DNA from: an uncultured Acidobacteriaceae bacterium | GTDB lineage: Bacteria > Acidobacteriota > Terriglobia > Terriglobales > Acidobacteriaceae | Assembly (NCBI GenBank): GCA_963725225.1 | Contig: CAVRXY010000016.1 | Span: 91,185-155,184 of the forward strand | Reading direction: 5' to 3' | DNA length: 64,000 nt | Part shown: piece by piece, positions 1 to 64,000 of the stretch | Layout: each line of letters starts with the position of its first letter | Position numbering within the stretch: position 1 is the first letter of the stretch | Notes under the pieces: generated by a model | What the model saw: the letters and a program-made list of their open reading frames with translations, nothing else | What the model was told of the DNA's origin: nothing | Database searches by the model: none | Made by a program: the position numbers and the translations under genes

Positions 1-759
1 GCCCTGCCCGAAGCGCTCATGGAGTCCGAGCTCTTCGGCCATGAGAAGGGTTCCTTTACCGGCGCGCATGCCAGTCGTCCCGGCCAGGTCGAGCTGGCCG
101 ATACCGGAACGCTCTTCCTCGACGAAATCGGCTCGCTCGGCCTCGCGCTCCAGAGCAAGCTGCTGCGCGTCCTGCAGGACCGTTCCGTGCATCGCATCGG
201 CGCCAAGAGCCCGCGCACCGTCGACTTCCGCCTCATCACCGCAACCAACGACAACCTCGAGCAGATGGTCAAAGCCGGCCAGTTTCGCGAGGACCTCTAC
301 TACCGAATCTGCGTCATTCCCATTTCTCTGCCGCCTCTGCGCGAGCGCGACGGGGATGTGCCGCTGCTGCTCGATCACTACATGCGCATGTACTGCATCG
401 CCGGCGATGTGCCGGTGAAGCGCTTTTCTCCCGACGCGATGCAGATGCTCGAGAGCAGCAGCTGGCCCGGCAATGTTCGCGAACTTGAGAACCTGACCCA
501 GCGACTAGCTCTCATGGTTGACGGCGAAGTGATTGATGTGGAGCACCTGCCCCAAAGGCTGGTCATCGAAAGCGCCGCCAGTCAGGATAAGATCCTCATC
601 CCTCCGGAGGGCGTTGATCTCGACGAAGAGATGAGGCGCATCGAGCTAGCTTATCTGCAGGCAGCCATTCGCCGCGCCGGCAGTAAGCGAGGAGCGGCCG
701 GCGTGCTTGGCATTCCCATCGAGAAAGTGAAGTATCTCTGCCGCAAGCATGGCATTTGA
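1..759 (+). CDS. sigma-54-dependent transcriptional activator (bEBP), C-terminal part; 5' end lies outside the window
   Basis: Frame 1 is open from nt 1. [15 protein letters not shown] is a GAFTGA-type sigma-54 contact loop. AAA+ core motifs are present ([25 protein letters not shown]). C-terminal Fis-type HTH ([21 protein letters not shown]). Confidence 0.9.
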
Positions 760-784
760 AGGCCCGCCTGGGCTGCCTCGCCGA

Positions 785-826
785 GGGTTAAATTTTAACC
801 CAGGAAGGGGGTTAATTTTTAAACCC
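785..826. promoter_or_regulatory. Two tandem inverted repeats GGGTT-N7-AACCC (785-801) and GGGTT-N8-AACCC (809-826); putative enhancer (UAS) for the adjacent bEBP
   Basis: The palindromes were read directly from the sequence. They are centred about 115-140 bp upstream of the sigma-54 promoter at 919-934, a typical UAS distance. Confidence 0.45.
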
Positions 827-918
827 TAAGGGTCTCGTCCCCGTCCGATTCAGGCCAGCAGTGGCCCGAAAAACCGGTTTTGAGCACAAATTTGCTCATT
901 TTCGCGGTTTCTCGAGTT

Positions 919-934
919 TGGCATTCAAATCGCA
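919..934 (+). promoter_or_regulatory. sigma-54 (-24/-12) promoter TGGCATTCAAATCGCA
   Basis: GG (920-921) and GC (932-933) have exactly the spacing of the TGGCAC-N5-TTGC consensus. The -24 element TGGCAT is 5/6 and the -12 element TCGCA is 4/5. The site is 70 nt upstream of the GTG at 1003 and directly downstream of a bEBP gene. Confidence 0.6.
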
Positions 935-1002
935 ATAGGGATACGCGTGAGCGGACTGGAACAATCCAGGAAGCTATCAAACGACCTTAAGGAGAACACT
1001 CA

Positions 1003-1302
1003 GTGGCAATCCAGAAGAAATCGCTGATCAGCAACCTGAAGTCCAGCAAAGTTAAGTCCACGAAGCCCGTCGACGGCGCCACGCGGCTCTCGAACTCAGC
1101 CCTTTCCAACGTAGCTCTGTCCAAGACCACAATCTTGTCTGTGAGGATGCCAGGTCTTTCCAAGACGCCAGTTCTGTCCAAGTCTCCAGTTCTTTCCAAG
1201 TCTCCGTTCTCTCCAAAGACTCCGGTTCTCTCCAAGACTCCAGTTCTCTCTAAGAAGTTCTCCCAAGACGCCGTCTCTCGAAAAAGATGGTGTAACGCCT
1301 GA
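1003..1302 (+). CDS. small (99 aa) basic Lys/Ser/Pro/Thr-rich protein with LSK(T/S)PV hexapeptide repeats; unknown family
   Basis: GTG start with AAGGAG (989-994) 8 nt upstream, a sigma-54 promoter upstream and a hairpin terminator downstream. GC3-rich codons in the N-terminal third support this frame. No signal peptide or TM segment. Confidence 0.5.
   Translation: MAIQKKSLISNLKSSKVKSTKPVDGATRLSNSALSNVALSKTTILSVRMPGLSKTPVLSKSPVLSKSPFSPKTPVLSKTPVLSKKFSQDAVSRKRWCNA
1156..1263 (+). repeat. six tandem 18-nt units (ctYtcYaagaCKccRgtt-like) inside the small ORF
   Basis: Unit boundaries are 1156, 1174, 1192, 1210, 1228 and 1246. The units encode LSKTPV/LSKSPV/LSKSPF/SPKTPV/LSKTPV/LSKKFS. Confidence 0.85.
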
Positions 1303-1345
1303 GCCGCTGGCAACGAGCGGACTCGTCCATGCCCATCAATCAGTA

Positions 1346-1379
1346 AAAGGAAGAGCTACGGCTCTTCCTTTCTGTTTTT
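1346..1379. terminator. bidirectional rho-independent terminator shared by the convergent genes
   Basis: An 11-bp perfect stem aaaggaagagc / gctcttccttt with loop tacg, followed by ctgttttt on the + strand and an A/T-rich flank on the other side. Confidence 0.75.
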
Positions 1380-1385
1380 GCCGAG

Positions 1386-3536
1386 CTACCAGAGCTTGCG
1401 GTCCACGAAATCGCGGATCTCGCGTGCGGCAATTCCTGCGAGACTGGTGCGACGCACCACGATTCTCGCTGTTCCAGTCATTCCGGCCCGCAGCGAGCCG
1501 TCATTTTCGAGCAGGACATCGGCGAGATAGTCGCCCGTGCTCGTCTCTCCCTGAATCTGCTTAATAGTTTCTACCGCTGCCGGCACATGGCCCGAGGCCA
1601 TCTCGATGCGCTCAACCGATGAGTGTCGCGGCGCGAAAGTTCCATCCACCAGCAGACTCACGCGCGCCCGCGGCTGCACATGCCCGACTGCAAATTCCGG
1701 AACATAGAGCAGCGCTCGCATGATTTGCGTGTCGACCACATCGGTTATGGTCACCCCTGCATCCAGATAGCTGTCCGTCAGGTCCTTCAGCCGCGTTGCC
1801 GTGACCACACCATCGATCGGCGCACGAGCCACCAGTTGTTGTGTCTCCTCGCCGGCGATTGCGGAGTTCTTTTCCGCCTTGGCGTGCTCCTGCTCGGCGG
1901 CGCCCACGTCGCCATGCGTGAGCAACTCCTGGATGCGCGCTCCTGCAGTAAGGGCCACTTCTTTGCCTGAGGCCGCGCGAGCCGAATCAAGAGTCGCATT
2001 CGTCATCGTCAGCAACGGATCGCCGGCCTGGACATGCTGGCCTTCCTCAGCCAACACCGCGGTAACGCGCCCCGGCACCATGGCACGCACCACCGCCTGG
2101 CGCGCGGGTTCCAGCAGGAACCGCACCGTGATCGTCTCGCGCCAGAGCGGAAGAAACACAAGCATCAGAAAAATAGCCACGCCACCCACGATCCGAGGCA
2201 GGGACAGCCAGGCACGGACACGGTCACGTTTGTCGAGATACACAGTCCTCACAAACCTCAAGAGTATTTTGATCCGAGAGCGGAAAATAAGTAGCGCCAA
2301 CGCCAGCACGGGAATGAACGCCCACTGCGGGGTAAATCGGGAAAGGACGTTGTTACTGAATCGCAGGACCGTGAACAAAAGCATGTAGCTGTAAAGCCCG
2401 GAGAGAATCGCATACGTTAAATAGCCCGATCGCCGTCGCCTCGGTACGAATTCCATCTCGACGGGAAGGCGGAAGATATGCCTCCGAACCAGCCCCGAGA
2501 GATATGCTGTCGATCTCTCCTTGATGTCGGAGAAGCCGATGATCTCGGAGAACGCGTAGTACCCATCCAGCTTGATCAGCGGGTTCATATTGACCACCAC
2601 AACCGCGACTCCGGTGATCAGCATGATTTTGTATGCCAGATCGTGCGCGCCGCTTCCTGGGGGCGTGCCCCACCAGAGGATGGTTGCCACCGCGCAAAAG
2701 ATCATCTCCGCTCCGATGCCGGCGAGGATGATGAGGAATCGCTGCCAGCGTCCGGCATAGACGAACGCCTCGCTCACATCCACAAAGAAGGCCGGAGTCA
2801 GGTAGATGAGGTGGAAGCCCATCGCGTGGACCTGTCCGCCATAGTGCTTGCAGGTCAGCCCGTGTGCCGACTCGTGAAAGAACGCGAGGATTAGAAACAG
2901 CAACCAGAACTCAGCCAGATCGCCCGCAGTCTTTTGCGTAAAGTTATAGAACAACAGCGAGTCCTGCGCTATCTGTCCCCAGTTTGCGGCGAACACATAG
3001 ATCATGAACCCGAACAGAACGAGGCACACAACGCCAAACCATCGCGAATAAAGCCACTTCAGCCGGGGATAAATCCGATTGAAATATCGATCCGGATCCC
3101 AAGCTGAAAACTGCATGTGCGCCACATCGCCCCACTTCGATTTCTTGTGTGCGTGCTGATGACGGCCTTCCTCGAGTTTCTGTTGCAGTGCGATATTTTT
3201 TTCGAGGGGCGTTCTGTACCAGAAGTCGACCGCGTCCAGACCGCTGGTAAACTCGCGCAGGTCGTCGGGATCGAAGCGCGTCCCGTAGAGTTCCGCATGC
3301 AGCGCTGCCACGTCCTCCCACGATCGGGTGCCGTCAAACAGCTCGATGATTTTCCACTGTTCCGGCGGGAAGCGGAAAAAGCTGTCGCGGCCGCGAATCA
3401 TCGCCACGATCACGGGCTTCCCATCATCGCTGTTCTCCTGCCAGATAAGCCCGGGGTCGACCTTCGGATAACTGACTCGCGCTTTCCGAGCCGGCAGATC
3501 CGGCAGTGCCGCATTGAGCGCCTCGGCAAGGTTCAT
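1386..3536 (-). CDS. M50 (site-2-protease-like) membrane metalloprotease with an N-terminal PqqD/RRE-like segment and a C-terminal HlyD-type adaptor domain (716 aa)
   Basis: HESAHG zinc motif and NMNPLIKLDGYY (the S2P NxxPxxxLDG-type motif) lie in a polytopic region. The C-terminal ~270 aa resemble membrane-fusion proteins (VQAGDPLLTM ... VVTATRL ... ARIVV). The start overlaps the upstream stop by 4 bp. Confidence 0.8.
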   Translation of the reverse strand: MNLAEALNAALPDLPARKARVSYPKVDPGLIWQENSDDGKPVIVAMIRGRDSFFRFPPEQWKIIELFDGTRSWEDVAALHAELYGTRFDPDDLREFTSGLDAVDFWYRTPLEKNIALQQKLEEGRHQHAHKKSKWGDVAHMQFSAWDPDRYFNRIYPRLKWLYSRWFGVVCLVLFGFMIYVFAANWGQIAQDSLLFYNFTQKTAGDLAEFWLLFLILAFFHESAHGLTCKHYGGQVHAMGFHLIYLTPAFFVDVSEAFVYAGRWQRFLIILAGIGAEMIFCAVATILWWGTPPGSGAHDLAYKIMLITGVAVVVVNMNPLIKLDGYYAFSEIIGFSDIKERSTAYLSGLVRRHIFRLPVEMEFVPRRRRSGYLTYAILSGLYSYMLLFTVLRFSNNVLSRFTPQWAFIPVLALALLIFRSRIKILLRFVRTVYLDKRDRVRAWLSLPRIVGGVAIFLMLVFLPLWRETITVRFLLEPARQAVVRAMVPGRVTAVLAEEGQHVQAGDPLLTMTNATLDSARAASGKEVALTAGARIQELLTHGDVGAAEQEHAKAEKNSAIAGEETQQLVARAPIDGVVTATRLKDLTDSYLDAGVTITDVVDTQIMRALLYVPEFAVGHVQPRARVSLLVDGTFAPRHSSVERIEMASGHVPAAVETIKQIQGETSTGDYLADVLLENDGSLRAGMTGTARIVVRRTSLAGIAAREIRDFVDRKLW
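3219..3416 (-). other. PqqD-like / RiPP-recognition-element-like segment (residues ~41-106 of the M50 fusion)
   Basis: FRFPPEQWKIIELFDGTRSWEDVAALHAELYGTRFDPDDLREFTSGLDAVDFW aligns by eye to the PqqD pattern ([10 protein letters not shown]..I...L...F....VD.DV.EFL..L....W). Confidence 0.5.
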
Positions 3537-4450
3537 GGTCTGCGGGGTACTCGGATGGTCGCCACCATTCCCGGCAGCAGGCCCGGCATCTTACGGCTCA
3601 GCACCGCGGTGACTTCAATCGTTCCGCTGCCGGGATCGACAACCGGGCTCAGGTGCGTTACCGCCGCCAGGGCCGTCACTTGAAAATCGGGCGTGGCGGA
3701 TACCGTTACCAGAGATCCTCTCCGCAGCGCAGCACCCTCCCGCGCGGGCAGGGTGAAGCGGACTTCAAGCGGCGAATTGCCGGTCACCTGGAAGAGCCGA
3801 TCACCGATGTGAAGATATTGCCCCTTTCGCACATATCTCTGCGACACCTCGCCATCGAAGGGCGCGACGATCCGGGTCTTTTCCATCTCCATATCGAGAG
3901 ATCGGAGGGCAGCCTGCGCGCTCTCCATTTCTCCGCGCTGCCGCTCCACTTCATATTGCGTGGCGGTCAGATCGTATCTCGCATGATCGAGCGCTTCCTG
4001 CGTATTGATCCCATCTTTTCGCAGTTCCTCTGCGCGGCGCAGGTCCGCCTTGCGCACCTCCACTTCAGCTTCCCAGTTCTTCAGGTCGGCCTCGAGGCTC
4101 TTGGCCTTGTACTCCGCCGCGCTGCGGTCGTCGGCAAGCTCGCGATCGTCAAGTCGCGCGAGCAGCTGACCGCTTCGAACACCCATGTCCACGTCGGCAT
4201 CGAGCGAAGCGATCACGCCCGACCGCTGCGCAACCACATCCAGTTGCTGCTCCATCGTCACCGGCCCGGTCACCACCAGGTCATCTGGCGCGGCTACTGG
4301 CGCAGGATGATTGACTGTCTCAGCGACCGGCCGCGCAGCCGCGGAGGCTGCAACCACCGTGGCGCTTTCGCCCGGCTGCCTGCTGGAAGCACAACCGGCG
4401 ACAGCAGCCGCAAAGTAGCAAACCGCAATTACTGCAAACAGCCGGCTCAT
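3533..4450 (-). CDS. HlyD-family periplasmic adaptor lipoprotein (305 aa)
   Basis: Signal peptide with lipobox AVAGC|ASS, a coiled-coil hairpin (EADLKNWEAEVEVRKADLRRAEEL...) and beta-barrel motifs (RIVAPFDGEV). Confidence 0.8.
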   Translation of the reverse strand: MSRLFAVIAVCYFAAAVAGCASSRQPGESATVVAASAAARPVAETVNHPAPVAAPDDLVVTGPVTMEQQLDVVAQRSGVIASLDADVDMGVRSGQLLARLDDRELADDRSAAEYKAKSLEADLKNWEAEVEVRKADLRRAEELRKDGINTQEALDHARYDLTATQYEVERQRGEMESAQAALRSLDMEMEKTRIVAPFDGEVSQRYVRKGQYLHIGDRLFQVTGNSPLEVRFTLPAREGAALRRGSLVTVSATPDFQVTALAAVTHLSPVVDPGSGTIEVTAVLSRKMPGLLPGMVATIRVPRRP

Positions 4451-4457
4451 CGCTTTT

Positions 4458-6866
4458 TCACCATCCCAACCACGCCCACAATTTCGCCCACGCCCACACC
4501 GCTATGTCGCGGAAGATCACATACCCCAGCGGCCGCAACCCGGTTCGCACCTTGCCGAACCCCTGCATGCCCGGCCGCAGACTTCCGTCGGAATTCGGAA
4601 CCGTGACCCTCGCGTAAAACACGCGGTCATCGCCAACCACCCCAGCCGCAGGGCTCACTACACTGACTGTGCCGCGGTACGTGCGCGTCGGAAAGGACTC
4701 GAGCTTGATGCTCGCCGGGTCGCCGGCGCGCAGCAGGGTCACGTCCCGCTCCGGCACTGCGACGTCGACGACCGAGCGGTCAGTCCTCACAATATCGATC
4801 ATCGGATCTCCGGCAGTGACTTTGCGTCCCATCAGGTTCTCAACGTGCGGCGTAGTGACGACGCCGCTGATGGCGGCCCGAATCGTCGTCCGTCCCACTT
4901 GCTCCGCCAGGCGTCTCATCTCGCCGCGAAGATATTCGCCTTCCAGCTGCCGTTGGCCAGCCAGCGGCGCGTCGTTGTTCACCAGCGCCTGTGCTGTCTG
5001 CGCCATCGCGGTGTTGTACCGGGCCGCCACGCTGGCCGCTGCTGCACGCTGTTCCCAATCGGCCATTTGCAGCAGCGGCGTGCCCGGGGCAACCTTCTCA
5101 CCTTCCTGCACCAGCACCTTTTGAACGACCCCGTCTTCTTCAGCGTGCACCGATTGCGTCTGCCCCGCGGCCACTTGCGCGGTTCCAGAAACGCGCATGG
5201 GAACAGGAACCGTAACCAGCGCCAGCAGCATCGCCGTCGCCCCGGTAATAATCAACGCCCTGCGCCGCCGGTCGATGGCCAGGAAGCGACGCTTCTTTTC
5301 CATCAGCGGCTCCAGAATCCCGATGAACGGCACCTCTTTGTACAGCGAGGCGTTGCGCAGCGCCAGCGTCGCTTGGCTCGACAGCAGCTTGATGACCTCG
5401 ATATGCAGTTCCGTCAGGAAGTCCGGGTCGGCGCTGTCAAACGACAGCATGCCCAGCCGGCCCTGATCGTCCGCCAGCGGAATTGCATAGAATCCGCGAT
5501 AGCCGGTCTCTTCGAAGTATCTTCGGAACTTTTCGCTGGCTTCCGGCCGCGGATCGCTGATCTCGTCCTCGTGCATCGAGACGTGGATTTCTGTGTCGAG
5601 ACCGGCAGCCCAGCGCAGCACCTCCCGCAGTCGGTGCGCCGAGGGTTCCGACGTATCCAGTTTGGTCACGCCGGAGATCGCTTTGATCGTCAGCCGATTC
5701 CGCTCCTCCAGTGCAATCGCCGCCCGATCGTAGGGAATCACAAGCTGCGGTTGATTGACGACGGCCTGCAGGACCCGCTCCTGATTTAACGTCGAGCTGA
5801 TTTCCTGACCTACGCTGACCAGCGTTTGCAGGATTTCGATCTTTCGTTCGGCCTGCAGCAGCGAGGCATTGTGCAGTGCCTGCGCCGCGGAGGACGCCAC
5901 CTGAGTCAGAACGAACAAGTCATCCTCGGTGAATGGCGGATCCTCCTCGAAACGGATCGCCTCGATCACCCCAACCAAGTTTTCCCCGTCGAGCACCGGT
6001 GTGGCCATCAGGGAGCCCACGGCCACTTCCTGTGATTGTGCATTTCGTATCGCCAGCGCCGCATCGCCCATCTGTAGCAGCACTGCCTCACCGCTCTCGC
6101 CGGCGTCGCCCGCGATGCCGCCACCGGCCGACTGTCGATCCCCCCTCTGCGCAACCGGATCGGCCCCGGCCTGCTGCATCAGCAGCAAGTCGTGCTGATC
6201 TACCATCCACAGGTTCACCGCCTGCGCTCGAATCAGATCGAAGACCTTCTCGCAGATAACGGGCAGCAGGGTTTCCATCTCTAGACTCGCGCTGAAGACC
6301 TTTTCGATGTCATAGAGCTGCGTTAGCCGCATGACGGAAGCCAGCTGCGCATCGCGCTCCGCTGCATAGACTGCGCCTCCAGCCACCGCGAGTGCGGCAA
6401 TCCGCGCAAGCTCTGCGATGCCCTCCAGAGCGGAGGGTCCCGGCAATTCCCCAAAGCTCACAATCTCGATACAGCCCAGGAGCCGCTCGTCCAGCAGCAG
6501 CGGAATACACGTAAGCCCGGTCACGCTCTGTCGTACGTCGAGATGCGCATACTCTTCCCGCGAAAGATCGTCCGCAAGAAATTGCAGAATCGCCCGCTCC
6601 CGAGCTGCGGCGCCCAGAGCCCCCGAGTCCACAGGAATCGGAACACCGTCGACCGCTATATCGCCGGCGGTCGCCTTCGCGGTCCAAAGCGAGGCTTCAG
6701 CATCTTCAACGACGAAGACGGCAACGGCTACGTCCCCCAGCGCATCGACGATGCTCTGCGCGACAATGCGAGCGCGAGGGCCAATCTCCAGTTCCGCAAG
6801 AAGCGCCGCCGCAATCTCCGCTACAGGAACCGCTACCGCGGGATCTGACAACCGCGAGACCTCCAT
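4458..6866 (-). CDS. three GAF-like domains, one TM segment and a HlyD-type adaptor domain (802 aa)
   Basis: Three ~150-aa N-terminal repeats have GAF-like strands (LLGCIEIVSF, LVGVIEAIRF, RLGMLSFDS). TM segment ALIITGATAMLLALVTVPV. The C-terminus is adaptor-like (GVVQKVLVQEGEKVAPGTPLLQM ... RAAISGVVTTP). Confidence 0.7.
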   Translation of the reverse strand: MEVSRLSDPAVAVPVAEIAAALLAELEIGPRARIVAQSIVDALGDVAVAVFVVEDAEASLWTAKATAGDIAVDGVPIPVDSGALGAAARERAILQFLADDLSREEYAHLDVRQSVTGLTCIPLLLDERLLGCIEIVSFGELPGPSALEGIAELARIAALAVAGGAVYAAERDAQLASVMRLTQLYDIEKVFSASLEMETLLPVICEKVFDLIRAQAVNLWMVDQHDLLLMQQAGADPVAQRGDRQSAGGGIAGDAGESGEAVLLQMGDAALAIRNAQSQEVAVGSLMATPVLDGENLVGVIEAIRFEEDPPFTEDDLFVLTQVASSAAQALHNASLLQAERKIEILQTLVSVGQEISSTLNQERVLQAVVNQPQLVIPYDRAAIALEERNRLTIKAISGVTKLDTSEPSAHRLREVLRWAAGLDTEIHVSMHEDEISDPRPEASEKFRRYFEETGYRGFYAIPLADDQGRLGMLSFDSADPDFLTELHIEVIKLLSSQATLALRNASLYKEVPFIGILEPLMEKKRRFLAIDRRRRALIITGATAMLLALVTVPVPMRVSGTAQVAAGQTQSVHAEEDGVVQKVLVQEGEKVAPGTPLLQMADWEQRAAAASVAARYNTAMAQTAQALVNNDAPLAGQRQLEGEYLRGEMRRLAEQVGRTTIRAAISGVVTTPHVENLMGRKVTAGDPMIDIVRTDRSVVDVAVPERDVTLLRAGDPASIKLESFPTRTYRGTVSVVSPAAGVVGDDRVFYARVTVPNSDGSLRPGMQGFGKVRTGLRPLGYVIFRDIAVWAWAKLWAWLGW

Positions 6867-6922
6867 CGATCAATGCTGGGGGGAATGGCTAGTATGGTAT
6901 CCTGCCGCTGCTCGAAGGGGTT

Positions 6923-6938
6923 AGCAATTTCTGATCCT
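6923..6938 (-). promoter_or_regulatory. weak candidate sigma-54 promoter AGGATCAGAAATTGCT upstream of the GAF-adaptor operon
   Basis: On the minus strand the GG/GC spacing is correct and the -12 TTGCT is perfect, but the -24 element is poor (AGGATC). It lies about 57 nt upstream of the start at 6866. Confidence 0.25.
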
Positions 6939-7059
6939 GCTGCTTGCACGCGGAGGTTCGCCGGAATCTACAGACGGATTCCATAGCTTGCCGCGGCCGA
7001 CGAGGGTAGATTGCTGATGCAGACGGCCGGTTGTTCCAGTCGTTTCGAAAGGAGATCTG

Positions 7060-7407
7060 TTGAGGCCGCTCGAAGTCAGCTATTTGAAGTATGGTCAGGT
7101 CGGATTAGTCACAGTACAGGGAGGGCTTGTACTCGGACCACCTGTCGAATCTCTCCGAAAGACCTTGGACAATCTCACCGCTCACGGAGAGACACAACTC
7201 GTCCTTAATCTCGCCGGCATCGATCGCCTCGATTCCAGCGGCATAGGCCTCCTCGTCAAAGCTCTTCAGTCCTGCAAAGGTGCCGGAGGAAACGTTAAGC
7301 TGACGAACCTGCCAAAGGTCGTTACACAAACCCTGAGCATGTGCTGCCTACTGCCTTTGTTCGATGTCTACGATCAGGACCAGGACGCAATCGCTTCTTT
7401 TGGATAA
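7060..7407 (+). CDS. STAS-domain protein (anti-sigma-factor antagonist family)
   Basis: TTG start preceded by AAGGAG. LVLNLAGIDRLDSSGIGLLV is the typical SpoIIAA/STAS motif with the phosphorylatable Ser context. Confidence 0.8.
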   Translation: MRPLEVSYLKYGQVGLVTVQGGLVLGPPVESLRKTLDNLTAHGETQLVLNLAGIDRLDSSGIGLLVKALQSCKGAGGNVKLTNLPKVVTQTLSMCCLLPLFDVYDQDQDAIASFG

Positions 7408-7761
7408 CGTCCGGCATTTACTTTGAGCCAAGATCGTCTTTCTGAAAGATTCGAGTTGGCTCCGCAATCCCGCGTAACGGTCGTATTACCGGCAAACCGA
7501 AAGCAATTCACCGGGCCGAAAAACCGGCGTCTCGGACAAGTGATTCTGGCTAACAAAGAGTGACGACCCGGTGAGTCGATTAGCGCTAAACCCCGTTGGC
7601 AACAACCAAACTTCAAACGGAGCTTGTCCTGTCTATCTAAAGGCCCGGGCGCAGGATCCCATTCACTTCCTATGAGCAGAAACGAGGTGACGGAGCATTT
7701 GCCGGGGACGATCAAGCGCGAAAGTCATAAATAAGCACTGAGCTTAGAGGAATAGTTGCCC

Positions 7762-8409
7762 TCACAGTTGTTGACGCAAGAGTAATTGAATCAAGCTGCA
7801 GTGCCAGCGTAATGCATCACTCCCTCGGAACGTGGCCTGATCGCAATCAGAAAGCAGGCCATGGTCTGCGCGAAACGGCAGACATGTCCGATCTCCTTCG
7901 GCCTGGCGACGCTGTTCTTCCTTAATGAGCTCGATCACAATTTGGATCAAATCGGCATCGCCCTCGAGGTGCGCTGCCTCAAAGAAGCTTTCTTCGTCGG
8001 CCTCCCGCTGGGTCGAACGGAGGTGGGCAAACCAGATGCGGCGCGCAAAGCGGCGGACCATGGCTGCCAGATCGTTATCGGCACGCACTCCAAGCGCCCC
8101 GTGCAGAAGGTAATCCCGTTGGCATCATCCGCATGGCGCAAGGTTTCGCAACGATTCGATGTACGGATCTCTCTCATGTCCAGCCTCGCGCAGTTTGACA
8201 CGCTCGCTCACGACCAGGCTTTCAACGACCGTCCACTCCAGGCCCGCAGCTCGCACCACGTCCTGGCGCCTCTTAATCGCCTCTACCGGCCACGTTTCGC
8301 CAACGGAAACCTCGTGCAATGCGGTAACGACTGCTTCGGCGCCAGCCTGCCTCGCATCCGAAAGCGTTACTCTGTCGGTCGGACCAAACCATCTCCAGGT
8401 CTGTTGCAT
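7762..8409 (-). pseudogene. uxuA: mannonate dehydratase with an internal ~200-codon deletion
   Basis: 8125-8409 encodes MQQTWRWFGPTDRVTLSDARQAGAEAVVTALH..., matching the E. coli UxuA N-terminus (about residues 1-95). 7762-8088 encodes RADNDLAAMVRRFARRIWFAHLRSTQRE...AAHLEGD...EEQRRQAEG, matching UxuA residues ~298-375. The two pieces are only 36 bp apart. Confidence 0.8.
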
Positions 8410-8412
8410 AAT

Positions 8413-9378
8413 TCACTCCGGAAAATCGATCTGCGAGGTTAATTTCCTTCCACCAGTAAGGGCACAGCTCCCAGCAGAGCGGCACGTTCGCCAAGCTCTG
8501 CGGCACGCACAACCGGCGTACCCCATGCGGCCCACGCATGCTTGTTCAACATGGTCCTGGACAAAAGGCACGATCACATCCGCACGACGCATGACTCCTC
8601 CTCCCATGATCACAACCTCAGGATCGTAGGCATGGATCAATGCAACGGCATTGGCGGCCCATACCTCCAGGCAACGTTGCCGTATCTCAAGTGCGACCTG
8701 ATCACCATGATCGGCGGCATCGAAGAGCACACGGAAATTAAGCTCCGGCTCTCGGGCAAGAGGGCTGGCTGAAAACGCTGGATGCTGCTGAATGATGGCC
8801 GGAAGAGCCCAACCGGAGGCTTCGGCTTCAGCACACCCTACGTTTCCGCATGTGCAGCGCCTCCCGCGGAAATCGACAGGCAAATGGCCGCCAAGGCAGC
8901 CCGCTTGCGCATGAGCGCCGCGCAGCAGACGGCCCTGGATCATCGCGGCTCCTCCAATGCCTGTGCCCAGTGTCATCATTACTACATCGCTTACGTTTTG
9001 AGCGCTTCCGGCAAACTGCTCTCCAAGAAGCGCGAGGCGCGCGTCATTTTCCATACGTAGCGGTAAGCCTAAAGTCTCTCTGCTCCATGCGGCCAGATCC
9101 AGATCTTTCGCATCTTCATACTTCTTAAGAGTGGAGAGGATGTGGCTGGTTCGAACATCGATGATGCCCGGAAAACCGACGGCAAGACCGGAGCATGCAG
9201 CCAGAGGCTCGCCTGCTTCATCCAGAAGCTGCCGCAAGATCTGCACGATAAGCGGCAGGATCGAAGCAATACCCTTCGCGCTCTCCGTTTCGAGTGAAGT
9301 GCTGGCGAGGATGCGTTGATCACGCACAACCGCGCAGCCGATATGTGTTCCGCCCATGTCAAGCGATAAGGCAAGCAT
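8413..9378 (-). CDS. ROK-family sugar kinase (possible 3'-terminal frameshift)
   Basis: LSLDMGGTHIG, the zinc motif CTCGNVGCAEAEASG and VIMGGGV. A typical ROK C-terminus (WGTPVVRAAELGERAALLGAVPLLVEGN*) is found only in another frame, ending at 8439. Confidence 0.8.
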   Translation of the reverse strand: MLALSLDMGGTHIGCAVVRDQRILASTSLETESAKGIASILPLIVQILRQLLDEAGEPLAACSGLAVGFPGIIDVRTSHILSTLKKYEDAKDLDLAAWSRETLGLPLRMENDARLALLGEQFAGSAQNVSDVVMMTLGTGIGGAAMIQGRLLRGAHAQAGCLGGHLPVDFRGRRCTCGNVGCAEAEASGWALPAIIQQHPAFSASPLAREPELNFRVLFDAADHGDQVALEIRQRCLEVWAANAVALIHAYDPEVVIMGGGVMRRADVIVPFVQDHVEQACVGRMGYAGCACRRAWRTCRSAGSCALTGGRKLTSQIDFPE

Positions 9379-9406
9379 CAGAGGTGTCCTATCTGGTCTA
9401 TCCGCA

Positions 9407-10423
9407 TTAAGAAAAGTGTCGGCTCATGCCGGCAAGAATAAAAACAGCAATTACCAGCAAAGCAACTCCGCTCCACTGGATCCCGACGGGCAAACGGCCG
9501 GTGTTCTTCCATTCGCCGGTTACCATGCCCAGCAGGCTTGCGGTAATCACGATGAGCGACATGAAGAGTGGCCATCCAAGGACTGGTCCCCAGGTGCCGA
9601 GTTTCGCCGCAGAAACACCATACAAAAGGGTACTGCCCAGCCAGAGCACGGCCATCACGAATGCCAGCCCCCAATGGCCCGGGCCGCCACGCGCAAATTT
9701 TTGGCTGGTGCGGTTTTTTCGTAAGAGCCATAAACAATACATGAGATTTGGAATCGATCCCGCCAGCATGAGCGGCATCCAGACGGCGTTCGCGGCATTT
9801 AGCTCTGTCGCCCCGAAGTGTCTCGCCGCTTCTGTAAGCCGACCTCCGAAAGCCAGGCCCAGATTTATGAATGAGGCCCCGAAGCCGCAGAGAATAGCGA
9901 GAGCGATGCCGAACGCAGAGCTCTTGTGGGCTTGAGAGTTTTGGCTGAGCGCGTTCTCACGCATGCGTCCGGCGATTGCGCAGACGAGCACCCCGGCTAT
10001 CACCATGGCAACGCCAACGAGCACGCCGCGTCCCGCTGAGGTCTGCAGGCGCTCAGGGTGGAGGTGGATCAGCGGTATGAGCGTACCAACAGCGGCCGAG
10101 GTTCCCAGTACAAGCGAGAAGGTAAGCGCAATGCCGATCGCGTCGACAGCCAGGCCGAAGAAAACCTGTGCCACACCCCATCCCACCCCGAAGAGAATAA
10201 CGGCCAGTAGAACGCCAGGAGCCCCCGACGAATAGATATCTCCGAGATGAGGCACCGTCGCGATGGTAATCGCCGGCGGCAAAATCAGGAGGGCCCAAAT
10301 GGTCCACGCCAGCCAGGTATTTTCCCACGCCCAACGGGAGGTGTACTTCATCGGGAGAGTGAAGCTGGCGTTCATTATGCTGGCCAGCACGAGAATCGTT
10401 AATCCCACGGCGGCATTGCTCAT
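9407..10423 (-). CDS. RhaT-family sugar:proton symporter
   Basis: A 10-TM profile. The N-terminus ILVLASIMNASFTLPMKYTSRWAWENTWL is typical of L-rhamnose-proton symporter-like proteins. It is a paralogue of 18967-19989. Confidence 0.75.
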   Translation of the reverse strand: MSNAAVGLTILVLASIMNASFTLPMKYTSRWAWENTWLAWTIWALLILPPAITIATVPHLGDIYSSGAPGVLLAVILFGVGWGVAQVFFGLAVDAIGIALTFSLVLGTSAAVGTLIPLIHLHPERLQTSAGRGVLVGVAMVIAGVLVCAIAGRMRENALSQNSQAHKSSAFGIALAILCGFGASFINLGLAFGGRLTEAARHFGATELNAANAVWMPLMLAGSIPNLMYCLWLLRKNRTSQKFARGGPGHWGLAFVMAVLWLGSTLLYGVSAAKLGTWGPVLGWPLFMSLIVITASLLGMVTGEWKNTGRLPVGIQWSGVALLVIAVFILAGMSRHFS

Positions 10424-11595
10424 TCCGTGTTCTGCCTCTCTGTCAGAAATTGCAAGATTTCATCGGCGGCAATGACGACGCATTCAGTCTTGTCATGATT
10501 GGTCAGAGTCACGCCTTGCTCTGAGATTCCAATTGCTTCCACCGCTCGCAGGCCGCGCGGAACTCGAGCCGCACAAATCGCATAGCGGGCATAGCCCTTA
10601 GCTCCGCTAGAAAGGCCGCGTGAGACAGGGGAATTGAACAACGTGCCCATCGCATGAATTGCTTCACGACCAAGCGGCATAGGAGTCGTCCCGAACTCCA
10701 TCCCCCTGACCCGGGTGTTTCCATTCCAGGGCGATGAGCTGCGCGCGGCATTTTCTTCCCAAATCGCGATCCACGGAAATTCTTCTCTGCGGAAGCAATA
10801 CACCAGCGCAAGACCTGTTTGTGGATTCAGCGCGGCAAGATAAGACACAGTCGATGTTTCAGCAACATGAGCCGCCCCCAGGAATCCCTTGCCTTCGTGC
10901 TGGAATGGCAGCCGCAGGTCAGTCGTTCCGCCACCGATCGTCGGAGCAATTGGCCATGCAAAGTCCACATTATCCGGCAAGATTTGACTGCCTTCATACC
11001 CATGCGGCCATGTCCTGCAACGGTCGACAGAGGCGCTGAGAAAGCTATCCTCCGCCGAGAGCAAGGGAGGTCCCAGGCTCACATGCTGAACCCAGTGCAC
11101 TTCGCGAGCGTCGGGACCGGTGTTCTTCAGGCACTCCTCCACGTAGAGAACGCTTTGCCTCTTCCCTACTCGGAACGTTCTCGAGAACTCTAATTGCGAA
11201 ACCGGCAATGTGACGTGCATTTTGCAGCCATCGTCCGAAGGCGCCAGTTGCCACATCCTCACCGATGCCTCTCCGTGCAACGGGATACCGCGGACAGCGT
11301 CCTCCGGCGATGGGAGGCCAAAGGTATCAAGGCAAAGGGTATGCCCCGTGTATCCGGCGAGAAACGGTCCTACCGGTATTCCTCCGTACAGCTTTCCGAG
11401 CCGCGGAAATTCGACAGAATCGGGGTCCGCCGTTACCCACGGAGATTCCCACAAAAGATTGGGAGATAGTCCATCCGGATCCGTGATGCGAAGGTCCGCA
11501 ATATGGCCGCCGCCAGCGAGCACCGTCACCTGGAGGCTGCTGTTGTTCAGCGTCAGGGCGTTGCGGTTCTTCCACCGGATAAATTCAGCCCGCAT
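10420..11595 (-). CDS. aldose-epimerase-like (galactose-mutarotase fold / DUF4432-like) protein
   Basis: The start is set at MRAEFIRWKN (11595) to avoid overlap with the SDR gene. LQVTVLAGGGHIADLRI ... GIPLHGEASV ... HWVQHVSLGPPLL. Confidence 0.55.
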   Translation of the reverse strand: MRAEFIRWKNRNALTLNNSSLQVTVLAGGGHIADLRITDPDGLSPNLLWESPWVTADPDSVEFPRLGKLYGGIPVGPFLAGYTGHTLCLDTFGLPSPEDAVRGIPLHGEASVRMWQLAPSDDGCKMHVTLPVSQLEFSRTFRVGKRQSVLYVEECLKNTGPDAREVHWVQHVSLGPPLLSAEDSFLSASVDRCRTWPHGYEGSQILPDNVDFAWPIAPTIGGGTTDLRLPFQHEGKGFLGAAHVAETSTVSYLAALNPQTGLALVYCFRREEFPWIAIWEENAARSSSPWNGNTRVRGMEFGTTPMPLGREAIHAMGTLFNSPVSRGLSSGAKGYARYAICAARVPRGLRAVEAIGISEQGVTLTNHDKTECVVIAADEILQFLTERQNTE

Positions 11596-11632
11596 GATCA
11601 GAGCGCCTGCTGACCCGTGCAAGTGTTCCGCC

Positions 11633-12457
11633 TCATCGCTTGCCCACCGATCCGGTTCCGTCTTCCTGAAAGCCCACTCCACCTGCAGGCACAAGCATGC
11701 CACCATCGACGGTGAGCGCCGCGCCTGTGACGAACGATGCCCAATCGCTGGCCAGAAACGCAATCGCACGAGCGATCTCAATCGGCTGGCCGATCCTTCC
11801 CAGCGGATGCGCGCGCCGGCAGCCTGCTAGCACTGCTTCAGGGTCAGGGGCAAGACCAGCAGCCCAGCGTAGCATCGGCGTATCGATCGCGCCGGGCAAC
11901 ACACAGTTGGCTCGGATATTGCGGCCGGCAAAATCGAGTGCAACCGACCGAGTGAAACCGAGCAGTGCGTGCTTTGCAGTCACATACGCAGCAGAATTTG
12001 CAATCGCGGCCACGCTCTGGACAGATCCAACAATTACGATCGAGCCTTCCTTTGCATCAATCATGTATGGCAAGGAAGAGCGCACCGTATAAAGGCAGCC
12101 ATCGACATGAATGCGCAGGGTTTCATGCCAGGTATCCACGTCGCTCGAAAGAGCATCGCCATAACGCTGGATCCCGGCGCAATGCACCGCTACATGAAGC
12201 GCTCCGTGCTGCTTTGCTGCCGCGTCAATCGCGTTCTGCACACTCTCGAGCCTGGCTACATCACATGCGTGGAAGCTAACAGCATGGCCCGAGCCATTCA
12301 GGCGCTCCATCAAGGCACGGCCATGGACCTCATCCCGATCGAGGATCGCCACACGAGCGCCGAGTTCGGAAAGCAGTTCCACTGTGGCGGCACCGATACC
12401 CATCGCGCCGCCCGTCACGACTGCCACTTTTCCCGCAAAACTGATTCCCATGGTCAC
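11633..12457 (-). CDS. SDR-family oxidoreductase
   Basis: TGGAMGIGAA Rossmann motif and catalytic YVTAKHAL. Confidence 0.85.
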   Translation of the reverse strand: MTMGISFAGKVAVVTGGAMGIGAATVELLSELGARVAILDRDEVHGRALMERLNGSGHAVSFHACDVARLESVQNAIDAAAKQHGALHVAVHCAGIQRYGDALSSDVDTWHETLRIHVDGCLYTVRSSLPYMIDAKEGSIVIVGSVQSVAAIANSAAYVTAKHALLGFTRSVALDFAGRNIRANCVLPGAIDTPMLRWAAGLAPDPEAVLAGCRRAHPLGRIGQPIEIARAIAFLASDWASFVTGAALTVDGGMLVPAGGVGFQEDGTGSVGKR

Positions 12458-15400
12458 TCCGCCTTTGTCTCATGCACGGGCTGCGTCTCAAAGCGGAGTG
12501 TAACAACCCCATACGCCGGAATTGTGAGATGGATACCGTCAGCAGCTACGGGCAGTTCCTTCGATTTTTCCTCCAGAACATTGCACAACCACACGCGATT
12601 GATTCTGAGATAGCTGCTGTTAACCGCAACATTCTCTGCTCGTCCCGCAGATTCTTCCAGCCGCAGAATGCTTCCGTCTCCGTCCTCTGCGGGTTTCCAG
12701 GTTGTCGCCACTACTGACTCAGCGGAAAGATGAAGAAAACTCGCGGACGCACCGTGCAACGCATGCGGAGTTGGACTCGGCCCTACTTGATCGAACTCGA
12801 GAGGCGTCATCGCCTCCCATCCAAGCCGCGTCAATTGCTGTGCGTCAAATCCTTTTGTGCTCACAATTCTGTAGCGGAAGACATAGTCTCCGCCTTGCGA
12901 GGACGCATAGTTGGTGTCCCAGTAGTTCGACATGATCCAGGAAAAAATGGCGCCGCTCCGCGGATGGAAATCAGACGGCCACTCCCCGCGAACGATGTCT
13001 CCGAAGGTGACGATGGGCGCATCCAGCGGAATCACCGCCGCAGTGTCGCCATCGCTGGTCATCGCCGCCCAGTGATTTACGGCATACCACTCACGGCTGC
13101 CGCCTATGAGCTCGTCGCGCGCCGGATTGATCCAGCCGTTCTGTGATTCGTAGCCGAATTCCGGATGATCTCCCGCAAATGGAAACGCGAAATATGCCGC
13201 CTCCTTACGCAGTGTTGCCGTTTTCCGAAGGCCGTAAGTCAGCTCAATACCCTTTTCAGCCGCAGGCAAAGTAATTTCGAGTTGAATATCGGGCGTATTC
13301 GGTGCACTCGAAGTCAGGACGGCCGTCAGCCCATGTGCGTCTCTGGTGATGCTGACCAGCTTTCCGTGCGAAGCCTCTGTCGCATCCAGCTTCGGCAGAT
13401 GCTGCGCCGCGCCATAGCGATACAGGCTATTCCAGGGCATGTCATCAGCGCCTTGAACGTAAATGTAGGAACCAAAAGCAAACGAGCTGTTGCCGTCTAC
13501 GATCTCTCTTTGAAGCTGCTTATCGTAGATGCTGCGAAGGGCCCCGTGTTCAGTGTCCAGGGTGATCCGGTAGTAGGCATTCTCGAGCACGTTGCCTGTC
13601 GACACCGGAAGCGAATCGCGCGGGCCCGCGCTCGAAGTAGTCACCGAAACAATCATGAATGTGCGGTATCCTATTGCCGGGAGATTCTCAGCCCAAAATC
13701 GCACGCGGTTCGTCGGGGCGCCAAAGCCGGGGAGTGGTGTACCAGCCTCGCCATGCAGGATTACCTGCCGCACTGGTTGTCTGGTCGCGGGCTCCACAAT
13801 CATCTGCCCATCCGGTAAATCTGTATCGACCCATCCGCTGCGGTTCCAGCTCAGCGAATTGAAGACCAGAATGGAGTCGTGGTCCACATTGATCACAGAT
13901 TCGAGCTGCGCCCAGCTCTGCTCCACAGTCTTGGCGATGTCGTTGCTTGCGATCACACTTTCCAGGTCCTTCTGCTCCAGCTGGCGCACGGTTTCATCAC
14001 CCTCCGGTTGCGTCGTGGCGCCTGCGGCAGTCCAGGTGTGCTCGTTAAACAGGAGCATGTTTTCCCATGCTTCACGCATGCGCGCCGCATCCGGCCGTAG
14101 CTCCGGATCAAGCAGAGCGGGGAGCACGCTCATCTTTTCGGCAGTCAGGATGCGTTGCTGGCTTCTGCGAAATATCGCTGCATGCCTTGCGTCGGACGTC
14201 AGTCCATCCTCCCAGTAAGGCCCGAAATCTCCCCGGTATACCTTTAGCTGATCCCCGAACTGTTTTTCCAGTGACGCCATCGCATCCTCAAATGTAGTGA
14301 AGACCATCTTTGGATACGCGTACTCACCTGCCCATTCTTGCGGCAGGCTCACCTGCGCGCGGCTGAGCGGAGTATTTTCAAGCTGGCTCCCATAGATGAT
14401 TACCGAGTTCGCCGTATAGTCCGGCCGCGTGTAGGCCTGCAGAAAGACCGGAGTCGCGTCTTCGACGGCCGGCAAGGTTGGCGGCGTCCCATACATCGAG
14501 GACAACTGCAGATAGGCCCGCGAATACCACATCATGACCCGTCCACCATCGGGTCCTTCCCAGTAAAACGGGGATTTCTCGTTCCAGCGGCCAAGCAGCA
14601 CAGCCGGAGCGCGCCACGAATTGCTGCCCGCTGCCAGATATTTCACGCCTGCATCATGCAACACCGATGCGTAGGACCAGCTGTAGGACGGCACGTCCGT
14701 GATGTTGGCCGCGCCAATCGGCAGGCTGTACTTTCCGGCGAGATCATGGCTCCAGTAAAGCGAATGAATCAAGTCTTCCAGCGAAGCAGTACCGGTAAGC
14801 TCATTGGCAAACTGTGCAGGAATGACGATCTGCCCGGCGCGAACTGCTGCGAGGAATTGCTCCTTGCGGTCCTTTGAGCGGCTTTCAAGGTATTGCTGAG
14901 CGACCCAACTGCCATCCAGATTCCAGCGGAAATCCGGTTTCTTCTTCAGGAGATCGAGCACTCCATCGACACTCTGCGATTGCAACTCCGCAACCTTGGG
15001 AGCGTAATCGGTAAAGCCTATGTCAAGGTGCTCATGCGGAACTATGTCCAGGGTCCACTTCTTCGCAGCTTCGATCTTCTGCTGGAATGAATGGCCAGCG
15101 ACAATGAGCGTGGCCTGTGCTTCTCCCTGCCATTCGGGTACGGCGAAACGCAAATGCGCCTCGCCGAACTCCCCTGTAAGAGCGAGAGGCTGAGTAAGCC
15201 GTGTGCCATTGACGGTAAGAACCGCGTCTCCACGCGGTACTGCTCCCGCATGGAAGTCCGGGTAGACGTCGACCATCTCCTGCAACCCTGCCGACGATGT
15301 CTTGTAAAAGATGGTTGGAACAATCGAGGTGTGAATCGAGCCCGATACATAGTGCGCACGTTCATCACAACTAAAGGCGAGCGCGTCGTAGGCGATGCCG

Positions 15401-15981
15401 CTTTGCCCGGGTGCAATATTCCCCATCGACTTTTGTGGCGTCGCCGGTGCATCGATCGCCGTCAGCACGAGAGTATTCGTTCCTCGCTTCAACCATTGCG
15501 TGGGAATATCGATCGTCTTTTCATCGTGTGACGTCTGAGGCACGAATGTGCCTTCCCAGTCTCCGGCGCCATAATCGAGGTGGGGATGGAAGTAAAAGAT
15601 TCCCTGGTGCCCATTCACACTAAGCTGAAGCGCGGACAGGCGCGGCGTCTCATACAGCATGGCGATGCGAAGCTGATAGAGTCCCTTGGGCTCATCCGGT
15701 AGCGTAAAGTTGATCGAAAACGGATGCACGCGTCCGCCCGCAATAGCATTGGCAGATCCTGGCTGAAAACGGGGCCAGTCCGAATCGCTGCTTTTGCCAA
15801 TCGTGTAGATCACATCGGATCGAGGGTCGCCGTAGTCAATACCTTGGCTGCGAAATTCCTGCGAGGAATCATCAAACTTCCCGATTTGCCAAAGGACATG
15901 CTGCTGCGAAAACGCGGGTGCAACGAGCCCGAACATCATCAGGAGCGCGGCAATGCGGTAACGACCGATCACCGATTCCAT
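12454..15981 (-). CDS. secreted GH38-like (alpha-mannosidase family) protein with an N-terminal beta-sandwich/carbohydrate-binding-like module (1175 aa)
   Basis: Signal peptide. VPHEHLDIGFTDY and ITDVPSYSWSY correspond to the GH38 N-domain metal and catalytic motifs. It is a paralogue of 26239-29823. Confidence 0.65.
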   Translation of the reverse strand: MESVIGRYRIAALLMMFGLVAPAFSQQHVLWQIGKFDDSSQEFRSQGIDYGDPRSDVIYTIGKSSDSDWPRFQPGSANAIAGGRVHPFSINFTLPDEPKGLYQLRIAMLYETPRLSALQLSVNGHQGIFYFHPHLDYGAGDWEGTFVPQTSHDEKTIDIPTQWLKRGTNTLVLTAIDAPATPQKSMGNIAPGQSGIAYDALAFSCDERAHYVSGSIHTSIVPTIFYKTSSAGLQEMVDVYPDFHAGAVPRGDAVLTVNGTRLTQPLALTGEFGEAHLRFAVPEWQGEAQATLIVAGHSFQQKIEAAKKWTLDIVPHEHLDIGFTDYAPKVAELQSQSVDGVLDLLKKKPDFRWNLDGSWVAQQYLESRSKDRKEQFLAAVRAGQIVIPAQFANELTGTASLEDLIHSLYWSHDLAGKYSLPIGAANITDVPSYSWSYASVLHDAGVKYLAAGSNSWRAPAVLLGRWNEKSPFYWEGPDGGRVMMWYSRAYLQLSSMYGTPPTLPAVEDATPVFLQAYTRPDYTANSVIIYGSQLENTPLSRAQVSLPQEWAGEYAYPKMVFTTFEDAMASLEKQFGDQLKVYRGDFGPYWEDGLTSDARHAAIFRRSQQRILTAEKMSVLPALLDPELRPDAARMREAWENMLLFNEHTWTAAGATTQPEGDETVRQLEQKDLESVIASNDIAKTVEQSWAQLESVINVDHDSILVFNSLSWNRSGWVDTDLPDGQMIVEPATRQPVRQVILHGEAGTPLPGFGAPTNRVRFWAENLPAIGYRTFMIVSVTTSSAGPRDSLPVSTGNVLENAYYRITLDTEHGALRSIYDKQLQREIVDGNSSFAFGSYIYVQGADDMPWNSLYRYGAAQHLPKLDATEASHGKLVSITRDAHGLTAVLTSSAPNTPDIQLEITLPAAEKGIELTYGLRKTATLRKEAAYFAFPFAGDHPEFGYESQNGWINPARDELIGGSREWYAVNHWAAMTSDGDTAAVIPLDAPIVTFGDIVRGEWPSDFHPRSGAIFSWIMSNYWDTNYASSQGGDYVFRYRIVSTKGFDAQQLTRLGWEAMTPLEFDQVGPSPTPHALHGASASFLHLSAESVVATTWKPAEDGDGSILRLEESAGRAENVAVNSSYLRINRVWLCNVLEEKSKELPVAADGIHLTIPAYGVVTLRFETQPVHETKAE

Positions 15982-16152
15982 ACACCGGTCCAGAGCGCCT
16001 GTTCATTGTCGAATGCAAGCCCCTCCGGATGATCGAGGCCGTTGACAAATGTGGTAAAAGCCTCTTTGGGAAGCAGCGGCTTGTCTGCGGGCTGGAAAGT
16101 TGTCATTTCGCTAATCATTGCCGGATTCGTCGTGATCTTACAATCGCATTAT

Positions 16153-16160
16153 ATGATCAT
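16153..16160. promoter_or_regulatory. ATGATCAT palindrome in the divergent promoter region (possible DeoR-type operator)
   Basis: The same 8-mer occurs twice at 36296-36316, upstream of the phosphomannose-isomerase gene. Confidence 0.3.
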
Positions 16161-16206
16161 AATTGGCTTTTATAATCATATATTGTGATACTTACGCTTG
16201 ACATTC

Positions 16207-16219
16207 TGTATACAGTATG
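16207..16219 (-). promoter_or_regulatory. operator-like motif CATACTGTATACA (read on the minus strand) between the divergent GH38 and RraA operons
   Basis: The identical 13-mer occurs at 22202-22214 and 33265-33277. Here the core extends to the 10-bp palindrome CTGTATACAG. Confidence 0.6.
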
Positions 16220-16286
16220 CCAAACTTGGCAAACTATAAATGGAGCTACCTCTTTTCCTGCCAGGGCAGCGAACAATGGAGGGGGA

Positions 16287-16979
16287 ATGACCGATTGGAG
16301 TACTGACGATGAACTCTTTACTCTTGCAGAACGCGAATTGTTCACCTGTGTCGTCGGCGACATCATGGACACGCTCCATCTCTATCACCAGTTTCTTCCG
16401 CCACAAATCCGGCCAATTACGAACGACATCATCGTGATAGGACGCGCCATGCCTGTCCTCTGCGGAGACGTTTTTGAGCAGTCATCGCAGGACTCGGCGA
16501 ATAAGGTTATGGCGCAGCCCTTCGGCCTGATGCTGGAAGCTCTGGACGACCTGCGGAAAAACGAGATCTATATCTGCACCGGCTCTTCTCCGCGAAACGC
16601 CAACTGGGGAGAAATGATGGCGACGCGCGCCAGCCTGCTTGGAGCAAGAGGCGCGGTTCTCGACGGATATTATCGGGATACAAAGGGACTAATGAGAATG
16701 GGGTTCCCAACCTTTGGCTACGGTTCCTACGGCCAGGACTCAGCCCCCCGCTATAAAGTGCACGATTTCCGGGTGCCGATTGAGATAGGGACGGTGCGGA
16801 TTCATCCCGGCGATATCATCTTTGGCGACATCGACGGAGTATGCGTCGTTCCTCAGGAAGCATCACAGGAGATTTTCAGCAAAGCCCTCGAAAAAGCCCG
16901 CAGCGAGAAGCTCGTCAAGAAGGCCCTTGAAGGTGGGGTAACCGCCGTCGCCGCTTATCGCGAACACGGAATCATGTAA
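16287..16979 (+). CDS. RraA-family protein (HMG/CHA-aldolase-like)
   Basis: ATG with GGAGGGGG upstream. GEMMATRASLLGARGAVLDGYYRDTKGL is the family signature. Confidence 0.75.
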   Translation: MTDWSTDDELFTLAERELFTCVVGDIMDTLHLYHQFLPPQIRPITNDIIVIGRAMPVLCGDVFEQSSQDSANKVMAQPFGLMLEALDDLRKNEIYICTGSSPRNANWGEMMATRASLLGARGAVLDGYYRDTKGLMRMGFPTFGYGSYGQDSAPRYKVHDFRVPIEIGTVRIHPGDIIFGDIDGVCVVPQEASQEIFSKALEKARSEKLVKKALEGGVTAVAAYREHGIM

Positions 16980-17080
16980 AGAGCTTCCATATATCTCAAG
17001 ACTCGCGTACCGAAATTCTGACTTGCTTTCCAGGCGCACAAACTGCGCAGCTGGTTTTCATGGTCGAGGGGGTAAATCTT

Positions 17081-17858
17081 ATGGCCAGCATTGATCTGTC
17101 GCAAAAAACCATCCTCATTACAGGTTCCCTAGGAGCGATTGCCGAACATATCGTCCGCAGGCTCAGTGAAGCCGGGGCCTTTCTTGTTCTCACCGATGCA
17201 AAGCCGGCTTCAGAGGCTCTTTCTATCATCGAAGGCTGGAATATTCCCGTATCCAGGTACCTCTACCGCGAGTTAGACGTGACAAATTCATCTGCTGTAG
17301 AGGCAGTCAGTGGGTGAGATGCTGAGCCGCTTCGCGAATCTGGACACGGTCCTGGGCCATGCCGGAGGCTGCGGACTCCATCCATTCGTCGAAACCTCGG
17401 AAGCCGGCTTCGATCGCATCTTCCGGTTCAATTATTTTTCGCAGACGTATCTGGCGCGCGCTGTAATTACGCACTGGCTGCGTAATAAGACCGCCGGCCA
17501 CCTCATATTCACTTCATCCTATGTGGCCCAGATTCCTCACACCCGGATACCAGCCTACGCGACTGCCAAGGCTGCGCTGGAGCATCTTACCCGCTGCCTT
17601 GCGCTCGAACACGCGCCCGCAGGCATAAGGGTCAATGCGATTGCTCCCGGAAACGTTGCCGCAGGCAGCTCGCTGAAAGTCTTTGAAGAGGACAAGGAGT
17701 ATCGGGAGTTTGTCCTTCGCGTCGCCCCCATGGGCAAACGCAACTCACCCGAAGCGATTGCGGATGCCTTTGCATTCCTCTGCTCAGAAATGGCAGAGGA
17801 AATCACAGGCCAGATACTTCGAGTGGACTACGGCGTTAGCATTCCCAAAATTGGCTGA
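17081..17858 (+). CDS. SDR-family oxidoreductase, reading frame broken near 17308-17312
   Basis: The Rossmann part (ILITGSLGAIAEHI) lies in frame 17060-17317. The catalytic part (YATAKAALEHL, IRVNAIAPG) lies in frame 17310-17858. The junction reads ...SSAVEAV|VGEMLSRFANLD. Confidence 0.75.
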
Positions 17859-17865
17859 TACAAAT

Positions 17866-18970
17866 ATGAAACTTGGACTTGGCTTATATCGCCACATGTT
17901 GACCCCCGAGTACTACGCCTTCGCGGCGCAGGCGGGATGCACTCACGTGGTAGCTCATCTTGTCGACTATTTCAAAGGCGGTGTTTCTAACCCGTCAAAC
18001 AACCAACCCACAGGCGGAAGAGATGGCGCGTGGGGAGTTGCAGGCGACCCGCAACATCTCTGGACGCTGAAAGAACTCTCCGACCTGAAAGCTGAAATGC
18101 AGGCTTCGGGATTGCATCTGGAAGCCATCGAGAACATCGATCCTGCGCACTGGCACGACATTCTGCTCGATGGCCCAAAGCGAGCCGCACACATCGAGAA
18201 TGTGAAGACGATCATCCGCCGGATGGGAGAAGCGGGGATACCGATTCTTGGCTACAACTTCAGTCTCGCGGGCGTGTGCGGGCGCATCCGTGGGCCGTTT
18301 GCGCGGGGTGGTGCTATTTCTGTCGGTCTCGATGGCCCGGTCGACACGCCGATTCCAAATGGCATGGTCTGGAACATGATCTACGATCGAGCATGCGCCG
18401 ACAGGCACCATTCCGACTATTTCGCACGAAGAGCTATGGTCACGATTTGGGCGGTTTCTCGATGAGGTTCTCCCCGTCGCGGAAGAGGCCGGGGTAACGC
18501 TCGCCGCTCATCCCGATGATCCTCCTCTGCCGACGATGCGACAGCAGCCTCGGCTGGTCTATCAGCACTATATGTATCAGCAACTGATCGATATTAACCC
18601 CAGTCCCAGGAACGGTCTGGAGTTCTGTCTTGGAACACTTGCCGAAATGAGCGACGGCGACCTCTACAGCGCTGTTGATCAATACAGCCGGCAGCACCGC
18701 ATTGCCTATGTTCATTTCCGTAATGTTCACGGCAAGGTTCCTCATTATCGGGAGGCGTTTATTGACGATGGCGACATCGATATGCTGCGAATCCTGTCTA
18801 TCCTCGACCGCAACGGATTCGACGGCGTGCTCATCCCCGATCACACTCCGCAAATGAGCTGCGCTGCTCCCTGGCATGCAGGCATGGCGCACACCCTGGG
18901 ATTCATGCGCGCGGCGCTTATGAGCCTCAAGAGAGAATCTCGCGCCAGCAATTCGGATGTGCTCCAGTGA
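17866..18970 (+). CDS. UxuA-type mannonate dehydratase-like TIM-barrel protein, reading frame broken near 18380-18395
   Basis: The N-terminal part is MKLGLGLYRHML...PIPNGMVWNMIYD (frame 1). The C-terminal part is ...TISHEELWSRFGRFLDEVLPVAEEAGVTLAAHPDDPP...VHFRNVHG...IPDHTP (frame 2). Confidence 0.75.
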
Positions 18971-19989
18971 ATATTGGCGCGGGAATCGCGATAGCCGCGA
19001 TCGCCGGAGTCATGAACGGCCTCTTTCCTTTGCCCATGAAAGCCAACAAGGCGTGGGCCTGGGAGAATAACTGGCTGCCGTTCAGCGTCCTGTCCCTCTT
19101 GCTCTTCCCCGCAGTCATCACGTGGTATAGCGTGCCTCAGCTTTCTGTGGCGATTCAGCATGTGACTCTTGTCGACGTCATCGCCACGATGATTTGTGGC
19201 GCGCTCGTTTACACCGGGTCGCTTCTCTTTGGTATCTCCGTCGTCTATGCCGGACTTACCCTGAGCTTTGCGCTGCTGGTCGGATCGATGAATGTCATCG
19301 GCATCCTGGTCCCGCGGCTGTTGCTCAACCGTTCCCTCCTTGGTTCAGGATCTGACTGGCTGGTGCTTGCCGGCGTGGCCCTCTCCACAGTTTCTGTCGT
19401 CCTGGGATTTCTGGCCAGTAAGTGGAAAGGCAGGGACAAAGAAGGTATTGCGCAGGCACCGCCACAACGCATACTGGGATCTATCCTGGCAATGCTCGGA
19501 GGAATGCTTTCGGGATTACTGCCCGTTGCCGTGGCGATGTCGTGGTCACATCGTCTTTTCAGCTCGGCGATCAGCTATGGCCGCGCATCTCCCGTTGGAG
19601 CATCGAATGCCGTTCTCTCCCTGATTCTCATTGGGGGAGCCATCCCAAATTGCAGCTACTGTCTATATCTGCTATGGAAAAAGCGCACCGGCGGCAATTA
19701 CCTGACACACAATCGCTACTGGGTGACCATTCTCGCGATGGCAATCCTGTACTCAGCAAGCGTAGCTCTGTGGGGTGTCGCGATTTCTCCGTCCTTGCTC
19801 GGCGCCTTAGGCTCTTCCGTGGGCTGGGCGTTATTTGTCGGGATGATTGTCCTGAGTTCAACGGCTGCGGGACTCTTTTCAGGTGAATGGAAGAACGCCG
19901 CTCCACGCGCGTTCACTGCGCTCGCCGGAGGAATCGTGTGCCTGCTGACGTCGATGGTTTTGATATGTGTAGGCAACTATATTGGATAG
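18967..19989 (+). CDS. RhaT-family sugar:proton symporter (second copy)
   Basis: AIAGVMNGLFPLPMKANKAWAWENNWL. The 4-bp start/stop overlap with the upstream gene suggests translational coupling. Confidence 0.75.
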   Translation: MNIGAGIAIAAIAGVMNGLFPLPMKANKAWAWENNWLPFSVLSLLLFPAVITWYSVPQLSVAIQHVTLVDVIATMICGALVYTGSLLFGISVVYAGLTLSFALLVGSMNVIGILVPRLLLNRSLLGSGSDWLVLAGVALSTVSVVLGFLASKWKGRDKEGIAQAPPQRILGSILAMLGGMLSGLLPVAVAMSWSHRLFSSAISYGRASPVGASNAVLSLILIGGAIPNCSYCLYLLWKKRTGGNYLTHNRYWVTILAMAILYSASVALWGVAISPSLLGALGSSVGWALFVGMIVLSSTAAGLFSGEWKNAAPRAFTALAGGIVCLLTSMVLICVGNYIG

Positions 19990-20041
19990 TCACACTTAGC
20001 TAACAGACTTACTCCTGATAGTTGCTGTGAGTAATCCTGAC

Positions 20042-22186
20042 TTATAGCCTGATTACAAAGCGAAACTTCATATCACTTCCGTACCACTGCGGAAAGGCCG
20101 TGCCCCAAAGGTTGTTGTACAGATTTACGTGCACTCCTTCACGCATGTCAGGCTGTTGGTTGTTGAAGTTCAGCAGCGATCTCTGGCCGGGAGCTACGAG
20201 CGGTGCATCCAATGTCTCCAGCGTGAAACTTCCCTTTCCGTCGCGATAGCTGACATCTTTCGTCACGGCGTGGAGATGCCGGTTGCCGTTTTCGATCACG
20301 TCTAACGGCGATATAGGTTGATTCACCTTTTCAAATTGCCATCCATTGCCGTCGGGCGCGTCTGGTGAAAAGGAAAACCACATCGCCTCAGCAAGGCGAT
20401 TCGGCCGCTTGCCGAAGCACTGCAGGGTGACGTACACGCTACGTTCATTGGCGGGAAAAAGGTACTCCACCACCATTTGCTCTGGCCAGCTGACAAAGTC
20501 CTTCAGGGTCGGATCAGGCTGCGGCATCTTCAGGTCCGCAATAATGCGGTGTCCCTTGGCGTCCTCGCCACCTGAACAATGCTGCAAAGCAGGTTGCCAA
20601 GTTCGGCTCTCCACTGGGAACTTGTCCATTCCGGGCTTGCCGAAGTCGTTGTAGGCGAAACTTTGCGTGTTGTATTGAGCGTTGAAGCGCGCAAAATCCG
20701 CGCTCGTAAAGGTCTGGTAGCTGAACAGCGCAAGCGGATGCTCCGGCGATGCCCACTCCCGGCCGGTTTTCCGGTCTCTCAGCTTCACGATCGCTCCATG
20801 AGACGGATCAAGCGAGACGACAAAGTTTGGCGTCTCGAAATTCGCCACAGACCCAAGCTCGCGCAGAGATTTTTTCTCGGGAAAAGTCGGCTCGAGAAAC
20901 TCCAACCGCGAGCGCGCCTCCTGTTGCAATCCAGGGGGAAGTGTCAACACGGCAATGTCCACATTTCGACGCTTGGCCGTCCACTCATCATCCATCTTTT
21001 GAAACTCAGGCTTTTCAAGCCTTGCTGTGCGAACTTGTTCGGGGGTGTAGATGCCTGGATTTTTCAAGTACTGGCCCGTAGAAAGACCCCAGTTATGTTC
21101 GGGCATCAGGATCAACCGGGACGTAAATGCCATGTCCACGGCATCTCCTGCGTGGAGGCGCCCGTCAGCCAGCCACTCCCCCCGCAAACGGCATAGCTCG
21201 CGATATCGCGCCACCTTGCCCGGATCGCTTGCCGGGCCGTAGATCCAGGTGTCCCCTATCTCCTGCGTCACCACCGGCAGGCTCCCGCGTACGCCTCGCA
21301 GTGCCTCAGCAATCGTGCTCAGATTTGTGGCAACAATCCGCGCGCCCGGAAATCGGTTGCGTAACGTTGTGTAGTAGGCTTTCACTTGCTGCGCGGTATG
21401 AGGACCAGAGTTGTCGATCGCCACCCTTATCGAAACCGCCACGTCTGTTCCCGGAATGGCTACCGTACCGCCATAGTCGAGCGGATGGTAGAGCACCATC
21501 AATTGTTCTCCAGTCGGATTGCGCCAGTTGAATAAGTGGCAATGCGGTTCAAGGGGCTCGGCATTTTCCGCTGTTGCACCAACGGCTCCGTTCGCAGGAA
21601 GAAAGGGCACGTCGGGAGCCCGGCATCCGGGGTTGTCACCGATATCCAGAAATTCGATGCCCGCGTCGACAAGAGGCGAGATCAACCCGCGAGTATGGCC
21701 CGGCACATCGGTGAACTTTCCTGCGATTGTCTTCTTACCGAATCGTTGATCAAGAGCGGCAGAAATCTTCAATGCCGATGCAATCAGAGATCGGTCCAGC
21801 ATTTCCGACTGCCAGGTAAACGGCATCGCGTGCCAGGCAATATCCCCGGAGAGGATCGCATTTTCCATTCGCCTGCGGTCCGTGGATGAAGCCTGTTCCA
21901 GGTACTGATAAATCATCCACGCTGCAATCGTCCAAACGTAGCGCTCTTCTCCCTGTGAGTTACGAAGGGTCTCGGCCAGATCGATGGCGCGAGGAAGATA
22001 CTGGTCAAAATACGTGAGAAGCACATTTCGTTCTGTGTCCGTAAAACCGACATCGAGATGACACTTCGAGACAACATAGACAGTTTTAATCGTCTGGTCT
22101 GGTTGAGTACCCACGGCGCCTGCGTAGGCTGCAAGCGGGCTGATGGAAGCCATGGTCATACCCTTCAGAAACTCGCGCCGATCCAT
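20042..22186 (-). CDS. GH38-N-domain-like (DUF5054-type) glycoside hydrolase with a Tat signal
   Basis: The start is set at MDRREFLKG (twin-arginine), with AAGGAG 7 nt upstream. YVVSKCHLDVGFTD is the GH38-like metal motif. Confidence 0.6.
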   Translation of the reverse strand: MDRREFLKGMTMASISPLAAYAGAVGTQPDQTIKTVYVVSKCHLDVGFTDTERNVLLTYFDQYLPRAIDLAETLRNSQGEERYVWTIAAWMIYQYLEQASSTDRRRMENAILSGDIAWHAMPFTWQSEMLDRSLIASALKISAALDQRFGKKTIAGKFTDVPGHTRGLISPLVDAGIEFLDIGDNPGCRAPDVPFLPANGAVGATAENAEPLEPHCHLFNWRNPTGEQLMVLYHPLDYGGTVAIPGTDVAVSIRVAIDNSGPHTAQQVKAYYTTLRNRFPGARIVATNLSTIAEALRGVRGSLPVVTQEIGDTWIYGPASDPGKVARYRELCRLRGEWLADGRLHAGDAVDMAFTSRLILMPEHNWGLSTGQYLKNPGIYTPEQVRTARLEKPEFQKMDDEWTAKRRNVDIAVLTLPPGLQQEARSRLEFLEPTFPEKKSLRELGSVANFETPNFVVSLDPSHGAIVKLRDRKTGREWASPEHPLALFSYQTFTSADFARFNAQYNTQSFAYNDFGKPGMDKFPVESRTWQPALQHCSGGEDAKGHRIIADLKMPQPDPTLKDFVSWPEQMVVEYLFPANERSVYVTLQCFGKRPNRLAEAMWFSFSPDAPDGNGWQFEKVNQPISPLDVIENGNRHLHAVTKDVSYRDGKGSFTLETLDAPLVAPGQRSLLNFNNQQPDMREGVHVNLYNNLWGTAFPQWYGSDMKFRFVIRL

Positions 22187-22201
22187 ACGCCACTCCTTTT
22201 G

Positions 22202-22214
22202 CATACTGTATACA
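22202..22214 (+). promoter_or_regulatory. operator-like motif CATACTGTATACA, 16 bp upstream of the GH38-like gene start
   Basis: Identical 13-mer; the flank TTTGCATACTGTATACA is shared with the 33261-33277 site. Confidence 0.6.
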
Positions 22215-22281
22215 TTTCTATTAAACACGAACCTATTTACGCCAAACGTAAGCGCTTCTCTCGTTCTCTTAACCTGTCGCT

Positions 22282-22974
22282 CTACGGGACGACAGCCTGC
22301 GTATGTGCCAGGCTGGAGTAGCGCTCCGGATTCGTATAACGATGGCGCAAGTGCTTCATAATCGCGGCCTCCGGGCTCATGTTTGACTTGCCCAGAATCA
22401 CATCCAGAAGATCGCGATGATGACGTAACGGCCAATGAAGCGCGCTATGGGCCGTCATATAAGCAAGTGCCTGATGCGAGAAAAGAACCGTCACCAGGGA
22501 ATTCAGAGTTTTCTCAAGGTACGGATTCCCCGTTGTGGACCAGACCATCCGGTGAAACTCGAGATCCAGTTTCGATGCATCGAAGTCCGACTCGGTGTTG
22601 GTGCTCTCCATCTTCTCCACGAGTGACTCCAGACGTTTCTCAAAGCTGGGAGTCAGATTCGCACGGCACAGTTTAATGGCCTCGGCCTCAAGCACAATCC
22701 GCAGGCTGTTGATTCTCTGAACGTCCTCCTCGCTCAGCATGACAACAAACATGCCGCGGCGGGGATGATTCATCACCAGGCCCTGCTCCTGCAACTGAAG
22801 CAAGGCCTCACGCACAGGAATTCTGCTCACTCCGAATTGCTGGGCAAGATGGGTCTCATTGAGTCTCTCGCCGGGCTTGAAAACTGCGGTCAGAATTGCA
22901 TTGCGGATCCGCTCGACAACATGGGTCTTTAGTGTGGCCCGGGGAAGTTCAGAAAGCTGCGGTGTGGGTGCCAT
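22282..22974 (-). CDS. GntR/FadR-family transcriptional regulator
   Basis: The start is set at MAPTPQ. Winged HTH (LNETHLAQQFGVSRIPVREALLQLQEQGLV) plus an all-helical FCD-like C-terminal domain. Confidence 0.85.
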   Translation of the reverse strand: MAPTPQLSELPRATLKTHVVERIRNAILTAVFKPGERLNETHLAQQFGVSRIPVREALLQLQEQGLVMNHPRRGMFVVMLSEEDVQRINSLRIVLEAEAIKLCRANLTPSFEKRLESLVEKMESTNTESDFDASKLDLEFHRMVWSTTGNPYLEKTLNSLVTVLFSHQALAYMTAHSALHWPLRHHRDLLDVILGKSNMSPEAAIMKHLRHRYTNPERYSSLAHTQAVVP

Positions 22975-23014
22975 TTCGTAGCAGGATTCTTTCAATCGAT
23001 CCGAATAAACGCCT

Positions 23015-23029
23015 ACAGTATACAGTGTG
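23015..23029 (-). promoter_or_regulatory. degenerate copy of the operator (CACACTGTATACTGT on the minus strand), ~40 bp upstream of the gntR start
   Basis: Two mismatches to CATACTGTATACA. The position suggests autoregulation. Confidence 0.4.
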
Positions 23030-23107
23030 TCGCCGCAAATCTCGATCACTTTAGTGATGCCTGATCCCATAACACCAACCATTCCCCGGTCAGTCCAACG
23101 CAGACGT

Positions 23108-24274
23108 TTATGGACCTCCGGACAGCACTTCCTTGATCCTCCGGTCGCTCAGTTCTGTCACCGTATCCGTGGTCTGCGTCTGTAGTTGCTGATAGAGCCC
23201 TTGGGCTTCCTGCCGCTTACCCACTGAGAAATAGGCTCGAGCCAGGTTATAAGTGGCGCTCCTCATCGTTGGATCGATCTTGTGGGCTATTTCCAGATCT
23301 GCAACTGCTCTCTGCGGATTCCCTTCCGCCAGGAGCAGCTTCCCGCGCAGCGTTCGGGCAGGTACAGAGTTGCCGTCGATCCGGATGGCCTTATCCAATT
23401 CGGCGATCGCCGCATCAGTCTTCGTTGGCTCTAGCTTCAGCAGGCATTCGGCCAGCAGATAGTACAAATCCGAACTGGTGACCCCGGCCTGGAGTGCGCT
23501 TCTGAGGTCGGCCGCCGCGGCTGCGTAGTTGTTCAACTTGTAATCGGTCAGCGCCAGAAAGAAGCGGGGATCGGCCTTCTCCGGTGAAATTTTCACAGCG
23601 CTCTCAAAGTCGCTGCGCGCGTCGTTCAACTGACCCAGCAAAGTATCCGTTGCGCCGCGAACGATAAGTGGCTCCGCATTATGCGGAAAGACAGTCACAC
23701 ACTCTGTTGCGACCTTCTTAGCCTCTGCAAACTGGCCGGCATCGGTCAACAGCGTTATCAGGTTTAGATAAGAGAACAAATCTTGCGGATGCTCCTGAAG
23801 CTGCGCACGGAGAATCAGATAAGCATTCTGATATTGACCGAGCTTCGCATACGATACGGCGAGAAGGTTGGCACAGTCAGGATTCAGCTCATGCTTTTCC
23901 TGTTCAGCCTTAAGAGTCTTGATGGCCGACGGATAATCCCCGAGTTCGAATTCCGCTAGCGCGACTGCATAGGCATGAGTCAACGGGTCCGGTACATCTG
24001 CATCGACCCGGGCAAAGAACTTCAGCGCAGTCTTGAAGTCATGCGCCTTGCCGTAAGACCAGGCGATATTAAAGGTCTCGATCTGGGAGAGATTCGGGCA
24101 TTGTCCTACCTTTTGCAGCAGAAGCCTCCCCTCTGACTCCTGATGTTGCTTCAACAGACCGTCGACACGGCGCAGAGCATCCCGCACATCGCAAGCGTTC
24201 CCCATTTCTTGCCCGCTTCCCTGCGCTCTCGCCCGAGTGACAGAACCAGCGAAGAAGAGCAGCATGAGCGCCAA
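23108..24274 (-). CDS. secreted TPR-repeat protein
   Basis: Short signal peptide followed by ~8 TPR-like units (repeated A..Y..A....G pattern). Confidence 0.7.
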   Translation of the reverse strand: MALMLLFFAGSVTRARAQGSGQEMGNACDVRDALRRVDGLLKQHQESEGRLLLQKVGQCPNLSQIETFNIAWSYGKAHDFKTALKFFARVDADVPDPLTHAYAVALAEFELGDYPSAIKTLKAEQEKHELNPDCANLLAVSYAKLGQYQNAYLILRAQLQEHPQDLFSYLNLITLLTDAGQFAEAKKVATECVTVFPHNAEPLIVRGATDTLLGQLNDARSDFESAVKISPEKADPRFFLALTDYKLNNYAAAAADLRSALQAGVTSSDLYYLLAECLLKLEPTKTDAAIAELDKAIRIDGNSVPARTLRGKLLLAEGNPQRAVADLEIAHKIDPTMRSATYNLARAYFSVGKRQEAQGLYQQLQTQTTDTVTELSDRRIKEVLSGGP

Positions 24275-24330
24275 GACCGAGCCGGAACATCATCCTGCAT
24301 CGGCACGTCCTCACGCAGCACATCTTTGTT

Positions 24331-26098
24331 CTAGGTCGCATGGAACTGAGTCTTAGCGACAATTCCCTTGCCTTCCTGCACCGTAATCAGCTGATCGGCG
24401 TCGATCGCTTTCAGGTGCTCAATCTGGCCGCTGGGCCAGAAGATATCCAAATCGACCCGCTGCGACGCGCCCAGTCCGAAATGAAGCCGGGGATCATTCG
24501 CAGAAAGATAACTCGACTGGCTCGCCAGGCTTTGAGCATTGCTCTTCCCGTCATAGTGGGCGACAACCCGCGCTCCGATAGCGCTTCGATTCGATTTCGT
24601 GCCGATCAGCTTCACCTTGATCCAGTGATGCTTGCCCTTCATATCGTTCCGCAGCAGCGAAGGCGGTTCATTCATATTCACGATAAGGATGTCGAGATCG
24701 CCATCGTTATCGAAATCTCCAAAGGCACAGCCTCGACTGGAGTGAGGAGTCATCACTCCGGGCCCCGCCTGCTGACCGATCTCCTCGAATGTGCCGTCAC
24801 CCAGGTTTCTGAACAACAGCCTTCGGCTCTTGTTTGGATACTGCGGAAGCTTCTTCTCTATCTCGGGATAGACGCTCCCGGTCACGAGAAAAATGTCGGG
24901 ATATCCATCGTTATCCAGATCCACCATGCCCGTTCCCCAACTCGTGTAACGCGACTCTACCCCGATGCGGCTGGTCCGCGTCGCATCCTGGAAATTTGCG
25001 TGCCCATCATTTCGATATAGATCGCTGGTATCGTCCGAAAAGTTGGTCTTGAAGAGATCGAGGTGCCCATCCAGGTTGAAGTCTCCCACACCTACTCCCA
25101 TCCCGGCTTGCTCCGCGCCGTCGTCGCTCAGCGCAACTCCGCGAAACAGCCCTTCTTCCCGGAACGTTCCGTCGTGATTGTTCATATATAGGAGGCTTGG
25201 AGTGGAGTCGCAGGCAACGTAGATGTCCTGCCAACCATCTTCATCGAAATCCGCCGCGACGACTGTCATCCCATAGGCCCGAGGCGGCCCGTCGATCTTG
25301 GCCTGTTTGGTTACATCCGTAAACGTTCCGTCGCCATTGTTCCGATAGAGCACATGCGCTCCTGGAAAAGCCTGGGGTCAGGCCCCGCGGCCCGCAGTTC
25401 ACAGGATTGCCTTTCCAATTGCAGTTCAGATCGCTCGCGGGGGTCGGCGCAGTTTTCAGGTCATACTGAATATAGGTGGAGAGGAACAGATCCAGGTTCC
25501 CGTCGCGATCATAGTCGACGAATGTACAACCCGCACCCCAACTCGGAGGGGTCGTCGTCAGCGCCAGCCCCGCCCGCTGCGTTACATCGGTGAAAGTTCC
25601 ATCGCCGTTGTTGCGATAGAGTTTGTTCTGACCGTAGTACGTACAGAACAGATCCTCAAAGCCATCGTTGTTGTAATCGCCGACACAGACTCCCATAGCC
25701 CACCCGGTCGAGAGCAAGCCGGCTTTCTCTGTGACATCCGTAAAGGTTCCGTCGCGATTGTTCTTGTAGAGACGGTTGCTGGCATTCGCCGGAGTTCCGT
25801 TCAACCGCATTCCCGACAGCACAAAGAGATCCATCCAGCCATCGTTGTCATAGTCGATGAAGGCACAGCCGCAGCCGTCCGCTTCGAGGATGTACTCCTT
25901 ATGATCGACGCCCCCATAAATGGTTGGAAATGTAAGGCCCGCACGCGCGGCCACATCCACGAAAGAAGCATCGAAAGGGCGGCCCGATGGTGCGGGAAGA
26001 TCGCCCTGCTTCAGGCCCCTTGAGGCGACCTGCCCAAACAGCTGCATGCCCCATGCACTACCGCACAGATAGAGAAAGCTGCGACGAGAAAAACTCAT
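24331..26098 (-). CDS. CRTAC1-family protein (FG-GAP/VCBS repeats plus ASPIC/UnbV), reading frame broken at 25374-25377
   Basis: Repeated LYKNNRDGTFTDVTEKAGL / LYRNNGDGTFTDVT units, and a C-terminal GTKSNRSAIGARV...RLHFGLG (UnbV). The two ORFs (25241-26098 and 24331-25353) join as ...CGPRGLT|PQAFPGAHVLYRNNGDG across a G4/C4 run. Confidence 0.75.
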
Positions 26099-26238
26099 TC
26101 GTGAAGGAGAATACCTCCAACGGCTCGCCGGAACTGCTGCAGGGAGAACAGAGAATACCTCAGGGCCAGTTATGCGGCGGTGACGCCGCCTCCTTCAAGT
26201 ATCTTTTATACGCCGTCCGATATTCTTCGCGCACAACA

Positions 26239-29200
26239 TCACTGAGCCTTGCACATGTCCGCCCCGATGATTCGAACCGAGGCGATTTCATGAGGATGGA
26301 TCGTGAAGCTGAATGTGTTGTCTCCGGAAAGCGAAAGCTTCTCCCCGTCCTTCTCCACGGCATTGGTCTGCAATGCCTGCTCCAGATGCAGAAGCGGAAC
26401 GCGAACGGTCACCGTACGCTGCTGACCTCCAAGATCCAGGAAGCGAAGAATCGTGCCATTACCGTCTTCGGCAGCCTTCCAGGTCTCAAAGAGCAGATCA
26501 GGATCATCCACACTCAGGAAGCTGTCCGCCTTCGGGTCCAGAATGCAGGCTGCCCCGGACACGCCGATCATTTTATCTGCGATCTCGCTTGCCTGGTTGT
26601 TGCTGGTCCCTGACTCCTGCGCCGCCGAGAGTGCCTTATCCTGCGTGGTCACGATATTCGCCTCGAGCGGAGTGATCTCCTCCCAGCCCAGCCGGCTCAA
26701 TTCGGGCGCGTCGGTCGCGGTCGAACTCGTAAGAATGTAGTGGAATTTGAAGTGTCCTCCCTGCCCGGCCCGGTAGTTCGTGTCCCAATAGTTGTTCATG
26801 ATGTAAGAGAAGACGGTACCGTCGCGCTTCTCGAACTTCTCCGGCCACTCGCCGCGGTTAATATCGCCAAAGGTTGCCAGTGCCGCATCGAGCGGCAGCA
26901 AACCCACGGAGACCCCGCCTTCATTCAGCGCAATCCAATGCTGCACGGAGAGCCACTCGTGCCCGGCGCCCGGATACATATCTTTTGCCGGGTTGACGAC
27001 GCCGTTTTGCACTTCGTATTGAATTTCCGGCTGCTTCATCGCGAACGGGAAAGCGAAATACACGCCTTCCTTCGTGTCGACGTCCTTCTTCTCAACATCC
27101 TCGACAAGTTCTATCTTCTTCGTCTGATCAAAGAGTCGAATCTCGCTGGTGATGGAGGGAGTATTGACGTCGCTGCTCCTCATGCGCGCGACCGACGCAT
27201 AAGGAGTGCGAGAAACCGAAACCACGCTGCCTCCTTCCGACGGGTGAACATCGAGCGCAGGCTTCGGATACACGTGGCTGTATTGCAGAACCGTGTTCGG
27301 TGCCTTGTCCCCTCCGGTCACGTATAAGTACTGGCCGAATCGATATGGACTGTTCTGGTTCACCAGCTCGCGATTCAGCTGCTTGTCATAGATGCTCTTG
27401 ATCGCGCCGGCCGATGGATCGAGCGTCACACGATAGTAGGTGTTCTCCAGCGTTAAGTCCTGCTGAGTCGCGGGAGCCGGAGATGGAGCTGTCGACGGCC
27501 GCATCTCGTAGACCTTGTATCCAACCGGCGGGATATCCGTTGCCATGAACTGAGCATGATAAAAACTCGGGCCCTTATATAGGGTTTCGACGGGAACCGT
27601 TTGCCCCGTAGATAGATCGACGAGGTCAGAATTCTTCGTAATGTCGATCGAGACCAGGCCGCTGCGTTTCCAGTTAAGGCTGTTAAAGACGACAACCTTA
27701 TTTGCACCTACTGGTATAGCGCCGGTCAGGCTTGCCATACTGTTACGCGTAATGAAATCGGCGATGGCCTGGGCGCTGACAGCGTATTGATCCTTGACCT
27801 TCAGCTGCTTGATCGCTTCCATGCTGGTCGGATCAGAAATGCTGTTGTACGAATCCCATGTGTGTTCATCCATAAGGATCATGTTTGTCCACATACGGTC
27901 CAGATCAGCCATGTCCGGCCGCAACAGAGGATTCACGATCGAGGTGAGCGTGGCGAATTTCTCCGCCGTCGGAGCGCGTCCTTCATTCCAGCGCTCAATC
28001 CCCGCATAATAGGCGTCCGACGCGATTCCATCTTCCCAATAAGGGCCACCGTCTCCGCGAATCGTTGGGATATCGTTGCCGAATTGTTGCTGAATCGATC
28101 GAAGGGCATCGTAAAAGCCCGAGTATTCCAAGTGTGGATATGCGTAGGCTTCATTCCACTTCTTAACAAGCTGTGCCTGTTGCGGGAACAAGTCGGTATT
28201 TTCCACCTGCGTGCCATACATCATCGTTTCATCCGCATGATATCCGGGCCCCTCGTACATCTGTAAAAAGAGCGGCAGGGTATCGCGCCCTGCCGCCATT
28301 ACGGGAGGCAACCCAAAAAGCATCTGCATCTGCTGATAAATCCGTGAATACCAGAGGAGCACCTTGCTTCCGTCGGGCCCCTCCCACCACATCGGCGAAT
28401 TCTCATTCAAGCGGCCCTGCAGCAACACCGGAGCACGGTAGTTATTGCTGCCGCCTGCGAGATAGTTGATTCCTGCAGCTGCCAACACAGAGGCATAGGA
28501 CCATGAATACGAGGGCACATCTGTGATATTGGCGTAGTTGAATGGCGTTCCATGCACGCGGCTGAAGTTGGCACTGGGATAAAGAGAGCGGATCAGGGTC
28601 TCAGCCGTCGGAAATCCGGTCAGCAGGTTTGCATACTGCGCGGGAACATACAGCTTTTTGTCCTCAACGGCTTTCACCGCACGAGCCCGTTGCGCGGGCG
28701 TGTGTGTCTTCAGAAACTGCTCCAGATCCCATTCGCCATCCAGGCTATATCGGAAATCCGGGTTCTGATCGATCATCCCCAGAGCTTCATCGATATCCCG
28801 GCTCTGAATCGCGGCAACCTTAGCCTGGTAGTCCGAATAACCGACGTCCACGTGAATGTGCGGCACGACGAAGATCGTCCACTTCTTTTGCGGGCTGATT
28901 TGTTGCCGGCTTTGTTGCGAATGACCCTCGTTCTTCCAGCTAAGCTGCGCATTCGTATTCTTCGGAAACTCAGAGACCAGAAACGCCAGCTTCTCTTCTC
29001 CGAAATCGCGCCTGCCCTGAATCGCCTGGTGATAGGCTTTGCCATCCACAGTCAGATCCACTGCGGTGCCCGCATCAAATGGCTTTGCCGATCGAAGGAA
29101 GACCTCGACCACCTCTTTGATGTTGCCGCCGTCCTGGTGAAAGAAAACCGTAGGCACGATCAGAGCAGCGAAAGCATCGCGGTCACTTGGACCGGTTACG

Positions 29201-29823
29201 TGATCGACCTCAATCGCGTCGTATGTCAAGCTCGCCTCGGGAACGGCCTCATTGGCCTCTTCGACGGCCTGAAACGTTATCGTGTTTTCGCCTGACTTCA
29301 GATAGCTTGCGGGAAGCTCAAATGCGCTCTCGGCATATGACGAAGCAGGATAGAAAGAATCGCCCTGATCACCGTTGCTGTAATCCAGCTTCGGATGGAG
29401 ATAAAGCATTCCGTGTCGCCCATTCACATCCACGCGCAGAGCGGGCACGCTCGCCGTCTCAATCAACACCGCTACACGCATCCGATACGTACCTTTCGGT
29501 GCGCTGTCGAGCGAGAAGTGAATCGCCCGCGGCTCTGAGGCGATATTAGTCTTTGCCGCTCCGGCCGAAGACTCGAGCACCACGGGTTGCGACGCATACC
29601 AATCCTTTGCCGGGTCGCTCTGGCCAACGATGAAGTTCACTGGCCGCTTCGGGCTGCTGGAGGAAAACTCAAACGATGAGCGATCAAAGCTTCCCAGCCT
29701 GAAGACGACCTGGCCCTGGCTCTGGCTCTCCTGACCGGTATTCCCGTAGGCAGGTCCACCCAGGAGTAAGGACAAACCACACAAAGCAATTCCCGCAGCA
29801 GATTTTCTGTTCAACACAAGCAC
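26239..29823 (-). CDS. secreted GH38-like protein, paralogue of 12454-15981 (1194 aa)
   Basis: Signal peptide, VVPHIHVDVGYSDY and ITDVPSYSWSY. Colinear similarity to the first copy along the whole length. Confidence 0.65.
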   Translation of the reverse strand: MLVLNRKSAAGIALCGLSLLLGGPAYGNTGQESQSQGQVVFRLGSFDRSSFEFSSSSPKRPVNFIVGQSDPAKDWYASQPVVLESSAGAAKTNIASEPRAIHFSLDSAPKGTYRMRVAVLIETASVPALRVDVNGRHGMLYLHPKLDYSNGDQGDSFYPASSYAESAFELPASYLKSGENTITFQAVEEANEAVPEASLTYDAIEVDHVTGPSDRDAFAALIVPTVFFHQDGGNIKEVVEVFLRSAKPFDAGTAVDLTVDGKAYHQAIQGRRDFGEEKLAFLVSEFPKNTNAQLSWKNEGHSQQSRQQISPQKKWTIFVVPHIHVDVGYSDYQAKVAAIQSRDIDEALGMIDQNPDFRYSLDGEWDLEQFLKTHTPAQRARAVKAVEDKKLYVPAQYANLLTGFPTAETLIRSLYPSANFSRVHGTPFNYANITDVPSYSWSYASVLAAAGINYLAGGSNNYRAPVLLQGRLNENSPMWWEGPDGSKVLLWYSRIYQQMQMLFGLPPVMAAGRDTLPLFLQMYEGPGYHADETMMYGTQVENTDLFPQQAQLVKKWNEAYAYPHLEYSGFYDALRSIQQQFGNDIPTIRGDGGPYWEDGIASDAYYAGIERWNEGRAPTAEKFATLTSIVNPLLRPDMADLDRMWTNMILMDEHTWDSYNSISDPTSMEAIKQLKVKDQYAVSAQAIADFITRNSMASLTGAIPVGANKVVVFNSLNWKRSGLVSIDITKNSDLVDLSTGQTVPVETLYKGPSFYHAQFMATDIPPVGYKVYEMRPSTAPSPAPATQQDLTLENTYYRVTLDPSAGAIKSIYDKQLNRELVNQNSPYRFGQYLYVTGGDKAPNTVLQYSHVYPKPALDVHPSEGGSVVSVSRTPYASVARMRSSDVNTPSITSEIRLFDQTKKIELVEDVEKKDVDTKEGVYFAFPFAMKQPEIQYEVQNGVVNPAKDMYPGAGHEWLSVQHWIALNEGGVSVGLLPLDAALATFGDINRGEWPEKFEKRDGTVFSYIMNNYWDTNYRAGQGGHFKFHYILTSSTATDAPELSRLGWEEITPLEANIVTTQDKALSAAQESGTSNNQASEIADKMIGVSGAACILDPKADSFLSVDDPDLLFETWKAAEDGNGTILRFLDLGGQQRTVTVRVPLLHLEQALQTNAVEKDGEKLSLSGDNTFSFTIHPHEIASVRIIGADMCKAQ

Positions 29824-29901
29824 GGATCTCCATTACCGGTTTTCATAAAACAGATTCAATGCAGAACGATGGGCCGCCCGCACAGGACGGCCCACCGGAA
29901 G

Positions 29902-32900
29902 TTAAAACAACAGTTTGAGCGCAAACTGTATCTGGCGACCGGGAGCTGCGGAGGTCAATATTTTTCCGAAGGTCCCATCTGTGAAGGTGTCGTCAGGGTT
30001 GGACAGATGCGCATGGTTAAAGATGTTGAAGAACTCCGACCGGAACTGTAGATTCAAACGTTCGTAAATCGGGAAGTTCTTCGACAGGTTCACATCGAAG
30101 TTGTCATACCGGGGACCGACGAGATCATTTCTATGCTCGTTCCCGAAGGTGTACACCGCCGGTTGAGCAAACGCAGCCTTATTGACCCAATCCGTCCGCG
30201 TCTGCTGAAATCCCTGGCCCGCATAAGGATTCATGCTTGTTCTTTCCGCACGCTGCCCGGGAGATCCCGTGTTGGCGATATCGCCACCGGCAAACACGTT
30301 AAAGGGAGCGCCAGAATTGAACGTGACGATCGAGCCCAACATCCAACCGCCGGCTACGCCTTGCACGATCCGATTTGGGTCACTCAGGTAGGCCTTGCCG
30401 CGACCAAAAGGCAACTGATAAACCTCGGTCAGAACAATCATGTTTGTCTTGTTATAGTCGGAAGGCCCCCAATCCATGTGCAGGTTATAGAAGTTCGGCT
30501 CCGAATTGGTATAAGGATCCGACTGCCAGTCCATAGACTTCGACCACGTGTAAGAAGCCTGAAAAAACAACCCGTTCGTTAAAGACTTCTGGAACTGCGC
30601 CTGAAGGGCATTGTAGGCGGAGGGCATCTCATTCCAGGAGAAGGAAAACGGACCGCCATATTGCGGGAAGGGTTCGCGATCCAGCACTGGCCCAGGCCCC
30701 GGATATAGAGCGGTGTTCGCCTCGGGTACGATGTACTGATGCCGGCCGAGCGATCCGACATAATCCAACTTGAACGAAGTTGACGCCGACAGTTGCTGCT
30801 GGACACCGACGTTGTACTCCATCACATAAGGAATCTTGTTGTCCGGATTGGCGCCGTAACTGGCATATGGAGCCAACCCTCCCAATAGCGATGAGGCAGG
30901 CGGAAGATTATCCAGATAAGTAGTCGGAACTCCTAGATCAAGACTGGTGAGATTGGCCGCAACACCGCTTGGCCACGACAGTCGGATGTTTTGATTCTCC
31001 TGAATGAGTGTGTTGTTATGGTCGTCCAGTATTGCGAACGCACTGTGTAAGACGGTGCGATCAGTGAGCTGATAAACAGCACCCAGGCGCGGTTCCCAGC
31101 CGTTGTATTGAGGATTGAAGTACCCGCTCGGACCGGTAGCCGCGGGAACGCTTGGCGGCACAGGTCCCGTAACAATGAACTTCCCATTCAGGACGTTCAG
31201 ACCGGAAACAATCTTGTGATAATTCGGTGGACTGACATAATCCCAGCGAATTCCGGCAGTCACAACCAACTTCTTATTAACCTGCCATTGGTCCTGCGCG
31301 TACCAGCCCCACCAATTCACGGTCTGATCTGCGCCGGTATTCCCTAGCCATGGAGTGTAGCTGTCCAGCGTTCCCAGCAGGAAGCTCGCCGCCCCGTATC
31401 CCGTTGGCCCATTCGTGCCCCCCTGAGATGTGGCGTTTTGCGTGAAGTTCGCACCTGCGATCCAGCCGTCATCATAGCTGCGCAGGTGGTAATACATGCC
31501 TCCCACGCCCAGTGTGTGATTGGCCACTACCTTCGACAGATCGACGTGATAGTCCATTGCCTCCATCGGGCCCAGCGGAACCGCGAACTGGTTCGTTCCC
31601 GTAAAGCCGTTCGCTATGCTGAGCGCCGGAGCCAGCTGAATTCCGTCATGGACCGGATAGGCCTCCGTAGTGTTTACCGACTGCGCGAATGCCGTTCCCG
31701 CGGGCTCATCCGAATCGTTGTAATTGATGTAAGAATATCCATACCGGAAGTTCAGGATCGTCATGGGATTGAAAACATGGGTGTATCCGACAACAGCCTG
31801 TTGCGCGTAATTCAAGAGGAAGTGTGAATAGGTCGGGAGGCTTTCAGGCGTGGTCAAAGTCTGCTTCGATCGATTGAATCGCGCGAAGAGAGTATCGTTC
31901 TGCGTGAATTGGTGATCGAGCCGGCCTCCAAATACATCGCTGGCCGTATTGTTCGCCCCCGAAAATTGATAGTTGGGAAACACGTTATTCGCGACGTTCA
32001 GGTTCGGCGTCGGATAATACTTCTGAAGATAGAGCAGGGTCGCCGGATTGATTCTGTCAGTGGGAATTGTGTTATTCGCGAAGGGATTGCGCAGGTATTG
32101 GCCCGGATTGCTGGGATCGGGCACGCTCGTCAGCGGATCGTAGATTTCATTCGCGTACTCCGGCCGTCCCAGACTGTCTGTTCCCACCTGGCTGCCAACT
32201 ACAGAAGAGAAATCTCCGTTGATCATGTCGGGAGTGAGGACACTCGCGAGATAAGTCGTCGATTGGGCAGAACGAAAGCCTTCCCAGTACAGTGAGAACC
32301 AGGTGTTATTTCTCCCGTTAATCAGCTTAGGGATCAAGACCGGTCCGCCGAAAAACACACCATACTGATTCTGCCGGTAAGGCAACCTTGCGGTATCCGG
32401 ATAACTCTGCGCATCGAGCGCATCGTTGCGGAGAAATTCCCAGAGCGCTCCGTGAAACGTGTTGGTGCCAGCACGCGTGACGACGTTGATGTTCGCGCCG
32501 CTGCTGATGGCGAACTGTGCGTCGGTGATATGCGCCTGAACGTTAAATTCCTGGATGGCGTCAGGAGGAGGAGCGATGACCCAGGTATTCGTATAGATCT
32601 GGTTGTTCAGAATGCCGTCCATCGTGAAGTTGTTCTGCTCGCCGCGCTGTCCGTTGATTGAAGGGCTGATGCCTCCAGCCCCGAGCGCCACGACAAAGCC
32701 GGTCTGCTGACCGTTTTCGACCGGAGACGCGCCCGGCGACAGCAATGCGAGCTGCGTGAACTCTCGTCCGTTCAGCGGCAGATCTACGGTTTCCTCGTGA
32801 TTCACAACATTGCTGAGGGTCGCAGACGTTGTATTCAGCATCGGAGGCGCGGCTGTCACATTCACAGTTTGTGCAGCGGAGGCCAGCCCCAGCTTGAAGT

Positions 32901-33207
32901 CGAGCGTAAGGCTCTGGTTAACTTCCAGCCGCACGTTGTTCTGATTTTGCTGGCTGAAACCCGCCTTCGTTATTGTGATGTCGTAGACTCCGGGTGCCAG
33001 CTGGGGCACAATGTATTGCCCCTCTGATCCGCTCACCGTCGATCTCTTTATTCCAGTCTCCTGGTTGGCGATCACAATTTGAGCGTCGGGAACCACTGCC
33101 CCGGATGGATCTGTCACTGCGCCGGTGATGAGTCCATTCGTTGTCTGCGCCGGCGCGCAGAGCACAAACGAGCAGCTCATCAAAATCAGTAAAAGAATTC
33201 TCTTCAT
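29902..33207 (-). CDS. TonB-dependent receptor with an N-terminal carboxypeptidase-regulatory-like domain
   Basis: The start is set at MKRILLLILMS (GGAGG upstream). GLITGAVTDPSGAVVPDAQI...YDITITKAGF, a plug region and a C-terminal ...FALKLLF beta-barrel terminus. Confidence 0.85.
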   Translation of the reverse strand: MKRILLLILMSCSFVLCAPAQTTNGLITGAVTDPSGAVVPDAQIVIANQETGIKRSTVSGSEGQYIVPQLAPGVYDITITKAGFSQQNQNNVRLEVNQSLTLDFKLGLASAAQTVNVTAAPPMLNTTSATLSNVVNHEETVDLPLNGREFTQLALLSPGASPVENGQQTGFVVALGAGGISPSINGQRGEQNNFTMDGILNNQIYTNTWVIAPPPDAIQEFNVQAHITDAQFAISSGANINVVTRAGTNTFHGALWEFLRNDALDAQSYPDTARLPYRQNQYGVFFGGPVLIPKLINGRNNTWFSLYWEGFRSAQSTTYLASVLTPDMINGDFSSVVGSQVGTDSLGRPEYANEIYDPLTSVPDPSNPGQYLRNPFANNTIPTDRINPATLLYLQKYYPTPNLNVANNVFPNYQFSGANNTASDVFGGRLDHQFTQNDTLFARFNRSKQTLTTPESLPTYSHFLLNYAQQAVVGYTHVFNPMTILNFRYGYSYINYNDSDEPAGTAFAQSVNTTEAYPVHDGIQLAPALSIANGFTGTNQFAVPLGPMEAMDYHVDLSKVVANHTLGVGGMYYHLRSYDDGWIAGANFTQNATSQGGTNGPTGYGAASFLLGTLDSYTPWLGNTGADQTVNWWGWYAQDQWQVNKKLVVTAGIRWDYVSPPNYHKIVSGLNVLNGKFIVTGPVPPSVPAATGPSGYFNPQYNGWEPRLGAVYQLTDRTVLHSAFAILDDHNNTLIQENQNIRLSWPSGVAANLTSLDLGVPTTYLDNLPPASSLLGGLAPYASYGANPDNKIPYVMEYNVGVQQQLSASTSFKLDYVGSLGRHQYIVPEANTALYPGPGPVLDREPFPQYGGPFSFSWNEMPSAYNALQAQFQKSLTNGLFFQASYTWSKSMDWQSDPYTNSEPNFYNLHMDWGPSDYNKTNMIVLTEVYQLPFGRGKAYLSDPNRIVQGVAGGWMLGSIVTFNSGAPFNVFAGGDIANTGSPGQRAERTSMNPYAGQGFQQTRTDWVNKAAFAQPAVYTFGNEHRNDLVGPRYDNFDVNLSKNFPIYERLNLQFRSEFFNIFNHAHLSNPDDTFTDGTFGKILTSAAPGRQIQFALKLLF

Positions 33208-33264
33208 TTCCTGCCTCCAAACTATGAGTTGCCACGCGCGAGCAGTATTCTCAAGGTCGATTTG

Positions 33265-33277
33265 CATACTGTATACA
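33265..33277 (+). promoter_or_regulatory. operator-like motif CATACTGTATACA, 58 bp upstream of the TonB-dependent receptor start
   Basis: Identical 13-mer, third copy. Confidence 0.6.
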
Positions 33278-33413
33278 ACGGTTAAAGGGATTCTTACTTT
33301 GTCCGCTTTCCCTTAATTCCTTCAAAAACACAGACACGCACATTGGCCGAGATCAATACCGAACGAATACTACTCCCATTAAAGATTGTTTGTCTATATT
33401 TCGATCATTTTTT

Positions 33414-33429
33414 GTGATTGATAAATCAC
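33414..33429. promoter_or_regulatory. inverted repeat GTGATT-GATA-AATCAC upstream of the deoR-family gene
   Basis: A perfect 6-bp arm pair, 113 bp upstream of the start at 33542. A GATCAT half-site lies 5 bp upstream, at 33403-33408. Confidence 0.3.
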
Positions 33430-33541
33430 CAGCGACTGAAATATCTTAAGTTCGGCTCTGCAGTGGGCCACCACTAATCGCCCGTGTTTTTGATCGCGCC
33501 GTCAACAATTTGATTGCAACATCCTTTGGTATGCTCCCTTC

Positions 33542-34333
33542 ATGGCGAACAAGACAGATAATCTGGTCGCAAGGCAGGAATTCATTCTTCGTAATCTTCA
33601 GGAGACCGGCAACGTCTCGATCGATGATCTCCGTGCCGCATTGGGGGCTTCGATTGCGACCATCCGGCGCGACCTTGAGGACCTCGAGAATCGCTCACTG
33701 CTCAAGCGCGTTCGCGGAGGCGCTGTACCGATAGGTCCGCTCTTCTACGAACCCTTTCGCCACGACGCCTCATTCCAGGACAAAATCACCAGCTTCGCCG
33801 AAGAAAAACGCCGCATCGCACGCGTCGCTGCCGGATTCGTTCAGTCCGGACAAACCATTGCGTTGAGCGGCGGCACAACGACCACCGAGGTGGTTCGCAG
33901 CCTCAAGGTGCTCAGCGATATTTCCATCATCACCAACACCGTCAACATCGCCATGGAACTCAGCAACCGCAAAGATATCGAGGTCATCGTCACTGGCGGC
34001 ATCCTGCGCGGGAACTGGTTCACCCTGATAGGCCCGCTTGCAAATGCCGCAACCGAGATGCTCTTTGCCGACATCATGTTTATCGGAGTCGACGGAATCG
34101 ACGCACAGCAAGGTTTGACCTGCACCAACCCCGCGGAGGCCGAGGTGCTGCGCAAACTGGCCCGTCATTCAAAGAAGAAGATCGTGGTTGCCGATCGCAG
34201 CAAACTCGGCACAGTCAGCAAATGGCTTTTATGCGAAACGCGTGAAATCGACGCTCTGATCACCGACCAGGGCGCAACCGCGGAAGCAATTGCACCCTTC
34301 GAGAAACTCGGAATCTCGGTGACTCTGGCCTGA
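33542..34333 (+). CDS. DeoR/GlpR-family transcriptional regulator
   Basis: N-terminal HTH (SIDDLRAALGASIATIRRDLEDLENRSLLKRVRGGAV) and a C-terminal sugar-phosphate-binding domain. Confidence 0.85.
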   Translation: MANKTDNLVARQEFILRNLQETGNVSIDDLRAALGASIATIRRDLEDLENRSLLKRVRGGAVPIGPLFYEPFRHDASFQDKITSFAEEKRRIARVAAGFVQSGQTIALSGGTTTTEVVRSLKVLSDISIITNTVNIAMELSNRKDIEVIVTGGILRGNWFTLIGPLANAATEMLFADIMFIGVDGIDAQQGLTCTNPAEAEVLRKLARHSKKKIVVADRSKLGTVSKWLLCETREIDALITDQGATAEAIAPFEKLGISVTLA

Positions 34334-34335
34334 AG

Positions 34336-36096
34336 CTATCGTTGATCGCCGTGGCGCAGATAGGCTCGAATCGTGGCCGATGGCTCGTTTGACTTACCCA
34401 GTGGCCGAATGGTGTACGCCCCAACGCAGGCCGGAACAATAAATGTCTCCGCATAGTGAATCTCGACAGGGGAAAATTCACCGGTGGGACTCTCTACACT
34501 GACGGCCGCCCCCTCCACAAGATTCAGCACGTGCAGATTGCCTTGTGTGTTGTGTGTCACCGCCTTCGTAAACCATGTGCGACGCGTCTCCAGAAATTGC
34601 GAGCGATGGAGACCTGTCCGTTCCTCGCGCCACCCATCGCCGGTTGCAACTTCTTCTGTCTGGTTCAGCAGTTCCCTTTTCACCCACTCCATGTCGCGGC
34701 TCCACTGGATATTAGCCAGGCCGTGCTCGAGATGGATCGGACGTGGCCTGCCATCCAATCCGAGACGGCCCCAATCCCAAAGTTTGAACGTGAAGATGTA
34801 GGGCGTAGCGCTGATCTCAAGTACCAGATTGTCGCGGCCTGAACAGTGAATCGTCCCTGCCGGGATCGAGAAATGATCGTGTTTGCGGGTCGGCCAGAGA
34901 TTCACATAGCGTTCGGCGGGAAAAGGAGGTCCGCCTGCCTGGGCATCTTCCAGGTCCTTACGCATCTGCTCGGGGCTCGCTCCTGTGCGAACCCCAAGGT
35001 AGACCTGAGAATCGCCGCTTTGATCGAGAATGTAGTAGCTCTCGTCCTGGGTATACGAAATTCCGAAATGCTCTCGGATATACTCTCGCAGCGGATGCAC
35101 CTGCAGCGAGAGATTGGAACCGCCAACCGTGTCCAGCAGATCAAAGCGGATGGGAAATTCCGCACCAAAGTGCTTGTAAATCGCCTCTCCCAGCAGAGCG
35201 ACAGGCTGCTCATGTACCAGCACGATGGCAGGAAGCTGAAATCGCCGCGATCCGAACGCGAGCGCGACGCCATTTTCCTCTGGAACACAGTCGAAGCACC
35301 AGGCATAGTTTGGAACATCCTGCGGAAGATCGAATGTCCGCATCATCCAGCAGCCACCCCAGGGCCCTGGATCGAAAAACGGCACCACTCGAAAGGGCTG
35401 CCTGACTACCGCTGCGACAGCCTCGCGGAGGACATCGCCTCGCACCATGCGAGGGATTTCTTGGTCGTCCAGGTCAAGAAAGTAGTCAATCCTGTCATAG
35501 AGAGAGTGACGAATTTCATCGGCAACCCTCCACTCGAGGAAGTAGGCGTTCTTGTACAGTAGTTGCGCTGTATCCTCATAGTTCTCGAGGCCGAGGTTGC
35601 AGATGCGTTTGTTGCGTTGCCGCTTTTGCAGTTCCCATCGCGTTACATTTGCGTGGACCAGCAGATCCGGTTTCGCGAGAACGTGCTGGGTGCCGGCCCC
35701 AACGACAAACGTGACCGAACTACTCTGCTCAATTCTTGTTCTCAAGACCGCCGTGCGTCGTTCGTCAAAATAGCTCGCAATAGACCAGGGCTCCATCCTC
35801 CCGAACACAGGATCCATTGTGAGCGCATTCTGAAATTGCTCTCTCAGCGCCGCTGCATCAAGATATGCGTCCTCGGCATTCAAAATCGTGCACTGCGGGA
35901 ATGCAGCAGCGATCCTTTTCCGCAGGGCGTCCAGCATCACTCCCGGATAGCATTCAATTGCAACCGTATATTTCCCACGCGGAAGACACTCTTTAACGCA
36001 GCCCGCGACCTCATTCCAGCCTTCGAGGCAGGCCCCTTCGCCATGACCTTCTATTCTGACCACCGGATTCAGATCGTAGTTGTGAAATCCCGTCAT
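34336..36096 (-). CDS. class I mannose-6-phosphate isomerase-like protein (586 aa)
   Basis: Cupin core with the SNLSLQVHP motif and IPAGTIHCSG. The long N-terminal extension has unknown function. Confidence 0.65.
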   Translation of the reverse strand: MTGFHNYDLNPVVRIEGHGEGACLEGWNEVAGCVKECLPRGKYTVAIECYPGVMLDALRKRIAAAFPQCTILNAEDAYLDAAALREQFQNALTMDPVFGRMEPWSIASYFDERRTAVLRTRIEQSSSVTFVVGAGTQHVLAKPDLLVHANVTRWELQKRQRNKRICNLGLENYEDTAQLLYKNAYFLEWRVADEIRHSLYDRIDYFLDLDDQEIPRMVRGDVLREAVAAVVRQPFRVVPFFDPGPWGGCWMMRTFDLPQDVPNYAWCFDCVPEENGVALAFGSRRFQLPAIVLVHEQPVALLGEAIYKHFGAEFPIRFDLLDTVGGSNLSLQVHPLREYIREHFGISYTQDESYYILDQSGDSQVYLGVRTGASPEQMRKDLEDAQAGGPPFPAERYVNLWPTRKHDHFSIPAGTIHCSGRDNLVLEISATPYIFTFKLWDWGRLGLDGRPRPIHLEHGLANIQWSRDMEWVKRELLNQTEEVATGDGWREERTGLHRSQFLETRRTWFTKAVTHNTQGNLHVLNLVEGAAVSVESPTGEFSPVEIHYAETFIVPACVGAYTIRPLGKSNEPSATIRAYLRHGDQR

Positions 36097-36295
36097 AGCC
36101 CGCCCCTTGTCTCCGAGTCCTCAGCGCCGCATCCGGGGGGCTCCGGAAATTGCAAAAAAATGGCCCGGCGATAATGCAGGGAATCCGCTACTGGAACATT
36201 CATCACCTAACCCCCAACCCAGACACAACATTGAATTTCAGCATTCTCGCAACATTCTCTCGTTTCCAACTCATCAGAATTTCAAGACCTAGATA

Positions 36296-36355
36296 ATGAT
36301 CATTAATGATGATCATACAATAAGTAATAGATCACATAATATGATCTATTGATCA
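36296..36355. promoter_or_regulatory. AT-rich cluster of TGATCA-centred palindromes upstream of the isomerase gene
   Basis: ATGATCAT at 36296-36303 and 36309-36316. TAGATCA-N7-TGATCTA at 36328-36348. TGATCA at 36350-36355. Confidence 0.35.
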
Positions 36356-36439
36356 TCACGTGGAGGATGTGATTCTCCACGCCCATGACGGCGCAGCGTC
36401 TTTGGCGACGGCTCACCTGTGGCTCTGGTTGGCGGAACT

Positions 36440-36620
36440 CGGCCGATGGCCTTACTGGCCCCCCATGATCCTGCAGTTCGGCATTCGGTCCTGCTGCGGT
36501 TGCGGGAGGAATCAGCAAGCACACAGGCTGGCACACGTTTCGGCATACCTTTCGACGCTGCTCAAAGCGACCAGCGTGAACATTAAGGTCATGCAGGAGC
36601 TGCTGCGCTATGCCAACAGG
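36440..36620 (+). pseudogene. remnant of the catalytic C-terminus of a tyrosine recombinase (phage-integrase family)
   Basis: AGGISKHTGWHTFRHTF in one frame is followed by STLLKATSVNIKVMQELLRYAN in the next frame (the HxxR ... LLRH/Y box). There is no N-terminal domain, and the similarity is lost after ~36620. Confidence 0.6.
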
Positions 36621-36802
36621 GTGCGGAACGGAGTGTCCTGTCGAGGCAATTATAGAAACCGAACCTGCGAGTGTTCGGTAGCAGTCAGCATCTGGCTACT
36701 GTCATTGAAGTTGCCACATGGGCACGGGTTAGATTTGGAGCAGCAAGGCGTTCGTCAGACCGAACAATATGCGAGGAGGAATAACATCCGTTTTGATTCT
36801 TC

Positions 36803-36832
36803 TTGACAACAGATATGATTAGGACATATAAT
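36803..36832 (+). promoter_or_regulatory. consensus sigma-70-type promoter TTGACA-N18-TATAAT
   Basis: Perfect -35 (36803-36808) and -10 (36827-36832) hexamers, 39 nt upstream of the ATG at 36871. Confidence 0.55.
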
Positions 36833-36870
36833 TGAGGAGTAGCAGATATTCCACATCGCGGAGTTCCGTC

Positions 36871-37503
36871 ATGTCTCAGACCACATCCGGCAGCAACCAG
36901 CCAGGTACGCCGTTCAAACACACAGTCCCGTTCACCTCTGCTGTCAACGCCGCTCTTCTTCGGGCGGCGGCGGCAGAACGCATGGAACCCACGGAGATCA
37001 TCCAGCGGGCGACGATCAACAGCCTGATCAAACACGGTTTCATCGAAAAAGGAGAGGCAGATCGGATCAAGCTTTACTGGGCGTTGGTGGACCGAGCAGT
37101 CCGAGCGGCTCAGGACATCTGCCGGGCTGGCCGTTTCAAGAGCTCAATCACCCTGGATGCTATCCGGGACTGTATGGAGGACCCGGCGAAGCTCGATGGT
37201 CAGCCCTACAGTTGGACCGAAGGGTACAGGGCATACGTCAAGGACGACATTTACAAGAACGGCAACCCTGAGAAGGGCCCGATCAACCGCGAAATCGGTT
37301 TCCGCATTCGTGCCGGGATCGGTGGGCTGGTGGAGAAGGGCAGCGACGGGAAGCCGAAGATAGCGAAGGTACTCGGCGAGATCATCCAGAGTTACACGCC
37401 GATGGCAGACTTCGATCAGGTCGCTTTCAAACCGCAGGCGTCCCCTGCATCCAAAGCAAGCTTCCCGCAGTCGGAGAGGAGCCAAGCTAGCTGCGCGGGT
37501 TGA
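36871..37503 (+). CDS. hypothetical protein (210 aa), island cargo
   Basis: ATG with GGAG 7 nt upstream and a consensus promoter. I recognise no motif. Confidence 0.5.
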   Translation: MSQTTSGSNQPGTPFKHTVPFTSAVNAALLRAAAAERMEPTEIIQRATINSLIKHGFIEKGEADRIKLYWALVDRAVRAAQDICRAGRFKSSITLDAIRDCMEDPAKLDGQPYSWTEGYRAYVKDDIYKNGNPEKGPINREIGFRIRAGIGGLVEKGSDGKPKIAKVLGEIIQSYTPMADFDQVAFKPQASPASKASFPQSERSQASCAG

Positions 37504-37738
37504 TGGATACTCGCGACGAGAAACGGTTCGGTGACTGTTAGCACCGAACCGTGAATGCAAGTTACGAATAGCTCGCGGTGTACTTCCGCGAGCTATGGGA
37601 CTCTGGCGAGCAGACTCGGGGGATGGCGAACATTCGTATTTCGAAATGCGGTACTACGCGGGACTCAGGGAAACTCACTGGGCGCTATGCGCTTACTCCG
37701 CGCCCAAGCATCACGACGGCAGGAATCCGGGCGTTTGC

Positions 37739-38206
37739 CTACGGCGTGATCAGGTTCCTATCCGGGAAGACGACATTCCGCTTGAGGAACGCCTGAGGCG
37801 AATGATCGATCCGGAACTGGCGGAACTCTGCCATGCCCGGGCAGATGTCCTCCTCCCGGTCCAAGAGTTCCGGCAGCGTGAAGGCGGCCACGTGGACCCA
37901 ATCCGGGACCGGCAGGGAGTAGCGGTCGGAGAGGTACTCGGCGACCCTGGCGAGCAGTGCGCGGCGGGGCGGGCCAGAGGAGAGCGGTGGCGGCACAGCG
38001 AAGAACCCGGGCTGCTTGTACCGGAAAGAACTCGTGAAGGAATTCCGACCATGCAAACTCGTAGTCCGTGCGCTCAGCGAGTTCGGCAAGCTGGCGTAGT
38101 TGGCGGGTCGCCCGCTCCCGGCCAAGCCGGGCGGGGGCGTGGTGCGGCCCGCCGTCTTGTCCATGGTCTCCCACGCGGTCCGATCCATGTCATCTCGCCA
38201 CGTCAT
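37739..38206 (-). CDS. hypothetical protein, apparently frame-disrupted twice
   Basis: AGGAGG lies 8 nt upstream of the ATG (38206). The most protein-like text switches frames: MTWRDDMDRTAWETMDKTAG | PHHAPARLGRERATRQLRQLAELAERTDYEFAWSEFLHEFF | RYKQPGFFAVPPP...LARVAEYLSDRYSLPVPDWV... Confidence 0.35.
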   Translation of the reverse strand: MTWRDDMDRTAWETMDKTAGRTTPPPGLAGSGRPANYASLPNSLSARTTSLHGRNSFTSSFRYKQPGFFAVPPPLSSGPPRRALLARVAEYLSDRYSLPVPDWVHVAAFTLPELLDREEDICPGMAEFRQFRIDHSPQAFLKRNVVFPDRNLITP

Positions 38207-39262
38207 CGGGCACTTCCTCCTGTCATCGTTGTGGGGCTGTCCACCGGCATTTCGCAAAGTTCATGGCCAGCGAGGAAACGTCCCTTTTCGCGCCGCGACC
38301 GGCCAGAATAGAGTATGCCGATGTTCACCAACGACCCGCGTGAATTCGCCCAGTTCGAACTGGGCCGCCTGGGCTACGACCTGGAGACCGGCACCGAGGT
38401 CAGCCCCTCGACGGCGACGCCGACGACCTCCTGCTCCTCACGCTCGGCGACGACATCGATGAGGGCACCTTCAACGGCCTGGTCTGGGCTGTGAAGAACC
38501 GTGACATGATCACTCATGCGCGGTCTCCTCTGTATCTGAGCGACACGGTTGGGTCTCACCGAGTCGGAGTATGGGACTGCACCGCACGGATTTTTCCCTC
38601 GTTCTCCAAACCTACCTCTGAGGATGTGGGTAAGAAGACCAAACCACATGTCATCACGCACCAAGGAACTCTTTCTGCTCCTCCTCGTTGCCGTAATTGT
38701 CGCCGCCGTCATGCTCTGGTTGGCTCGCCATCGTGACGAAGCTGCGCTCTCGGCGCTCATGTTCGTGGCACCTGCATGATGCCCAGACATTGTGCTCGTC
38801 GCCGAAGGCCAAACACCAACCTTCTCCAAAAATGATTACCTACGCGGGTAGCTGGTGTCGTAGGCGGATCGGACCCACGTCAGGGCCGTGGACAGGCTTG
38901 ATCCCCAAGGCTCCCGTAGCGTTTCGTGTACTCCGGGTGGATGGGAATGGTGCTCGGCATCCCCGCCGGTGCCAGGGGCGGCCCTCACCATGTCCCCGTG
39001 CATACGTAAAAAGCCCCTCCGCCATTACCAGGTGAAGGGACCTGACGATTTCCGCAGGTTTCTTGGCGCGATATTCCTGGTGACCGGCCTGCCGTCGGTA
39101 TTAGCCAGTAGATGCGTCCGCCACACCAACCCGGAAAGCTGGCCTGCGAGCAGCACTACACGACTTCCAAAGTCTCGAAGGCGGTCCACACCATAGTCCT
39201 GCAGTGGCGGTTAACGTTGGGTCGCTCAACCGGTGCGGAGAAACCGAACGGAGGATTTCTCG

Positions 39263-39535
39263 GTGAGGGATAAGGGACTAGGAGCTGATAGCCGAGACGT
39301 CCCCGAGCGCTGTGCGCAGCGCTCCTTCCCGTACGAGCCCTTTGTCGACGCCGACGTGGCCGCCCAGTTCCTCATGGTGAAGCGCAAGACCATTTTGGAC
39401 TGGGCGCGTGCAGGCGCGATTTCGGCCCATCCGTTCGGACGGGGCAAGCGAGTCGTCTGGCGCTTCCGCATTTCGGAACTGGCTGGCGGTGACCGTACTT
39501 CTCAGGGCACAATGAACTCGGCAGTCCCGAGGTAG
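39263..39535 (+). CDS. excisionase-like helix-turn-helix DNA-binding protein
   Basis: GTG with GGAGGA 7 nt upstream. FVDADVAAQFLMVKRKTILDWARAGAISAHPFGRGKRVVWRFRISEL is the typical MerR-like excisionase fold pattern. The gene lies immediately upstream of the integrase. Confidence 0.6.
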   Translation: MRDKGLGADSRDVPERCAQRSFPYEPFVDADVAAQFLMVKRKTILDWARAGAISAHPFGRGKRVVWRFRISELAGGDRTSQGTMNSAVPR

Positions 39536-39551
39536 CCAGACTGGAGAAAGT

Positions 39552-40793
39552 ATGGCTAAAGCTCAGGGCAATGGCTGGTTCAGAACCAGACAACAAAGCA
39601 AAGGTGAGGTCGTATACTTCTGCCGCTACTCGGTCGATCCAGCAACCGGGGATCGCACGGAGAAACTCCACAAGCTCGGACCGGTATCGCTGTTCCCGGA
39701 CGCGGCAAGCAGGTGGAAAGAGGTGGGAAGGCTCGGACTCACTTCGATCATTGACAATCCCGTATCCGACATGACGTTCGGCGATCTCGTCACGCGGTAT
39801 ATCAATTCTGGTGCGATCGAGTGGAAGACCTTATCGAAGAAGAAGGCCACCGGCACGATCGATGTCCTTCGCCACAATCTGGAAGACTACTGCGTTCTAC
39901 GTTGGGGAAGTAGGCCGGTATCTACGATTGAGCCGAAGTTGGTGGAGGAATGGCTCCTCCACCTGCATCGCGAGAAGAATCTTGCATGGCCAACCATCAA
40001 CAAGGTGAAGCAAGCGATGCAGGGCGTCTTCAAATACGGGAGGAAGGAAAACCTCCTTCCTCCCGACTTCGACCCCTTCAAGGACATCGACTGCGAAGCC
40101 TCTTCGGACTACGAGGCAATCACTTGCACGCCTGAACAGACGCTCCGGATTCTCCGCGAACTGGAAGAGCCGGAATTTATCCTCACCCTGCTCATCGCCG
40201 CCACCGGTCTGAGCATCAGCGAAGCGCTCGGCCTGCAGTGGGCGGACGTCGAATACCACCGCAATCGGATTGTTGTTCGGCGTAGCTGGGTGGAGGAGAT
40301 CGGCAAGTGCAAAAACGTGCACCGCAAGTCGCCGGTTGCTATGCACCTGGCGCTTGCAGCGCACCTCAAGGAGTGGCAGGAGCAGACGCCCTACGCCGGT
40401 CCCGGTGACTGGGTGTTTGCCTCAACCAAACTAAAGGGCGTGAAGCCTCGTTGCGGCAGCATTGCAAGCCAGACGTACCTGTATCCCGCAGCAGCGAAGG
40501 CCGGGATCTTCGATTCCGTCGAAGAGCGGAACGAAGCCGGAAAAGTCCTCCGGCTTCGCTATGTCGATCTCAGCGGGAATCCGATCAAGCGCTGGGGGTG
40601 GCACAACCTGCGCCATAGCCTCGCAACTTGGTTGGTTTCCGAAGGTGTCGATGTGAAGACCGTTTCCTCGATGCTCCGCCACAGTAGCGTCCGCACTACG
40701 CTGAACATCTACAGCCACGCTGTAGATTCCAACAAACTGGCCGCACAGGGACAGTTCCTGGAGTCGTTGCAGCTAGGTGGATTGACCCAATAG
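39552..40793 (+). CDS. tyrosine-type site-specific integrase
   Basis: Core-binding domain, then catalytic residues in LLIAATGLSISEALGL (R), WGWHNLRHSLATWL (HxxR) and MLRHSSVRTTLNIYSH (H..Y). Confidence 0.9.
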   Translation: MAKAQGNGWFRTRQQSKGEVVYFCRYSVDPATGDRTEKLHKLGPVSLFPDAASRWKEVGRLGLTSIIDNPVSDMTFGDLVTRYINSGAIEWKTLSKKKATGTIDVLRHNLEDYCVLRWGSRPVSTIEPKLVEEWLLHLHREKNLAWPTINKVKQAMQGVFKYGRKENLLPPDFDPFKDIDCEASSDYEAITCTPEQTLRILRELEEPEFILTLLIAATGLSISEALGLQWADVEYHRNRIVVRRSWVEEIGKCKNVHRKSPVAMHLALAAHLKEWQEQTPYAGPGDWVFASTKLKGVKPRCGSIASQTYLYPAAAKAGIFDSVEERNEAGKVLRLRYVDLSGNPIKRWGWHNLRHSLATWLVSEGVDVKTVSSMLRHSSVRTTLNIYSHAVDSNKLAAQGQFLESLQLGGLTQ

Positions 40794-40891
40794 CGGAACG
40801 AAAAGCGAATGGACAATGGGTTTGGGACGATTGCGCATGTTGTCCCATCTCCTCAAACACGAATCTAAGTTATTGATGGCGTGTGCTTTTT

Positions 40892-40914
40892 TTCTATGGA
40901 GATTTCTATGGAGA
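40892..40914 (+). repeat. tandem TTCTATGGAGA x2 abutting the tRNA 3' end
   Basis: 40892-40902 and 40904-40914 are identical 11-mers separated by 1 nt. Confidence 0.7.
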
Positions 40915-40916
40915 AA

Positions 40917-40993
40917 TGGTAGGCACGAGGAGACTCGAACTCCTGACCTCTACCGTGTCAAGGTAGCGCTCTAACCAACTGAGCTACGCGCCT
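40917..40993 (-). tRNA. tRNA-Val(GAC): tRNA-Val (anticodon GAC), CCA encoded
   Basis: Manual cloverleaf: acceptor AGGCGCG/CGUGCCU (A1-U72, G5.U68), D arm GCUC-AGUUGGUUA-GAGC, anticodon arm CUACC-UUGACAC-GGUAG, variable loop AGGUC, T arm AGGAG-UUCGAGU-CUCCU, discriminator A73, CCA. Confidence 0.9.
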
Positions 40994-41069
40994 GCGCGGG
41001 ATAATCGACTTACACATCATATCAAGTTTTGCGGCCGATATCCCGGCTTGTCCACCAGTCATGATCGAG

Positions 41070-41105
41070 CACCCGGCGCTCCCCAGTCACCCGGCGCTCC
41101 CCAGT
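41070..41105 (+). repeat. perfect tandem duplication of 18 bp (CACCCGGCGCTCCCCAGT x2)
   Basis: 41070-41087 equals 41088-41105. Intergenic, between the tRNA and the pgsA-like gene. Confidence 0.9.
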
Positions 41106-41211
41106 ACGGGTATGGCGTATGGTCCTTGGGTCTTGTAATATCAGGCTTTTGTACGCCGCTGGGAAACAGCGCCGCGTGGGTCCGTCATCCTCACTTTTCG
41201 TTTTCAAGCCC

Positions 41212-41778
41212 ATGAACCAGCTTCGCGCAGCCCCGAATCAACTCACGCTCTTGCGCCTGTGCATCGTTCCGTTCTTGGTACTGGCCGTTCTCGACGGTCA
41301 CTTTCGCACGGCGTTTGCGCTCTTCGTGCTCGCCGGCGTCACCGACGGTCTCGACGGTCTGCTCGCCCGATGGCTGCAGCAGCGGACCGTCCTTGGGCAG
41401 TACCTCGACCCCGTAGCGGACAAGCTTCTGCTCAGTACCCTGTTCCTGGTGCTGCATCATGAAGGGCTGATTTCCCGTCGGGTGACCGTTCTGGTCTTCG
41501 GTCGCGACCTGGGAATCGTCATGGTCGCGGCCATTCTTTACGCCAGCGTGGGCATGCGCGACTTCAAGCCGAGCATCTTCGGCAAGGCAAACACCCTGGC
41601 ACAAATTGTTGCCTTGCTGGCCGTGCTGCTGGGCCAGTTCTATGCGCCTGCCCCGGTCCTTGCCGTCCGGCACTTTGCCTTGCTCGCTACCATCGGCTTC
41701 ACCGTGATCTCAGGCTTCCACTACGCGTGGCAGATCACGCGCCGCCTCAGCTTCTCTGGCACGCCAGCCAACGGTTGA
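41212..41778 (+). CDS. pgsA: CDP-alcohol phosphatidyltransferase (PgsA-like)
   Basis: The DG(x)2AR...G(x)3D(x)3D motif in GVTDGLDGLLARWLQQRTVLGQYLDPVADKLL. The length and TM pattern resemble E. coli PgsA. Confidence 0.7.
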   Translation: MNQLRAAPNQLTLLRLCIVPFLVLAVLDGHFRTAFALFVLAGVTDGLDGLLARWLQQRTVLGQYLDPVADKLLLSTLFLVLHHEGLISRRVTVLVFGRDLGIVMVAAILYASVGMRDFKPSIFGKANTLAQIVALLAVLLGQFYAPAPVLAVRHFALLATIGFTVISGFHYAWQITRRLSFSGTPANG

Positions 41779-41804
41779 AGGCGCTCAGAACGCCGGCGCA
41801 GAGA

Positions 41805-41960
41805 TCAGGTTTCTTCCTCGAGCTCCTGAGTTTCTTCGATCTCCATATCGCGAAATTCGTTCGAGTCGAAGACTTCGCCACATTCCTGGCACTCGACGTA
41901 CTCGACGTCCTCTTCGCGCGCTACCACGCGCACTTTGGGATGTTTGCAGGGGGCGCTCAT
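41805..41960 (-). CDS. small acidic protein (51 aa) with a C..CxxC pattern, hypothetical
   Basis: MSAPCKHPKVRVVAREEDVEYVECQECGEVFDSNEF... The internal start was chosen within a longer ORF. No family recognised. Confidence 0.35.
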   Translation of the reverse strand: MSAPCKHPKVRVVAREEDVEYVECQECGEVFDSNEFRDMEIEETQELEEET

Positions 41961-42168
41961 TGATGGTTTTCTGGCCGCAGTAATCTGGTGGTATCGGCAA
42001 GATTGTATCCGGGCCGGGCCTCCTGTCAATTTGAATCTGCGAATTCGTGTTTTTGGACTCCCGTTACTGGAATGCGCTCTGAAAATGGACCCGGACCATC
42101 CATTTATTTGAATTCGGACGATTCCGGTCCTATACTGAATACAGCGACCGAGGGAGTCGGTCCCTGGC

Positions 42169-42630
42169 ATGCTCAGACTCACCAAAAAGGCCGATTATGG
42201 GCTGATGGCGCTCAAGTTCCTGGCCGAAAGCCCGGATTCTGCGTCAGTCAGCGCCAAGGATATCGCCGAGGCCTACCACATTCCCCAGCAGCTGCTGGCC
42301 AAGATTTTGCAGCGCCTGGTCAAGGAAGGCCTGCTACGTTCGCATGCCGGGATGAATGGCGGCTACACGCTGTCGCGCCGCGCCAGCGAAATATCGGCCT
42401 TCGAGGTCATTCGGGCAATCGATGGCCCCTTGTTTATCACCTCGTGCGTCACGGTCAGCGGATTATGCGACTTGACCAACACATGCACCATCAAAGAACC
42501 ACTAGCGCGAGTCAACGACAGCATTTCAGACGTGCTCAAGAAGATTCGGATCTCCGATCTGGTCGAGTATGATCACGCCGGGCAGCGCGGCGAACGCGAT
42601 CTGGTAAATATCCAGACGACAAATATTTAA
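42169..42630 (+). CDS. iscR: Rrf2-family Fe-S cluster regulator IscR
   Basis: MLRLTKKADYGLMAL... HTH and three Cys (CVTVSGLCDLTNTC). It is the first gene of the isc operon. Confidence 0.85.
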   Translation: MLRLTKKADYGLMALKFLAESPDSASVSAKDIAEAYHIPQQLLAKILQRLVKEGLLRSHAGMNGGYTLSRRASEISAFEVIRAIDGPLFITSCVTVSGLCDLTNTCTIKEPLARVNDSISDVLKKIRISDLVEYDHAGQRGERDLVNIQTTNI

Positions 42631-42670
42631 GTAACGGATATCGCAGCAGAAGCAGGAGAGTAGAGAAGCA

Positions 42671-43927
42671 ATGAGCACAACCGCCAATGGAACTGTCAGC
42701 GTGTCGTCAGGCGTGCACCTGCCCATATATATGGACAATCACGCGACCACACCGCTCGATCCGCGCGTGCTGGAAGCGATGATGCCGTATCTGACGACCG
42801 TATTTGGAAACGCCGCCAGCCGCAATCACTCCTTCGGGTGGGAAGCCGAAGCGGCCGTCGAGAAGGCGCGCGAGCAGGTCGCCAAACTGATCGGCGCAAC
42901 CGCCAAAGAGATCATCTTCACCTCCGGCGCGACGGAATCGAATAACCTGGCAATCAAGGGCATCGCCGAGATGTACCGCGAGCGCGGCAATCACATCATC
43001 ACGCAGGTGACCGAGCACAAGGCGACGCTGGACACCTGTAAACGCCTTGAAAAGTACGGCTACCGTGTGACCTATCTACCGGTAAAGGCCGACGGCCTGA
43101 TCGACCTTGAAGACCTGAAGCGCGCGATGGACGACAAGACGATCCTGGTCACCATCATGATCGCAAATAACGAGATTGGTGTTGTCCAGCCGGTGGCCGA
43201 AATCGGCAAGCTCTGTCATGAGCGGGGTGTGATCTTCCACACGGACGGAGTGCAGGCGGCGGGGAAAATACCCGTCGATGTGAACGCGATGAACATCGAC
43301 GCGCTGTCGCTTTCCGCCCACAAGATTTACGGTCCCAAGGGTGTCGGCGCGCTGTATGTACGCCGCCGCAACCCGCGCGTGCAGATCTCCGAACAGATCA
43401 ACGGCGGAGGACACGAGCGCGGCATGAGGTCCGGAACCCTCAACGTTCCCGGCATCGTCGGCCTGGGCAAGGCCTGCGAGATCGCTCGCGAAGAGATGTC
43501 GTCCGAAGCCGGGCGCCTGAGCGCGCTGCGCGACAAGTTGAAGGCCAAGCTCGAGAACAGCCTCGACTATATTCATGTGAATGGCTCGATGGAGAACCGC
43601 CTTCCCGGCAATCTCAACGTCAGCTTTGTTTACGTCGAGGGCGAGTCGCTGCTCATGGGCATCAACGACGTGGCCGTTTCCAGCGGTTCGGCATGCACCT
43701 CGGCGACGCTTGAGCCATCCTATGTATTGAAGGCTCTCGGATTGGGAGACGATGTAGCGCACAGTTCTATCAGATTCGGACTGGGACGCTTCAACACCGA
43801 GGCGGAAGTGGAATACGTTTCGGATAAAGTGATTGACGTGGTACAGAAGCTGCGCGAGCTTTCACCGCTCTACGAGATGGTGAAAGAGGGCATCGACATT
43901 TCGAAGATCGAATGGCAGGCGCACTAA
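42671..43927 (+). CDS. iscS: cysteine desulfurase IscS
   Basis: PLP Lys in [12 protein letters not shown], the active-site loop SSGSACTS, and a C-terminal WQAH-type tail. Confidence 0.95.
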
Positions 43928-43978
43928 GAGAAAATCTTCTCAACAGAAAGATTTAAAGTTTTATAGGAGAGAAATCAC

Positions 43979-44395
43979 ATGGCATACAGCGATAAGGTCA
44001 TCGACCACTACAACAATCCGCGCAACGTAGGCCAGCTCGACAAGGCCAGCAGCGAAGTTGGCACTGGCCTGGTGGGGGCTCCAGAGTGCGGCGACGTGAT
44101 GCGTCTGCAGATCAGGGTGAACCCCGAGACGCAGGTCATCGAAGAAGCGAAGTTCAAGACCTTCGGCTGCGGTTCGGCTATCGCGTCTTCCTCGCTCGCC
44201 ACCGAATGGGTGAAGGGCAAGACGGTTGATGAAGCGATGGAAATCAAAAACACCGACATCGTAAAGGAGCTTTCTCTACCGCCGGTCAAGATTCACTGTT
44301 CGGTGCTTGCAGAGGACGCGATCCGCGCCGCGATCGGCGACTGGAAGAAGAAGAACAGTGTCGGCGAAGCTGTGCAAGTCGGCGTAGCCAGCTAA
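43979..44395 (+). CDS. iscU: Fe-S cluster scaffold IscU
   Basis: MAYSDKVIDHYNNPRNVG, GAPECGDVMRL, FKTFGCGSAIASSS and LPPVKIHCSVLAEDAI. Confidence 0.95.
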   Translation: MAYSDKVIDHYNNPRNVGQLDKASSEVGTGLVGAPECGDVMRLQIRVNPETQVIEEAKFKTFGCGSAIASSSLATEWVKGKTVDEAMEIKNTDIVKELSLPPVKIHCSVLAEDAIRAAIGDWKKKNSVGEAVQVGVAS

Positions 44396-44459
44396 ATTAG
44401 AGGATCGAATCGGCCACCCATGTCCGGTCTGCGGACATGGGGATGCTGACGCTGAACTT

Positions 44460-44846
44460 ATGACCACCGAACAGTTGACCGTCCTTAACGCGGAGAACCA
44501 GGCTCCCAACCAGAAGGGGATCCAGGTGACGGAACGCGCTCTCAAGCGCATTCGCGTTGCCATGGATAAGGAGGGCGTCTCGCCCACCGAGGGCGGCCTG
44601 CGTCTGGGCATCACGGGTGGCGGCTGCTCCGGTCTGTCTTACAACATCCGCTTCGACTCGCAGCCGCGTGAGCGCGATCGTATTTACCAGTTCGACGACG
44701 TCCGCGTCTTTGTCGATCCCAAGTCGTTTATCTATCTTCACGGCATGATTCTCGATTACGAGGAGACCCTCATGCGCCAGGGCTTCAATTTCATTAACCC
44801 GAACTCGACCAAGTCCTGCGGCTGCGGATCGTCCTTCTCCGCGTGA
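44460..44846 (+). CDS. iscA: A-type Fe-S carrier IscA/HesB
   Basis: GGCSGLSY ... the C-terminal NPNSTKSCGCGSSF signature. Confidence 0.9.
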   Translation: MTTEQLTVLNAENQAPNQKGIQVTERALKRIRVAMDKEGVSPTEGGLRLGITGGGCSGLSYNIRFDSQPRERDRIYQFDDVRVFVDPKSFIYLHGMILDYEETLMRQGFNFINPNSTKSCGCGSSFSA

Positions 44847-44874
44847 TGCACGCCGCCGACGCGGCGTTTTTCTG

Positions 44875-45585
44875 ATGCAGACAGCTGAACCCCAATCCGT
44901 AAGCGCGGCCTGCTGGTCGTGCGGCGCTTCTCTGCCCGACGGCAAACCCTTCTGCGACGCGTGCGGCAGGGTGCAGGCTCCATCTGACGACGCAGACTAC
45001 TTCGCCGTCTTCGGGCTTCCGCGCAAGTTGCACATCGACCTGTCGGTGCTGGAGAAGAACTTCTATCGCCTCAGCCGCAAGCTCCATCCCGACGTTTACG
45101 CGCAGGCCAGTTCGCAGGAACAGCAGTGGAGTCTCGACCAGACTTCCCTGCTCAATGACGCCTACCGCACGCTGAAGAATCCCATCGCGCGCACGGAATA
45201 CCTCCTCGGCCTTGAAGGCGTCGTCCTCGAAGCAGGCAGGAGCGAAGATGGGAAGCCCAAAGATTCACGCGTGCCGCCCGACCTGCTTGAAGAGGTCTTC
45301 GAGCTCAACATGCAGCTTGAAGAGATGCGCATGAATCGCAAAATGGGCGAGGACGATCCACAGCTGCGCGCCGATCTCGAGGAAGCACGCGTTCAGTTTG
45401 AATCGGAACTGGCCGGAGTCGACGCCAGCTTGCAGGCACTGTGGACGCGCTGGGATGCAGCCATCGACAGCGCTGCCGCCGAACCAGAGAAGACCAAAAC
45501 CAGAGACGAAATCGTCGCGCTCCTCGACCGCCGGCGCTACATCCGTAACCTCGTGCGCGACGTAAACGAAGCGCTGGAAAGCTAG
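44875..45585 (+). CDS. hscB: co-chaperone HscB with an N-terminal CxxC...CxxC zinc-finger extension
   Basis: [19 protein letters not shown], then the J-domain ([12 protein letters not shown]...LHPD) and a helical C-domain. Confidence 0.85.
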
Positions 45586-45601
45586 GAAGCATCGAATATC
45601 T

Positions 45602-47524
45602 ATGGCAGAAGCCCGCATCGTAGGAATCGATCTCGGCACCACCAACTCGCTCGTCGCCTTTATGCAGGGCGATCAGCCGGTCGTCATTCCCGGCGAAGAC
45701 GGTTCGAACCTGGTGCCGTCTGTCGTCGCCATTCCCGATGCCAAGAAAGTGATCGTTGGCTATCCCGCGTACCCTTATCTCGCGTCCACGCCCGACCACG
45801 TTATCTACTCCGCCAAGCGCCTGATGGGTCGCGGCGTCGAGGACGTACAGCAGGAGCTGCAGCTCTTCCCTTTCCATCTGGCTCCTGACATTCAACCCGG
45901 CGAAGTGTTGCGCCTTCAGATTGGGGCGCAGCAGTACACGCCGCCGGAAATTTCCGCCTACGTTCTGCGTCAATTGAAGAAGAATGCCGAACGCTACTTC
46001 GGCACGCCCGTCACCAAGGCCGTCGTCACCGTTCCTGCCTATTTCAACGACGCTCAGCGCCAGGCTACAAAAGATGCGGGCCGCATGGCGGGACTCGAAG
46101 TCCTGCGCCTGGTCAATGAGCCCACAGCAGCGGCCCTTGCTTATGGACTCGACCGCCAGAAGGAAGGTATCGTCGCGGTCTACGACCTCGGCGGCGGAAC
46201 TTTCGATATCTCTATCCTCAAGCTGCACGAGGGCATCTTCGAGGTCATCGCCACCAACGGAGACACCCACCTCGGCGGCGACGACATCGACCATCTCCTG
46301 ATGGCGATCGCGCTTGACGATATCCGCGGCGAATATGACCTCGATCTGCGCGCCAACGCCGAAGCCGTGCAAGCGATTCGCAAGGCGGTCATCGAAGCCA
46401 AGATCGCGCTCTCGTCTACCGAAACCGCCCGCATCAGTCTCGATCTACCTGACGGAACGCCCTACCGCCGCGAAATCACCCGCGAGCAGTTCGAACAAAT
46501 CATCCAGCCCGTCCTCGACCGCACCGTCGGCCCCTGCAAGCAGGCCCTGAAAGACGCCGGCATCAAGCCCGAACAGATCGACGAAGTCGTTCTCGTCGGC
46601 GGCTCAACGCGCATTCCTCTCGTCCGCCGCCTCACCGATCAGATCTTCCACCTGAGCGAGCGCGGCAAGAAGCCCCACACCGAACTCAATCCCGACGAAG
46701 TCGTCGCCCTGGGAGCAGCCGTTCAGGCACATATTCTCGAAGGCGGTTCGAAGGCCACTGAGGACATGCTGCTCCTTGACGTCACACCGCTCTCCCTCGG
46801 CATCGAAGCCCTCGGCGGAGTCGTCGCCAAGATCATCCAGCGCAACTCGACCATTCCCGCATCGGCCACCGAGCACTTCACCACCGGCGTCGACGGCCAG
46901 ACCAACGTCGCCATTCACGTCGTGCAGGGCGAGCGCGAAATGGCGAAGGACTGCCGCTCCCTGGCACGCTTTGACCTCAAAGGCATCCCCCCGATGTCCG
47001 CCGGCCTGCCACGCATCGAGGTCAAGTTCCTCATCGACGCCAACGGCATCCTGCATGTCTCCGCCCGCGAGCAGCGAAGCGGCAAGGAGTCCGAGATCGA
47101 GGTCAAACCGACCTACGGCCTCACCGACGACCAGGTCGAGACCATGATTCTCGACTCTTTCGATTACGCCGAGCAGGATTTCGCCGAACGTCAGCTAGTG
47201 GAAGCTCGGAACGAAGCCGCCACGATCCTCGGCGCGGTCGAGAAGGCTCCGATACATCCGGCATGGCAGCAGCTCACCGACGACGAGCGCACTCAGATCG
47301 GCATGATCTCCGAAGAATTGCGGGTGCTCAAGGAAGGCGACGACCTGAAGGCTCTGCGCGACGCGACCCACGCCCTCGATGAGGCCACGCGCCGCTTCGC
47401 CGAGCTTATGATGGACTCGGCAGTCGCCAGCGCGATCCAGGGTCAAACCATGGAATCGGCCGGTGAGAAACTGGGCGAGGGGCCAACGGCGCCTCATCCA
47501 TTCGCCCCAGCAGAAATCAAGTGA
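45602..47524 (+). CDS. hscA: Hsp70-type Fe-S chaperone HscA
   Basis: [33 protein letters not shown]. Its operon position lies between hscB and fdx. Confidence 0.95.
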
Positions 47525-47537
47525 GAACCTCAGAACA

Positions 47538-47969
47538 ATGAACGATTTCAAGCCCCAAGACGTAGACCTCAGCAAGCCCCCCGCGCCCAACATAGTGCGC
47601 GTCACCTTTCTGCCCGAAGGCCGCACCGTCGAATTCGAATACGGCACCATGCCCTATGACCACCACGGCAAGCCGATGTCCTTCCTCGACGTCGCCGAAA
47701 ACTTCGGCATCTTCCTCGATCACGCCTGCGGAGGCGCCTGCGCCTGCACCACCTGCCATCTCTGGATCAAGGAAGGCGACCCCAAACTCAGCGAAGCGGA
47801 AGACGACGAGCTCGACCGCCTCGACATGGCTGCCGATCTGCAGCTGAACTCGCGCCTCGGTTGCCAGGCCGTCATCACCGGTCCCGGCGCGTACGTTGTC
47901 GAGATCCCCAAGTGGAACCGGAACTATGTTTCCGAAGGCAAGCCCCTTTCGCTGGCCGAAAACAAGTAG
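47538..47969 (+). CDS. fdx: ISC-type [2Fe-2S] ferredoxin
   Basis: CGGACACTTCH ... LGCQ cysteine pattern. The start is set at MNDFKPQ. Confidence 0.85.
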   Translation: MNDFKPQDVDLSKPPAPNIVRVTFLPEGRTVEFEYGTMPYDHHGKPMSFLDVAENFGIFLDHACGGACACTTCHLWIKEGDPKLSEAEDDELDRLDMAADLQLNSRLGCQAVITGPGAYVVEIPKWNRNYVSEGKPLSLAENK

Positions 47970-47983
47970 AGGAGAGTCCGCCC

Positions 47984-48202
47984 ATGCCCGCAGAGATCAG
48001 TTGGAACGACGCCGAGGAGATCGGCATTCAACTGCAGGAAAAATTTCCCGACGTGGACCCGCTGACCGTCCGATTCACCGACCTGCACCGCTACGTGACG
48101 GAGCTACCCGGCTTCTCCGACGACCCCACCAAATCGAATGAATCTAAGCTCGAAGCCATCCAGATGGCCTGGTACGAGGAACACAAGGATTCAAAACAAT
48201 AA
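47984..48202 (+). CDS. iscX: Fe-S assembly protein IscX
   Basis: ISWNDAEEIGIQLQEKFPDVDPLTVRFTDLHRYV...FSDDP aligns to E. coli IscX ([32 protein letters not shown]..FDDDP). Confidence 0.85.
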   Translation: MPAEISWNDAEEIGIQLQEKFPDVDPLTVRFTDLHRYVTELPGFSDDPTKSNESKLEAIQMAWYEEHKDSKQ

Positions 48203-48219
48203 ATCAGTAAAACGGCAAC

Positions 48220-48486
48220 TCACCTCGTTTGCTTTGTCTGCTCTGCCAGCGCCTGCGCTGCAACGTACGCCACTGTCAGAGCCACATCATGAACCATTTC
48301 GAGATGGGTATCCTGCGGGATTGATCGCCAGAGTTTTTGCCCGAGTTTAGCGACTTCTTCCTTACGGGCCGGGGATACGCAAATTAGCAGCCGATCAAGC
48401 AACGCTTCATATTCGCTAATCCTGGCATTCCTGCTGCAATATATCTCGCCTTTTTCGGCGTGTGTCGGTTTCTTCGTTTTCACCAT
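48220..48486 (-). CDS. hypothetical protein (88 aa)
   Basis: ORF only; no motif recognised. Convergent with iscX, with a 17-bp spacer. Confidence 0.35.
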   Translation of the reverse strand: MVKTKKPTHAEKGEIYCSRNARISEYEALLDRLLICVSPARKEEVAKLGQKLWRSIPQDTHLEMVHDVALTVAYVAAQALAEQTKQTR

Positions 48487-48710
48487 TTAAAGCGGTTTAA
48501 CCTCGACTTTCTCTCTCACCCGAACGGTGCCGGGTCTGAATGATTCTCTCTTGGAAACAAACTAAGGTCACTTCCGCCTCTGTGTTAATCCTCCCGCACT
48601 CAAAGCGTCATAGCTGCGGTTCCAACCCTGCCGGATTTCCATGCTATTTGAGCCTGGCATGTTGCTGAATTCACCAAATTGCCAGCGCGGGAATTCAGAG
48701 ACGCAAATGG

Positions 48711-49166
48711 CTAGCTCCACCCGAACGTCCCGCGAAACATATCGAAGTCCGGTGGTTTTCCACCCTCAAAATAGATCGAGAGAATGTCGAATCTTACGGA
48801 TACATCTGAGGACGGAAGTTGCCTCAGATAATGGCGCGAAATCCTGCGCAAATTTCTGCGCTTATCCTCATCGACTGATGCCTCAGCCGTCGCAACCGCT
48901 CGCGTCGTTCGCGTCTTCACCTCGATAAAGCAAAGCGTGTCGCCCTCCCACGCAATTAAATCAAGATCACCGCGAACGATCCCCGAGCGCCATCCGCGTC
49001 CGACAACGATGAATCCCCTTCGCCGCAGATAAAAGAACGCCGCCCGCTCTCCTCGGCGCCCTGTGACCAGGTGTTCCGCCTCCGGCCTTCGACGAACAGC
49101 AACCCGGTCGCAGGCGTTGACCAGCGCTTCGAATAGATCCAATCGCACAGATGTAAGCCGGTTCAT
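48711..49166 (-). CDS. YraN-family (UPF0102) endonuclease-like protein
   Basis: GERAAFFYLRRRGFIVVGRGWR...GDLDLIAWEGDTLCFIEVKTRT. Confidence 0.8.
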   Translation of the reverse strand: MNRLTSVRLDLFEALVNACDRVAVRRRPEAEHLVTGRRGERAAFFYLRRRGFIVVGRGWRSGIVRGDLDLIAWEGDTLCFIEVKTRTTRAVATAEASVDEDKRRNLRRISRHYLRQLPSSDVSVRFDILSIYFEGGKPPDFDMFRGTFGWS

Positions 49167-49292
49167 ATGGGCTCATTCTCAGACCACTGAGGTGTGCAGC
49201 CAAGGCACTTTAGTCACGTGTGCCCATCAAATCATTCAGTCAGCCGGGCAATCTCCGCACGCAGCCGTTCCGTTATTTCCTCCGCGCTCAAT

Positions 49293-51815
49293 TCAGGCTC
49301 GAACGACATCGGCGTACCGACCCGCACTCGCAGCTTGCCCGAGCGAAACCATCGCTTGTTTACCCTGCTTCATCTCGCCCAGTCCCACCAGCGCGACCGG
49401 CAGCACCTTCACATTCGACTCGGCGACCAGCAGCCCGATCCCAGGACGGAATCTGAGCAACTTACCATCCTCCGACTGGCGACCCTCGGGAAAGACGAGC
49501 ACATGATAGCCATGATCCAGAGCTTCCCCGGCGTGCTGGAAACTCCGCCGGAATCCCGCGCTGCGCGGCAGGGGAAAGACATTGAATAACGCCGTCACCA
49601 CAAAATAAGTCAGCGGCCCCAACGCATTCAGAAACCACGAACTCTGGTTTCGCCGCTTACGCCAGTCGAAAAGCAAATCTGCAGCCATCGCCGCCGCAAC
49701 ATGCCGGCGCATCTTTCCCGGTAACGCGTACAAAACCAGCGCAGGGTCGTAATCTGTTACATGATTTGCAATAAGTAACAGTGGCCGCTTTATATTCAGC
49801 TGCGCATCGCGCCGCACCTCGGGTGCAGCCAGAAGCCACACCAGCGGCTGCATCACGCATTCGATAAACGCTACCCGGACCGCCTGCACCGGCCACCACC
49901 AGGTCCAGTGTGGATAGACGTCGCGCCGCTCCTCGATATTCACCGGAAGGTTCACCGGCGTAGTCGCGGATATCCCCTCCGCTACAGACTCCAGGCCCAG
50001 CTGCCGCCGCAGATCGCCGAGCGTCGCCGCCTGCTCAAGAGCGGCATCGCTCAACGTGATACCCATTCTCTCCTCAATCTCCGCCTGCAGTTGAACACGT
50101 CCCAGGCTGTCGAGTTGCAGATCCTCCGCAAGCCGCGCATCGTCAGACTGGTTTTCGGTCTTCGCGCGGGTGATCGACAGAATTAATGCCAGCAGCGGAT
50201 CGGACGTCGCGGCCGCGCCGCCCTCAACCACGCGCTGCGCGTTCACCCACTCCGTCACCTTGCCTCGCCGAATCTTTCCCGTTGACGTACGGGGGAAATC
50301 CAGCTCGGGCCATATTCTCCATTGCCGTACACGCTGAAACTCCGCCAGTTTCTGATTCGCCGCCACAACCGCCTTCTGCGCTTCGTCACGCGAACCGCGG
50401 AACAGAAGCACCGCGACAGGCTCGGCTCCTGCAGCTTCCAAAAGCGGCACCACAGCGGAAGCTTCGACGCCCGCCTGTGCGTTGAGCGCCGCTTCTACAT
50501 CTTCGGGGTGAATATTCAAACCCGAGGACGTTACAATCACCTGGCTCTTGCGCCCCATAAAGTGGAGCTGCCCCGCCTCGTCGCGTTGCGCCAAGTCGCC
50601 TGTCGCCAGCCACGGCGATTCCGATTTCTGCATCGCGCTATGACTCCACGTCGCCGTCGAAACCATGTCGCCGCGCACCACGATCTCGCCGTCATCGCGA
50701 ATTTCTACATCTCGTCCCGGTAGCACCTTACCGATCGTTCCCTTCCCAACCTTGAAAGGGTGGTTCAACGTGATCAGAGCTGTTGTCTCCGTCATTCCGT
50801 AACCCTGGATGAGAGCGAAGCCCAGCGTTGTCCAGAATGACTCAAGCTCCGATGGAAGCGACGCGCCGCCACAGACGAATGCCCAGAATTTGTAACCGAA
50901 TGTGCGATGAATTCGCCGGAAGCGCCACCAGCGCTTCCACACCTTCTCACCCTGCGCAGCTTCGACGGCCAGCGGCAGCTCGGAATCCGCCGCCAGCAGG
51001 GCCTCGCGCAGCAGCTCGAGCACGCGGGGCACCGCCGCCAGCACAGAGATCCGCTCCCGGCGCGTAATCTCGATGAGCCGCTGCGCCTGCAGTCTCGATT
51101 CAAAATGTACCTCTGCGCCCAGCAGTGGAGGAATCCACAGCCCCATAAATTGCCCGAAGACGTGGCTCAGCGGAAGCGTGTGCAGAAAGCGCAGTGGATG
51201 GAAGATGCGCTCATACTTCAGATACTTCTGCATCTCCCGTTCAATCGGCGCCACGCTGGCCAGCACGTTGCGATGCGTGTGGACAATACCCTTGGGCTCC
51301 GCGGTGGTCCCGGAGGTGAAGAGAATCTGCAGCGGTGTGTCCAGCCCCAGGGTCGGTTCGAGCTGTGCGCGGCTCTCCTGTGGCAGCGCCGTTTCGAACT
51401 CATCGAATGGGATATCCGGCAGTTGCGAATCCAGCTGCCTCAGAAGCTGCGCGTCACCGACCAGCAGGCGGGGGGTCGTCTCCGCCATCACCCGCTTTGC
51501 AAAATCTAGACTGCCCGCCGCGTCGAGAGGCACGGCAATTACGCCGCGCATGATGCATCCGAAGAATGCCCCGACCCACTCGCCGCAATTCTGTCCCCAG
51601 AGAATTACGCGCTCGCCCGCAGCGATCTCGCGCCGCATCAGTTCAGCGGCAAAGCGGCCTGCCAGTTCTGCGAGATCGGCGTAAGTCGTAGCCGTGCGCC
51701 TGTTGCCATGATATGTAACAATGGCGATATCTTGTCCGTGCCTGCGAAAATCTTCGATCAGCGTCGCCAGGTGGGGCCGCATCGTTTCCTTCATCCCCCG
51801 GCTACGCTCGCGCAA
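49293..51815 (-). CDS. tri-domain AMP-dependent acyl ligase / carrier (PP-binding) / lysophospholipid acyltransferase protein; the 3' end is probably frameshifted (alternative stop at 49232)
   Basis: ILFTSGTTAEPKGIVHTH (AMP-binding), LQLDSLGRVQL (carrier Ser), ANHVTDYD (HX4D) and VFPEGRQSEDG. A conserved-looking tail WFRSGKLRVRVGTPMSFEPELSAEEITERLRAEIARLTE* is found only in another frame. Confidence 0.8.
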   Translation of the reverse strand: MRERSRGMKETMRPHLATLIEDFRRHGQDIAIVTYHGNRRTATTYADLAELAGRFAAELMRREIAAGERVILWGQNCGEWVGAFFGCIMRGVIAVPLDAAGSLDFAKRVMAETTPRLLVGDAQLLRQLDSQLPDIPFDEFETALPQESRAQLEPTLGLDTPLQILFTSGTTAEPKGIVHTHRNVLASVAPIEREMQKYLKYERIFHPLRFLHTLPLSHVFGQFMGLWIPPLLGAEVHFESRLQAQRLIEITRRERISVLAAVPRVLELLREALLAADSELPLAVEAAQGEKVWKRWWRFRRIHRTFGYKFWAFVCGGASLPSELESFWTTLGFALIQGYGMTETTALITLNHPFKVGKGTIGKVLPGRDVEIRDDGEIVVRGDMVSTATWSHSAMQKSESPWLATGDLAQRDEAGQLHFMGRKSQVIVTSSGLNIHPEDVEAALNAQAGVEASAVVPLLEAAGAEPVAVLLFRGSRDEAQKAVVAANQKLAEFQRVRQWRIWPELDFPRTSTGKIRRGKVTEWVNAQRVVEGGAAATSDPLLALILSITRAKTENQSDDARLAEDLQLDSLGRVQLQAEIEERMGITLSDAALEQAATLGDLRRQLGLESVAEGISATTPVNLPVNIEERRDVYPHWTWWWPVQAVRVAFIECVMQPLVWLLAAPEVRRDAQLNIKRPLLLIANHVTDYDPALVLYALPGKMRRHVAAAMAADLLFDWRKRRNQSSWFLNALGPLTYFVVTALFNVFPLPRSAGFRRSFQHAGEALDHGYHVLVFPEGRQSEDGKLLRFRPGIGLLVAESNVKVLPVALVGLGEMKQGKQAMVSLGQAASAGRYADVVRA

Positions 51816-53274
51816 AATCGATAAAGCCGTGAACGGGATCGGTCCTCACCAGCTTCACATTCAGCCTGTCGCCCACGTCCACTCCTTGCTGTCCATGCAC
51901 CAGCATGCCGTCCACGTGCGGAGTCAAGGTGCGCACGAAGGTTCCCCGATCCGTCACACCGGTGACGATGGCGTGAAACATCTGGCCAATCCTATGACGC
52001 ATTGCGATTGCCGCGATGCGCTTTTGCATTTCACGCTCTACCTTGCGTTCGGCCGTGGCCTTGTTTGTACAGTTCGCGGCAATCGCCGTCAGTTCCTCGT
52101 CGGAATAAGGCGAGGGGTCTCCTGCAATCATTGCCTTTATCAGCCGCTGCGTTACCAGGTCCGCATAGCGCCGGTTAGGAGCTGTTGAGTGCGTATAGTC
52201 TTCGACGGCCAGTGCAAAATGGCCCTCGGGCCTATCGTCGGGGCGCTCCAGCACATACTCACCCGGACCCATCAGCTTAACCACCGCCAGGGACAAATCC
52301 GCGAAGTGGTCCGGATCCTGCTCCTTTCGCCGGCAGAGGAAATCGTTCAGAGACTTCGAATCGGGCTCCGCGGGAAGCTTCTCGCCCAGCTGCCCTGCAA
52401 GCTGTACGATTCTGTCCCATCGCTTCGGAGTCTTCACAATCCGTCGTATGGATGGAATGCGCTCTTCACGCAGCGTACGCGCGACTACGCCGTTGGCGGC
52501 CACCATGAAGTCTTCGATCAGCTCCGTGGCCAGGTTCTCCTCTTCTGACGCGATGTCGATCGAGCCTCCTTCCAGTACCGCACGAGTCTCGATCGTCTCG
52601 AGGGTCAGCGCGCCTCGCTCGAAGCGTTTCGTACGCAGCCGCTGCGCGACTTCGTTCTGCAGGCGCAGCTGCGCCTGAAGCTCCCCGGATGCCGCGACTT
52701 TTGCGGGAGCTTCTGCTTTACCCTCCAGCCACGCGCCCACGCCGTTATAGGCAAGCTGCGCCTTATTGCATACCAGTGCAGGATAGATCCGGCTGCTCTG
52801 TGCGCGACCCTGCGAATCAAGAACAAATTCCGTCACAATGCAGGCACGATCCTGGCCCTCGAGCAGAGATGTCAACCCGGCCGAGAGTTGCTCCGGCAGC
52901 ATAGGAAAGATGGTGATCCCCGAGTAAACGGTGGCGGTCTCAAGAGCTGCGTGACGGTCGATCGCCGAGCCCTTTGGCACATATAAATCGACGTCGGCAA
53001 TGCCGATCATCACCCGCACATCCCCGTTTGAAAGCTTCTCGACAAATTCAATCTGGTCAAGATCCCGCGAGGTGTCGTTGTCGATCGATGACCACAACAG
53101 ATGCCTCAGATCTTTGGCCGCCGCGCCCGCCCTCGGTGGATGTGCCGCGAGTTCTGTCAATTCGCGTTCAACTTCAGGAGGGAACTCAGCTTCGAAGCCG
53201 TGTTCGGCCATCGCCTGGCGCTCTGCCGCGCGCAGGTCAAACCCCTTGACCTGCGAGTCATGATGCGTGCTCAT
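51802..53274 (-). CDS. RNB-domain exoribonuclease (RNase II/R family) with a C-terminal S1-like domain
   Basis: SIDNDTSRDLDQIE, TIFPMLPEQLS, YTHSTAPNRRYADLV and a C-terminal FHAIVTGVTDRGTFV. It overlaps the downstream gene by 14 bp. Confidence 0.8.
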   Translation of the reverse strand: MSTHHDSQVKGFDLRAAERQAMAEHGFEAEFPPEVERELTELAAHPPRAGAAAKDLRHLLWSSIDNDTSRDLDQIEFVEKLSNGDVRVMIGIADVDLYVPKGSAIDRHAALETATVYSGITIFPMLPEQLSAGLTSLLEGQDRACIVTEFVLDSQGRAQSSRIYPALVCNKAQLAYNGVGAWLEGKAEAPAKVAASGELQAQLRLQNEVAQRLRTKRFERGALTLETIETRAVLEGGSIDIASEEENLATELIEDFMVAANGVVARTLREERIPSIRRIVKTPKRWDRIVQLAGQLGEKLPAEPDSKSLNDFLCRRKEQDPDHFADLSLAVVKLMGPGEYVLERPDDRPEGHFALAVEDYTHSTAPNRRYADLVTQRLIKAMIAGDPSPYSDEELTAIAANCTNKATAERKVEREMQKRIAAIAMRHRIGQMFHAIVTGVTDRGTFVRTLTPHVDGMLVHGQQGVDVGDRLNVKLVRTDPVHGFIDFARA

Positions 53275-53388
53275 ACACCTCCGTGGTCATGTAAGGCAGG
53301 AGCTTATAAAGACCACCTTATTGTATTTCTTCGCCGCACGCACATCGCAGGCAGGCAAACAAAGCGGGGAAAGGGCATCCAAGTGTCC

Positions 53389-54213
53389 ATGCCTTTGCGC
53401 AAGATAGACCTTCCTGCAGAATCGACGGGGCAGGCACAGCAGTCGATCCAGCAGGACCTGGACCGGCCGACAGCGATCCAGATCTACGAGCAGGTTTCGC
53501 TCAATGCGCGGCGCGAGCTGGCACGTTCGAACATTTCTTTGGCCATATCGGCCCTGGTCGGCGGTCTCACCATGGGTCTTACGGCGCTCGGCGTCTCGAC
53601 TGCCACCGCCACGCTTGGCCAGAGTCCGGCAGCGCGCTTCACCGCATTCCTCTTCTATCCCCTCGGATTCATGGCGGTCATTCTCGGCCGCGGCCAGCTC
53701 TTCACTGAAAACACGCTCTATCCCGTCGCACTCATACTCAGCGAGCGCCGCCACGTCCTCAGCACCCTGCGACTCTGGGTGATAGTCTTTTCGGCCAACG
53801 TCGCCGGGGCGTTTCTCTTTGCGATTCTCTGCGCTCGCACCAAAGCTCTTGAGCCCCAGGTTCTCGCCACGATGGCACAGTTTGGAGCCGACGCCGCGAG
53901 CCTGCCGGCAAGGCACATCTTCTGGAGCGGCGTAGTCGGCGGCTGGATCATCGCCATGGTCGCGTGGCTGGTAAGCGGCAGCCACTCCATCACCGGCTCC
54001 GTAGCGCTCATCTGGACCCTGACCTTCGTCGTCGGCCTGGGCCACTTTGCCCACTGCATCGCTACCAGCGGAGAGATCCTCGCCGCTGTGCTGACTCACC
54101 AGCTTTCGCCCCTCACCTACTTCGCGTGGCTCCTGCCGGCGACGTGCGGTAACATCGCCGGCGGAGTGCTTCTGGTCACTCTGCTCGAATACGGGCAGGC
54201 CAAGCTGGTTTGA
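53389..54213 (+). CDS. formate/nitrite transporter (FNT) family channel
   Basis: The start is set at MPLRKID. Six TM segments, GRGQLFTENTLYP and FVVGLGHFAHCIATSG motifs. Confidence 0.7.
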   Translation: MPLRKIDLPAESTGQAQQSIQQDLDRPTAIQIYEQVSLNARRELARSNISLAISALVGGLTMGLTALGVSTATATLGQSPAARFTAFLFYPLGFMAVILGRGQLFTENTLYPVALILSERRHVLSTLRLWVIVFSANVAGAFLFAILCARTKALEPQVLATMAQFGADAASLPARHIFWSGVVGGWIIAMVAWLVSGSHSITGSVALIWTLTFVVGLGHFAHCIATSGEILAAVLTHQLSPLTYFAWLLPATCGNIAGGVLLVTLLEYGQAKLV

Positions 54214-54216
54214 AGG

Positions 54217-54909
54217 CTAGGCTGGCGGCGCTTCCAGCTGCTTCACATCTTTCTTCAGGTCCTGCTTCAGGTTCTGCAGCAGCGCCTCGATCTGCTCCTC
54301 GCGCTCCAGCAGGGCGAAGCGGTCTTCGAGCGAATCGCCGCCCATAAGTTCACCCGTCGCGGCATTTTCCGCTTCCCTTCCCACGATGCGCGTGCGCATG
54401 CGGGCCATGCTCGCCGCACCGTCACTTCTTTCAACCGCCTGCCGCGCCTGCTGTGCCCTGCTGACCACGCGCGCCCGCCTGTGTTGCGCAATCATGATCT
54501 CGCAGCGCGAACGCGTCTCCTCAAGCTTCTGTTCCAGCCTGCGCAGCGCCGTCTTCAGCGTGTCGGCTTCGGTCTTCTGGTCTTCGAGCTGCTGCACAAA
54601 TCCCTTCGCCATCTGCTCATGGCTCAGGGAGCGTTCGAGAGCCGCCCGCGCCAGGTCGTCCGCAGACTTCTTGACCGCCAGCTCCGCCTTGCGCTTCCAT
54701 TCCGCCGCGGCTTCTTCGTGCTCCTTGCGCTTCTTGTCCAGCACATGCTGATCGGCGATCGCAATCGCCACCTGCGTCTTCACCTGCATCAGCTGGTTTT
54801 CCATATCCAGAACCAGTTGCTTCAGCAGCTTCTCCGGATCCTCCGCCTTCTCGATCAGGTCGTTGATATTCGCGCGTAATAGCGTTCCCACACGTTCGAG
54901 CAGTGCCAT
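54217..54909 (-). CDS. pspA: PspA/IM30-family protein
   Basis: MALLERVGTLLRANINDLIEKAEDPEKLLKQLVLDMENQL... is the canonical PspA N-terminus. GGAGG upstream. Confidence 0.9.
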   Translation of the reverse strand: MALLERVGTLLRANINDLIEKAEDPEKLLKQLVLDMENQLMQVKTQVAIAIADQHVLDKKRKEHEEAAAEWKRKAELAVKKSADDLARAALERSLSHEQMAKGFVQQLEDQKTEADTLKTALRRLEQKLEETRSRCEIMIAQHRRARVVSRAQQARQAVERSDGAASMARMRTRIVGREAENAATGELMGGDSLEDRFALLEREEQIEALLQNLKQDLKKDVKQLEAPPA

Positions 54910-54960
54910 GATGTCCCTCCTTTGCTCCTCAGATAAATAAGCAGGCGGAGAGCCGGGGTC

Positions 54961-54986
54961 CCCACGGACGGGTCTTCGTCCGTGGG
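54961..54986. other. 10-bp perfect intercistronic hairpin between the flotillin and pspA genes
   Basis: CCCACGGACG-GGTCTT-CGTCCGTGGG. There is no T-tract on the coding (minus) strand, so it is not called a terminator. Confidence 0.6.
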
Positions 54987-55019
54987 GGTAAAGAGCCACC
55001 GAGCCCTCCGCCCTGGTTG

Positions 55020-56447
55020 TCATTCTTTGCCATCGATCGTCGCGCTGCCGTTCGGCCGTGCGCGCATGCCTTTTACGTTCGACATCAGCTCGCGCATATC
55101 CATGCCCGAGAGCGCCTCGAAGAGAGCCGGCACCTGTGCCGCAATCCTCGTGATGTCGCCCGTGAGCTTGTTCGCACCCGCGGCGCCGTCGTTGCCCGTC
55201 GAAACAATGGTGATCTTGTCCACCTTCGACAGCGGCTCCGCCATCGCGCGCACCACCTCCGCCATGTTTGAGATCAGCCGGTCGACCACCGCCGCCTGGT
55301 TCCAGTCCTGATAAGCCTCGGCCTTCACGTTCATCGCCTTGGCCTCAGCCTCGCCCTTCTGGAAGATCACCGCTGCCTCGGCCTCGCCCTGCGAGCGGAT
55401 CGCCGCGGCCCGGCCTTCAGCTTCCGTCGTCAGCCGCATTCTCTCGGCTGCCGCCAGCGCTTCGATCCTCTGCCGTTCGATCTCCGCGCCTTTCAGCACC
55501 GTCGCGATCAGTTCCTTCTCATGGCGCACGATCTCAGCCTCCTGCACCTTGATCTGCTGCTCCTTCTCGATCTGCTGCACCTTCACCAGCTCGGCTGTCA
55601 CCTGCTGCTGCATGATGTTGGTCTGGATCTCGTACGCCTTATCGGCCTGCGCCTCCTGCCTGCGGCTCTGCTCGGCGAACTGCGCCTTCTGGATATCCAG
55701 ATCGCGTTGCGCCTCGGCCTGTTTCGCCAGCGACAGCGTCTCCGCCAGCACGCGCTCCTGATCCGCCGCCGCCTTCGCTACCGCCGACTCGCGCAGCGCA
55801 TTCGCCCGGCGAATCGCTGTATCGCGCTCGGCCTCGGCCGCCGCCACATCGGCGTCGCGCTTGATCCTGGCAATGTCCGGACGCCCCATGTTGGTGATGT
55901 ACTCGTTCTTGTCGCGCACCTCCTTGATGGTGAACGACACCACTTCGAGCCCCATCTTGCTGATGTCGTCCGCGCACGTCGCGCGCATGCGATCGCCCAC
56001 CATCTCCGGCTCCTTGACGATCTGCTCCACCGTCAGCTGTCCGATAATGCCGCGCAGATGGCCTTCCATCACCAGCCGGATCAGCCCTTCCCTCTGCGGC
56101 GGCGCTTTGCTCAGAAACTGCTCTGCCGCCGTAAGAATCGATTCCTGATCGCTGCGCACCTTGATCTGCGCGACGGCTTCGACCGTCACCGCCACGCCCT
56201 GCTTGGTGTACAGGTCCTGCTGCGGTGCGACATCGAACGACATCAGCTCCAGCGACAGCTCCCGGCAGCTTTCCACCAGCGGAAAGATCACCGTGCCGTG
56301 GCCTTTGATCACCCGTGGTCCGCGAAATCCATATACGATCAGCGCCTCGTTCGGGCCGGCCTTGCGAAACATCTTGGCCAGAATGCCCATCAACACAATG
56401 AGCAGCAAGAGACACAAACCAACGATCACAACCAATGTGCTTGTCAT
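55020..56447 (-). CDS. flotillin-family SPFH (band-7) protein
   Basis: N-terminal TM, an SPFH domain (VIFPLVESCRELSLELMSFDV...), then long EA-rich flotillin repeats. Confidence 0.9.
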   Translation of the reverse strand: MTSTLVVIVGLCLLLLIVLMGILAKMFRKAGPNEALIVYGFRGPRVIKGHGTVIFPLVESCRELSLELMSFDVAPQQDLYTKQGVAVTVEAVAQIKVRSDQESILTAAEQFLSKAPPQREGLIRLVMEGHLRGIIGQLTVEQIVKEPEMVGDRMRATCADDISKMGLEVVSFTIKEVRDKNEYITNMGRPDIARIKRDADVAAAEAERDTAIRRANALRESAVAKAAADQERVLAETLSLAKQAEAQRDLDIQKAQFAEQSRRQEAQADKAYEIQTNIMQQQVTAELVKVQQIEKEQQIKVQEAEIVRHEKELIATVLKGAEIERQRIEALAAAERMRLTTEAEGRAAAIRSQGEAEAAVIFQKGEAEAKAMNVKAEAYQDWNQAAVVDRLISNMAEVVRAMAEPLSKVDKITIVSTGNDGAAGANKLTGDITRIAAQVPALFEALSGMDMRELMSNVKGMRARPNGSATIDGKE

Positions 56448-56483
56448 AATTGCCTCCTGATCCTTTCCATCAGGAAAACCTTC

Positions 56484-57161
56484 TTACTTCGTACTTGCTG
56501 GGTGCCCCACATCCGGATTTTCGGATGTGGGATCTCCATCGCTTATCGATCCCGCCTCAAGCGAAGCCAGATCCTCCGAGACCTCGTCCCACCGGCGAAC
56601 CCAGGCAATTCCCTGTTCGTAGCGCATCACGACCACCTCCACACCGCGCGGAATCGCTACGCCTGCTTCACTCCGCGCCACGGCAAAACGGCGCGCGCCG
56701 TTCTGCGAAAACTGGATCTCACCCGTTCCACCCTCGCGGATCGGGCCGCTCACACGCCCCAGCACGCCGACAACCGCGGTCTCTTCTGCCGTCAGCTCAC
56801 GTTCGTGCGGCAACAGCACCTTTGCCAGGAACCAGAAGAGGATCGCCGCCCCCGCAATTCCAGCCAGCGTGGCCACACCCAGCACAACCGGCGTGAGGAA
56901 ATCGGCAAAGCGCTCCAGCAGGTAGCCGCACCCGCCAAACCACCCGAGAAACGCCGCCAGCGTGAAGCCATTGAAGGGGCTGATGCCGCCCTTGCCGCCG
57001 TGCGCCGCGTGGCCGTGGCCCGCGTGCGCGCCTCCGTTCCCATGTCCGAGGTTCAGATGAAAATGCCCAAACTGCAGGTGCGAGAACACTCCCGCAAACG
57101 AGAGCAGCGTCAGCGACAGTCCGAGCACGAAACAGATCAGGTAAAACGTCTCCCACGTCAT
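56484..57161 (-). CDS. NfeD-like membrane protein
   Basis: The internal ATG (57161) has AAGGGAG 8 nt upstream. TM segments, a His/Gly-rich loop and a C-terminal OB-like GRVSGPIREGGTGEIQFSQNGARRFAVARSE...VVVMRYEQGIAWV. Confidence 0.75.
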   Translation of the reverse strand: MTWETFYLICFVLGLSLTLLSFAGVFSHLQFGHFHLNLGHGNGGAHAGHGHAAHGGKGGISPFNGFTLAAFLGWFGGCGYLLERFADFLTPVVLGVATLAGIAGAAILFWFLAKVLLPHERELTAEETAVVGVLGRVSGPIREGGTGEIQFSQNGARRFAVARSEAGVAIPRGVEVVVMRYEQGIAWVRRWDEVSEDLASLEAGSISDGDPTSENPDVGHPASTK

Positions 57162-57716
57162 TGGCCATTCTCCCTTCTGGCGCCGATGCTCGCGCGCATG
57201 GTGGCCGTCCTCCGCGTGCCCTTTCTCAGTGGAGTGACCGGGCCGCAGCACCTCCAGCAGCCTCTCCACCAGCCCCGGAGTATCCATCACCGCCTCCAGC
57301 AGCAGCAGGCAGTCGCGCGTGTCCTTGTGCCGCGCCAGCGCCAGCAGCGCCTGCCTCAGCTGCGGATCGCGCCGGAAGCGCTCCGCCCCGCTCACCAGCC
57401 AGAGGTCCAGCTTGTCTTCCAGGGTCCGCGCGTCGCTGAGCAACTCCGCGTGATAGCCGTCCGGGTCATCCACCAGATATCCCGGATGCACCTTGAAGAA
57501 CTTCGCCAGCAGTTGCCGCGTGGTGTTGGTCAGGTGGGGCCGCGCGCCGCTCTCGATCTGCGAAAGATAGCTCTGGCTGAGCGAGGCCTTCAGTCCCGAG
57601 TCTTTGATCTCAGCCCGGATCGCTCTGACCAGTTCCTGCTGTGTCATCGCCCGGTCCAGGCCGCGAAGATTGCCTTCCACTTCGCGCAGATACCGGAGTT
57701 TTTCGCCGAGCTTCAT
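57162..57716 (-). CDS. XRE-type HTH regulator; as given it has no stop and runs in frame into the NfeD gene
   Basis: MTQQELVRAIRAEIK...LSQSYLSQIESGARPHLTNTTRQLLAKFFKV. The +1 frame ends with TGA overlapping the NfeD ATG (caATGAcg). Confidence 0.6.
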
Positions 57717-57745
57717 GGCTGCTTCGCTTCCGGATCGCTCTAATC

Positions 57746-57784
57746 CTAATTGCAATCCGCGATAATCATATCGCTAATTGCGAT
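57746..57784. promoter_or_regulatory. direct repeats CTAATTGCAAT / CTAATTGCGAT flanking the palindrome GCGATA-ATCA-TATCGC, upstream of the XRE gene
   Basis: Repeats at 57746-57756 and 57774-57784; palindrome at 57759-57774. The cluster lies 30-68 bp upstream of the start at 57716. Confidence 0.4.
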
Positions 57785-57860
57785 ATTGGCAAGCAAACGT
57801 TGGTAACCAGGGCTAAACATCACGCGCTCAAGAAGTCACTTGCGGGAAATAGTTACCGGG

Positions 57861-58379
57861 CTAGGGCCGCGGCTTGTCGAGAAAGCTGAATAGATCTGCC
57901 AATTCAACGTAGATGGGCGTTCCCGGGACCTCCAGGCGCGATGCCGAAGTCCAAACATTCGACACGCACATGCGGCCGGTTCTCGTTTTGGGATCGATCA
58001 GCCAGACCGTCTCAACGCCCATGTTCACATAGTCGCGACTGCGGTCCTCTGTCTCAGAATATGTATCGTCCGGCGACAGAATCTCAACAATCAGCAGGGG
58101 CGGAGCGACAATCACAGGCGGCTGCGGGCCTGCCACCACGACAATCAGATCCGGCACGCGCACTCTGGTCGACGAAGTCCGGGTCCGCTGCTCGGTCGAA
58201 GCCATGATTCCCCAACCCGACTCGTGCTCGAGGAACCATGCTGTCAATAACGCCTGAACTCTTGCGTGCTCCCACTTACCCACGTTTCGCTCCCGGACCT
58301 CCCCGTCAACGTACTCACGGTCAGGCCGGTACGACGTGTTCAGATATTCAGTAATCGAGATCTGCGTCGGTGTGGCCAT
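57861..58379 (-). CDS. Uma2-family (DUF820) endonuclease-like protein
   Basis: ITEYLNTSYRPDREYVDGEVRERNVGKWEHARVQ ... PDLIVV ... PLLIVEILSPDD is the restriction-endonuclease-like PD-(D/E)xK pattern. Confidence 0.7.
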   Translation of the reverse strand: MATPTQISITEYLNTSYRPDREYVDGEVRERNVGKWEHARVQALLTAWFLEHESGWGIMASTEQRTRTSSTRVRVPDLIVVVAGPQPPVIVAPPLLIVEILSPDDTYSETEDRSRDYVNMGVETVWLIDPKTRTGRMCVSNVWTSASRLEVPGTPIYVELADLFSFLDKPRP

Positions 58380-58400
58380 TCGTCTGCCTTGTGACTGAGT

Positions 58401-59318
58401 TTAACCCAGCAGCCTTTCCACCCGCTCCATCAGCCCCTGCGCATCAAAAGGAGCCCGCACCTTCGCATCATTATCGAAGTACACATATACATCGCGGCCG
58501 CCGGGTGCCCCACGTCCCGATTCTGGGACGTGGGATGATGAAGCGGTCATCGCGCTTGCGTGTGCTCCTGCCGCCTCGCCGCCGGTCGCCCAGGCAACAA
58601 CACGCTCCGCCCATTTGTCGAGAGCCTGCGGGTCGTACCCGCTCGCATACAGCACTTCCGAGCCATGCAGCCGGCAGTAGACGAAATCCGCCGTCACATC
58701 CATCAGCAGCGGCCATTCCACAGTGTCTGCGCACACTAACGCAATCCGATGCCTGCGCAACAGCGCGATGAATTCTTCGCTCACGAAGCTCTGGTGCCGG
58801 ATCTCGATCGCATGCCGGACGGGTCCATCCATTTCCGGCTCGAAAAATGCCCGCCCCGCCAGCCGTACATCGTGGCCTGTAGCCAGGTCGGCTGCCTGCT
58901 GCATCGTCCGCGGCAGCAGTTTGAAGAAGCTCTCCAGCACATCCGGCCGGAAACTGAAATTCGGCGGAAGCTGCCACAGGATCGGCCCCAGCTTCGGCCC
59001 GAGTGCCAGCAGGCCGGAGGCAAAGAAGTTCGCCAGCGCAATCTCCACGTTGCGCAGCTTCAGCATGTGCGTGATGAAGCGTGAGCCCTTCACGGCAAAG
59101 ACGAAATCCTCCGGCGTCTCCGCCCGCCAGAGCTGATAGCTCGTCGGTCTTTGCAATGAGTAGAAGCTGCCGTTGATCTCGACCGTCGGAAACACCTGCC
59201 CGCAGTAATGCAGCTCCTTTTTCTGCGTCAGCCTGGCCGGATAGAACACGCCGCGCCACGGCGCGTATCTCCACCCGGAAACCCCAATACGGATTTTGCC
59301 CGCCTGTATGCAGTTCAT
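58401..59318 (-). CDS. DUF72 (YecE-like) protein
   Basis: IRIGVSGWRYAPWRGVFYP ... VEINGSFYSL ... FVFAVKGSRFITH ... YVYFDND. Confidence 0.8.
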   Translation of the reverse strand: MNCIQAGKIRIGVSGWRYAPWRGVFYPARLTQKKELHYCGQVFPTVEINGSFYSLQRPTSYQLWRAETPEDFVFAVKGSRFITHMLKLRNVEIALANFFASGLLALGPKLGPILWQLPPNFSFRPDVLESFFKLLPRTMQQAADLATGHDVRLAGRAFFEPEMDGPVRHAIEIRHQSFVSEEFIALLRRHRIALVCADTVEWPLLMDVTADFVYCRLHGSEVLYASGYDPQALDKWAERVVAWATGGEAAGAHASAMTASSSHVPESGRGAPGGRDVYVYFDNDAKVRAPFDAQGLMERVERLLG

Positions 59319-59486
59319 CCCTTGCTTCCTCGGTGGAATGCCAGACCGGCCTGTCGAGGTAAATGCTGTCAAGAGCAGCGCACCGGCTCCAGCGCATAAT
59401 CCTTATGGATGCAGAAAGATAGGCTCAATAAGAGTTGGCCGAGTATATCCGCGAAACTTCTAAAATAGAACTATAGGGAAATTTTG

Positions 59487-59515
59487 AAAAGGCGCAGCTT
59501 TGGCTGCGCCTTTTT
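59487..59515. terminator. strong hairpin with flanking A/T tracts located between divergently transcribed genes
   Basis: aaaaGGCGCAGC-tttg-GCTGCGCCttttt. Neither neighbouring gene (58401-59318 minus, 59580-59939 plus) is transcribed into it from upstream. Confidence 0.6.
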
Positions 59516-59579
59516 CATTTGAGGTGTCCACCCCCATGGCGGCCTCGTTCCCTTAAATCTGCTCCAAAGGAAACATCGA

Positions 59580-59939
59580 ATGAGCAATTTCTTTCAGAAG
59601 TTAGGCGTTGGTGTCGCGGACTTCGGCAAATGGCTCGCCACTGCGGTCAAGGACACGGTAAGCCTCGCCGCCCGGATCGAAAAGATCCTCAAGGCCGAAC
59701 AGCCGCTCGCCAAGCCCTTTGTCTCCAGCCTGTCGACCGTCGTTGCCGACGTCGAGGCGCTGATCGGCTCCTCCGAATCCGCTCTCACCGCGAACGGTCT
59801 CAACTTCTCCGCCGACTCGCAGGTCTACCAGCAGTTCGTCACCCTCATCGCCGATTTCAAAAAGCTGGCGCCTATCGTCGAGGAAGCGGTCAGCATCCTC
59901 GAGGGCAAGACACCCGCAGCCAGCCCCGCAGCCAAGTAG
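59580..59939 (+). CDS. hypothetical helical protein (119 aa)
   Basis: ATG with AAAGGAAA upstream. No motif recognised. Confidence 0.5.
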   Translation: MSNFFQKLGVGVADFGKWLATAVKDTVSLAARIEKILKAEQPLAKPFVSSLSTVVADVEALIGSSESALTANGLNFSADSQVYQQFVTLIADFKKLAPIVEEAVSILEGKTPAASPAAK

Positions 59940-60193
59940 CCGAGCTCCACGGCCCGCCCGGAGCCTCAAATCCGGGTACACACCCCTTCATCACTTGCGT
60001 CTTCCGCTGCACCCTTGGGAAATACAAAGCCATTCGAATGAAACGGTTACAAGCTTGTGCCCTGAAATGAATGAGTTGCAAACTATAACCGCCAAGTAGC
60101 TATAGAAAGAATCAGTTACAAACTACAGGAAAAACGAGGGGGAGGGGGGTATGCCGCTGCCAGCCCTCCAAATACGATGTACTCTGGGATCGC

Positions 60194-61030
60194 ATGAGCA
60201 CACCGGAATTTTCCCTCTGGATATTCCTCAGCTCGATCATCGCTGGCCTGCTCGGCTCGCTCACCGGTCTGGGCGGCGGGGTGGTCATCGTACCGGCGCT
60301 TACCGTCCTCTTTCACGTCGACATTCATTACGCCATCGGAGCATCGCTCGTCTCGGTCATCGCCACCTCCTCTGGAGCGGCCGCCGCCTACGTACGCGAG
60401 GGCTACTCGAACATCCGCATCGGCATGTTCCTGGAGATCGCCACCACGCTCGGTGCCCTCGTCGGAGCCTGGCTCACTACCCGGGTGCCCACCCACGCCA
60501 TCGGCATCATCTTCGGAGTAGTGCTGCTCTACTCCGCCTACGCCTCGCTGCGAATGAAACATCGTGAACACGGAGCCGACAAGCCCGACCCGCTGGCCAC
60601 GCGCCTTCGCATGAGTGGAACCATGCCGACGGCCGAGGGGCCTGAGCCCTACGTTGCCCAACGTGTTCCCGCAGGCTTCAGCCTCATGTTTCTGGCCGGA
60701 TCGCTCTCGGGCCTGCTCGGCATCGGCTCGGGCGCAGTAAAGGTGCTGGCCATGGACCAGGCTATGCGGTTGCCCTTCAAGGTATCCACGACGACCAGCA
60801 ACTTCATGATCGGGGTGACGGCGGCGGCCAGCGCCGGCATCTATCTCAGCCGCGGCTATATCTCGCCGGGACTGGCGATGCCGGTAATGTTGGGCGTCCT
60901 CGGCGGTTCACTTATTGGCTCCAAAATACTGGTTCATGCGCGGGTGCAGCTCCTGCGTATCATCTTCGCGATAGTCATCGTCGCGCTTGGGCTGGAGATG
61001 ATGATCAACAGCATTGCGGGAAAGCTATAG
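60194..61030 (+). CDS. TauE/SafE-family (DUF81) anion exporter
   Basis: Two internally repeated 4-TM halves and LTGLGGGVVIVP / LLGIGSGAVKV motifs. Confidence 0.8.
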   Translation: MSTPEFSLWIFLSSIIAGLLGSLTGLGGGVVIVPALTVLFHVDIHYAIGASLVSVIATSSGAAAAYVREGYSNIRIGMFLEIATTLGALVGAWLTTRVPTHAIGIIFGVVLLYSAYASLRMKHREHGADKPDPLATRLRMSGTMPTAEGPEPYVAQRVPAGFSLMFLAGSLSGLLGIGSGAVKVLAMDQAMRLPFKVSTTTSNFMIGVTAAASAGIYLSRGYISPGLAMPVMLGVLGGSLIGSKILVHARVQLLRIIFAIVIVALGLEMMINSIAGKL

Positions 61031-61038
61031 AGGGCGGG

Positions 61039-61411
61039 ATGCAGGTAACAGATCAGAAGCTCGAAATTGCCATTGGCCGTATGCTACAGGCCGGAGTTCT
61101 TGCTTGCGGCAGCGGTCGTCTTCATCGGAGGCGTGCTCTACCTGCGCCAGCAAACCGGCCCACGCCCGGATTACAGCCACTTCACCGGCGTCGCTGAGAG
61201 ACTACGCTCACCTGCTGAGATCGTGACCAATGCGTTCCACGGAAGAGCCCGGAGCATCATCCAGCTCGGCCTGCTTCTGCTGATCGCCACGCCGATCGCT
61301 CGAGTGGTCCTTGCTGCCGTCGGGTTCGCATTCGAGCGCGATCATCTCTATGTCTGCGTGAGCCTGATCGTGCTTGCGGTACTTCTCTACAGCCTGTGGC
61401 ACGCGTTCTGA
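61039..61411 (+). CDS. DUF1634-family membrane protein, reading frame broken near 61088-61100
   Basis: MQVTDQKLEIAIGRMLQAGV (frame 1) continues as LLAAAVVFIGGVLYL...LLLLIATPIARVVLAAVGFAFERDHLY (frame 2). It is the usual partner of TauE/DUF81 genes. Confidence 0.65.
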
Positions 61412-61419
61412 TGTGCGGC

Positions 61420-62184
61420 TCAGGCTTCGAGCGTCACGGCGGACTCGAGGACGCGGTCGAGGAACGGCTGGAAATCCGGCGCATCGGCCCGCACATCCTG
61501 GAAAACCCACCCAGCCAGCAGCAGCACCGGCGCCGGACCCGGATCGGTTGACGCCAGGCTGCCCAAGGTGGTCACCGTGATCTGTTGGTCGGGCTGCGCC
61601 GCCTGTGAGATGGCCACACAGGGCAGATTGGACGGCACGCCGGCGGCCGCCCACTCCGCGGCCAGCCCGGAGAAATCACGACCGGGCATATAGACAATGC
61701 GCGTCGGCTCGGAAATTTCGGGTGCGCCTCCGGTCGCGTGATGGCCCGAACTGAAAACAATACTCGATGAAACGCGCCGGTCGGTTAGTGAGCACTGCAG
61801 CGAGGCAGCCGCGGCGAAAGCAGCTGTAATGCCGGGAACAACCTCATACGGGATTCCAGCCTCGCGCAGCGCATCTATTTCTTCGCCAGCGCGACCGAAA
61901 ACGAGAGGATCGCCGCTCTTGAGGCGCACAATCGAGACTCCTTGCGAAGCCTTCTCGATCATGAGCTGGTTGATCTCCGCCTGTGTGATCTTCTTCGCTC
62001 CGCAGCGTTTGCCAACGTTGACGGTGAGAGCGCGCGGGCTTGCCAGCGCCAATACAGCGGCCGGAACGAGATCGTCATGGAGAACAATCTCGGCGGTGAC
62101 CAGCAAACGAGCCGCTTTGACGGTAAGCAGATCGGGGTCGCCGGGACCAGCGCCAACGAGATAAACCTTGCCAGGCGATCTCAC
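61420..62184 (-). CDS. cobA: uroporphyrinogen-III C-methyltransferase (SUMT)
   Basis: VYLVGAGPGDPDLLTVKAARLL ... RLKSGDPLVFGRAGEE ... VVPGITAA. Confidence 0.9.
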   Translation of the reverse strand: MRSPGKVYLVGAGPGDPDLLTVKAARLLVTAEIVLHDDLVPAAVLALASPRALTVNVGKRCGAKKITQAEINQLMIEKASQGVSIVRLKSGDPLVFGRAGEEIDALREAGIPYEVVPGITAAFAAAASLQCSLTDRRVSSSIVFSSGHHATGGAPEISEPTRIVYMPGRDFSGLAAEWAAAGVPSNLPCVAISQAAQPDQQITVTTLGSLASTDPGPAPVLLLAGWVFQDVRADAPDFQPFLDRVLESAVTLEA

Positions 62185-62804
62185 GCGAGAACCTCCTTGT
62201 GCTCAAGAGCCAGTTTGCGGGCGGGGCATTCCCGCGAATCGCAGACCTCGCGGTACGCAAGCTGGTGCAGCAGAAGCTTGCGATCGTCGCCGGCCGGATG
62301 GGCAGCGATCACCTCGCGGCGAAGCTCGCCCAGGTCGCGCAGCCACGGGCCTAGATCGTCAGGCAATTGCTCGTCGATCTCGCGACGAAGCCGCTGCGCC
62401 AATGCCGGGCTTTCTCCGGCCGTCGAAATGGCGATCTGAAGCTCTCCACGACTCACGATTGATCCGAAGTAGAAGTCGCAGTGCGGGGGGTCGTCGACGG
62501 AGTTGCACAGCATGTTGCGCTCGACAGCTCCGCAATAGACAGCGGAATTCACACCGGGGTCGTCCGTGGCCGCAATCACAAGGAAAGTTTCGTTCAGATC
62601 AGAGTCGGTAAATTCGCGCTCTATAACTTCAATACGGCCTTCGTTTGCCAGCTCGGCGATCTCTGGCCTGATGCGAGGAGCAATCACGCGAAGACGAGCC
62701 TCGGCAGCGAGCAGAGACGGTATCTTCTGCATCGCAACCTCACCTGCTCCCACAAGGAGGCATGGGCGACCGGCCAGTTTCACGAAGATAGGCAGTAAGC
62801 TCAT
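62181..62804 (-). CDS. precorrin-2 dehydrogenase / sirohydrochlorin ferrochelatase (SirC/CysG N-domain type)
   Basis: LPIFVKLAGRPCLLVGAGEVA Rossmann start and NSVDDPPHCDFYFGSIV. A 4-bp overlap with cobA. Confidence 0.8.
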   Translation of the reverse strand: MSLLPIFVKLAGRPCLLVGAGEVAMQKIPSLLAAEARLRVIAPRIRPEIAELANEGRIEVIEREFTDSDLNETFLVIAATDDPGVNSAVYCGAVERNMLCNSVDDPPHCDFYFGSIVSRGELQIAISTAGESPALAQRLRREIDEQLPDDLGPWLRDLGELRREVIAAHPAGDDRKLLLHQLAYREVCDSRECPARKLALEHKEVLA

Positions 62805-62849
62805 AGATGTCTCTAATCGCCGTCGTAGGCCATTGCAGGCACGTCACGG

Positions 62850-64000
62850 TCAACAGCGCCCAGCAGTCTCGCCAGCTAACCGCGCACGGATCTCTTCCGC
62901 TTCGTGGCGGGAGAAGTAGGAGCGGAGGTTCTCGCCGGGTTCGCGCTCCTCGAGGTAACTGGCCAGCAGGCGTTCGAGGGCTGCTGGAACCTCGGTGGCA
63001 GGAACACGATAACCAACCGGCCGACCGATGGCGGCGTGTTTGCCAACGGCTCCGCCTACACAGAAATAGTATGCGTCAACCATCCGGCCATCGTGTTTTA
63101 TTTTTTTGCCTTCGAGACCGATGTCGGCGATCCAGTGCTGGCCGCAGCTATTGGGGCAGCCGGTCACATGCAACTTGAGTTGCTGGTCGAAGGCGGGGAG
63201 GCGTCCCTCTAGTTCTTCAACTAGCCACCGGGTGAAGCTCTTTGTTTCGCTGATGGCAAGCTTGCAGAATTCGGTGCCGGTGCAGGCGATCGCCCCGCGC
63301 CAGAATGTCGAGCCCTCCACGTGCAGTCCAATCTTCTCGAGCTCGCCTGCCAGCTCTCTGGTTCTTTGGTTCGGAATGTTGATGAAGAGCAGATTCTGCA
63401 TGATCGTCGTACGGAGCTGGCCGTCGCCGAAGCGCTCAGCAAGCTCCGCGGCCGCAGCCAGCTGATCTCCGGAAAGACGTCCGCGCAGAACGGAGGCTCC
63501 GACATAGCTGAGGCCCGGCTGCTTCTGCGGATGGATGCCGACATGGTCGCGCATAACGTCTTCGGGAGCGATTTCCCGAGGAGCAGGATCGAAACTGTAT
63601 CCGATCCGGTGCTCGATTTCGCCGAGAAATCTCTCTGGGGTCCAGCCCTCTCGGGTGAAGAGATGCTTCAGGCGTGCCCGATCACGGCTCTCACGAAGAC
63701 CCTGCTGGTCTCGAAAGATGCGTGTGATCGTGCGGGCAACGTCGACAACTTCTCCGCGCGGGATAAAGGCATTGAGCCTAACCGCGAGATGAGGATCGCT
63801 CGAAAGGCCACCACCTACCCTCACCGTGTAGCCGACTTCATCGCCCCGACGGATCGCCGTGAAGGCAACGTCGTTGATCTCCGGGATAGGAGCACCAAAC
63901 CGGGCAGCCGGTCGCGGACATCTTGAACTTGCGCGGCAGATTGTAGAACTCAGGATTCGCGACGAGAGCATGGGCCAGTTCCTGGGCCAGCGGCGAGGCG
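62850..64000 (-). CDS. ferredoxin-type sulfite/nitrite reductase (sirohaem/4Fe-4S), N-terminus outside the window, frame broken at ~63883
   Basis: CTGTEFCKLAISETK and VTGCPNSCGQHWIADIGLEG cluster motifs. Upstream text ...EFYNLPRKFKMSATGCPVWCSYP continues in another frame as PEINDVAFTA... Confidence 0.85.
   Translation of the reverse strand, partial: PRRWPRNWPMLSSRILSSTICRASSRCPRPAARFGAPIPEINDVAFTAIRRGDEVGYTVRVGGGLSSDPHLAVRLNAFIPRGEVVDVARTITRIFRDQQGLRESRDRARLKHLFTREGWTPERFLGEIEHRIGYSFDPAPREIAPEDVMRDHVGIHPQKQPGLSYVGASVLRGRLSGDQLAAAAELAERFGDGQLRTTIMQNLLFINIPNQRTRELAGELEKIGLHVEGSTFWRGAIACTGTEFCKLAISETKSFTRWLVEELEGRLPAFDQQLKLHVTGCPNSCGQHWIADIGLEGKKIKHDGRMVDAYYFCVGGAVGKHAAIGRPVGYRVPATEVPAALERLLASYLEEREPGENLRSYFSRHEAEEIRARLAGETAGRC

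Follow-up and report, generated by a model that had tools for sequence, protein, structure and literature searches.

A small open reading frame (ORF) of hexapeptide repeats lies near the start of the window (the whole stretch of Acidobacteriaceae DNA analysed here, 64,000 nucleotides long), between the gene of a sigma-54 activator (bEBP) and a convergent gene for a protein with RRE-like, M50 protease and HlyD-type membrane-fusion protein (MFP) parts. The arrangement raises the question of whether the ORF is a gene and, if so, whether its product is a substrate of the protease and adaptors encoded beside it. Terriglobia are among the most abundant soil bacteria, yet very little is known, to our knowledge, of the peptides they secrete or of how their cells interact. 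The sequence features listed in a preliminary description of this DNA (palindromes, promoter, AAGGAG, ORF, repeat and terminator) were all recovered at the same positions (Table 1).

Table 1. Features of the cassette in the window.
Feature	Coordinates	Strand	Remarks
bEBP (sigma-54 activator) gene	1-759	+	3' part, cut by window edge
Putative upstream activator sequence 1, palindrome GGGTTAAATTTTAACCC	785-801		exact match
Putative upstream activator sequence 2, imperfect palindrome GGGTTAATTTTTAAACCC	809-826		one core mismatch
Predicted sigma-54-type -24/-12 promoter TGGCATTCAAATCGCA	919-934	+	GG-N10-GC
Shine-Dalgarno sequence AAGGAG	989-994	+	8 nt 5' of GTG start codon
Small repeat ORF	1003-1302	+	99 codons, GTG start at 1003
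Leader-like conserved N-terminal 40 codons, MAIQKKSLISNLKSSKVKSTKPVDGATRLSNSALSNVALS	1003-1122	+	
Variable core-like repeat region	1123-1251	+	hexapeptide units LSKTPV/LSKSPV
Aberrant C-terminal tail, ..KKFSQDAVSRKRWCNA*	1252-1302	+	indels, from DNA alignment with L014, L004, L020
Intrinsic terminator hairpin	1346-1371		11-bp stem, between convergent genes
RRE-like + M50 + HlyD/MFP fusion protein	1386-3536	-	716 aa
Membrane-fusion protein (HlyD/RND adaptor)	3533-4450	-	305 aa; lipoprotein-type signal ..AVAGC
GAF-MFP	4458-6866	-	802 aa; three cytoplasmic GAF domains, one TM segment, MFP domain
STAS-domain protein, anti-sigma-antagonist type	7060-7407	+	115 aa; DSSG motif; Pfam STAS 2e-13

Conservation of the cassette

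In this region lies one copy of a cassette of six genes that is conserved across Terriglobia (Acidobacteriota), in which the bEBP gene, the palindromes, the -24/-12 element and the small ORF are accompanied by the convergent RRE-M50-MFP gene and by the genes for the MFP lipoprotein, the GAF-MFP and the STAS protein; the last of these adjoins the GAF-MFP gene in some clades and the bEBP gene in others. Every locus of sufficient length that was retrieved via the M50-MFP protein, at 42-100% identity and amid unrelated flanking genes, carried the cassette, and relatives of M50-MFP occur at 152 loci in species-representative genomes. A reciprocal search was carried out with leader DNA only; among the 64 metagenome contigs with room on both sides of the leader, 61 had a bEBP gene upstream and a convergent M50-MFP gene downstream, which answers the earlier question of whether homologues of the ORF co-occur with M50-HlyD fusion genes. 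The linkage of small ORF, bEBP and M50-MFP is near-obligate, and its recovery in both search directions upholds, at the level of sequence, the proposal that the RRE/M50/HlyD machinery may act on the product as a multi-core precursor or substrate.

No ABC, RND or MFS transporter gene and no TolC-like gene was found in or beside the cassette in any annotated locus; with three MFP domains and no pump, the locus does not qualify as a tripartite efflux or type I secretion system, though a transporter may lie elsewhere in the genome. As in RiPP clusters, a conserved leader and variable core lie beside processing machinery. The core-modifying enzyme of such clusters is missing: none beyond the protease was found among the conserved cassette genes, and the flanking genes vary. 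Literature on M50/HlyD proteins, tandem-repeat or RRE RiPPs and sigma-54-controlled small proteins in Acidobacteria yielded no description of this system, and the cassette appears to be undescribed.

The small ORF is under purifying selection at the peptide level

Whole-peptide homology search was ineffective for this family. The first protein search with the window ORF returned just two close relatives, and a HMMER search with a 3-sequence profile gave mostly low-complexity noise and four plausible members; retrieval via neighbour genes and the leader, on the other hand, brought the number of distinct sequences to 182, each of them from Terriglobia or from an unnamed metagenome contig, and at least 422 protein clusters match the leader. 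The family is large and unannotated, its members being labelled 'hypothetical' or left uncalled. When the window ORF and 10 further members were scanned against Pfam and NCBIfam, no family was matched and only compositional sub-threshold matches (Hc2, MXKDX pentapeptide, cornifin) appeared, in agreement with the earlier view that the product belongs to no named family. Neither a signal peptide nor a hydrophobic segment was found in the product.

Family members begin with an invariant M-x-I-[QE]-K-K-S-L-I (consensus leader M-[AS]-I-[QE]-K-K-S-L-I-x-N..KKA), followed by tandem units of 3-13 residues. Across 75 sequences M1, K5, K6 and L8 were invariant and the remainder was hypervariable, conservation being confined to some 25 N-terminal residues. 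The leader amino acids of the window ORF and its three closest relatives are identical, and the 3 DNA differences among them are all synonymous; GGAG or AGGAG stands at an equal distance from the start codon in almost every related locus. The 74 distinct repeat units all contain K or R, with small residues favoured at -1 and L or A at -2 of it, and are present in 3 to 20 copies. The shortest comprise 3-5 residues (TAK, PLSK, LAKGT), and some are nearly neutral (LSKRAD, GKRVEL, GGGLNASK); the family as a whole has a median net charge of +11, at a net charge density of about 0.18 per residue, and most tails end in K/R and then 1-3 hydrophobic residues.

The DNA of these arrays varies in the manner of coding sequence. 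All 57 of the DNA repeat periods determined were multiples of 3, and adjacent units differed by 562 synonymous against 79 non-synonymous changes. In 50 arrays, variable columns fell at codon positions 3, 1 and 2 in the numbers 200, 48 and 14, position 3 dominating in 47 of the 50; at the extreme, the 13 units of locus L080 are all distinct as DNA and all encode ATKNL. Conservation of the frame across repeat-number variation, named beforehand as a check, was therefore borne out over units of 3-13 residues and 3-20 copies, with variation between units overwhelmingly synonymous. The period-of-3 repeats and the variation at codon position 3 strongly support translation, and together these data indicate that the small ORF is a real gene under purifying selection on its peptide.

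Two comparisons show precursor-like behaviour. In the L031 lineage, internal repeats are replaced by four tandem small genes with the same leader and with acidic to neutral, non-repeat cores. The core allele also differs between nearly identical genomes: the window array type (LSKTPV) is common to L004, L014, L006, L009 and L020, whereas L001 carries a different array though it is 99.84% identical to the window over the MFP operon.

The array of the window itself (1150-1255 by TRF; unit of 18 nt, 5.9 copies) departs from that of its relatives. Close relatives end in ...LSKKMV*, an ancestral end that persists out of frame in the window DNA, and the last 17 or so window codons (KKFSQDAVSRKRWCNA) differ through indels; a compensated frameshift at about 1206-1216 accounts for an irregularity, 'SPF SPK', within the array. 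The units and the tail first described are thus present, but 'SPF SPK' and the tail are products of indels and not typical of the family. In view of its several indels and frameshifted tail relative to sequences at 94% identity, the window copy may be decaying or mis-assembled.

Predicted sigma-54-type control elements

In nearly every related locus the small ORF is directly preceded by the activator gene. Its product was recognised as a bEBP by an AAA+ domain (Pfam Sigma54_activat, PF00158, 8e-46; AAA_lid_14, 6e-25) with a GAFTGA-type loop (GSFTGA), and ends in a Fis-type HTH; the full-length orthologue of L001 has 466 aa, a weak receiver-like N-terminus and a weak HTH_8 match (E 0.16).

Immediately 3' of the gene, the two palindromes stand 24 bp apart from centre to centre, about two helical turns. 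The first contains a perfect core, GGTTAAATTTTAACC, at 786-800, corresponding to GGTTAA-N3-TTAACC, and a search of the 64 kb for GGTTAANNNTTAACC with up to 2 mismatches returned only these two sites, against 0.51 expected by chance. A tandem pair of GGTTAA-N3-TTAACC about 23 bp apart was present in 46 of 78 related upstream regions, with some 100-130 bp between the pair and the -24 element that follows it; in a second clade the palindromes read GATTAA-N4/5-TTAATC instead. That the palindromes form a terminator of the bEBP gene (hairpin 795-815) is less likely, as the half-site sequence itself is kept in distant loci.

The predicted promoter had been called near-consensus. Its GG-N10-GC spacing and 9 of 11 consensus positions (TGGCAC-N5-TTGCW-like) agree with a sigma-54 promoter with a predicted transcription start near 945, but the window by itself contains 2 such matches where 0.87 are expected, which does not exceed chance. 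The other of the two, at 14899-14914, falls within an ORF of 1175 codons and is taken to be fortuitous. The significance of the promoter comes from its positional conservation across related loci: a -24/-12 match (score of at least 8/11) was found 45-125 nt 5' of the start codon in 59 of 70 loci against 2.1 expected, and, at a stricter score of at least 9, in 42 of the 70 against 0.39.

The regulatory elements are positionally conserved: even between loci with proteins only 42-50% identical, palindrome pair, -24/-12 element, Shine-Dalgarno sequence and ORF follow one another in the same order and at the same spacing. This conservation favours the view, put forward at the outset, of the ORF as a target dedicated to the adjacent activator, and its expression is probably sigma-54-dependent. 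Fold prediction for the 5' UTR gave a structure no better than shuffled sequences (z -0.96), for which reason no riboregulator is claimed, and an Rfam scan of 600-1600 (E<=1) detected no known RNA, the one miRNA match being spurious. The terminator is conserved in L001-L003 and present in further loci, and is possibly bidirectional and common to both convergent units.

The arrangement resembles that of NtrC-family bEBPs with tandem palindromic activator sites and an adjacent sigma-54 target gene, of the type of PspF and pspA. The points of likeness are an activator gene directly 5' of its presumed target, two dyads some 100-130 bp 5' of a GG-N10-GC promoter and a GAFTGA-type loop. It differs in that the target is a repeat peptide, no cognate histidine kinase is encoded in the cassette, a STAS protein co-segregates with it, and the receiver domain of the bEBP is degenerate in this lineage.

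Protease, adaptors and the proposed fate of the peptide

The N-terminal and central parts of the 716-aa protein matched the NCBIfam model daptide_HExxH (NF041824) at 1e-44 over residues 33-419, with a score of 153 bits against an equivalog cut-off of 300, which is too low for a daptide protease; further NCBIfam matches were a weak one to YydH/LiaK (1e-7) and one to RND_mfp (2e-20). Pfam reported HlyD_3, and Peptidase_M50 (PF02163) at 25.9, just under its cut-off of 27.2; the latter is precomputed on most homologues. Residues H220-E221-xx-H224 and N317-P318...L322-D323-G324 (NPLIKLDG) were invariant in 16 homologues, and about seven hydrophobic segments precede the MFP part. By these motifs and membrane segments the protein is assigned to the M50 (site-2 protease) type.

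In an AlphaFold2 (AF2) model, the N-terminal domain adopted a beta3-alpha3 arrangement (pLDDT 69 for the model). Its strands span 43-46 and 53-56, with further short ones, and its helices 58-66, 73-84 and 90-102, a stretch in which pLDDT is 78-87. The top three Foldseek matches in the PDB were complexes of TbiB1, a lasso RRE, with its leader, at E 0.2 and TM 0.52, and the domain falls inside the NF041824 alignment; Pfam PqqD was absent from the window protein and precomputed on homologue P0091. The domain may thus be an RRE, the likeness of fold being weak. A profile of the domain run against PDB sequences returned only spurious matches to aminopeptidase N. The full-length AF2 model was confident just in the RRE-like and MFP parts, with a pLDDT below 50 in the M50 membrane domain.

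The 305-aa adaptor carries an N-terminal hydrophobic segment and matched HlyD_3 (Pfam, 2e-16) and RND_mfp (NCBIfam, 7e-43); the GAF-MFP matched GAF_2 (2e-26) and HlyD_D23 (8e-24) in Pfam, with its TM segment at 537-555. All three MFP domains passed the Pfam cut-off (HlyD_3 or HlyD_D23), and the 305-aa lipoprotein was the only one to pass that of RND_mfp. The MFP operon, which is convergent and not co-transcribed with the small ORF, lacks both a palindrome and a -24/-12 element.

On balance we favour a reading in which a sigma-54-induced peptide, made of a leader and repeats, is recognised, cleaved and exported by an RRE-M50-MFP complex. The bEBP would bind the two GGTTAA-N3-TTAACC palindromes just 3' of its own stop codon and activate the promoter at 919-934, which would drive a monocistronic mRNA for a protein without signal peptide, composed of a leader of about 25-40 residues (MxIQKKSLI...) and an array of K/R-containing units. 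In the cytoplasm, the leader would be recognised by the RRE-like domain of the convergently encoded protease, which would cut it off and pass the cationic repeat peptide to a periplasm-spanning assembly of its own fused MFP domain, the lipoprotein MFP and the GAF-MFP. What is exported, be it the whole array or single units released by cuts after K/R, would act outside the cell; given a core that is specific to strain and species, a role akin to that of a bacteriocin or pheromone is most likely. Sigma-54 dependence, leader binding, cleavage, export and extracellular role are inferred, as is any release of single units.

Several observations weigh against this reading. M50/S2P enzymes mostly cut hydrophobic or helical segments, and the product of the small ORF is hydrophilic, unlike their usual targets; the RRE assignment is weak; and the MFP operon runs convergently, without control elements of this kind. 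The conserved cassette also holds no modifying enzyme, and no ABC, RND or MFS pump that would supply the energy for export.

The protease has parallels in known peptide systems. The daptide leader peptidases are described as fusions of an N-terminal RRE with a site-2 protease, by which the leader is cut off (10.1101/2023.03.08.531785). The window protein aligns with the model of daptide MpaP over both its putative recognition domain and its HExxH membrane domain, and in both systems small leader-bearing precursor genes adjoin the protease gene, sometimes in several copies. [quoted passage not shown] A second parallel is EpeP (YydH) of the Bacillus subtilis EpeX/YydF system, an M50 protease that processes a small ribosomal peptide and is thought also to export it (PMC10885120). 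The pairing of M50 protease and small peptide is shared, and the window protein has the weak YydH/LiaK match; the cassette differs in having no radical-SAM epimerase or ABC transporter, a repeat array as core, a protease fused to an MFP, two further MFPs and sigma-54 control.

Two other kinds of system bear on what the repeats may be. Multi-copy precursors such as yeast alpha-factor, fungal Kex2-processed RiPPs, cyanobactin PatE and insect apidaecin carry many identical short peptides behind a single leader. Many units of the present family likewise contain KR or a single K/R as a potential cleavage site, but there is no homology of processing enzymes, units are as short as 3 residues in up to 20 copies, spacer or recognition sequences are absent, and release of single units would have to be assumed. 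Eep/RseP, M50 enzymes too, mature Gram-positive pheromones (sex pheromones, SHP) into short extracellular signalling peptides, and the polymorphic cores found here resemble pherotypes. They act on hydrophobic substrates, either lipoprotein signal peptides or small peptides, unlike the products of the window family, and Eep is a housekeeping enzyme without RRE, MFP or dedicated gene cluster.

A bolder version of the favoured reading is that the RRE-guided protease and adaptors, without a pump, strip a universal leader and release many identical, strain-specific, K/R-terminated peptides of 3-13 residues in the manner of alpha-factor, as unmodified kin or strain signals or toxins, the array being held identical as peptide and the DNA being diversified synonymously to resist recombination. 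This version we consider rather unlikely, and the equation of one unit with one active peptide is doubtful for units of 3-4 residues.

The same cassette and export route could instead deliver the intact cationic repeat polypeptide, uncut, as a surface or matrix polymer directed, for example, at anionic exopolysaccharide or an outer-membrane lipid, with the leader as an unconventional secretion signal. This alternative is unlikely in our estimation, though it accounts for a good deal: the shortest units are too short for typical signals or toxins, the copy number reaches 20 at a strongly positive net charge, the K/R-plus-hydrophobic tails suggest a defined polymer end, and the cassette encodes no dedicated unit-cleaving protease. 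A common structural repeat is nevertheless excluded by a unit period that varies from 3 to 13 residues, and L031 has four separate short genes in place of an array; the identity of peptide units despite synonymous divergence fits the release of identical peptides equally well.

The preliminary description had offered a disordered, nucleic-acid-binding protein as its own alternative. In this form, the product would be a basic cytoplasmic protein (a histone-H1-like binder or a stress hydrophilin) induced by the bEBP, and linked to the M50-MFP genes through co-regulation or shared physiology. A composition rich in K, A, S, T and P, the sub-threshold Hc2 matches of other family members (PF07382 4.6e-6, with a best score of 27 bits where 40 is the cut-off; NCBIfam 0.002-0.06) and the absence of any signal peptide or hydrophobic segment speak for it. 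The window ORF itself had no Hc2 match, and the family does not qualify as histone H1-like/Hc2. The fit is poorer than that of a precursor, for charge density is modest with some units nearly neutral, only the first 25 or so residues are conserved, the opposite of what a composition-driven binder should show, the L031 cores are acidic to neutral, and linkage to a leader-peptidase homologue with an RRE-like domain is near-obligate from either direction of search. We regard the proposal as very unlikely.

Also very unlikely is a role for the peptide as regulatory substrate or decoy of the protease, by which cleavage or titration would feed back on STAS, GAF and bEBP proteins and nothing would be exported. 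M50 proteases are the classic enzymes of regulated intramembrane proteolysis (RseP, SpoIVFB), and the conserved cassette holds STAS and GAF sensory domains and no pump; without transport, however, it is difficult to account for three periplasmic MFP domains, and hypervariable cores that differ within a species are unexpected of an internal regulator. Lastly, the notion that the ORF is a non-coding tandem DNA or RNA repeat, or a decaying pseudogene in the window, to which the indels and frameshifted tail of this copy, the antisense ORFs that are likewise open across the repeat and the lack of Rfam, Pfam or NCBIfam matches lend some colour, has a negligible probability: for the family it is excluded by the statistics on codon position and period of 3, together with the conserved start codon and Shine-Dalgarno sequence, and in the window the leader, Shine-Dalgarno sequence and promoter are intact, as are five units in frame, and of the two frameshifts one is compensated 10 nt later.

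In hundreds of soil Acidobacteria the small ORF is paired with the protease and adaptor genes, which points to a system for processing and secreting peptides that appears to be undescribed. If the favoured reading is correct, the family represents a new precursor architecture, with one leader and up to 20 identical mini-cores, and, among diderm bacteria, a new way of joining a leader peptidase to export through the envelope; MxIQKKSLI beside an RRE-M50-MFP gene would then serve as a handle for genome mining. The encoding of identical peptide units by diversified DNA is a clean natural case of protein-level selection on a repeat. The hypothesis is directly testable, as cultured carriers of the cassette exist in Granulicella sp. 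S190 and in Tunturiibacter spp. (including Tunturiibacter empetritectus and T. gelidiferens).

A family of leader-repeat peptides

All of the features listed in the preliminary description were present in the window sequence, and are collected here with the neighbouring genes.

Features of the locus in the window (bEBP, sigma-54 activator; MFP, membrane-fusion protein)
Feature	Position	Strand	Description
bEBP gene, 3' end	1-759	+	last 252 codons, stop at 759; window opens inside gene; sigma-54 interaction domain, AAA lid, GSFTGA loop
Dyad 1	785-801		perfect core, GGTTAAATTTTAACC
Dyad 2	809-826		core with one mismatch
-24/-12 promoter	919-934		TGGCATTCAAATCGCA; GG-N10-GC spacing
Ribosome-binding site	8 nt 5' of start		AAGGAG
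Small ORF	1003-1302	+	GTG start at 1003; 99 codons
Tandem repeat	1150-1255		TRF: 18-nt unit, 5.9 copies
Terminator hairpin	1346-1371		11-bp stem
M50-MFP gene	1386-3536	-	716 aa; N-terminal soluble domain, M50-type HExxH membrane protease, C-terminal membrane-fusion (HlyD) domain
MFP gene	3533-4450	-	305 aa; lipoprotein-type signal
GAF-MFP gene	4458-6866	-	802 aa; three GAF domains, one transmembrane segment, MFP domain
STAS gene	7060-7407	+	strand opposite to MFP operon

Direct protein searches with the small ORF recovered two close relatives only, and an exhaustive profile search with it was swamped by low-complexity noise. Relatives were retrieved through its neighbour: an alignment of M50-MFP homologues led to 80 loci from species-representative genomes, all Terriglobia, with 152 stretches confirmed in total, and a small convergent ORF lay between the M50-MFP and bEBP genes in essentially every sufficiently long locus. 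The conserved set comprises the STAS, GAF-MFP, MFP, M50-MFP, small ORF and bEBP genes, beyond which gene content differed from locus to locus. In a reciprocal test, metagenome contigs were searched with a degenerate DNA pattern covering the first nine leader codons only; 109 of 120 stretches encoded family-like peptides, and of the 64 stretches that had 800 nt or more to either side, 61 carried an upstream, same-strand bEBP gene together with a convergent M50-MFP gene downstream, in agreement with the proposed tie of the small ORF to the convergent RRE-like/M50/HlyD genes.

All family members begin M-[AS]-I-[QE]-K-K-S-L-I, with x-N-[LM]-x-[AS]-[TA]-K-K-A-I-[IV]-A as the usual continuation, and M1, K5, K6 and L8 are invariant among 75 distinct sequences. 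Past this leader, a short S/T/P/A-rich linker precedes a tandem array whose unit is lineage-dependent (LSKTPV, VGLSKN, SKGLTT, GKRVEL, LSKRAD, TKRLDA, LAKGT, ATKNL, VAATR, QTAKHPGL, GGVSASK, PLSK and TAK are examples). Among 182 distinct sequences, metagenomic ones included, 98 had clear arrays, with 74 different units, a period of 3 to 13 residues (mode 6) and a median of 9.6 copies (maximum 20.5); no unit lacks K or R, which usually stands after a small residue that itself follows L or A. These 182 sequences contain almost no Cys, Trp or Tyr, and their median net charge is +11. A leader profile matched 422 protein clusters in a 5.8-billion-protein collection, all short and unnamed or 'hypothetical', the few with a name coming from Terriglobales and Sulfotelmatobacter; family proteins of isolates are annotated 'hypothetical protein', and no description of the peptide family or the cassette was found in the curated families, annotations and literature searched.

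The period of the DNA repeat was a multiple of three in 57 of 57 cases, and adjacent units differed by 562 synonymous versus 79 non-synonymous changes. When each variable alignment column of 50 arrays was counted once, the columns at codon positions 1, 2 and 3 numbered 48, 14 and 200, with position 3 predominant in 47 arrays. In several arrays every unit is distinct in DNA, while one peptide is encoded throughout (13 x ATKNL, 12 x LAKGT and 12 x SKAGLT in the related loci L080, L046 and L019, respectively). The start codon is conserved, and a GGAG-type ribosome-binding site lies at a fixed distance in nearly all loci. Together these codon-level patterns indicate that the small ORF is translated and selected as a peptide. 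Antisense ORFs of 54-108 codons across the window's repeat (987-1313 on the minus strand, also 1052-1216 and 1096-1266) are not conserved, and were rejected as by-products of a stop-free repeat.

Gene number varies among loci: leader-repeat paralogues in tandem, two or three per locus, lie between bEBP and M50-MFP in L053 (8229-8758), L085 (12256-12805), L164 and L188. In L081 (8145-8658), a normal start, MAIEKKSL, is followed by loss of frame, and a K-containing repeat (..TAKLASAKVATAKLA..) runs on in a different frame, suggesting either a frameshifted copy or an error in the MAG.

Predicted control region of the small ORF

In the window, the promoter pattern gave two matches against 0.87 expected, by itself no better than chance; it is the comparison among loci that gives the promoter its weight. 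Of 70 loci, 59 had a -24/-12 element, its GG and GC in register, 45-125 nt 5' of the start codon, where 2.1 would be expected, and 42 had one at a stricter score (0.39 expected). The other match in the window, TGGCAGTTGGGTCGCT at 14899-14914 (-), falls within an ORF of 1175 codons and probably reflects chance.

Of 78 upstream regions, 46 had a pair of GGTTAA-N3-TTAACC dyads, about 23 bp apart, immediately 3' of the bEBP stop codon and about 100-130 bp upstream of the promoter; within the whole 64 kb, a scan with the pattern GGTTAANNNTTAACC matched only the window's two dyads. Another, Sulfotelmatobacter-like clade (L040-L057, L078) carries GATTAA-N4/5-TTAATC in the same place, in two or often three copies, suggesting that activator and site have co-evolved. 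Such an arrangement of dyad pair and -24/-12 element is classic for an NtrC-family activator with its target. The receiver domain of the bEBP is clear in some lineages (L084, 12709-14130) and only degenerate in that of the window (L001, 6357-7757; Response_reg E 0.05). Pattern scans found neither dyads nor a -24/-12 element at the MFP operon.

A terminator-like hairpin at window 795-815, formed by the right arm of the first palindrome and the left arm of the second and followed by TTTTT, could also terminate bEBP transcription. The 5'-UTR carries a hairpin, CTGGA-ACAA-TCCAG (956-969), which recurs in L010, L016 and L021 and is replaced in a distant clade by a shared CGAGCA motif; the whole UTR folded no better than shuffled sequence (z -0.96).

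The convergent genes and a leader-guided model

Three genes run convergent to the small ORF. Residues 33-419 of the 716-aa protein align to the NCBIfam daptide leader-peptidase model (1e-44, under the equivalog cut-off), and its protease part weakly matches the YydH/LiaK model; the daptide enzyme is described as a leader-removing intramembrane site-2 protease with an RRE fused to its N-terminus (10.1101/2023.03.08.531785). HExxH and NPLIKLDG are invariant across 16 homologues. In an AF2 model, the first 149 residues adopt the RRE order strand-strand-strand-helix-helix-helix, and the best PDB matches were TbiB1-leader complexes, at only E 0.2; on this modelling the N-terminal domain is likely, though not proven, to be an RRE.

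The most economical model pairs substrate and machine through the leader: the bEBP would induce the peptide, the invariant leader would be bound by the cytoplasmic RRE-like domain and removed by the M50 active site, and the cationic product would be carried across the periplasm by the MFP domain of the fusion protein together with the two remaining MFPs. Maturation of small ribosomal peptides by M50 enzymes is established; EpeP is thought to cleave and also export its own peptide (PMC10885120), and MpaP is an RRE-dependent leader peptidase (10.1101/2023.03.08.531785). The cassette appears to work like such leader-peptidase/export systems, and differs in its tandem-array precursor, in the joining of a putative RRE, an M50 protease and an MFP domain in one protein that has two additional adaptors beside it and no pump, and in its predicted sigma-54/bEBP control and STAS partner. 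The cassette thus encodes no pump that would supply the energy for export, and with no modifying enzyme it falls outside the definition of a RiPP cluster. The small-ORF family resembles bacteriocin and pheromone precursors in its conserved leader and hypervariable core, in core polymorphism within species, and in locus L031, where four same-leader tandem genes take the place of the array.

In a serious variant of the leader-guided model, the polymer would be exported whole. A cytoplasmic histone-like protein or hydrophilin would agree with the composition of the product, but is at odds with the linkage, with the pattern of conservation and with a charge density that is only modest. A purely regulatory decoy peptide does not explain the three periplasmic adaptor domains, and the period-of-three and codon-position statistics exclude a non-coding repeat as far as the family is concerned. 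The cassette is of interest because it occurs widely, has clean boundaries and can be tested in cultured strains.

The L031 genes (8482-9334, -, in a Granulicella MAG) share a related leader, MAIEKKTLPTKSDKK..., with non-repeat, non-cationic cores ending ..AVTPSFTV, and a strong -24/-12 element precedes the first of the four only. Of the three GAF domains in the GAF-MFP protein, the third (residues 418-498) matched the LuxR-type autoinducer-binding domain exactly at the Pfam cut-off (23.0 bits), which may be mere cross-matching of the GAF fold. The STAS gene, with its phosphorylatable DSSG motif, accompanies the cassette in all loci compared for gene content, divergent from GAF-MFP in some clades and downstream of bEBP in others; the cassette contains no kinase gene. 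A PP2C (SpoIIE)-glyoxalase gene lies upstream of bEBP only in near relatives of the window, and weaker PP2C-like matches occur near the cassette in L031, L165 and L169.

The allele carried by the window

Identity between the window and L001 is 99.84% across the 5.5-kb MFP operon, whereas their repeat cores (window 1140-1273, L001 8138-8203) could not be aligned; the L001 array is shorter and made of heterogeneous hexapeptides (LSKTTI LSKKLA LTKQIA FSKAAT LSKKTT LSKKIV). The LSK[TS]PV type of the window recurs in L004, L014, L006, L009 and L020, from genomes only 80-94% identical, and L002, at 94% identity, has the short array type. In the bEBP 3' end beside the ORF, divergence from L001 rises about nine-fold (98.55% identity). 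The non-alignable core, the distant recurrence and the raised divergence suggest allele exchange or balancing selection.

Compared with L014 and L004, the window carries a -1/+1 indel pair at 1201-1221, changing VLS to FSP, and deletions at 1252-1302 (net -7 nt near the 3' end) that shift the frame, so that the family-typical end LSKKMV* is displaced by ..FSQDAVSRKRWCNA* (..SRKRWCNA*); these indels could be real decay or an assembly error. Farther along, uxuA (mannonate dehydratase; 7762-8409, -) survives only as fragments, with ORFs of 108 and 94 codons, and about 500 bp that L002 has are missing from the window and L001, making it a likely pseudogene.
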